From NCBI RefSeq assembly GCF_001194135.2, contig NC_068982.1:44956452-44996056 (forward strand): a DNA stretch of 39,605 bases. Reading direction: 5' to 3'. Origin of the DNA: Octopus bimaculoides (taxonomy: Eukaryota). The position numbers and the translations under genes were made by a program. Positions 1-39,605 of this stretch are shown one piece after another (position 1 is the stretch's first letter; the number at the start of each line of letters is the position of its first letter). The notes under the pieces were generated by a model. It worked only from the letters and a program-made list of their open reading frames with translations, made no database searches and was not told the DNA's origin.

Positions 1-180
1 GATAAATGTAACCACCCGACTTCGGGGATCGAGTAGACATTGCGCCTCATTCTTTTCATTATTGCATATTATCATTTTATTTTAATTACCCCGATTTTAT
101 GTTTGCGTTTTGTACTGTCTTTGTTTTATGATGTCTTAAAAAAAATTCTTTGTGTAGCCCTTTATGGGTAATAAAGAAAT
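1..180 (+). mobile_element. 3' end (3'UTR and tail) of ORF1-only Tx1/L1-like retroelement, cut by the window edge
   Basis: Aligns over 180 bp with 32245-32424 (about 90% identity by eye). Ends AGCCCTTTATGGGTAATAAAGAAAT and is joined directly to CGGTATTTCG of a SINE-A body. Confidence 0.85.
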
Positions 181-352
181 CGGTATTTCGCCTGTCGATA
201 CGTTCTGAGTTCAAATTCCGCTGAAGTCGACTTTGCCTTTCATCCTTTCGGTGTCGATAAAATAAGTACCAGTTAACACTGAGGTTGGTGTAATTGACTC
301 ATCTCCACCTCCCCCCAAGCTGCCCTTGTGGCAAAAATTTGAAATAATTATT
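181..352 (+). mobile_element. SINE-A 3' part (host of the upstream insertion)
   Basis: CGGTATTTCG...CGTTCTGAGTTCAAATTCCG (B-box)...GACTTTGCCTTTCATCCTTTCGG..GTCGATAAAATAAGTACCAG matches the other SINE-A copies. Confidence 0.85.
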
Positions 353-755
353 AAAAATATGTACACCAACTTGACTGAAAATTATGTACAAGCCTTCGAA
401 ATTATTTCAAATCAAACAACTAATTGATAGAATTGTCAGAGGTATTACGAGTCATTTTGTGGTATCTGTCCTCGCTCTTTACTTTTGGAGTTAAAATTAT
501 TCTCCACCTCACTGGAGACCCATCAGTAGTAAGCTGGGTGGCGGGGTGCGAGGCAGCGGTACTGAGTCCAGTGTAAAAAAAATGACAGTTTATGAAACTC
601 CCCTGAACTCACAAAATTTATATGATGAGATTTCATAAGAGCCCTCTGCATTTATATGAATACAGGAGTATTCATATTTTTCATTTTCATGAGGGTACAC
701 CGAGGGAAATCTTAATAAATAAAATTGTACTGCATGGATTAAAATCAGGTTAGTA

Positions 756-1361
756 CAGTAATCTCTCGCCATATCGCGGTTCACCTATCGCAATTTATTA
801 TTTAAGCTTACGTCGATTCCTCCGTGGTATTGTTTTGAATTTTATAATAAAATAAATATATACAAATTATAAAAATAGTTTTAAAAATATACAGCACAGT
901 CACTTGCGAAGCTGGGGTGGGGGCGCCACAGGCGGCACTTTTGGGTCTGCTATAGGTAATATGGTGGAGGCGTGTGGCCTAGTGGTTAGGATGTCAGCAC
1001 CATGATCGTAAGATTGTGGTTTCGATTCGTGGACCGGGCGACGCGTTGTGTTCTTGAGCAAAACACTTCATTTCACGTTGCTCCAGTCCACTCAGCTGGC
1101 AAAAATGAATGACGCTGCGATGGACTGGCGTCCCGTCCAGCTGGGGAACACACACGCCATTGAAACCGGGAAACCGGACCCATGAGCCTGGCTAGGCTTT
1201 AAAAGGGCGCATTTTAAAATTTATTATAGGCAATATGTGTTTTTTGTGGGGTCCGAAGTGGCAGCTATGCTAGTGAGTACAGTACTGTTTCTACTTCCCG
1301 AATTTTCACCTATCACGGGAGATTTTGGAACGTAATACCCGCGATAGTCGAGGGATTACTG
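756..1361. mobile_element. Tigger/pogo-like non-autonomous DNA transposon (MITE) interrupted by a SINE
   Basis: Terminal inverted repeats CAGTAATCTCTCGCCATATCGCGG (756-779) and CCGCGATAGTCGAGGGATTACTG (1339-1361). TA at 754-755, CA at 1362-1363 (decayed TA TSD). Confidence 0.75.
964..1224 (+). mobile_element. tRNA-derived SINE-B, tail type 1
   Basis: A-box TGGCCTAGTGG and B-box-like GTTTCGATTC. Core TTCTTGAGCAAAACACTTCATTTCACGTTGCTCCAGTCCACTCAGCTG. 13-bp TSD TATAGG(T/C)AATATG at 951-963 and 1225-1237. Confidence 0.85.
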
Positions 1362-1745
1362 CATATATCTTCATTGCTATTCGAATCCCTACATCTTAAT
1401 AACGTACCATTATGCTCTAAAGATAAACAGATGTAGAACTCAATAGATAATATGCAATAAAAAGATACTGAATGAAATCAATAATAAGTTACGATACTTC
1501 GCTAAAGTTCGTAAATAAATACAGTCTAAGAATAATACTTTTGCAGACCTACTCTTAAGCATTTGTAAGCATTCAAATAACATATGTACGTGCATATTCA
1601 TATATAAAAATTTTTTTATATACACTAATATATGCAAGTCCTCGCATTTTTATGTCCTTGCATTTCACAGGCACATACATATACATGTGTACTTATATAC
1701 ACAGACATGCACATACATATACACATTCATACACATACACACATA

Positions 1746-1747
<2 letters not shown>

Positions 1748-1789
<42 letters not shown>
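1748..1789. repeat. (AT)n microsatellite abutting a 10-N gap (1790-1799)
   Basis: Seen directly. Confidence 0.95.
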
Positions 1790-1946
1790 NNNNNNNNNNA
1801 TGTTTATATACCAAAAAAATTTTATAACATTTTTCTGACATATTTTAAATATATACTTTAACCATGTAACACAAGCCTTCTGTAGTTTTTTCACTCTTGT
1901 TTATCTTTTATACATCCAACCACGTGCTTTCACATACCAATTTTCT

Positions 1947-1968
1947 CACACACACACACACACACACA

Positions 1969-2007
<39 letters not shown>
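1947..2007. repeat. Compound (CA)n/(AT)n microsatellite
   Basis: Seen directly. Confidence 0.95.
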
Positions 2008-2009
<2 letters not shown>

Positions 2010-2600
2010 GTGCAAATATACATATGAATGTGAGCATATACATGCGTATGTATATATGTGTGTGTGTGTATATATACATGTATATATTTGTACATATACA
2101 TTCATAGGTGCATACAGACCTACGTATATAGACAGATATACAGACAGCTAGATAGATAGATGTTATATTTTAGAGTTGACATTTTAAAGACACCAGGTTT
2201 CTAGGCTACATCAAAAGGGCTCATTCGAAACAAACAGGTTGTATTACATTTCCACAACACATAATTTCACTTAAAAGTGTTTTCGTGTAGTGAATAATAG
2301 CCCTGACCTTTAAAGTCCTCCTTGTACTGGTGTTTTACATAACACGTTTGTCTATGTACGCTCGGGGTTCATTTTGAGCAGGCGATAGAACCTCCTTAAA
2401 TTTGTATATTCTCTGTGGTAAAATTAACGACATCCTCTCTTGCTTATCTTAACCGTGTCTTGTTACTGAAAGATTCTTCAATCTGCTCCAGCAATTTTAT
2501 AATTGCAGTGCAGATTTCGTTAACATATACTATGTTGGTTTCATTACTATATACGAGTTTTCTTTTCGTACAACATACTAAAAAAAAGCAAATAATTTGT

Positions 2601-2901
2601 AAGATACAGAAATTAATTTATTTCTCAAACGCGTGATAATGCTATAAATAGCGTGATCAGGATAAATTATCCATTTATTGCGGAAAAATACGTTACTGGC
2701 CAGCCATGAGACTCGAACTCACATCTCTGTGATTACGTGTCAAATGTTTTACCATTAAACTAAACTGCTCCACAGAGATGTGAGTTCGAGTCTCATGGCT
2801 GGCCAGTAACGTATTTTTCCGCAATAAATGGATAATTTATCCTGATCATGCTATTTATAGCATTATCACGCGTTTGAGAAATAAATTTATTTCTGTATCT
2901 T
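2601..2901. repeat. Long near-perfect inverted repeat (131-bp arms, 39-bp spacer)
   Basis: Arm 2601-2731 is the reverse complement of 2771-2901 with 2 mismatches. Confidence 0.95.
2698..2769 (-). pseudogene. tRNA-Thr(CGT)-like pseudogene or tRNA-derived repeat head
   Basis: Manual cloverleaf: D-stem GTTT/AAAC perfect; anticodon stem 4/5 with loop CACGTAA (A at position 33 is atypical); T-arm GTGAG-TTCGAGT-CTCAT; acceptor 5/7. A T5 run follows about 10 nt downstream. Confidence 0.65.
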
Positions 2902-3505
2902 TCAATACATCTCAACGCTTCTAAAAACAAACTTTCATCGTGCAGTTAACTTGTATTTCCATCTTCAGATTTTCTGCACGCATTCTCTGAAAGGAGTTGG
3001 GGGACAACTAGCGGGTTGCCATAGCGGTTGTTATTGAAAAATTCTGCTCCAGCATGGACATGAACAGAACTTGTAACTTGTTGAAGATCAAAAACATTTT
3101 CTATTTTTGGATTCGAAATACAAAACTAATAGCTGCCCTTCTGTCCACGAATTTCAGTATATTTCTAAATCAGTACACACATATATGCATACATACGTAC
3201 GTACGTACATACGTACATGCGTAAACGAAAGAACAAATCCGCATATACATTAGTAAGTACGTGAGTGTCCGTACACACTGTTAATACACGGGTATGCTAT
3301 CCTTGGTTCTACCCTAGTGTCCTTATTAAAATGCCTCGATTCTGTTGGATCACGCAAATAATTATGTGTGTATATTATGTGTGCATATGCATATGTGTAT
3401 GTGTGTTTAGTTCTTTCTTGGAACGGTGAAACCAGAAGCAGATAAAGCTATAGATAATAGCGTATAAATATTGAATTTAAAAAAACCCTTTTAGATAGAA
3501 AATTC

Positions 3506-3577
3506 GGAACTGCCTGTGAGACACGAACTCGTATCTTCTGTAAACAGGACAAAAGTCCTACAGTTTACTAAAGGTAT
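3506..3577 (-). pseudogene. Degenerate tRNA-like sequence (anticodon loop reads TGT, Thr-like)
   Basis: Minus strand has anticodon arm TTTGT-CCTGTTT-ACAGA and T-arm-like CGAG-TTCGTGT-CTCA. Resembles 2698-2769; D and acceptor stems are poor. Confidence 0.35.
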
Positions 3578-3769
3578 CCTTCGAATTTCGTATGACGTTA
3601 ACAATATGTGTGTGTGTGTATTCGAAGTTGAAAATTCACTATTTGTAAATTCTGGCTTGTAAGTGTTATTTTCTTTCTAGCCAGAACGAACGTATGCGAG
3701 AAACTTCGGAGTAGCGTAACGGAAATCATCAACTTCGAATGAACACACACACACACACACAAACACACA

Positions 3770-3930
3770 CAGGGCTGGCTCAAAGTACCGGCAACTCGGG
3801 CAGTCGCCCGGGGCACCATGTGCTAGGGGGCGCGAAGGAGGGTGTGACAAAGACAAGGAAATTTTCACGACCGTCATCTTGTACACGACCAAGTTCAGCT
3901 TGCCCGGGGCGCCAGCAACCCTAGCCCCTG
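3770..3930. mobile_element. Possible hAT-type GC-rich MITE inserted in a (CA)n tract
   Basis: Ends CAGGGCTGG and CTAGCCCCTG are imperfect TIRs; internal direct repeat GCCCGGGGC; 8-bp flanks match only partly. Confidence 0.4.
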
Positions 3931-4004
3931 CATACACACACGCACACATACACACACACACACACACACATGCACACACGTACACAGGCATACATGCATA
4001 AATA

Positions 4005-4690
4005 CAGGGTGTCCCAAAAGTCACTGACAGGTTTCAATTTTTAATTATTTCCTTAACTTCACAAATAAATGCGTGGAATTTTGATATAATATAAAGGACA
4101 TAATGGAAATTAATTTGCACAAGTCGAAATTTTGCGACACCACAAAATCACACATGAAAAATGACATCGCTTAAATGGCAGCCATTTTCGGCTTCGCACG
4201 CCCGTGCTCTTCCCAAAACTTGCACCATAACATCCTCAAGAGTTTCAGACCCTACTTCTCTGATTTCTCTATTGATGTTCTCTTTCAGTTGCACCAGGGT
4301 CTCCAGTTTGTTGACGTAAACCCTCTCTTTCAGATATCCCCACAAGAAAAATCCGGGTTTGTCAAATCTGGGTAACGTGAAAGCCGATTGATATTGCCCT
4401 AGTGGGAGATTATTCTCTCTCCAAAGCACTGCCGTAGCAACTGCATTGTTTCTCTTGCGGTATGAGCAGTTACCCCGTCTTGCCGGAATCATGTGTGAGG
4501 TCTACTTTGAATGGCCTTCACGTTCCTCAGATTTTTTTCTTGTGGGGATACCTGAAAGAGAAGATTTACATCAATAAACACACTAAAGACAAACTGGCCA
4601 TGACTTCCCACCCTCCGTTACAGCTGTCCATGCTACGTCATACAACCTTTATAGAGTTCACAGAGCACTGAGCAGTAGTCATGATGGTAT
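4005..4690 (-). mobile_element. Rearranged Tc1/mariner transposon remnant
   Basis: TA followed by terminus CAGGGTGTCCCAAAAGTCA at 4005. Minus-strand transposase C-terminus FFLWGYLKERVYVNK...LKENI...GCHLSDVIF (ORF 4148-4492). A second FFLWGYLKEKIY fragment lies on the plus strand at about 4510-4600. Confidence 0.8.
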
Positions 4691-4779
4691 TTTGATATTC
4701 GGCGCGAATCATCGTGATACAAGTAACTCTTTCCCAATATTCAGATACCTTCCAGTCTTCACTGAGTTGTCTAATATAC

Positions 4780-5110
4780 GTGAAGGTGAAGGCGCGTGGC
4801 TTAGTGGTTAGGGTATTAGGCTCGCGATCGTAAGGTTGTGAGCTCGATTTCTAGTAGTGCATCGTGTCCTTAAGCAAGACACTTTACTTCATGTTGCTCC
4901 AGTCCACTCAGCTAGCAGAAATGAATAGTAGCCTTGTCACCTTCTGTGTCACGCTGAATCTCCCTGGGAAATACGTAAGGGTTTCGCGTGTCTGTGGAGT
5001 GCTCAGACACTTGCACGTTAATTTCATGAGTTGGCTGTTCCAATGATCGGTTCAATTTGAACCTTCATCGCTCGTAACCGACGAAATGCCAGTTTTTTTT
5101 TGTTTTCTTT
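4780..5110 (+). mobile_element. tRNA-derived SINE-B, tail type 2
   Basis: A-box TGGCTTAGTGG and the same core as 964-1224. Different 3' half (GTCTGTGGAGTGCTCAG.CACTTGCACGTTAATTTCA). Perfect 13-bp TSD TTGTCTAATATAC at 4767-4779 and 5111-5123. Confidence 0.9.
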
Positions 5111-5544
5111 TTGTCTAATATACATATCAAAGATGTCAATGAAAACAGCCTTCCATATAAATGATTAACAAAGGGCATGTTTTGGTTATTCATGTCAGTG
5201 CCACATACAGACACAAGTTTAACTTTATCAGTAGTAATAAAAGGAAAATTTAAATTCTATTTGAATCCGAAGGAATATTTTTTTATTCTTCTATTCAGTA
5301 ATTCTCTAAAAGATTCATCTGAAACCAAATATCATGAGTTAGAAAGATCAAACTTAATTGTTACTATTAGGAAAATCCTAAGTTCAAGTAAGTAATTATT
5401 AAATAAAAATTTTTACGCAGCATTTAAAATTATACTTGATCTCATTTTATGGATGTAATTATCTTTCCACTTATATTACAGCTAAAACAAGAATTAAATG
5501 ATTATTAATATTAAAACCCGGAAAGAGTAGAGAAAACAGCATAA

Positions 5545-6160
5545 GGTGTTTGGTTAGCTATTACGTTCTGAGTTCAAATACTGCCAAGTTTGACTTGGCT
5601 TTTCATCTTTTCGGTGTCGATAAATCAAGTACCAGTTGAACAAATGAGATAGCTCCCGCACTCCCAAATTTCAGGCATTGTGCCTAAAGCAGAAAGAATT
5701 GAAAAGATAAGGTTTTTAAACCCCAAAACAGTGGAGAAATTCGTAAACGTTATTAGGTTAGTTATTTTACTGTCTCAGTAAGGTCGCGAGCTGACAGCAT
5801 CGTTAGCGCGCTGGATGAACTGTTTAGCGGTATTTCGCCCGTTGGTACGTTCTAAGTTCAAATTCCGCCGAGGTTGACTTTGTTTTTCATCCCCTTTTGG
5901 AGTCGATAAGTTAAGTAGCATAGCAGATGAGCACTGGGGACGATATAATCGACTCGAACTCTTCCCTGAGATTGCTAGCCTTGTGCCAAAATGTGAAATC
6001 ATTATTAGTTTCTGAGTTTAAATACCGCCGAGATCAACTTTGCTTTTCCTCCTTCCGGAACTGATAAAGTAAAATAACAGATTGAAATCGATTTAATTAT
6101 TGACTATTTATATCTTTATCCAAAATTTGAGGCTTCTGTCTATGTTAGAAATCTTTAATC
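5545..6160 (+). mobile_element. Cluster of three SINE-A copies (partial about 5545-5700, full about 5782-6006, partial about 6008-6160)
   Basis: Repeated GTTCTGAGTTCAAAT..CGCCGAGG..GACTTTG motif and tails. Confidence 0.75.
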
Positions 6161-6452
6161 ATTGTTCAATGAAGTGAAAAATTTGTAGAATTTAATCTTG
6201 TCCTAATAAGTTCTGGGCCCAGATCATTACAGATCCTCATCCATGTTTAAGAGTTGGAAGAAGGCAGTCTGAGTCAAATGCTTCTTTTGGCTGTCTCCAC
6301 ACGTATACTTGGCCGGTGGTCGGAAATAAGGTAAAGGATGACTCGTCCGAGAAAATAAGATTCTTCCACTGCTCTAGGGACCAATTCTGTAGGTTTTTAC
6401 TCCACTCTAAATGCTTTGCAACGTTTGTTTTTGAAAGTAGTGGTTTTCTGAT

Positions 6453-7315
6453 NNNNNNNNNNNNNNNNNNNNNNNNNNNNNNNNNNNNNNNNNNNNNNNN
6501 NNNNNNNNNNNNNNNNNNNNNNNNNNNNNNNNNNNNNNNNNNNNNNNNNNNNNNNNNNNNNNNNNNNNNNNNNNNNNNNNNNNNNNNNNNNNNNNNNNNN
6601 NNNNNNNNNNNNNNNNNNNNNNNNNNNNNNNNNNNNNNNNNNNNNNNNNNNNNNNNNNNNNNNNNNNNNNNNNNNNNNNNNNNNNNNNNNNNNNNNNNNN
6701 NNNNNNNNNNNNNNNNNNNNNNNNNNNNNNNNNNNNNNNNNNNNNNNNNNNNNNNNNNNNNNNNNNNNNNNNNNNNNNNNNNNNNNNNNNNNNNNNNNNN
6801 NNNNNNNNNNNNNNNNNNNNNNNNNNNNNNNNNNNNNNNNNNNNNNNNNNNNNNNNNNNNNNNNNNNNNNNNNNNNNNNNNNNNNNNNNNNNNNNNNNNN
6901 NNNNNNNNNNNNNNNNNNNNNNNNNNNNNNNNNNNNNNNNNNNNNNNNNNNNNNNNNNNNNNNNNNNNNNNNNNNNNNNNNNNNNNNNNNNNNNNNNNNN
7001 NNNNNNNNNNNNNNNNNNNNNNNNNNNNNNNNNNNNNNNNNNNNNNNNNNNNNNNNNNNNNNNNNNNNNNNNNNNNNNNNNNNNNNNNNNNNNNNNNNNN
7101 NNNNNNNNNNNNNNNNNNNNNNNNNNNNNNNNNNNNNNNNNNNNNNNNNNNNNNNNNNNNNNNNNNNNNNNNNNNNNNNNNNNNNNNNNNNNNNNNNNNN
7201 NNNNNNNNNNNNNNNNNNNNNNNNNNNNNNNNNNNNNNNNNNNNNNNNNNNNNNNNNNNNNNNNNNNNNNNNNNNNNNNNNNNNNNNNNNNNNNNNNNNN
7301 NNNNNNNNNNNNNNN
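6453..7315. other. Assembly gap
   Basis: N run. Other gaps: 1790-1799, 8339-8568, 15501-16340, 19793-20218, 23243-23337, 28514-28921, 35451-36076. Confidence 1.
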
Positions 7316-7364
7316 TATATATAGTTAGAATTTACAGAAAAATAGAAGACGAAGACAGGTGTAT

Positions 7365-7465
7365 TAGTTAAACGCTCGAGAAGGTGAGAAAGTCTTTTAC
7401 ATTTCGAGCCTATGCTCTTCAGCAGAAAGGAACTCGAGGAAATAAACAGAGAGAGAATAAAAAAA
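7365..7465 (-). mobile_element. Possible Penelope-like terminal repeat fragment
   Basis: Minus strand CTGAAGAGCATAGGCTCGAAATGT resembles the CTGA(A/T)GA...CGAAAC motif typical of Penelope-like element termini. No RT or GIY-YIG coding remnant seen. Confidence 0.3.
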
Positions 7466-7971
7466 GCTTTAGGGGCCAACGGTCAATCATGGCATGTGAG
7501 TATATGTATGTATAAATAATATATATATATATATATATGCACGCGAGCGTGCACTCTCACACACACATGTTGTACACAACACAGTTAGGGAATTAATGTA
7601 TATGTGAGGTATTAGTTTTTAATAAAACCACGATTCAGCTTCGCTATGTAAAGGAAACGGAAGTGGGTTCACTAGAGGAATTATGTCACCCTAGAAAAAA
7701 ATGATATCAATCTGTTTGGTGTCTGGTTTTGTCAAAGATTACACTTTCTCTCTCTTCCTCTCTCCCCCTTTCTCTCGTTCTCTCTCTTCCTCTCTCTCTC
7801 TCTCTCTCTCTTGGGCAATTAGTAGGTTGTAAGTAATTTTAGTCCATATTAACTTAGAGCTAAGCTGTATACATACACACACACACACAAGTATATGTGT
7901 ATATATAAATAATATATATCATATATGTATGTGTATATATGTAGATATATACAAATATATGTGTATGTTTA

Positions 7972-7975
<4 letters not shown>

Positions 7976-8012
<37 letters not shown>
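7976..8012. repeat. (TG)n microsatellite
   Basis: Seen directly. Others include (CT)n about 7745-7810, (CA)n 8569-8616, (TG)n 10800-10834, (AT)n 11394-11424 and 12085-12115, (TG)n 24266-24309, (AT)n 28922-28970 and 34776-34811. Confidence 0.95.
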
Positions 8013-8014
<2 letters not shown>

Positions 8015-8568
8015 TTATTTCATTAATAGTATATTACAAGAATTTTTTCATTTTTGAAATGTAATGTATGCTCTATTTGATAGACATGCAATTCTCCTCC
8101 TCCCCTCCCCCTCTCTCTGTCTGCTCTCAGTCGGAGTGCATGGCTTGAAACGTCAGCTCACTAACTCTTCGTGGGAATTAAACAGAACGGATTATTCTAT
8201 GACCTTACTTTGTGACTTTGAATTGAGGATATTGAAAATAAGTAGAAGAAGGAATTTATAAAAGCTGAAAGATCATTCAGTTAGGACAAGCTTTCTAGCA
8301 GCATTAGGCTGGAGAGATAGAAGCGGACAATACCCCCTNNNNNNNNNNNNNNNNNNNNNNNNNNNNNNNNNNNNNNNNNNNNNNNNNNNNNNNNNNNNNN
8401 NNNNNNNNNNNNNNNNNNNNNNNNNNNNNNNNNNNNNNNNNNNNNNNNNNNNNNNNNNNNNNNNNNNNNNNNNNNNNNNNNNNNNNNNNNNNNNNNNNNN
8501 NNNNNNNNNNNNNNNNNNNNNNNNNNNNNNNNNNNNNNNNNNNNNNNNNNNNNNNNNNNNNNNNNNNN

Positions 8569-8619
<51 letters not shown>

Positions 8620-8673
8620 CACAGACACACACACACTCACACACCTCACACACACATATAGATAGATATACCA

Positions 8674-8833
8674 CGGGCTTCTTTCAGTTTCCGCCTACCA
8701 AATTCACTCACAAGGCTTTGGTTGACCCGAGATTATTGTAGAAGATACTTCCTCAAGGTGCCATACGGCGGGACTGAACACGAAATCATGAGGTTAGGAA
8801 GGAAGCTCTTACCACACAGCCACGCCTGCGCCT
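8674..8833 (-). mobile_element. tRNA-derived SINE-C
   Basis: Minus strand reads GGCGCAGGCGTGGCTGTGTGGTAAG...GGCACCTTGAGGAAGTATCTTCTAC...AAAGCCTTGTGAGTG. Homologous to 11231 and 27395 copies. Confidence 0.8.
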
Positions 8834-10421
8834 ATACCGAAATTAAAAGAAAAAAAATCTCCTGCAGCAGCTAATTTACGTATGAAACAGACTACAGTTA
8901 TAAAATGGATAGCAGGGTGCAATATCTTGAATGTGGGAGAAACTGCAAGACATCAGGCGTATGTAACAAGGAGAGACGCTGAGATTTGGAGGTTTATTAT
9001 TGATCTGTGATATAAAGATGAAAGTCGTGGAGTCATCTGAATTACAAGATAGTACGTTTGTTTGAATCAAGATGCCGCTGTGAAAAAGTATATCTAAAAC
9101 TATGTTTGTGAACTTACTTTTGGTAATAATGAAACAAAAAAGGCATTGAAGTACTACCGTTCGGGTTGTTGAAAGAAGAATATGAATAGGAATGCGAGGA
9201 ACCTCTCCAAATGGAACCAACAGAGAAGCTAATTATCGCAGAGGCAGTCTATTTTCAGTATGCTTAGTTGGGCTATTACCAAATTGAGGGCAAAGAAGGC
9301 ATTAGGTTCATCAAAAGTGACGAGGTGTTGATATGCTGAAAGCAAAAGGGTACGTATCTCATATTACAAATAATAACAACAACAAATAAGTTTACTTACT
9401 AAGCGATGCCAACAGCATGAAAAATGTTAACATATATGTATAGTGAGTATCAAAAGTCTAATTAGAAATAGCAATGCAATGAAGGGAAAGACAGTTTTAG
9501 CTCAATGACTATTATTATCTTAAGCATTTCCGCAAATATGGGAGACAACTGCGAACGTGTTTCAGTTTTAGTAATGTCATCATTGAAGCTTAGGCGGCAC
9601 TACTGTACTCTCTTCGGTAATGGGAGAATCATTGAGTAGATGTACAATATTGTACACAAATAGAAATGAAAATGTGAGCATTTTTTAAAAAAATAACTCA
9701 CTAAAGTTAATTACTCAGTGACGCCATACATATGAAAGACAATAGTTAAGTTAGTACTAATGTATTTAATGTATTGAGTATCAAAAGTTAAACGAGAAAT
9801 ACGGTGAAGTAAAGACATGCTGGTTGCTGTCAAAGCTTTGCTGTTTAGCTTCAACCTAGCTGTGATTGGTGCAAAACTATGATGACTTTTATTTTTACTT
9901 GTTGAGTCTGGAGGAAGGTGCATTGGCCATGTCCTTTGCAAATGCTCTGAGACTTGTGTACCCTGGCGGTACACACTTTTACAACGCTTCTGATGGTTAC
10001 TATTTTCTCTTGTGATTAAAAGATAAGAAAATGTGAGAGCTTTTTTTTCTTCTCTGTCTCTCTCTGCTTGCACAAACCATGGACGTCACCCCTATGAACG
10101 TGTTCCAGTTACTCTCTTGATAAAGCTTAGTGATCCTGACCTGTGAGAGTTAACTGGGCATAAAAAAAACATCAACTGATTATGTATGCAGGAGAGATGT
10201 CTGATGTAGTGCAGTGACGGATCTCGGGACGTTAGTTCAGAGTAAATGACAAAAACCCGAAATAATTGATGATGATGATGATATGAGCATTACATATATG
10301 TATCTATACATAAAACATACATGTGTGTGTATATATATGTGTTTGAGTATGTGAGTGTGTATGTGTGTGTATACATACATACGCACACATATGTATCTGT
10401 ATATGTATGTATACACTAGTG

Positions 10422-10796
10422 CAGCGTTTTTTTCAAACTGTGGGTTCCGACCCTTCAATCGGTCGCGAGATAAATAAAATGGATCGCGACAAAAAAAAAA
10501 AGAAAAGAAGGAAAGAAAAAAAATGCAAGTGGGTGCAAAGTGCAGAATATAAACAACTCTAAATATTGCACAGCACTCATAAATCATCGCTAGTTTTACC
10601 GATTTCTCCCAAGACAAGGCAGGCTTTACCAACCAAGACATAATAATACACATTACTATGAATTTATTATACAGATACAAATAGGATGTTATCACAGTCA
10701 AAATAACTTCAAAGTCTTGTCCAAGGCATGGGTCGCAATGCAAAATGTGCTTCTTGCTGTGGGTTGCAGTAAACAAAAAAAAAAGTTGGAAAAACG

Positions 10797-10799
<3 letters not shown>
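10422..10799. mobile_element. hAT (Charlie/Buster-like) MITE
   Basis: TIRs CAGCGTTTTTTTCAAACT and AGTTGGAAAAACGCTG; subterminal GGTCGCG(A) motifs. Left flank CACTAGTG has central TA as in Buster-type targets; right flank is (TG)n. Confidence 0.7.
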
Positions 10800-10837
<38 letters not shown>

Positions 10838-11230
10838 TGCGCGTGTAACCACCTATACGTTCACAATATGTATAGTCTGTATACTTATATATTTACATGT
10901 TTATGCAATGATACATACATACATTCACACATGCATACATACATATGTATGTATGTATGCACATACATATGTATGTATGTATATACATACATACATACAT
11001 GCATGCTTGGCCGGATTAAGGCCAACTGATGCCCTTATCACAACCCAACAACAAAAACCACTCAAACATTCTATAATCTAAGTTACATGATATGAAAACA
11101 AAAGTGCAGAATGCAAAATAACTGATTAAAAAACTCTGTTTTCTTCCAGGCCATCTTCCCAGGTCAGCATCCTCCACTGCATTAATCATAACCTGATTAA
11201 AAAAAAAAAGGGAGGAAGTAAAATCTAACA

Positions 11231-11385
11231 GGCGCAGGCGTGGTTTTATGGTTAAGAAGCTCGCTTTTGCAACCATGCGGTTTTGGGTTCAGTCTCACTG
11301 CATGGCATCTTGGCTAATTGTCTTCTACTGTAACCCAACTAATACCTTATGAGTGAATTTGGTTGACGGGACAGAAACTGTTTTC
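11231..11385 (+). mobile_element. tRNA-derived SINE-C (diverged)
   Basis: GGCGCAGGCGTGGTTTTATGGTTAAGAAGC...GGTTCAGTCTCACTGC...TTGTCTTCTACT...TGAGTGAATTTGGTTGACGG. Confidence 0.75.
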
Positions 11386-11392
11386 AAGGTTG

Positions 11393-11429
<37 letters not shown>

Positions 11430-11659
11430 TTGCTCCCATCGCTTTCGCCCTGTGAGTGCTTGAAGGAGAGGGCTTAAAGTAAAAGACAGTAATAGAAAAA
11501 AAAAACATTAAGAAGCTACATCTATTTACGATGGATACGTACGTGAATGTAATTTGAGTCCAGGTACTGATTTTGTTATGAAGTCGCAATGGAGACATTA
11601 GTGATTTTGATTTTACCTGTAATTGGGCAAATGTATGTTAGTTGCAGGATATAGTTCTT

Positions 11660-12030
11660 CTATTGTCCTTTTTCTTCATCTCAAATTATTTGGATGCTTC
11701 ATGATATATTTTACACCATGCAGATCGATGTGGGCAATGACTTCCCCAAGATATCAAGTTAAGCTGTAGAGATTTTAGTGATTGCTTCAACTTATCCTTA
11801 CACCTAAGGATAGGCGTTACTTTGCCGCGAAATCCATCCACTTGTTGGTCATACAGAATAATTTTTGGAATGCGGTCATTTTTCATTTGAACATGTCCTA
11901 TCTATCTGCACTGAATTCTCATCAGCATGCTTTGGATACTGGAGATATCACATTTTCCTAAGGTTTTGATAGTGAATATCTTTAAATATCTCAGGTTGGA
12001 ACTGGAAGGCCTGGATTCCACTAGTTGCCA
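11660..12030 (-). pseudogene. RTE-type LINE ORF2 C-terminal fragment
   Basis: Minus-strand translation ...GHVQMKNDRIPKIILY...G.R....LRCKDKLKQSLK...W...HRSAW matches the GHV.RM...RIPK..LY...YKD.LK..LK...W...DR..W post-RT motif of RTE elements. Confidence 0.7.
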
Positions 12031-12078
12031 TCTAGTGAATGGTCTTACGTAATAATAACTCTTGTTGGCAGCAGCAGT

Positions 12079-12117
<39 letters not shown>

Positions 12118-12186
12118 GAACAGGTATGTATGTGCATGTATGTGCGTGTACGTGTTTGTATATGTGTGACGTTGTATTCATATGTA

Positions 12187-12976
12187 CAGGATGTTTCAAA
12201 AAATTTAATGTAATTTCGCAATTTAATAATTTTGCCAGTTCTTGTTCAAATGACTTCAAATTTTAACAGCATGTGCAGAAACAGGTCAAAATTTTTTGTC
12301 TAATGTTTGATATGCAGCGTGCATTTGTGAGAGAGTTCTCTAAAAAGTCACCAACGGCAATGAAGATTTGGACATGGCACAAAAAATTCAAAGCGGAAGG
12401 CTGTCGGTGCAAGGCAAAATGATCTGGACGACTGCTAGTATCGGAAGAGACGGTCGAGCGGGTTTGCTAAAACTCTTGCGAAGCCCCAAGAAGTCCATAA
12501 GAAGAATAAGTCTGGAAACCCAGATTCCTCCAACTACAGTGTGGTGCGTCCTGAAGAAACGCTTGCTAATGAAACCCTACAAGCTGCAGCTCGCTTAGGC
12601 CATAACGGCAGATGACAAGCGACAGCGTAAATAATTCCGTGTTGATATGCAAGAGAAACGTGCCGAAACCGAGTTCAAAGAACGTCTTGTTTTCAGTGAT
12701 GAGGCCACATTTCATACGAATGGCAAAGTCAATAAGCATAATGTCCGCATTTGAGGCGAAAGAAATCCCCATGCCACAGTTGAGCATGCAGGTGCACATA
12801 TTGAACACTTGTGAAATCGTTCATGGAAACCACATACCTTTGAATTTCTCATTCAAATTTAGAGGAATAAATTTTATGTTGTTCAACATTAAGCCTGTTT
12901 AGTTTCATTTGCTTTGGCTATGTAGTTTCTGTAATATTTATATCTCAAAGGATATCAATTTTTTAAAAATACCCTT
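12187..12976 (+). mobile_element. Internally deleted Tc1/mariner element (DDxD type, rosa/DD41D-like by motif)
   Basis: TA-flanked degenerate TIRs CAGGATGTTTCAAAAAATT and AATTTTTTAAAAATACCCTT. HTH region SPKKSIRRISLETQIPPTTVW..LK..L.MKPYKLQ, first catalytic motif FSDEATFH.NGKVNKHNVRI, then a jump to C-terminal GAHIEHL*. Stops and frameshifts present. Confidence 0.85.
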
Positions 12977-12988
12977 TATATATAAACA

Positions 12989-13024
12989 TCCGGCGCGGTA
13001 ACGATTCTGCCAGCTCACTGCCTA
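12989..13024 (-). mobile_element. Short SINE-A head fragment, back-to-back with the head at 13054
   Basis: Minus strand reads GGCAGTGAGCTGGCAGAATCGTTACCGCGCCGGATG. Confidence 0.6.
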
Positions 13025-13053
13025 GTCGCAGTAGACAATATTAGTAAATTACT

Positions 13054-13112
13054 GGCGGCAAGATGGCAGAAACGTTAGCACGGCGAGCGAAATGCTTAGC
13101 GGTATTTCGTCT
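13054..13112 (+). mobile_element. SINE-A head (5' part) truncated by retroelement insertion
   Basis: GGCGGCAAGATGGCAGAAACGTTAGCACGGCGAGCGAAATGCTTAGCGGTATTTCGTCT, then unrelated sequence. Confidence 0.85.
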
Positions 13113-13197
13113 CCGTGAGTTTACTGGTCGGACGTGTTATTACTCGCTGCTATTTTTTTTAGTATAACGCCACTATTGTTTGGTGGGCGTTGCTGAG

Positions 13198-14675
13198 ATG
13201 GAGAAACTGAAGACGTATGCAGCAGCGACGGGGAGCCGAGCTTCCGTCGTCCCAGGCTGAAGCAATATGAAATACATTGGAATGAAGACATGGCTGAGAA
13301 GGTTGGAAAATATAAAGAAATGATAAAGATAAATGATAAAGTTGATCCCATCAGAGGAGGAGAGGACGAAGATGGAAATTGGAGTCGTGGAGTATAAATC
13401 ATTTTCAAGGAAAAATAGAATAGAGATTGCAACGAAGGAGGAGATGGAGGAGTGTTTGAAGGAATTGCAAGAAGATGTGTTGTTTTTTTTACAAGAGGCA
13501 AGACATACGCGTCTGTAGAGATCACATTTGTATCGGAGGAGGCAGCAAAGAAATGCGCCAATAAGACGTTAACTAAAGGAAATTGGATGCTCTTTCCCAA
13601 TAAGTTGGGTAGACGTCCAACGTGGATTAGACTGGGTAGGATCCCGCCGAAAATAGAGTTGGAATGGGTAATAGCAGTAGTTTTTTTCTGAAAGAGAAGG
13701 AGAAGATGTAAGGATAATTATGATAAGCAGAACCCAACAAATAAATTGTTGGGGGTATGGATTGGAGGTGCTTTTTATGGCAAGTCAGAAAGTTTACAGT
13801 GACATACCGGAGACACTGGTCAAACTGGACATAATGTTGGAGGGGGAGACCTCCAAAGTGCTACGAATGTGGCAAAAGAGGTCACATTAGAAGAAGGTGC
13901 CCAGAAATAATGGAAAACAAAGAAATGGAAACGCAAGAAGGCGTGATAGAGAGGAAACAGTCACAGGAAGAGGAGCAGAGAGCTGATTTTGAGGAAGCTA
14001 AATCAAGGAAGAGAGAAAGTAGGAGCTCATCGCCGAAAGTCGAACAAGGGAAAAAATACAAATCACAGGATCAAGTGGGATCACTGAGGAAAGAGGATAA
14101 TAGCAGAACATTAACACAGAACCATACAGTCTCACAATCGCACAGACAGACAGATATACAGATGCATAAATACACACATACATACACTCGGAAGCGTAGA
14201 AGATAACGCAGAATTGCAGAAACCTAAAAGCACAGAACCTGAAAACACAGACACACAAACACAACAGGCAGACTTACAGTCACACAAACATGCAGACCCA
14301 CAGACAGATAAACACACAGATATACAGTCACAAAGAAATATAGAAGAACAAACACATGGTAGTACAGAATCACAAAAACAAAAAATAACGGACATACAGA
14401 CGCAGGAGATACATAGGAACGGCATATATTTGATGTCATATCGATATACACAAAAAATAGAAAAGAAGATATCCAAAATAAAAGACATTGTCAAAGTGGA
14501 CCTCTCGGACGGTTGCGATAAGGAGACGAGATGGATTTTAATAGAAAAAGAAAAGTATAAAAAATTAAAAGAGGCTTTCCCGATAGATATAAACCAACTG
14601 GGGCCCGAGGTGAATTTTGAACCCAGCGCTCCAGTGGTGAACTACGAGGAAATAAAAGATTATATAAAATGGTGA
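13198..14675 (+). pseudogene. Frameshifted ORF1 (RRM-like region, CCHC zinc knuckle, low-complexity linker, C-terminal domain)
   Basis: Stitched pieces: MEKLKTYAAAT...; EIATKEEMEECL; TRGKTYASVEITFVSEEAAKK...WIRLGRIPPKIELEWV; WGYGLEV..; LEGRPPK-CYECGKRGHIRRRC (13859-13900). Collinear with ORF 30919-31857. Several +1 indels fall in homopolymer runs (T-runs about 13485 and 13683, G-run 13842-13846). Confidence 0.85.
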
Positions 14676-14850
14676 GTAGTTTTATTTTGGATAAATTATT
14701 GAGATAATTTTGAAAAGAACTATCGAAGACTGTGAAAGGAATTATTGAGAACTGTTTAAATGATTGAAATAACGCGGCCGCCCCGGGGTGGAGCTGGGGT
14801 GGCCGTCCCATCATCATTGTTTAATTTCATTGTTCCATAAAATGTAAGCA

Positions 14851-14959
14851 TTTGAAAGGGGCCAGCCTTGTCATATTCTGTGTGTGGCTGAATCTCTCTG
14901 AGAACTACGTTAATGGTATGCTTGTCTGTGGAGTATTCAGCTGCTTGCGGGTTAATTTT
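14851..14959 (+). mobile_element. Fragment of the SINE-B type-2 tail inside the retroelement 3' region
   Basis: AAGGGGCCAGCCTTGTCA...GCTGAATCTCTCTGAGAACTACGTTAA...GTCTGTGGAGTATTCAG is homologous to about 4930-5030, 35200-35300 and 39220-39315. Confidence 0.75.
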
Positions 14960-15022
14960 ATCCTTATGTGGTAATAAAAAGTAAAAGTGACATCCAATAT
15001 TTGCTGTAGTTATTTGTCTTTG

Positions 15023-15199
15023 ATTTAACAATGTGTCTTTGTATCTGTGTATCAACTTTTCTTTCGACCTATGTACCTACTGTCTCTCTCGCTTTCTCTC
15101 CTTTTCTCTCAATTACTCTGTGTACCTCCTTTCTCCTGCTTTTAATTTAACAATGTGTGTAGCTATGTATCAACTTTTCTTTCGATCTATGTATCTACT
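15023..15199. repeat. Local direct duplication (about 57-bp unit, two copies)
   Basis: ATTTAACAATGTGT...GTATCAACTTTTCTTTCGA.CTATGTA.CTACT at 15023-15081 and 15145-15199. Confidence 0.85.
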
Positions 15200-15386
15200 T
15201 TTCTTGCGATGTGATAAACATTTAAAAACACAAAACGAACGACGTCACCACTCACTGTCTCTCTCTCTTCCTCTCTCCCACTTTGCCACTCACTTCTTCC
15301 TTTGAGGTAAGTGTGACATACACCACAGGTGTACGTACGTACAAAAACAACAAATTGGCATATTTATTTTATTGATGATGGTGAAA

Positions 15387-15500
15387 GGCGGCGAGTTGGC
15401 AGAACCTTTAGCACGCCGTGCAAATGCTTCGCGGTATTCCGTCCGTCTTTACATTCTGAATTCAAACTCCGCCGAAGTCGACTTTGCCTTTAATCCTTTC
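15387..15500 (+). mobile_element. SINE-A (runs into gap)
   Basis: Intact head with A-box and B-box and an uninterrupted CGGTATTCCG site. Confidence 0.85.
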
Positions 15501-18500
15501 NNNNNNNNNNNNNNNNNNNNNNNNNNNNNNNNNNNNNNNNNNNNNNNNNNNNNNNNNNNNNNNNNNNNNNNNNNNNNNNNNNNNNNNNNNNNNNNNNNNN
15601 NNNNNNNNNNNNNNNNNNNNNNNNNNNNNNNNNNNNNNNNNNNNNNNNNNNNNNNNNNNNNNNNNNNNNNNNNNNNNNNNNNNNNNNNNNNNNNNNNNNN
15701 NNNNNNNNNNNNNNNNNNNNNNNNNNNNNNNNNNNNNNNNNNNNNNNNNNNNNNNNNNNNNNNNNNNNNNNNNNNNNNNNNNNNNNNNNNNNNNNNNNNN
15801 NNNNNNNNNNNNNNNNNNNNNNNNNNNNNNNNNNNNNNNNNNNNNNNNNNNNNNNNNNNNNNNNNNNNNNNNNNNNNNNNNNNNNNNNNNNNNNNNNNNN
15901 NNNNNNNNNNNNNNNNNNNNNNNNNNNNNNNNNNNNNNNNNNNNNNNNNNNNNNNNNNNNNNNNNNNNNNNNNNNNNNNNNNNNNNNNNNNNNNNNNNNN
16001 NNNNNNNNNNNNNNNNNNNNNNNNNNNNNNNNNNNNNNNNNNNNNNNNNNNNNNNNNNNNNNNNNNNNNNNNNNNNNNNNNNNNNNNNNNNNNNNNNNNN
16101 NNNNNNNNNNNNNNNNNNNNNNNNNNNNNNNNNNNNNNNNNNNNNNNNNNNNNNNNNNNNNNNNNNNNNNNNNNNNNNNNNNNNNNNNNNNNNNNNNNNN
16201 NNNNNNNNNNNNNNNNNNNNNNNNNNNNNNNNNNNNNNNNNNNNNNNNNNNNNNNNNNNNNNNNNNNNNNNNNNNNNNNNNNNNNNNNNNNNNNNNNNNN
16301 NNNNNNNNNNNNNNNNNNNNNNNNNNNNNNNNNNNNNNNTATAAGTAGGGCAGCACGAAAGAGTATAAATTTTTTAAACTTTTCTTGGGCGGAGACCCTA
16401 ATTCAGCATCAGTATTTGCCCCCTTGATAAATCTGAATATAGTAAAAACTGTGGTATCCCCTTTCCTGCGCGCCTTAAGCACGTGTTTATTTTGCTAAAA
16501 TGCTTAATCCGAACCCGCTCATGTACATTGTGTGTGTATAGATAAACTTTAATTCATAAATACAATATGTAAATGTTGTGTGTGGTTGTGTTTACATATA
16601 CCGTATAAATTAAACGGACACGATACAGATTTATATTAGCTGTGTACCAATTGCTGTGCGTGTGACTACAGAATGCGTGTATAGCTAATTAAAAAGAATA
16701 AAAAAGATTTTAAAAGATAAAGGGAGAAAGAGAGGAACTCCTCTAACATACAGTTGTACTTTTCTTTTTCGAAGTTTACTTGTCTAAACAAAACCAAAAT
16801 GTGATAAAGCGTCTATATTTCAATGCGCTGGTGACACATTTAATTTTTTTTTCTTTTTCCCAACACCGTCACAACGACAATTCGGCAACTGAATAAGTTT
16901 AACCCCAATGCACACGTCGACACAGCTAGCCTATATTAAATTGCTAATAGAAACACAACTGTGCACACGCACGCACAGACACACACAACAATAAAAACAT
17001 ACATTTGTTCAAACACTGAAGCGTGAAGTTTATTATGTTGTAATCATTTACGCTAACGGTACTCGAAGTTTATTGAGTTATAAAAGTTGGTTTTGTTTTT
17101 GTTTTCTAAATCACCCGAAGAGAAACGAAGAAAGTGTTTAGTTGTTTTGAAACGTAAGTGGCATTTTATTTAACTTAATTTGAATTGTTTGTGTTTGTTT
17201 TGCTTTCTTCCTATGTAAAAACAGTCCACATTTGTAAACACACACACATCTCTATTTATCTCTATCATCTATTATGTGTGTGTGTGTGTATAGTACATAT
17301 ACATACATACAGACATTCATATGTGTGTACAATTATGTATTAAATGTCTTAATACCACGTGAGTTTGAATCGTATTTCTTGTGCATATTGCTGTTTGTGT
17401 CTCTTGTAGAAAATTGTTTCTCTAGCTCCGCTTACACACTTACTCACACATATACCCCACCGCCTCACTACACACACACATACACACTCACTCACTCACT
17501 CTTTCTCTCCTTACATATACACCATATAGACAAACACACACACACACTCAACCAGACACATCCAGACACACAACTCATTATTTTAAAGCAGGAGATACTT
17601 GAAATAAGTTTTCTTTTTTCTTTTTGCGATATTTTTCCCACATTAACGTTTTTTTGTTTTCTTCTTGTATATATACTATATTAAGCTTTATGTGTGAACT
17701 TGTATAACTTAACTTTGTTTCATCCAAAACAAGTTTCAAAAGTGTTTATATATTGTTTATAATGTTTTAATATCCGAAGGCTTATTTACGTTTAAAGAAA
17801 ACCCAACAGAATCAGATAGTAACTAATAATTTAGATTTTGTCTGTTTTGATTAAATACGCATTTATTCTTACCTACTGTGATTTGGTTTAGTTTTTTATA
17901 ATGTCATTACTTTCAGTAACTTATTTATGATTTTATTATATACCGTTAGATATTTAGTATACAACAATTAAAGAATATGTATTTAATATTCAACAAAGTT
18001 TGAAGTTGTTAAGACTAATAACTATTTAGCTTCAATTAAATTGAGTCGATAGAATTTCTTCAGAAGATAGGAAAACCCGTTAACTAAGCATCTCATGTAT
18101 GTCTTTTGTTCATAGTACATTCAGTGTTTATTTAGTTTGAATTTTAGTGATCTGTCTCAACTTTTCTCGCTATTTCCATGTCACTATCTTTATTTTGGAA
18201 CCCTGCTTATCGTAAGATATCGATGTCAAACACATGTGGTCTCAATGTTGAACAAAGGAGGGAGTTTGAGACGAAAATTGGTTGTTACATGTAGACGTCT
18301 GCCTCGGTAACTCGTTTGTGTTCAATTTCTCTATACGTTTTCCACGAACTCATTATCATTTATCACTACACACAATAGCATTCATCGTCACCACCAACAA
18401 ACATTATCATAACCGCTACTACCATTTATCCTACATTATCAACACCACTCTGACAAACTCCCGCCCACGCCAGCAACATACATTTCTCACATTGACATAA

Positions 18501-19087
18501 TTAAAAGATATAAACATTCATATTTCATTCGTATTGATCTGAAATTATATTGTGAATTTTACGTGATGTATACAATTTGTATACCATTATTGTTAGGTGG
18601 GGTATTATAGAAAATAACTTGGGTGTGTGTTTAGGGTATTTGTCATATGAGATATAAATTAATCATTCTCATATATCTGCTCTTAAAAAATACGAAATGC
18701 ACAATTAGTTATTTTTCCTTCACTCGCCCTGCTAGAAATAGCAGCTGTCTCTTGAATCAAACTCTAATCTTAATAACAATAACACAGAAATGAGCAACAA
18801 CAAAATCTCTTAATAACACCCTCTCATCTTAAACAACTACACAAAATATTATATGAGTTACATCAAATATCCTCTGTGACCAACAAGCTGACCGTAGCAC
18901 AGCTTTGAGTTAAAGTCAAACAAGCTCATAGTAGCTAAAGTGAAAGTGGTACGTTATACTTCAGAATTGTCAATTATTATGCAATTCTAATTTTAGAAGA
19001 CTCGCGACAAGATCTTAAATTCGGATGAAAGACTTAAAATTTGCAGCGTTATTGTCGTTTAGCCCCAGATCAGCCCATCTCTTTGTA

Positions 19088-19650
19088 TTGGGTATAAAAA
19101 AAAATCATGAATAATGCGGTTTTTTATACTTCTTTTATTTTTCAAAATTAAGATAAACAAAGTCCTTTTTTAATCTAAAATATACTCTCCTTCATTTTCT
19201 ACAATACTCTTCCATCTGTCTAGTAGAATTGCAAGGCCCCTATTCCAAAATTCACTTTCCGTGACGAAAAATACTCCTCCAGTACTGTTCTGACCTCGTC
19301 TACAGAATTCATATTTTTTTTCCGTCCAAATGATTTTGAAGACTGCGGAATAAATGAGAATCAAATGGGGAAATGTCCGGCGAATAGGTGAGTGGGGCAT
19401 CGTTTCCCATTCAAACTGCTCCAGCCTGTGGAATGTCATCTTCGCTGTATGTGGTCGAGCATTATCCTGATAGAAGAACACCTTTCGTCTTGAAACCAAG
19501 GATGGTCGTTTTTCTTCAAGCGCTGACTTAAGCCGCTCAAGCAGCTCGCAGTAGATCTCTTTTGTTATCGTTTGGTTTGAGTTTAAAAGTTCAAAGTGGA
19601 CTAAACCTTTCATATCTCACCAAACAGATAACAACACCTTATGTGGGTGA
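19088..19650 (-). mobile_element. 5'-truncated mariner (Mos1/Hsmar-like DD34D) element
   Basis: Minus strand LHPHKVLLSVW*DMKGLVHFELL...VFFYQDNARPHTAK...WETMPHSP, then a frameshift into the YSPD-type motif. Terminal repeat TTGGGT...AATAATGCGGTTTT follows TA at 19086-19087. Confidence 0.9.
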
Positions 19651-21067
19651 AGACTTTCTTTAGCCTGGGGTGCCGGTATTTCTCCTTTCCTTACTCATTG
19701 TCTTTAGCGCTTGACATTTTTATTATCACTATTAGGTCCAAAAACGGTTCATTCGTGAAACGTGACTGCAAAGGAATAGTAATGCAGTATGGNNNNNNNN
19801 NNNNNNNNNNNNNNNNNNNNNNNNNNNNNNNNNNNNNNNNNNNNNNNNNNNNNNNNNNNNNNNNNNNNNNNNNNNNNNNNNNNNNNNNNNNNNNNNNNNN
19901 NNNNNNNNNNNNNNNNNNNNNNNNNNNNNNNNNNNNNNNNNNNNNNNNNNNNNNNNNNNNNNNNNNNNNNNNNNNNNNNNNNNNNNNNNNNNNNNNNNNN
20001 NNNNNNNNNNNNNNNNNNNNNNNNNNNNNNNNNNNNNNNNNNNNNNNNNNNNNNNNNNNNNNNNNNNNNNNNNNNNNNNNNNNNNNNNNNNNNNNNNNNN
20101 NNNNNNNNNNNNNNNNNNNNNNNNNNNNNNNNNNNNNNNNNNNNNNNNNNNNNNNNNNNNNNNNNNNNNNNNNNNNNNNNNNNNNNNNNNNNNNNNNNNN
20201 NNNNNNNNNNNNNNNNNNGACTGTAGTTTCCGGCTTGGAATTTCTAGAACCACGGTTGACACTGACTTACGCTTATTGTCCGATCCCCCATACTGCATTA
20301 CTATTCCTCGAACTTTCCGTTGCGTTGTTGCCTTTATTAAATTCATAAAGCAAAATATGTCGAAATGCTCCTTTGTCACTTCTATTATAGCTTTGAAAAA
20401 ATAGCTGCTAAAATTGAACTGCACTCTTCAAAACTTGCATTAAGAATAAGTACAAAGTAAAATTACTACCTGCTTTTATAGTAAGTTGATGCAGGTAGTT
20501 TATCCCACCACACCTCGGACTTTTAGTTCATGCAACTGAAAAAACCGCATTATGGGTTGTCCATTATCTCATTTATTTAAGAGGATGCGGTGCATTTTGA
20601 GAGTGATCTAGATGCTATGCTTAGCAAGTTGAGCACTTGCAAGAGGCCCCCCACGATGACTCATGTATGACATGTGATCAAAGTTATTCACTATAAAATG
20701 TATTCTTTCATATTTAAAATAATAATGTGGTGTAATTTGGCTACTATTCCTAGTGAGTCAATCTCACAGAGGCTCCCACGTTGATTCGATGGATGAAAGT
20801 CCAAAGTAATGCGTTTATGTCAGTACTCTTCTGCTTCAAGTAACCACTTAAAACTATTAGATTTTGTACAGACCTTTTTTTCGTTGTCTTGGGAGAGTCA
20901 TTACGCCAATAATGATAACACACATACACAGGTTCAAATCCAACTTCTGTATTTGTCAATTGACTAATAATAAAGAGTTCATATCAAAAATCTTGAAGTG
21001 TGTGTGTGTGCGCGCGCGCACGTATTTGTCTGTAAACGACTTTTGAAATAATATTTCCAGCTTTTCA

Positions 21068-21125
21068 CGCTTTGTCTGTCCTTGTTTGTCCCCTATGTTT
21101 AGCCCCTTGTGGGCAATAAAGAAAT
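21068..21125 (+). mobile_element. Very short 3' tail fragment of a Tx1/L1-like element
   Basis: GTCCCCTATGTTTAGCCCCTTGTGGGCAATAAAGAAAT shares the tail with 21862-21899, 156-180 and 32400-32424. Confidence 0.7.
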
Positions 21126-21482
21126 AAGAAACTTATTTTCATCTATGGCAAAACATTCTCTATAAAGGGTTCAGGTGTGGCTCGCCATAGATCATAGGAA
21201 TTAATTCTAAGGATTTTTATGGACAGAATGATCCTCCCAAAGTGCAATGGTATTATATCAAGTATTTTGCAAGACAAATACGTAAAGGAAATATATTTTA
21301 GTCTTGGTCTAAAATAGTTTTGGAATAAACCAATTAGAGCGTGGAAGACATAACAGCCATTAAAAACGCACGGAAAGAAACAATTTAGAGTTGCTTCTTT
21401 TGCATATTTGAATTTTATTCAGCCTAGAGTTCTCTTTGCAAAGTCGTTGGATTGTTTATTCATTGACTTTATATACTTCAGA

Positions 21483-21900
21483 AACGAGGGTGAATGGTAT
21501 AAAGTCAGGCATTTCCATATCTAGCTCTGCACTGGTGAATTATTTCACCTTCCACCTCAAAAGGAAAGTAGAGCTAGAGAGAAAATACCTGACTGCGAAA
21601 ATGTTTGAGAGTCGATGGAAGAGTGTAGCACGAAAGTTGCGAATAAATGTAACCACATGAATGAGACGAAGGACTCATCTCGGCTATCAGTGACGAGGCG
21701 GGGCACGAGGGGTCCGTGCTAAACCCGCCTTACCACTCCATCCGTAATGTCTTCCGGTCTGTCGCATCATCCGATTAAAATTCGATTTCATTGTAAAATT
21801 TTTTAAATGCATGTTTCTGTTAATTCATTCGTTTTCATCTGACCCCAAATCAGGTTGTATCGTCCCCTCTATGTCGCCCCTTGTGGGTAATAAAAAAATG
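21483..21900 (+). mobile_element. 5'-truncated L1/Tx1-like LINE (ORF2 C-terminus plus 3'UTR)
   Basis: Perfect 19-bp TSD TGACTTTATATACTTCAGA at 21464-21482 and 21901-21919. Open frame to stop 21660 (YFTFHLKRKVELERKYLTAKMFESRW...INVTT*) resembles L1/Tx1 ORF2 ends (F...W). Tail GCCCCTTGTGGGTAATAAAAAAAT. Confidence 0.8.
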
Positions 21901-22865
21901 TGACTTTATATACTTCAGACTGGCTGAGGTGACTTGAGTGCGTGGCTTTGACAAACTGCAAAACAACGAAATGTGTATCTCATTCTCGCTGTCGCTTCTG
22001 GAACGGTTTTGTTTCATCTAGTTCTGAAGTACATTGTTTTTGAACACATTACGTCTATAAAGGTAGCTTCCTTGCAGCCTCTGGCTTTTCATAAAGTTGT
22101 ACTTACGTTAAGGAGGTCATATGATGATTGTTTTTGTGCGTTTTTGAATGACAAATATGTCTTCAACGCAATAATTGTTTTAGTTTCAATACAGTCTCAC
22201 ATCAAATCACTTGCCAGGCAAGTAGATCTCCAACATTTTGGAATTCATTATATTTTTAGATAGAATTAATTCATGTGCTCTGTAGTGTATTATTTAACTT
22301 TTTTCATAAAAATATATATGGATGTGTGTATGAGGTGTAAATGCGTGTTTATGCCCCTGCCTCTGATTAGGTATGCAGCTATGTAATGCCTCGAGCTGCA
22401 AGGAGTTAAACACCCCCTCCTTTGCATAGTTAAACCATTGTCCTATAGTGGAAGCTCCTCATTTGAGCCAAGTACTGATGGAGAAAACTCTAATGGAAAC
22501 TATGTCTCATGACAACAGTGAGATAGGGCCAACGCTACGGACTAGCCAAACAAGGCAACCATCTGGGGCGCTAAAATGGGGCTCCATGAAAACTTGGTAA
22601 TAAAGAAAGCGGGAAAGGTCGCTCCCGGAATAAAGCGAGGATGATGATGGAGGACATGAGAGACGTGTGGTATTATGACCTGCCGATGATTTGACATGAA
22701 ATATTTTGCTCAGACACTCACTCAGTGATATACATATTTTACATTACTCGTTTATAATCATAAAACCATAGATTTCCTGTTCACAATTTAACTACAATTA
22801 TTCGACTGCATCTTTCAGTTCGTGTTATAAAGGTAAATAGCTGGATGATGTTGCAGAAAACATTG

Positions 22866-22975
22866 GAAAAGGGGCTACCACTGTTGGGCTGGAAGAAGGA
22901 AGCGTACATCGTAAGGATGAGAAAAGGGGCGCACATTGTAGGGATAGGAGAAAAGGACGCATATTATAAGGTTGA
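22866..22975. repeat. Degenerate minisatellite (about 27-29-bp unit, about 4 copies)
   Basis: Units such as AAAAGGGGCGCACATTGTAGGGATAGGAG and AAAAGGACGCATATTATAAGG. Confidence 0.45.
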
Positions 22976-24264
22976 CCAAGGGCACTGAATACCCTTGCAG
23001 CAGCTCTATTTTGGGGGTAAACATTTGCTTGAAATTCCTGGTATCCAACTAGTCCTTAGCAATGAGAAGCAATTCGGCTTTTCAAGGGAATGTCATTAGT
23101 CCCTTCCAAAAGCTAGATATGTTTAAAAGAAACTCTTATAAACAGCCTTCTTGATTATGTACTATCCGTACCTTCACAGAGAATTATAACCTGGAGAGTG
23201 ATCATTAAATACTTATAATGGTAGTTAGGATCGTAATCAGCTNNNNNNNNNNNNNNNNNNNNNNNNNNNNNNNNNNNNNNNNNNNNNNNNNNNNNNNNNN
23301 NNNNNNNNNNNNNNNNNNNNNNNNNNNNNNNNNNNNNAGTCAGTGGGGATGTTTCAGAGTTATTAGTTTCAGAGTCCAAGTCATTGAGAGAAGACGACTT
23401 CATACTTTGTTGCTTCAATGTTTTAAGTCAACGCGGTATAGCCTGTACTTGGTACTTCAACTATCTAGACATAGCCGCTAAATCTTGTTCAGATCATACA
23501 CAATTGTCTTAAATAAGGAAAGGATACAGGAAAGGGATAATATGGTCCTCAGTTTTAGTTCCTCTTAACGCCCCATCGAGTTTTGGGGATCAAAAGTTTA
23601 CTCTTCCTTTCTATAGCAATTTGATCCCTGAAGGCTAGGATTAGGTGGTTAACCTTGCACTCCACTGCAGTCCTCTTATAAGCCCTTCGAATCACTGTCT
23701 TTCATCATAAGTCCGTTCAAACAGCTGGTCCTGGTGCTAAACAACAACAACCTTTATACATGTGAACAAAATAAAGTAAAAATAAATTACAAGTTTTCGA
23801 AAGTTTTTCTGGCGTGACAGTTAACTACTATAGCTGTATTGTGATGATAATACTGATATAGATAGCAGTAATATATACTGTAGCAATAGATTTACTCTTC
23901 AATAGAATTAGAGTAATATTTAGCGTCTGTGATACTGTGGTTTTTAACCTTAGTTGTGGTGATAGTAGTGCTGATTGTACAGAGCTACGAAATAACAAAG
24001 AGGATAGGCGGTCAAGTACTGTACACTCAATGTGTCAACAAGCAACTCTTATCGATAATAAACACTCCGCAACTCAAACATATACGAGTTTAAAATCATG
24101 TGACAAAGTTCGTGTTACATAAAACACTTAAGCTGCATCGAGTTGCTGCAAACGAGATTTCTGAACGAAAGGGAACCCAATCGGTGAGTTAGGGGTTGTT
24201 TGAGTGTTCGAACACCGATGAAAATTTTCTGAAAACTACCATAACAGGTGACGATAGCGTTTAA

Positions 24265-24312
<48 letters not shown>

Positions 24313-25195
24313 GAGAGAGAGAGTGATGAGTAACAACGGATGCGTTTAGTGCGCAACAAATTTACCATTCAGGTCGCGGGTCTTATTAGTAATCACGTAT
24401 TAAACTCCCACCGTTTCGTGAGGGAGTTTAATGTGATACGGTCTGGGACGTACTATAATGCAATATAAAGAGTACACCAATAACGTGAGGAAAATCATAT
24501 GCATGAACTTGGCATCCCTTTATCTTATCCATTCCATATGTTTCAATATTCAGTGATAGATAGATAGATAGATAGATAGGCGGACGGATGGATTAGGTAC
24601 TTAAACTGAGGCACATCGTTAGGTCGGAATGATATACACACACAACAATATTATGTAGATATCAAACTTGGTACGTTACGTACCAAGTTTGGCCGAATGA
24701 TATTCTTGCAGTGTATGTAGTGAAGAAATCCGCTCTTGAGCTTTTCAGACATGTACATAAAATTAAATATACGGTCCATAATATTCACGAAGGGCAAATT
24801 CCGAGACTAATAAAATATAAATGGGTAACGGTTGAGGTACAGGTGTACCTCTACTATTTCTCATTTAGATTTTATAGGTAGATGATAGATGGATGAATGG
24901 ACGGACGGGTGAGCGGGTTTTGAACGGATGTAATAAATGGATATATAAGCTGTTAAGCGAAACGTCATTTCTCAGTCAAAATTAATTTTATAAGACTCGT
25001 ATTAAGCGCTTTAGCAGATTTCTCCCTCCATCAATAACTATTTTGTTATTCCTTCGAAATAACCCAAACATTACTGATACATATTTTATCAACTTGTGAC
25101 GATGGGAGACAAAATCGACTATTGAGGGATTTGATCTCAGGATTTTGCCATCTCTGTGTAATATGCTTTACATTTTGCCATTTGGCCAACATTTT

Positions 25196-25588
25196 TAGGG
25201 AGTAATGGGGAAGTCGATTACGCCGACGTCAGTACTTGACTGGTATATTGTGCTTTCGACTCTGAGATGAAAGACAAAATCGACTTCGGTGGAATTTGAA
25301 CTCGGAACATTAAGAGCGGAAGAAATGCCGCCAAGCACTTCTTTCCGACGCGCTAACGAGTCTGCCAGCTTGCTGCATTGCCTCTGTGTAATGTCTTTGC
25401 AATTTTCCACAAGGTCATCAATTTTGAGGTAAGGAGTAAGTCGATTGCATCGATCCAGTACACAACTGGTACTTATTTTTGTCGACCTCATGGCTTTTGA
25501 ACACAGAACGTAAAGAGCTGGAAGAAATACCGCTAAGCATTTTTATTTTTATTTTTGTGGTATGCTAACTATTCTGCTAGCTCGTTGC
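25196..25588 (-). mobile_element. Two tandem SINE-A copies (about 25196-25375 and 25404-25588)
   Basis: Reverse complement of the SINE-A head and body twice; each is followed on the plus strand by GCCTCTGTGT..AATG. Confidence 0.8.
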
Positions 25589-25746
25589 TATGCCTCTGTG
25601 TAGTAATGATGTAGAAAAAAATCACATCATGATGGGGGAGGTATGTAGTCAATGTAAATAAATTTCAGTATTTGACCTTGTACATGTTTTATCAACCCGG
25701 AAAGATGAATGTCAAAGGAAAGGGTGCAGTGTAACATTATGTATTT

Positions 25747-25800
25747 CAACCGGACTTCTCGTATTAACCTGACTTCTCGTATTAACCGGACTTCTCGTGT
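25747..25800. repeat. 18-bp tandem repeat x3
   Basis: CAACCGGACTTCTCGTAT / TAACCTGACTTCTCGTAT / TAACCGGACTTCTCGTGT. Confidence 0.95.
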
Positions 25801-26109
25801 TTCTCAACGTCTCTCTCTCAAAATATTTCTCGCAAATTTACTGCACATCCTAGAAGACAAAGGTTACATTTTACATAAGTCAGTTTTAAGCCCAGAAGAG
25901 GATCGTCTGTGCTAAACTTACTGTGTCTGTTCGTAATGTAAAAGTAGAAAACATGCTGACTACAAATCAACTTTTTCATAGAGGAGGGGACAAATTGTCG
26001 TGTTTTAATGAAATTAAGAGGTCTATAAACTTGTATAGCACCATGACAAAAAAAGAAGAATTGTACGGATGCAAAATCTTTTGTTTTCTTATTAATACAA
26101 GAGGAAGTA

Positions 26110-26306
26110 AGGCGGTGAGATGGCAGAATCGTTGGAGGGGTCGGAAAAAAGTTCCTTGTGTTATTTATTTACGACTCTTTACGTTCTGATTTCAAATCCT
26201 GCCGAGGTCAACTTTGCCTTTCCTCTCTGTGGTGGATTAATTTAAGTACCAGACAAGTAATGAGGTCTGTAGTATTCACTAACTCTCACCAAAATTGTTG
26301 CCCTTA
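26110..26306 (+). mobile_element. SINE-A (diverged)
   Basis: GGCGGTGAGATGGCAGAATCGTT...CGTTCTGATTTCAAATCCTGCCGAGGTCAACTTTGCC. Confidence 0.75.
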
Positions 26307-26630
26307 TTGCCGAACTGCTAGGTTACGGGGACGTAAACACAAACATCGTTTGTCAAGCGATGGTGGGGGAACAAACACATACACAAATATATATGCATAT
26401 ACCATGTGGTTGGGATATATATATATATATATGTCTTTGTTTCCCACCCATCGCTTGACAATCGGTGTTGGTTTATTTACGTCCCCGTAACAGCGATTCG
26501 GTACAAGGAACCGATAAAATAAGTATCAGGTTTTGAAAATAAACATTGGTGATGATTTGTTCAACTAAACTTTTCAAGGCGGTGCTCCAGCATGGCCGCA
26601 GTCCAATGACTGAAACAAGTAAAAGATAAA
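26307..26630. mobile_element. Inverted pair of SINE-E fragments (+ 26307-26385, - 26433-26630) around (TA)n
   Basis: GTTACGGGGACGTAAACAC..TTGTCAAGCGATGGTGGG on plus; CCCATCGCTTGACAA..TTACGTCCCCGTAAC and GGCGGTGCTCCAGCATGGCCGCAGTC on minus. Confidence 0.8.
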
Positions 26631-27296
26631 CGATATGATTAGACTTCTGAGACCTAAAAAAACTGTTTGATTCAGTATTAATGTTACATAAAACAATATT
26701 TGGAAACAGTCCCAACAACTTTTTGCTGTTATTTAGAAAGTAATAAAATCTTGTCAAGCTAATCATGTGACCGAATTACACTGTGTAACAATTCTTTTTT
26801 TTTCTTTTCTTTTTTTCTTTGGTCAGTAAGTGTTATTTCCACTTTGCTTCTATCTAGAAATCAAAGGAAATGACTACTATTCCTTTCAAACTTTGCTTTT
26901 CTGAGCTTGACATCAATGTTTTGAAACCGACCTATTTTCCATTACATTTCAGAAAGATTCAGCGCTGAGTTGCTCTAGTAGAAATATCGTTATAGCAAAT
27001 ATTCTTCGCAATACCACAGATTTACTTGTCAGTTGCTTGACCTTAACCATTTCAGCATGTCTTTTAGGGCTGACAATGTGTATCTCTGATGTGTATTTCT
27101 AATCACAGTTTGTATCTCTGATCATGAGCAGGAATAGTGGGGAAGCATCGTTGAGATGGATTCTTTGGGGCTTGAATAAACATTAAGGAAAGTAAAGTTT
27201 GAAGGAAATATTAACCATTTTTCATACTTTTTAAGGGTAGGCAAATTAGAAATAACCGTTGCTATCCGAGGACAAAAATCATGAGACATAGTGTTA

Positions 27297-27394
27297 TTTT
27301 ACTCTTTTACTTGTTTCAGTCATTTGATTGCGGCCATGCTGGAGCACCGCCTTTAGTCGAGCAAATCGATCCCAGGACTTATTCTTTGTAAGCC
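27297..27394 (+). mobile_element. SINE-E 5' fragment
   Basis: CTTTTACTTGTTTCAGTCATTTGATTGCGGCCATGCTGGAGCACCGCC is the reverse complement of the 26575-26630 motif. Confidence 0.8.
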
Positions 27395-27543
27395 TCCACT
27401 CACAAGGCTTTGGTCGGCCCGAGGCTATAGTAGAAGACACTTGCCCCAGGTGCCACGCAGTGGGAGTAGACCCGGAACCATGTGGTTGGTAGCAAGCTAC
27501 TTACCACACAGCCACTCCTGCGCCTATAGCCACTCCTGCGCCT
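27395..27543 (-). mobile_element. SINE-C with a duplicated 16-bp head segment
   Basis: Homologous to 8674-8833. AGCCACTCCTGCGCCT occurs twice (about 27510-27525 and 27528-27543). Confidence 0.85.
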
Positions 27544-28116
27544 TTTATGTCTAAGTAATAATCACCTCTTTTTCAAAACTTTACGGAGTTGATATATATT
27601 TTAATACTAAATCTGTTATTTCTGTTTAAAATGGCACAGAAGGTTTATAGGAGGAAACCTCGAGGCCGTAAATCACTAACAGTTCTCTTACTGACCTAGA
27701 AACATTTATGGTAGCAAAAAATAATTTGACCTCGTAACATTGAACTCACGTTATTCTGTAACTGTATTAAAATATTGTCTTCGTATACGCTAAAATTTTG
27801 TCAGTGATTCATAGAACGTCATTTGTAATGATTTCTTACGACATTAAAACGTGTTTCAAATCAGACTAGATATTTTCCTCTGATGAAATTATCTTTATAT
27901 CCTAAGTAAAAATTCCTTCTCATGTTTCTGCCCATTACGCTATTTGGGTTTTTGTATACCCCTTCACTCCGTGACCCCCTGACTGTATAAATTTCCGTTG
28001 CAAAATATAATTTGTACCTATACACAATCATCGATGATGTGCTGGAGCAGCTGTAGTCTATTAAACTGAATATAAAAAATATTTCCTGCAGACCAACGGT
28101 GGGATAAAATGCAATG

Positions 28117-28192
28117 TCGAAGACGACTGCAAGATTTGAACTCGGTTACAAAATTAACTACTGCTCAGTGCGTTACCATCTGTACCACCCTT
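28117..28192 (-). mobile_element. Degenerate tRNA-like SINE head
   Basis: Minus strand has TGGTACAGATGG (A-box-like) and GAGTTCAAATC (B-box). Confidence 0.4.
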
Positions 28193-28240
28193 ACAGACTT
28201 GATAGTTACATCACAAATTGCATTTATAAATAATAATAAT

Positions 28241-28454
28241 AATCCTTTCTACTATAGGCACAAGGCCTGAAATTTGTGAGGTGGGGGACAATCGATCACA
28301 TCGACCCAGTACTTGACTGGTACTTTATTTGTCGACCCCGAAATGATGAAAGGCAAAGTCGACCTCAATAGAATTTGAACTCAGAACGTAGCGACAGACG
28401 AAATACCGCTAAGTGTTTGGCCCGGCGTCCTAGCAATTCCGGCAGCTCGCCACC
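28241..28454 (-). mobile_element. Full-length SINE-A with (AAT)n flanks
   Basis: Complete head, body and tail on the minus strand; target site CGGTATTTCGTCTG is uninterrupted. Confidence 0.9.
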
Positions 28455-28921
28455 TCAATAATGATAATAACAATAATAATTATTATTATTATTATTTCAA
28501 ATTCTTACCATAANNNNNNNNNNNNNNNNNNNNNNNNNNNNNNNNNNNNNNNNNNNNNNNNNNNNNNNNNNNNNNNNNNNNNNNNNNNNNNNNNNNNNNN
28601 NNNNNNNNNNNNNNNNNNNNNNNNNNNNNNNNNNNNNNNNNNNNNNNNNNNNNNNNNNNNNNNNNNNNNNNNNNNNNNNNNNNNNNNNNNNNNNNNNNNN
28701 NNNNNNNNNNNNNNNNNNNNNNNNNNNNNNNNNNNNNNNNNNNNNNNNNNNNNNNNNNNNNNNNNNNNNNNNNNNNNNNNNNNNNNNNNNNNNNNNNNNN
28801 NNNNNNNNNNNNNNNNNNNNNNNNNNNNNNNNNNNNNNNNNNNNNNNNNNNNNNNNNNNNNNNNNNNNNNNNNNNNNNNNNNNNNNNNNNNNNNNNNNNN
28901 NNNNNNNNNNNNNNNNNNNNN

Positions 28922-28972
<51 letters not shown>

Positions 28973-29124
28973 AGAGAGAGAGAGAGTTAATAGAGGAGAT
29001 CGGGAGAATCTCTATATAGAAAATACTTAGCGCTCAAAAGATTTGAACTTACACTCCGAGGACCAAGTCAGTGGGGTAAAGAGTGACTATAAGGGGAATC
29101 CAAGTGCACAGATATGGAGACAAT

Positions 29125-29222
29125 GATACAAACAAACAGATAAAATTTCTTGGGTTTGATATACACAATATATATATATATTTTATATCAAACCTAAAGA
29201 ATTTTATCTGTTTATTTGCATC
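29125..29222. repeat. Inverted repeat (39-bp arms) centred on (TA)n
   Basis: GATACAAACAAACAGATAAAATTTCTTGGGTTTGATATA (29125-29163) against TATATCAAACCTAAAGAATTTTATCTGTTTATTTGCATC (29184-29222); about 34/39 complementary. Confidence 0.9.
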
Positions 29223-30730
29223 CGTCTCTCTCTCTCACTGTGTGTGTGTGTGTGTGTGTTAAAAGTTATGGTCGTTTAAATCAACTCGATTATATATTAT
29301 ATTACTGTATTTAATCGCCTCTCTGGAAAATAGCCTGCAAAATCGATTCAGCATTAAATATTTGGAGACTTGCTATGAAACAGTCAGTTCGATTGCCTAC
29401 CGGTCGCGACATCGATACCATTCTAATAATCGTAATGTTTTCGTACGTGAATACTTTCATCCATACATCGTCTCAGTGTCGTAAGGAAGGGCGTTAGATT
29501 TTGAAGAAGTTCATCCAAATTTCAATGCCCATAATTAGTTTCAAAGATTTTTTTTTATGTTTGTAATACCAACTATTTCGTAAAACCATATATAAAGACT
29601 GTGCTATTCAGGTGCCGTCGTTTTTGACTCTGCACTAGTTTTTTTCTGTAAAAATTACTAAAAGAAAAGAAAACGAAAAATTTTGTCGATAACTTCAGAA
29701 AAGATATAAAAGAATCTGTGACATTTATATCTTTTCAAAGAACATTACCGGTATAAAATGAAATGATTTCAAAGGGAGAATATAAATCTGGTCTCCGATA
29801 TCGATTTGAATAGAAAATCCCATTGATTAGGTGCGTACGCCACAAAAATGATTTCTTGCATAAACACAAAGCCTCAAGTTTGGAATAGTAACCAAATTTC
29901 ACTCAAATCACACATCTTAAAAATGTGATGATACATTTGATAATGTAGTCCTAGGTATCTTTTACTTGTTTCAGTCATTAAACTGCGGGTCACGGCTAGA
30001 ACGTCTACCATCATGCTTACTTAGGGCTAATCTGAGGATATGCAATTACAATGAAAAAGTGAGGTTAACCAAGTGATTGGCTCCGACTAAAATCGAAACC
30101 GTATTGCCAACCGATAAACTACTTCTATTCTATGTTGACCAAAACAATAGCAAACACCCCCAAAGTCATAGGGAAGTGCCGTAGTCTATTAAATTTACTT
30201 CCAACAGATATCAGGTACTTATTTAATACACCTTCCACGCTCCGTCTGAACGGCAAAGTCAGCTCTGTGGTTCCTGTGGAGACCGATCTAAACGCTGAAA
30301 AGTAGGCATTCTGTTATTTCTTTTACACTATCACACTCAGCCTGTTTATAACGTTTTCTAACATACGAGTACGTGCAAAGCTATATATTTTGAGAGAGGT
30401 AGGGAGCAGTCGATTGAATCTTTTGACTAATTCTTATTTTATCAGTCCTACGAAGGGTAAAGGGCCAAGTTTTAATGGGAAATAAATGAATATAAAATTT
30501 TTGTTCGACAGTTTAATAACTGTGATAAACCACCGCCCTTCTTCACCACTATAATAATGGCTTCTTTTGAGTAAGCAGTAAGTAAATTGCCCGAGAAGAT
30601 TATAGTCGATCAGACCAACTGCAATAAATAACTGGTATTGACAATTGTTTTATCAAAAGAGCCGATAATAAACAAACTCATTATATTCTACTTCAATGAA
30701 ACCTGTTGTTACTACTGTTATTATTATTAA

Positions 30731-30782
30731 GGAAGCGAGCTGGCAGAATCGTTAGCACGCCGGGCAAAATGCTTAGCGGTAT
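30731..30782 (+). mobile_element. SINE-A head (5' half of split SINE)
   Basis: GGAAGCGAGCTGGCAGAATCGTTAGCACGCCGGGCAAAATGCTTAGCGGTAT; continues at 32425. Confidence 0.9.
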
Positions 30783-30918
30783 AACGGCTCAGTGAATTGT
30801 TGTGAATTATTGTGAATACTGATGTGTTACTTTGTGAAAACTGTCTCGGTGAATAATTGTGATTTTTGTGGAATTATTACGGTTGCATTTCACGTGAGCT
30901 GCTGCATTTTCCCCAGCT

Positions 30919-31857
30919 ATGGTAAGTGGTAGTGTCTCCAGTATGGAGAGCTACGCCAAGGTCACTGCGGTGAGGAAGCCAGTGCCGCTGGAAACCAAGT
31001 TAATCAAGTTGGATATGGAGGTGGTGACCAGAAGCAGGAATTTGATAGAAGTTGAGGGAGACTCGTACAAGTTATGTCCCCCAAAAGAGACTAAAGAAAC
31101 TAAAATTCTGAGGACAGTAGTGTATCGTACACAGGCTGTAGAAACCGGTAAAATTGAAATGGTGACGGAAGAGGAAATCGAGGAGTGCTTGGGTGAAATT
31201 GTCAATGAAGCCACGTACATCAACAGAGGAAGAAAGTTCGGTACGGTTGAGGTGAGGTTCGCCACTGTAGAAGAGGCAACCAAGCATGCAACCAACATAT
31301 TAAGAAGTGAGAAAATAGCATTACTACCAAGTTATAGAGGAAGAAGTGTGAAAATACGAATTCCCAGAGTTACACCAGATATTAAACCAGAGTGGTTGGT
31401 TGCAACAGTGCTGGCTGCAACCAAGGAGGAGCCGGAATTGGGACCAGTGGCGATAACAAAAGTGTGCAAATGGTGGGGATTTGGACTCGAAATGTGGCCT
31501 TTTGCCACATTCGAGGACATAGAAAGAATTCCCTACCAGATAGAAGTGGAGGACGAGAAAACGTTAAATGTCGCAGTCGAGGGAAGAAAACCAAATTGTT
31601 ATATATGCTGGGAGAGAGGTCATATGAAGACCAAATGCCCCCTATATGAGTTCACACAGCCACAGCAAGAGAAAGCACAAACAGAGGAGGAAAGAATTGT
31701 AGACCAAACTGAGGAAATAAAAGAGAGACAGAAGTGTGAAACCGAGAAAACAAAGAAGAACGAAAATGGAGCTACTAACCCTAAAAAGCGAAGGAAAAAT
31801 AAGTCAAAGGAACGGTCAACAGAACACAAAAAAAGAGATAAAAAAGCCAGAAACTAA
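30919..31857 (+). CDS. L1/Tx1-type ORF1 nucleic-acid-binding protein (RRM-like region plus CCHC knuckle; ZCCHC3-like architecture)
   Basis: 312-aa ORF with N-terminal SYAKV, GTVEVRFATVEEA, VKIRIPRVTPDI..EW, then VAVEGRKPN-CYICWERGHMKTKC (CX2CX4HX4C, 31597-31638) and a K/E-rich tail. Confidence 0.8.
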   Translation: MVSGSVSSMESYAKVTAVRKPVPLETKLIKLDMEVVTRSRNLIEVEGDSYKLCPPKETKETKILRTVVYRTQAVETGKIEMVTEEEIEECLGEIVNEATYINRGRKFGTVEVRFATVEEATKHATNILRSEKIALLPSYRGRSVKIRIPRVTPDIKPEWLVATVLAATKEEPELGPVAITKVCKWWGFGLEMWPFATFEDIERIPYQIEVEDEKTLNVAVEGRKPNCYICWERGHMKTKCPLYEFTQPQQEKAQTEEERIVDQTEEIKERQKCETEKTKKNENGATNPKKRRKNKSKERSTEHKKRDKKARN

Positions 31858-32206
31858 TAATGTACAAGAGGAGGAGGAGAGAACGGATAAAGATGTGAAA
31901 TACAAGGGGGTTTTGATGAAGTACGAGAATTGCGAGCAGATGGAGAGAAAAGTCGAGAGGTTGAGAGAAATAATAAGAGTGAAAATGCCGGAGAAATGTG
32001 CTGAAAAATGCATTTTGAAAAGTGAGGAAAGATGCTGGGAGTGCATAAAAGAACTTGGTGAAAATATAATAACGAAACGGATATGGTTGGTGGAGACACC
32101 ACACCCTAGAACTGATTATTTGCAGTTGTTAAGGACGGACGTAACAATGATTAATGGAAGAAAAATAACGCGAGTATTTCAATTTTTTGAGTTGCAAAAC
32201 CGTTAA
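31736..32206 (+). CDS. Overlapping +1-frame ORF carrying a C-terminal domain of unknown function (either frameshifted ORF1 continuation or a second ORF)
   Basis: GVLMKYENCEQMERKVERLREIIRVKMPEKC aligns with GIYLMSYRYTQKIEKKISKIKDIVKVDLSDGC in the 13-kb element. Confidence 0.55.
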   Translation: MKPRKQRRTKMELLTLKSEGKISQRNGQQNTKKEIKKPETNNVQEEEERTDKDVKYKGVLMKYENCEQMERKVERLREIIRVKMPEKCAEKCILKSEERCWECIKELGENIITKRIWLVETPHPRTDYLQLLRTDVTMINGRKITRVFQFFELQNR

Positions 32207-32424
32207 AATGTTTACATGACGTTGAACGTAAAAGTGACAAACTGGATAAATGTAACCACCCGACTTGGGGGATCGAGTGGACATTGCGCCTCATTTTTTT
32301 TCATTCTTGCATATTATCATTTTATTTTAATTACCCCGATTTTATGTTTGCGGTTTGTACTGTCTTTATGTTTTGTGATGTCTTAAAAATTCTTTGTATA
32401 GCCCTTTATGGGTAATAAAGAAAT

Positions 32425-32575
32425 CGGCATTTCATCTGTCTTTACGTTCTGAGTTCAAATTCCGCCGAGATTAGGGGACGATAAAATAAGTGCTAATTAA
32501 GAAATGAAGTCGATTACATCGACATTCCCTCTTAAAATTTCAAGCCTTATACCTGTTGTAAAAAGAATTATTTAT
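32425..32575 (+). mobile_element. SINE-A 3' half (continuation of 30731-30782)
   Basis: CGGCATTTCATCTGTCTTTACGTTCTGAGTTCAAATTCCGCCGAG resumes at the duplicated target. Confidence 0.9.
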
Positions 32576-32582
32576 TTAGTGA

Positions 32583-32790
32583 AAGGTTGTGAGCTGGCAA
32601 AATCATTAGCAGGTCGGACAAAACGCTTAGCAGCATTTCTTCCAGCCCTTTACGTTCTAGTTTCAAATTCCGACAAGGTCAACTTTATCATTCATCCTTT
32701 CTGGGTCGGTAAAATAAAGTACCAGTCAAGTACAATGGATTATTTCCTTCCCACGTAATTTCAGACTTTGTGTCTATATTAGAATTATTT
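32583..32790 (+). mobile_element. SINE-A (diverged)
   Basis: GTGAGCTGGCAAAATCATTAGCA...GCTTAGCAGCATTTC...CGTTCTAGTTTCAAATTCCG. Confidence 0.75.
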
Positions 32791-33278
32791 ATTTATTGAA
32801 GTTAGACAGACTAGTTACAAAAGTAGATCATCCACCAAAACGCTTTACAGTATTTAGTGACGGCCCTTTTACATAAGGAATTCACCGCCCGTCTGGTCCA
32901 ACTCTACTTATCATCCTTCTGACCTTGATACTGACCAGAATGTTAACATTATGGAATTCCTATTTTGTCGCGGTTCTTTGAGTCATTGACTTAGAGAACA
33001 TCAACCTATCAATCTCGGAGAGCCCACTGCTCCTTCCTAACTGAACCGTAAAAAGTACCTATCAAGTAGCAGGAGCAATAAAATTGACTTTAGCCCTTCC
33101 CCGAGCATTTGAGGCCTTGTGCCTATGTTAAAAGATGATTATTTGTTGTTAATATAATTCCTTAATTTGTTTATAAGAAAGAGGATAATTTTTTTTCTTC
33201 CATATGGTTCATAGTCATTTCCTAAGTGAGATGAACAATTACTTTCAGTAAGTCTGTGATTTATTGTCCTGTCTTTGT

Positions 33279-33375
33279 GGTAGTATGCGTGGTTAAGAAC
33301 CAGATCAATTCGCAGTCATGTGGTTGGGTTTGATCTTATTGCATGAATCCTGTGCAAGTGCTTCTACTACAGCCA
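33279..33375 (+). mobile_element. Highly diverged SINE-C
   Basis: GCGTGGTTAAGAAC...CATGTGGTTGGGTTTGATC..TTGCATG...GCAAGTGCTTCTACTACAGCC. Confidence 0.45.
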
Positions 33376-34772
33376 TTTGCAAGCTATTTCAATGAGTTAG
33401 CCGTTCACTCCCTCGAATAACTAAACGCTTCTTCGTCGAAATCGACTCGAGTCTTGTCTTTGTAAAATTTGACCATCAACGTATAAAAAACATTTTGATA
33501 TACTGATGTGTATAACAATGTGCATACAAACGTGGAATGGCACTAATATTTTATCTCGGACAAATTTTTCAAGAGATTATTGTGTTAAATAAAAATTTAA
33601 AAAGGTCTTCGTTCAGGATGTCGGGGGACCGCCAAACAGTGTTTCGACATGATTTCATATCTTCAATATCGAATACCCACGACATTCTGAGTCAGGCCTA
33701 AGTCTTTTTCAGAAGTTTCTCTCGGACAAAATATGACAGCTAGTGCTGCTCCATGGTTGTATATCTTATTTTATACATTTGTATACCGGTGTGTATAACC
33801 TGATGTTGTGTTATACACACGTATATTTTAATATAAGGCTGCTTTAGTTTTTATTACTTTAATTCTAACTATTTTAATACATTTCATTCTTTACTGCACT
33901 GTTCCATTTTTATATGAGTGATAAAGAAAACGAGAGATAAAATGAGTATCAGTAAGTCATATTAAAAATGTTTTTTCATCGTTCGTTCATGGTTGTGTGT
34001 GTGTGTGTGTGTTTATAACTATGAATGATGACAGAACATTTTTAACTGGATTATGTAGGCTGAAAATATACTGGTTTATTTTTATTTTATGTGCCTGTTG
34101 ATAATATCAAACGTCATTTGACATGGGATGAATCACAAGGTTCGTTAATTACAAAAGAAGCTGTCAAATTTACCGTGTGACATTTGTACATTTTCATTAG
34201 CAACTTGAAAAAAAAATTTAAGGAATGCATTTGAGAACAACTAAACCTCAAGTAGCTTTCTTTTTTCTTCTCAATTTTTTTCTCTTTATTATCACAATCC
34301 CATGTGTTGCATATGTAAAGTACATTTTTCAAAATTCAATTTTAATCCGTTTTTATTTTATTATCTATCGGAACAAAAAAGAAAAATAGCTAGTTATTCA
34401 CCGAGTTTAAAAAAAAATACTCCTATGTTCATTTTAATTTGTTGAATATTCTTTTACAATTTTGACAATCCCCACCCCGACAGAATTGAACGAAGATGTG
34501 TAAATAAATACTTTCGGTCCGCTGTACCTTTGGATACATAGCTAAGTACCAGTATGACCTCAAGTACAAATGTGATTCAGACGTCTTGCTATAAAATGTC
34601 ACGTTTTTCATTATTCGTGCTACTTTCTCGTTTATTCAAAAGTGACCTCTTGCACAACTAACTATATCATACGATTTTGAACTGTTGTTCTCGACATTGT
34701 TGTAGATGTTACTGTTGTTTAACCCTAACTGAGTAGATCTATGATCAAAACCATTCCGGTCATGTCCGTCTC

Positions 34773-34813
<41 letters not shown>

Positions 34814-35128
34814 GCGATCATATTGTCCAATGTCTCTGTCTTTTTTTTTTTTTAAGACTGCAATGCGTGAAAGAATTCGGCTTCTATTTCTAGTAAGTGG
34901 AACGATTGCATAAAAGCGCCGTGGTCCACCTTTTTGTAGTTGTTTTTTCCGGGCCAGACCTAAAATCATCAGGTATTCCAACAGTGACGTCTTGTCTTTT
35001 CAAGCATAATCTTAGATTACATTATCCAAGGTCCTTTTTAGTTCCTTTAGACCAGGCCTGGCCAGCTCCAATTACATTGCGGGTCACTAGAAAGTTTTTT
35101 GAGGGCCGCTTGTATACTTTATGCACTG

Positions 35129-35368
35129 TGTTGGCACTCTGTCGCTTATGACGACGAGGGTTCCAATTGATCCGATCAACGGAACAGCCTGCTCGTGAGA
35201 TTAACGTGCAAGTGGCTGAGCACTCCACAGACACGTGTACCCTTAACGTAGTTCTCGGGGATATTCAGCGTGACAGTGTGACAAGGCTGGCCCTTTGAAA
35301 TACAGGTACAACAGAAACGGGAAGAAAGTTGTGGTGAAAGAGTACAGCAGGGTTCACCCCCCCCTGCC
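35129..35368 (-). mobile_element. SINE or LINE 3' tail segment (type-2 tail with upstream extension)
   Basis: Near-identical to 39146-39385; homologous to the 3' half of 4780-5110. Confidence 0.8.
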
Positions 35369-36093
35369 GTGTTCTGGCAAGGGCTGTGTGGATAGTGGTG
35401 AGGAAGGAGTTTAGTAGTTCGCGGGAGAGTGACGTCGCACTGATACAGTCNNNNNNNNNNNNNNNNNNNNNNNNNNNNNNNNNNNNNNNNNNNNNNNNNN
35501 NNNNNNNNNNNNNNNNNNNNNNNNNNNNNNNNNNNNNNNNNNNNNNNNNNNNNNNNNNNNNNNNNNNNNNNNNNNNNNNNNNNNNNNNNNNNNNNNNNNN
35601 NNNNNNNNNNNNNNNNNNNNNNNNNNNNNNNNNNNNNNNNNNNNNNNNNNNNNNNNNNNNNNNNNNNNNNNNNNNNNNNNNNNNNNNNNNNNNNNNNNNN
35701 NNNNNNNNNNNNNNNNNNNNNNNNNNNNNNNNNNNNNNNNNNNNNNNNNNNNNNNNNNNNNNNNNNNNNNNNNNNNNNNNNNNNNNNNNNNNNNNNNNNN
35801 NNNNNNNNNNNNNNNNNNNNNNNNNNNNNNNNNNNNNNNNNNNNNNNNNNNNNNNNNNNNNNNNNNNNNNNNNNNNNNNNNNNNNNNNNNNNNNNNNNNN
35901 NNNNNNNNNNNNNNNNNNNNNNNNNNNNNNNNNNNNNNNNNNNNNNNNNNNNNNNNNNNNNNNNNNNNNNNNNNNNNNNNNNNNNNNNNNNNNNNNNNNN
36001 NNNNNNNNNNNNNNNNNNNNNNNNNNNNNNNNNNNNNNNNNNNNNNNNNNNNNNNNNNNNNNNNNNNNNNNNNNNNATATATATATATATAAA

Positions 36094-36282
36094 GGCGAGC
36101 TGGCAGAAACGTTAGCACGCCGGGCGAAATGCTTAACGGTGTTTCGTCTGTCTTTAGGTTCTGAGTTCAAATTCCGCCGAAGTCGACTTTGCCTTTCATC
36201 CTTTCGGGGTCGATAAATTAAGTACCAGTTGCGTACTGGGGTAGATCTAATCGACTGGGCTTTGTACCTAGAGTAGAAAATG
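36094..36282 (+). mobile_element. SINE-A (young-looking copy)
   Basis: Near-consensus head and body; target site uninterrupted. Confidence 0.9.
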
Positions 36283-36294
36283 ATATATGTATGT

Positions 36295-36525
36295 GTTATT
36301 TGTCTTGCACCGCTTGGCAACCTATGTTGGTTTGTTTACGTCATCGTAACTTAGCATTTCGGCAATAAGACACCGATGAAAGTGCCTGGCTTAAAAAAAA
36401 TTTTCTTCCACAACCCTTTAAACGGCCATGCCTCAGCATGGCCGTTTAAAGGGTCATTAGACTGTGGCCATACCTCAGCATGGCCGCAGTCTAATGACTG
36501 AAAGAAGTAAAATATAAAAATACAC
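36295..36525 (-). mobile_element. SINE-E with internal double palindrome
   Basis: Homologous to 26433-26630. Hairpins at 36413-36454 and 36453-36498. Confidence 0.8.
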
Positions 36526-36789
36526 ATTTCATTTCCACGCCTTTGTATTTCGAAAGCTTCTCTTTCTTTTTATGATTGACATGTTACATCATTCAGTCGG
36601 CAAATCCAAAATGTTTAACCACAAAAACTATAACAAGCGAGCGTGACTTGGTATCATCATTCCACTAATTGTTTTAGGTACCTGAGTAGTCACAAGCAAA
36701 CAGATACCTTCTTTGCTCTTCCATCTTTGACTCGATAGAACGTCGAAGATATTATAGTTGAAGGAAGAGCGAGGTTGCATCAGCATTCG

Positions 36790-36927
36790 GCCAGTCCTCA
36801 TTTTAGCTAAGCAGATTGGAACAACGTTAAATTGATTACCTTGCTCAAGGATACAACGCGCCGCCTAGTCCTGCAATCGAACTCACGACCTTAAAATCAT
36901 GAGCCTGATACATAATCACTAGGCTAG
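36790..36927 (-). mobile_element. SINE-B head and core
   Basis: Minus strand reads TAGCCTAGTGA...GAGTTCGATTGC...TGTATCCTTGAGCAAGG...ACGTTGTTCC. Confidence 0.65.
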
Positions 36928-37044
36928 CCATAACAAAACTGTAAAAGTAGTTGTCTTTTAATATTTTTTTTTGTCTAAAGTGCATTGACCTCAATGAATA
37001 ATTACTTTTTTTTTTTTTTTTTCGATTGATATTACGGCTTCTTA

Positions 37045-37260
37045 AGACAGCGAGCTGGCAGAATCAGTAGCACCCCTGGTAAAATGCTTAACGGTATTTC
37101 GTCCGTCTTTGCGTTCTGAGTTCAAATTCCGTGGTGGTTGACTTTGCCTCTCATCCTTTCCAGGTCGATAAAATAAGTACCATTTGAGCACCGCGGTCGA
37201 TATAATCGACTTACTCCCTCCCGCGAATTTGATGGCTTTGTGTCAAAATTTGAAACCAAT
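37045..37260 (+). mobile_element. Full-length SINE-A
   Basis: Complete head, body and tail; target site uninterrupted. Confidence 0.9.
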
Positions 37261-37539
37261 ATTACGTGTCCTTGCTAGAATATTTAACTTACAAACACAT
37301 AGTCAACAGTTGTTAAATAGAAACTCTGTAATGTCTGTAGACAAACGCATTCAGGCATGACCAGGGCTGTCAGTTATTTTATCGTATTGACCACACGTTT
37401 CGAATTTCATTAGTGGATAGGGAAGTGGCTGAAATAAATACATGTTAGGCTTCTTTTTTTTGTTCTTGTGGCTGGGAAGGCTGTTACTGTCTAGTTTCAT
37501 CCATCCACTCATTTATTTTCTTTGCCCACTATTTCTATG

Positions 37540-37780
37540 AGGGTCGTAGTGGGGGGTGTTAGAATCCTTAACCGTCCTCCATAGGGTCCTATCAGAAGCA
37601 ACCGTCATTACACTTTTCATTCCCAATCCTTAGCGGCTGTACTTTCTTTAACATTCTTCAGGGTCCTGGAACAAATCTTTTGTGCTCTCATCCAATGCCT
37701 TCCAGAACAAATTGCAAGTTTTTTGGTGGCTGTACCAACATTAGGTGGAGTCTGCGATGTATTTTTCAATAGGAACCCTC
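37540..37780 (-). pseudogene. Possible decayed LINE (RTE-like) C-terminal fragment
   Basis: Minus strand ...KDWE*...VASDRTLWRTV resembles the W....A.DR..WR..V end motif; otherwise heavily decayed. Confidence 0.3.
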
Positions 37781-37862
37781 TACCTAAGATCATAATGCGT
37801 CCCTTAATTAACCTGTTGGACGGACGAACTATACGGTTGTTCTTTTAAACCCATTTCATATT

Positions 37863-38076
37863 CTTTTCTACTCTAGGCACAAGGACCGAAATTTTGGGGG
37901 AGGGAGCCAGTCGACTAGATCGACCTAGTACGCAACTGGTACTTAATTTATCGACCCCGAAATGATGAAAGGCAAAGTCAACCTCGGCGGAATTTGAACT
38001 CAGAACGTAAAGACAGACGAAATAGCGCCAAGCCTTTCACCCGGCATGCTAACGTTTCTGCCAGCTGGCCGCCTTG
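37863..38076 (-). mobile_element. Full-length SINE-A
   Basis: 16-bp TSD AAACC(C/T)ATTTCATATT at 37847-37862 and 38077-38092. Confidence 0.92.
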
Positions 38077-38190
38077 AAACCTATTTCATATTGTAGTTTT
38101 TATGCTCTTATTCGTACCAGGCACAAAACAGGTATTTATATTTGACCTGCGAATTACTGTCTAGTTAATTTACCTTTTATATTACATTGT

Positions 38191-38465
38191 AATTCCGCCG
38201 AGGTCGATTTTGCTTTTCATCCTTTCAGTGTCGATAAAATAAGTACCAGTTGAGTACTTGGGAGTTGACGTAATTGCTGGCCTTGTGCCAACATTTGAAA
38301 CCAGTATTATTATGAACTCTTCTGTTTGGGATTTTCAGCTTTAACCTGCTTTTCATCCTTTCAGGATCAACAAAAATAAAGTCCGAGTCTACGATGGTGG
38401 ACTGGTAGGATTGATACAGCGTCGGACAAGATGCTTTGTGGTATTCGTTCCGTCTCTTTGCGTTC
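38191..38465 (+). mobile_element. SINE-A fragments
   Basis: AATTCCGCCGAGGTCGATTTTGC...AAGTACCAGTT (38191-38310), followed by more degenerate pieces. Confidence 0.65.
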
Positions 38466-38821
38466 ATGAGTTGTTGGATGGTGGGCCATAAACCATCGCT
38501 CGGTTTATCTCCACCACTTGGTTCGCGGGTGCCTTTAGCGGAGTTCCTTGCTGCGCACGTTCGATTCTGGTTTCCGATTTGAGAATAACTTTCTCTGCTC
38601 TTTCCCCTAGTCTCGAAATGTCTTTAAAAAACGAAAGTAAAGATTGTTACGTCCCCGTCTCTCGAACGAAGCCTTAAATATAATCCTAAAAAGGGGTTTG
38701 CCACTTTATCACAATATGGCTTAGTCACCGTATTCAGGGTAGATATTCTAATTTCGTTTTCTACTTAAGGTTTATTGTGTTCTGGTTATTTCATTTCCTG
38801 TCGTTGACGAGTCCACCACTC

Positions 38822-38920
38822 TAGCTTAGTAGTTAGGGATGTTGGACGTGTTGTATTCTTGAGTAAGACATTTCGTTTCACGTTGTTCCTACCTACACGG
38901 CTGAAATGAGAACCAGCCGG
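38822..38920 (+). mobile_element. Diverged SINE-B head and core
   Basis: TAGCTTAGTAGTTAGGG...TGTATTCTTGAGTAAGACATTTCGTTTCACGTTGTTCC. Confidence 0.55.
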
Positions 38921-39145
38921 GTGTTGTTGCAATCCTTTCTTCCTTCAGCTATGTCGTTCCGGTTTTGACTCCAATACTTTGGACAGATGTCATCTATCAT
39001 ATCTTTGACGTTGCTGTTGAAAAGTCAATAATTTGATTGACTCATCGAAACATATTTCGTTATAAGTGTTATTTTATCCTTCTCTGCATTTGTCATATAG
39101 ATAGGTTAAAGGATTTAACGCATTTTTAGAAGATCCGTGTGCTAC

Positions 39146-39482
39146 TTGTTGGCACTCCGTCGCTTACGACGTCGAGGATTCCAGTTGATCCGATTAACGG
39201 AACAGCCTGCTCGTGAAATTAACGTGCAAGTGGCTGAGCACTCCACAGACACGTGTATCCTTAACGTAGTTCTCTGGGGCATTCAGTGTGACACAAGGCT
39301 GGCCCTTTGAATTACAGGCACAACAGAAACAGGAAGTAAGAGTTAGAGAAAGTTGTGGTGAAAGAGTACAGCAGGGTATTTTTTTGCTCAATAAACACTC
39401 ACAACGCCCGGTCTGGGAATCGAAACCGCGATCTTATGACCGCGAGTCCGCTGCCCTAACCACTGGGCCATTGCGCCTCCAC
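39146..39482 (-). mobile_element. Composite SINE: tRNA head joined to extended type-2 tail
   Basis: Minus-strand head GTGGAGGCGCAATGGCCCAGTGGTTAGGG...GTTTCGATTCCC (39405-39482) is followed directly by the tail shared with 35129-35368. Confidence 0.8.
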
Positions 39483-39605
39483 TATCTATATATATATATT
39501 TACTAGACATCTCTGAACGAAAATATACGGGATTATATATTAAGACGTTAACCAAGTTATTCTGCACCTCAGCGCCCTCTTTCACTCAATTGTATTTTAT
39601 AAACA

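Follow-up and report, generated by a model that had tools for sequence, protein, structure and literature searches.

How does a protein-coding element with neither reverse transcriptase (RT) nor endonuclease come to lie inside a SINE, and is its position there a matter of chance? The question is raised by a 39,605-nt stretch of the Octopus bimaculoides genome (GCF_001194135.2, NC_068982.1, 44,956,452-44,996,056, forward strand), here called the window, along which positions are numbered unless another locus is named and in which every feature described lies on the forward (+) strand. A SINE in the window is split between G and CGGTAT by a 1642-bp insert, copy 1, at 30783-32424. The SINE head (30731-30782) matches positions 3-57 of the SINE reference at 87% identity and terminates ...GCTTAGCGGTAT; the insert starts AACGGCTCAG and finishes GGGTAATAAAGAAAT, and the SINE picks up again at 32425 with CGGCATTTCATCTG, its 3' part occupying 32425-32575. 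A 6-bp target-site duplication, CGGTAT at 30777-30782 and CGGCAT at 32425-32430, flanks the insert, and the junctions at 30782/30783 and 32424/32425 bear out the first-pass annotation, which had placed an insert with such a duplication inside a SINE. That annotation had also found no RT or endonuclease in the insert, and tblastn with a complete LINE ORF2 indeed recovered no ORF2 traces within 30783-32424. Copy 1 is probably a full-length, ORF1-only, non-autonomous LINE derivative; against an unlinked copy on another chromosome (L005) it shows 62 substitutions in 1332 aligned bases, an identity of 95.3%.

Within copy 1 a 5'UTR (30783-30918; 96.8% identical to L005 9591-9717, the start AACGGCTC being common to both) precedes an ORF1 coding region at 30919-32206 that is broken by one extra A in an A7 run (31828-31834). 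The ORF at 30919-31857 encodes 312 aa; when the frameshift is read through, ORF1 goes on in the frame of the ORF at 31736-32206, giving 428 aa once the extra A is taken out. The frame is open across the corresponding site in the intact relatives P0001, P0002 and P0006, and the O. vulgaris homologue of the gene is an intact ORF of 467 aa. Because ORF1 extends through the A7 run to 32206, the 3'UTR is 32207-32424 and not, as had been thought, everything past 31857. The protein consists of an N-terminal region, a central core, one CCHC knuckle, a K/E-rich linker and a C-terminal domain. Compared with the ORF1 of an intact LINE from O. vulgaris (L003), the core (31201-31668) shows 35% identity over 156 aa (E 2e-29), and tblastn matched it too, which upholds its earlier description as an ORF1-type protein, and the CX2CX4HX4C knuckle reported with it is seen once, at the end of the core (31597-31638). 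The zf-CCHC match of the 312-aa ORF in Pfam is weak, and CCHC knuckles were also matched in PDB; of the RRM-like region named in the first-pass annotation, which together with a CCHC knuckle would make a type I ORF1p of the Tx1-clade kind, nothing was detected by Pfam or PDB profile, the CCHC knuckle alone being found, and hhalign against a fish ZCCHC3-like ORF1 returned a probability of 1.5%. An AlphaFold2 model of the 312-aa ORF, built on a 14-row alignment, has a pLDDT of 31.5 and is unusable for fold. The C-terminal domain (31880-32203), a motif recognised by eye, weakly resembles the C-terminus of LINE ORF1 (BLAST not significant), and a similar domain is present in a further window copy, copy 3, and in O. 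vulgaris ORF1-only proteins.

The 'half' element of the first-pass annotation is no one-off deletion. The ORF1-only state recurs: three O. bimaculoides copies have it, as do arrayed and solitary copies in O. vulgaris and the diverged lineage L006, and there is no ORF2 in window copies 1 and 3, in L005, L002 and L006 or in the units of L001, L003 and L004. In a small tree the ORF1-only proteins form their own clade with bootstrap values of 94.5-100%, and 419 representative relatives were found in Octopoda-type data. Between O. bimaculoides and O. vulgaris, pN is 0.34 and pS 0.80, and the ORF1-only genes are under purifying selection.

Autonomous relatives with the same tail, which had been named as a point to check, do exist: O. 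vulgaris, O. sinensis and Argonauta have full-length LINEs in which a homologous ORF1 is accompanied by an ORF2 bearing APE endonuclease, RT and zf-RVT and by the tail CCTTGTGGGTAATAAAGAAAT. The O. vulgaris copy at L003 11082-16297 has an intact ORF2 of 1129 aa, with Exo_endo_phos at residues 23-225, RVT_1 at 509-750 and zf-RVT (PF13966, E 1.5e-8) at 969-1021, and which aligns collinearly to human L1 ORF2p across residues 3-865 (E 1e-64). Its best named match is 'Transposon TX1 149 kDa protein' at 319 bits, against human L1 at 222 and plant L1 at about 150. The partner LINEs belong to the L1/Tx1 group; placement in the Tx1 clade proper, suggested by a match name and bit scores, is tentative. 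L1-Tx1 families have been annotated, and reported to be active, in O. vulgaris (PMC13282606). The window itself holds a 5'-truncated autonomous LINE from this family, reduced to its 3' end (21482-21900; the last 59 ORF2 codons, 3'UTR and tail), which lies outside any SINE between the two halves of an 18-bp duplication (21464-21481 / 21901-21918).

What joins these elements is their 3' end. In the 3'UTR of copy 1, ATAAATGTAACCAC at 32246 matches the LINE ORF2 stop region, AATAAA (32414-32419) stands 5 nt from the element end, and the conserved tail ...AGCCCTTTATGGGTAATAAAGAAAT (32380-32424), with a small GCCC/GGGT hairpin, is common to the autonomous LINEs and to one SINE subfamily. Octopus and Argonauta alike conserve this tail. 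The ORF1-only unit and the LINE of O. vulgaris are 95.7% identical over their final 47 nt and have their 5'-terminal sequence in common; the O. bimaculoides subfamily has only the tail consensus in common with the LINE fragment in the window, and the nine loci (~200 kb) sampled yielded no autonomous O. bimaculoides LINE bearing precisely the CCTTTATGGG variant. Folding of the 3'UTR RNA was no different from that of shuffled sequence (z -1.08), the 4-bp tail hairpin, with one compensatory change, being its only conserved fold. The tail of about 45 nt is presumed to be the RT recognition site.

Is the position in the SINE fixed? Two loci came in because they contain the element, and the subfamily copies examined number three, two in the window and the L005 copy, together with one LINE copy. 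Copy 2 is cut by the window edge; its last 180 bp (1-180) are 96% identical to 32245-32424 and are followed, in identical register (CGGTATTTCG), by the 3' part of a different SINE copy (181-345) that is 64% identical to the SINE part after copy 1. Two occurrences of the 24-nt junction GGGTAATAAAGAAATCGGYATTTC fall within the window, where 0.00 are expected, and a third lies in an O. bimaculoides locus that is not linked to it. SINE position and orientation are identical in 3/3 subfamily copies (copy 1, copy 2 and L005), and the two whose 5' side is visible, copy 1 and the L005 copy, have a SINE head in register and the 6-bp duplication. The element ends of the subfamily are 94-97% identical, whereas the host SINEs are 64-81% identical and differ in subfamily, indels and tail type; differences in the SINE are seen within 4-10 nt of the junctions, and identity falls exactly at both. 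Because the ends are so much more alike than host SINEs of different subfamilies, the three subfamily copies are independent, site-specific insertions. The same drop disposes of a reading in which SINE sequence from position 47 on would be the element's native 3' end, since identity collapses at the junction, and ectopic gene conversion between SINEs was likewise rejected because SINE bases within 4-10 nt of both junctions vary between copies.

Two further copies extend this picture beyond the subfamily. One RT-bearing O. vulgaris LINE copy has its 3' junction at the same SINE register. Copy 3 (13106-14982), a decayed and distantly related ORF1-only element with frameshifts, no ORF2 and the tail CCTTATGTGGTAATAAAAAGT, still shows remains of a CCHC knuckle at 13844-13903, and its ORF at 14214-14675 encodes a C-terminal domain; it is directly adjoined upstream by a SINE head (13055-13105) terminating ...GCTTAGCGGTAT, so that its 5' junction is at the same CGGTAT as that of copy 1, and it has no SINE remainder on its 3' side. 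The proposal that the element targets a SINE is thus sustained by three of three subfamily copies, in a biased sample of that size, and by one LINE copy. Target specificity has been defined as more than 20% of copies being flanked by the same target sequence (PMC4494074), and here all three are, n=3 and sampling being biased. Other family members occupy non-SINE sites with 17-22-bp duplications (21482-21900 in the window; L003 SINE-A), and the machinery overall is therefore not strictly SINE-specific.

It is quite probable that copy 1 represents a full-length ORF1-only derivative of an octopod L1/Tx1-group LINE that is mobilised in trans and inserts at a fixed site in a SINE. Such a derivative would have kept the LINE 5'UTR, a complete ORF1 and the LINE 3' end, with ORF2 gone except for its last few codons. 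It would supply its own RNA-binding ORF1p and take ORF2p, with its endonuclease and RT, from autonomous relatives, which would recognise the common tail of about 45 nt. Integration would be by target-primed reverse transcription at one fixed site in an abundant SINE, the junctions placing the bottom-strand nick between SINE G46 and C47 and the top-strand nick 6 nt on, which yields the CGGTAT duplication; the element always has the orientation of the SINE. Specificity may come from an ORF2p endonuclease that recognises a particular sequence, as those of Tx1-clade elements do, or from RNA guidance, or from both, and we regard these as about equally likely; under RNA guidance the transcript end would pair with nicked SINE DNA, as for R1/R2-type elements. 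Given that AATAAA lies 5 nt from the element end, transcripts should stop 10-30 nt into the SINE.

Together, SINEs and LINEs account for about a quarter of octopus genome DNA, and octopus SINEs are reportedly tRNA-derived (Ohshima & Okada 1994). In the host SINE, ARAGORN found 0 tRNA genes and Rfam no tRNA match; A and B box-like motifs, TGGCAGAAACG and GAGTTCAAATTCC, were recognised by eye. Insertion should silence the Pol III promoter of the host SINE copy, because it parts the presumed boxes by 1.6 kb containing eleven runs of at least four T, and the SINE may serve the element as the safe-harbour target proposed in the first-pass annotation. A bolder account, which we consider rather unlikely, makes of the element a long-lived ORF1-only hyperparasite that rivals the SINE for the LINE RT, on the grounds that LINE, ORF1-only element and SINE have the same 3' tail, and that homes into the SINE through an RNA-guided step in which 10-30 nt of SINE sequence, gained by obligatory read-through beyond the terminal AATAAA, pair with the nicked SINE. 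Were this so, each insertion would disable a competitor's Pol III promoter and provide a harmless landing site, and specificity would sit in the element's transcript or ORF1p and not in the borrowed endonuclease.

Fixed position could also arise by routes that involve no targeting. One ancestral SINE insertion might have been multiplied by segmental duplication, by composite 'SINE + insert' retrotransposition or by SINE 3' transduction, and some features of the loci are of the kind that these processes leave: tail|SINE junctions in another register (tail|AAGAAACGTTAGCAC) occur twice in L005, as in a composite family, and the common flanks of O. vulgaris L001, L003 and L004 (495 bp downstream of the LINE in L003 and L004, by BLAST of the flanks) indicate that segmental duplication of such arrays occurs. 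A common ancestral insertion is nevertheless highly improbable for the subfamily copies, given that identity drops exactly at both junctions from 94-97% in the element ends to 64-81% in the host SINE parts, and that a transduced composite landing at random would not be expected to leave an in-register SINE head together with the 6-bp duplication, as seen in copy 1 and L005. That in-register head also bears on template jumping, by which an RT copying SINE RNA from the tail as far as a preferred stop or 5' end at position 47 would jump to the 3' end of ORF1-only or LINE RNA and so make tail|SINE-47 chimeras and head-to-tail chains without target specificity. Such jumping would accommodate the chains that have no clean duplications between their members: in L002 LINE, ORF1-only element, truncated LINE and SINE from position 47 follow one another, in L003 and L004 ORF1-only units are followed by a LINE, and L007 has a LINE array. 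It would also accommodate a tandem-duplication breakpoint at SINE position 46/47 that has no preceding tail. It leaves unexplained, however, the SINE head (positions 1-52) that stands in register before copy 1 and the L005 copy with the 6-bp duplication, and the inter-unit junctions of L004 hold variable copies of downstream target, as is found for repeated insertion at one site (PMC4494074); template jumping is accordingly improbable. Sequential homing is the tentative best fit to the array junctions of the O. vulgaris loci. A 17-mer beside the L003 ORF1-only unit was considered as a target duplication or element 5' end and set aside, the array junctions showing variable downstream-target copies.

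A different objection is that the ORF belongs to a host CCHC gene family, or to processed retrocopies of one made by some LINE. Public annotation does speak of a 'CCHC-type domain-containing protein' or 'uncharacterized protein', and the O. vulgaris tandem arrays, in which one or more ORFs of 467 aa are intact, and the purifying selection would suit a host gene. Yet the protein is homologous to an ORF1 that stands directly upstream of ORF2 in complete LINEs, the units have the LINE's 5'-terminal sequence and last 47 nt, and the copies are interspersed, frameshifted and accompanied by target duplications, with introns and poly(A) tail absent, all of which makes a host origin extremely improbable.

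As a LINE derivative mobilised in trans, the octopod element invites comparison with HAL1, a non-autonomous derivative that encodes ORF1p only and obtains ORF2p in trans (PMC5753468, citing Smit 1999, Bao & Jurka 2010). Both encode only ORF1p and rely on ORF2p from elsewhere. HAL1, however, is a derivative of mammalian L1 that ends in poly(A) and whose ORF1 is of type II (Transposase_22); it originated on several occasions, and no target specificity is known for it. In the octopod elements ORF1 is of the CCHC type and the 3' tail is a specific one, not poly(A), in common with their LINE; they form one old clade (in a small tree) and include one subfamily at a fixed SINE site. With no Transposase_22 match in the copy 1 ORF and no poly(A) tail, the octopod element is by its sequence an analogue of HAL1 and not a member.

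Targeting has its parallel in Tx1 families and their dependants, which enter a different transposon at a single site, inserting there in tandem (Tx1L into Tx1D; Tx1-Mar and SINEU-3 into Mariner-N4_AMi), or, like Keno, target U2 (PMC4494074). Site-specific insertion of this type into other repeats is known from Xenopus and crocodilians. The octopod system resembles them in having an APE-type LINE related to L1, a fixed position in a multicopy sequence, non-autonomous partners with the same target and tandem insertions, the partner LINE bearing APE, RT and zf-RVT and matching 'Transposon TX1' best by name. O. vulgaris relatives insert in the same way at another target. It differs in that the target is a SINE which itself bears the same LINE-type tail, that the dependant encodes ORF1p and is not a short non-coding SINE, and that other family members insert non-specifically. 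With R1/R2-type elements, in which, as cited in PMC4494074, integration at the site can become more precise when the RNA ends 3' in target sequence acquired by read-through or co-transcription, the likeness is that the position of AATAAA in the octopus element predicts read-through into the SINE; R2, by contrast, has a restriction-like endonuclease, R1 belongs to another APE clade, both target rDNA, and RNA guidance in octopus is purely inferred. The last ~45 nt common to LINE, ORF1-only element and one SINE subfamily recall LINE-SINE pairs of the stringent type, but there the classical partner is a non-coding SINE, whereas in octopus the tail also serves a dependant that encodes a protein and has the SINE partner as its insertion site. 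We found no report of a SINE as fixed target or of a targeted, ORF1p-encoding dependant, and we rate the element as joining two habits known separately, a HAL1-like ORF1-only state and Tx1-like targeting.

That a complete ORF1 is kept under purifying selection across Octopoda while ORF2p is foreign bears on the purpose of ORF1p, and argues that it gives a strong advantage in cis. The element likewise raises the matter of how a non-autonomous element targets more sharply than the machinery it borrows, for which the endonuclease, RNA-target pairing and ORF1p are candidates. The elements are also relevant to octopus genome annotation, in which several copies are labelled as 'CCHC-type domain-containing' host proteins.

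By its protein homologues, the window belongs to Octopus bimaculoides. The 1642-bp ORF1-only insert termed copy 1 (30783-32424, plus strand) begins with AACGGCTCAG and ends with GGGTAATAAAGAAAT. It interrupts a SINE on the same strand, the head of which (30731-30782) ends ...GCTTAGCGGTAT and the remainder of which opens at 32425 with CGGCATTTCATCTG. The CGGTAT and CGGCAT that bracket the insert in a direct reading of the sequence constitute a 6-bp target-site duplication, and this arrangement is as the first-pass annotation described it. The reported absence of reverse transcriptase (RT) and endonuclease was borne out by tblastn with a complete LINE ORF2 as query, which found no remnant of either in the insert. 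The end of the ORF (30919-31857, plus strand, 312 aa) must be revised: a surplus A within the A7 run (31828-31834) breaks the ORF1 frame, the frame of intact relatives continues through the ORF at 31736-32206, and removal of the surplus A yields a protein of 428 aa, so that the 3'UTR spans 32207-32424. The assignment to ORF1-type proteins stands, given homology to LINE ORF1, and the ORF carries a single CX2CX4HX4C knuckle (31597-31638, plus strand), but the RRM-like label was not confirmed: neither an RRM nor a ZCCHC3-RBD was matched in Pfam, a PDB profile search returned CCHC knuckles only, hhalign against a fish ZCCHC3-like ORF1 aligned the expected columns at a probability of 1.5%, and the AlphaFold model has a pLDDT of 31.

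The window has two instances (166-189 and 32410-32433; expected 0.00) of the junction at which GGGTAATAAAGAAAT passes directly into CGGYATTTC, and a third lies at L005, a locus on an unlinked O. bimaculoides chromosome (CM046603.1), where the 5' side reads ...GCTTCGTGGTAT followed by AACGGCTC and both the junction and the 6-bp duplication are those of copy 1. The decisive control for independence is the comparison of element identity with flank identity. The last 180 bp and the 5'UTR of the element are 94-97% identical among copies, whereas the host SINE parts are 64-81% identical with differing indels, their tail types differ (…CCATTGTGGGCAATAAAGAAAT in L005, …CAAGCCTTATACCTGTTGTAAAAAGAAT after copy 1), and their bases diverge within 4-10 nt of both junctions. 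Segmental duplication is excluded by this pairing of a conserved element with diverged SINE flanks, and the same pattern excludes a hitch-hiking SINE-plus-insert composite, 3' transduction and, with the differences 4-10 nt from the junctions included, gene conversion. What it leaves is that the three copies inserted repeatedly and independently, always at the same nucleotide and facing the same way. At L002 of O. vulgaris, a degenerate LINE that carries an RT terminates in ...GGTGGGCAATAAAGAAAT against TCGTATTTCGTCTG, in the identical SINE register, and copy 3, a decayed and distant ORF1-only element, adjoins the same CGGTAT (13100-13105) at its 5' end, with no SINE found after its tail. The proposal of SINE-specific insertion is upheld for a sample of three subfamily copies and one LINE copy, two of the loci having been chosen because they contain the element.

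Two further observations concern this position. At L005 9459-9536 the head of a SINE stops at the target-site position with ...GCTTAGTAGTAT; a stretch of 24 nt, tgctttaaaaagaaaagaaaagtc, separates it from the SINE that hosts the L005 ORF1-only copy. At L003 400-960 (O. vulgaris, minus strand) a tail-bearing SINE is succeeded by a local tandem duplication, and the breakpoint of the latter, ccttgcaat/aggtatctcg, again lies at SINE position 46/47, possibly a general hot spot for nicking or truncation.

Complete LINEs are present in the genomic loci of the ORF homologues, and full-length copies that bear ORF2 and share the tail, which the first-pass annotation proposed seeking, were found in O. 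vulgaris, O. sinensis and Argonauta hians. The LINE at L003 (OX597816.1, 11082-16297) comprises a 5'UTR, a two-piece ORF1, an intact 1129-aa ORF2 and a 3'UTR. Its ORF2 contains Exo_endo_phos, RVT_1 and zf-RVT domains, is collinear with human L1 ORF2p over residues 3-865 (E 1e-64, 222 bits), and finds its best named homologue in a coral 'Transposon TX1 uncharacterized 149 kDa protein' (319 bits; plant L1 elements, ~150 bits). These features, together with the 13 recently active L1-Tx1 families in a recent O. vulgaris repeat annotation (PMC13282606), place the partner by sequence in the L1/Tx1 group, and membership of the Tx1 clade is likely. The copy 1 ORF matches the L003 LINE ORF1 at 35% identity over 156 aa (E 2e-29) and also matches ORF1 of the full LINEs at L007 (O. 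vulgaris), L008 (O. sinensis) and L009 (Argonauta hians). All four LINEs with homologous ORF1 share the tail CCTTGTGG..AATAAAGAAAT, within which a small GCCC/GGGY hairpin is conserved. An O. vulgaris ORF1-only unit and LINE are 95.7% identical over their last 47 nt, and their ORF1 proteins only ~30-35%; near-identical tails despite diverged ORF1 are classically the mark of a dependant element in which the RT recognition site of the partner has been retained. The ATAAATGTAACCAC motif located where the ORF1-only 3'UTR starts (32246) corresponds to the final codons and stop codon of LINE ORF2, as seen at 21643 in the window and at ~16050 in L003, and probably marks the breakpoint of an ORF2 deletion. 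In Argonauta (L009, BAAFZT010000045.1, 8001-13242) the full LINE combines a homologous ORF1 with an ORF2 that shares 52% identity with that of O. vulgaris, and its tail is CCTTGTGGCGAATAAAGAAAT; a SINE-like repeat nearby (6993-7131) has the same tail, so the LINE-SINE tail partnership appears older than the Argonauta-Octopus split.

ORF1-only units of ~1.5-1.9 kb occur in loci of both O. bimaculoides, where copies 1 and 2 (1-180) and L005 form one subfamily, and O. vulgaris, as single copies (L002, L003, L006) and tandem arrays (L001, L004), one unit having an intact 467-aa ORF. A neighbour-joining tree built on 229 aligned ORF1 columns separates the ORF1-only proteins, as a clade, from the four LINE ORF1s included (bootstrap 94.5-100%). 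With multiple loci in two species and a clade of their own, a one-off deletion is set aside, and the sequences argue for a lineage rather than an accident. Over the first 250 codons the ORF1-only genes of the two species differ at pN 0.34 and pS 0.80 (saturated), which shows that the protein has been under purifying selection through the history of the lineage. An exhaustive HMMER search returned 419 representative relatives, those named among the matches being from Octopus species and Argonauta. Copy 3 (13106-14982) carries frameshifts, a CCHC remnant (13844-13903) and a C-terminal-domain ORF (14214-14675). A diverged ORF1-only element with a 389-aa ORF lies at ~7850-9735 of L006 (O. vulgaris OX597833.1). 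No ORF2 match was found in the 17 kb of that locus, and the element's tail, GGCCTTGTGCCTATAATAAAGAGAAAT, is similar to the second octopus SINE tail type, GGCCTTGTGCCTAGAGTAGAAAAGAAT. Retroelement ORF1 copies (P0001-P0012, P0120, P0164) are annotated in UniProt/RefSeq as host proteins ('CCHC-type domain-containing protein', 'uncharacterized protein LOC...', 'EPM2A-interacting 1-like'), and some gene models splice around frameshifts.

Same-family insertions elsewhere indicate that the borrowed machinery as a whole is not strictly SINE-specific. The 3' end of a 5'-truncated autonomous LINE at 21482-21900 (the last 59 ORF2 codons, 56% identical to the L003 LINE, with 3'UTR and tail) lies in non-SINE DNA and is flanked by an 18-bp duplication, TGACTTTATATACTTCAG (21464-21481 and 21901-21918), and the tail-bearing SINE at L003 400-960 (minus strand) has a 22-bp duplication, ATTGTGTACTCTCTTTTCCTAA. 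Either LINE subfamilies differ in endonuclease specificity, as they do within the Tx1 clade (PMC4494074), or some of the specificity comes from the ORF1-only element itself. A second recurrent junction, in which SINE or LINE tails ending ...GGGCAATAAAGAAAT pass directly into AAGAAAC(GTTAGCAC...), a SINE from ~position 20, is seen at window 21060-21125, L005 11068-11130 and L005 36145-36100 (minus strand) and may mark a dimeric SINE family.

Head-to-tail chains of ORF1-only units and LINEs are present in O. vulgaris. A full-length LINE lies directly downstream of one ORF1-only unit at L003 (OX597816.1) and of at least eight at L004 (OX597820.1); L001 (OX597814.1) has at least seven ORF1-only units, L007 (OX597840.1) at least three full-length LINEs with a period of ~5.28 kb, and L002 a LINE, an ORF1-only unit, a truncated LINE and a SINE from position 47. 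The ORF1-only arrays at L001 and L004 have a period of ~1.78 kb. Inter-unit junctions at L004 are variable, imperfect 16-24-nt copies of the post-array sequence AACATGGAGGAAAGCACC, with which an old, 5'-truncated fragment of ORF1 begins, a pattern that corresponds, on this analysis, to the Tx1-dependent elements of Kojima, in which sequential insertion at one site produces tandem insertions sandwiching a target duplication (PMC4494074). Junctions at L001 are identical throughout. The arrays are read as repeated homing to another target, followed at some loci by unequal crossing-over, and RT template jumping is a possible contributor to those chains that are without duplications.

In the mechanism proposed here, ORF2p from an autonomous relative would recognise the tail and carry out target-primed reverse transcription, while the element's own ORF1p would coat its RNA in cis; the bottom-strand nick would fall between G46 and C47, with the top strand cut 6 nt downstream. 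The specificity may be seated in the endonuclease, the usual determinant according to PMC4494074 (citing Takahashi & Fujiwara 2002), or in RNA-target pairing. The AATAAA at 32414-32419 lies 5 nt before the element's end, so that transcripts should be cleaved and polyadenylated 10-30 nt inside the SINE, and such read-through would leave the RNA with a 3' end complementary to the SINE; for R2-type elements, work cited in PMC4494074 reports that co-transcribed target sequence strengthens site-specific integration. The insert parts the putative A and B boxes, which were identified solely by visual inspection, and eleven runs of at least four T lie within it, so the host SINE copy should no longer be transcribed by Pol III. 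Neither ARAGORN nor Rfam detected a tRNA in the SINE.

The octopus element works like HAL1, which is ORF1-only and reliant on L1 ORF2p (PMC5753468), but is not a member of that group, having another ORF1 type, no poly(A) tail and another host lineage. Its targeting resembles that of Tx1-clade elements that insert into other transposons, Tx1L into Tx1D and Tx1-Mar with SINEU-3 into Mariner-N4_AMi (PMC4494074). Neither a SINE serving as fixed target (here one with the LINE's own tail) nor a targeted dependant encoding a conserved ORF1p was found in the literature searched. The first-pass interpretation is essentially right and the finding real, though the element lies nearer to known Tx1 and HAL1 biology than the first-pass rating implied.

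Eight N gaps, 3497 bases in all, interrupt the window, which also has roughly a dozen copies of SINEs and, at 4148-4492 and 19170-19613 on the minus strand, ORFs resembling fragments of mariner/Tc1-type transposases.
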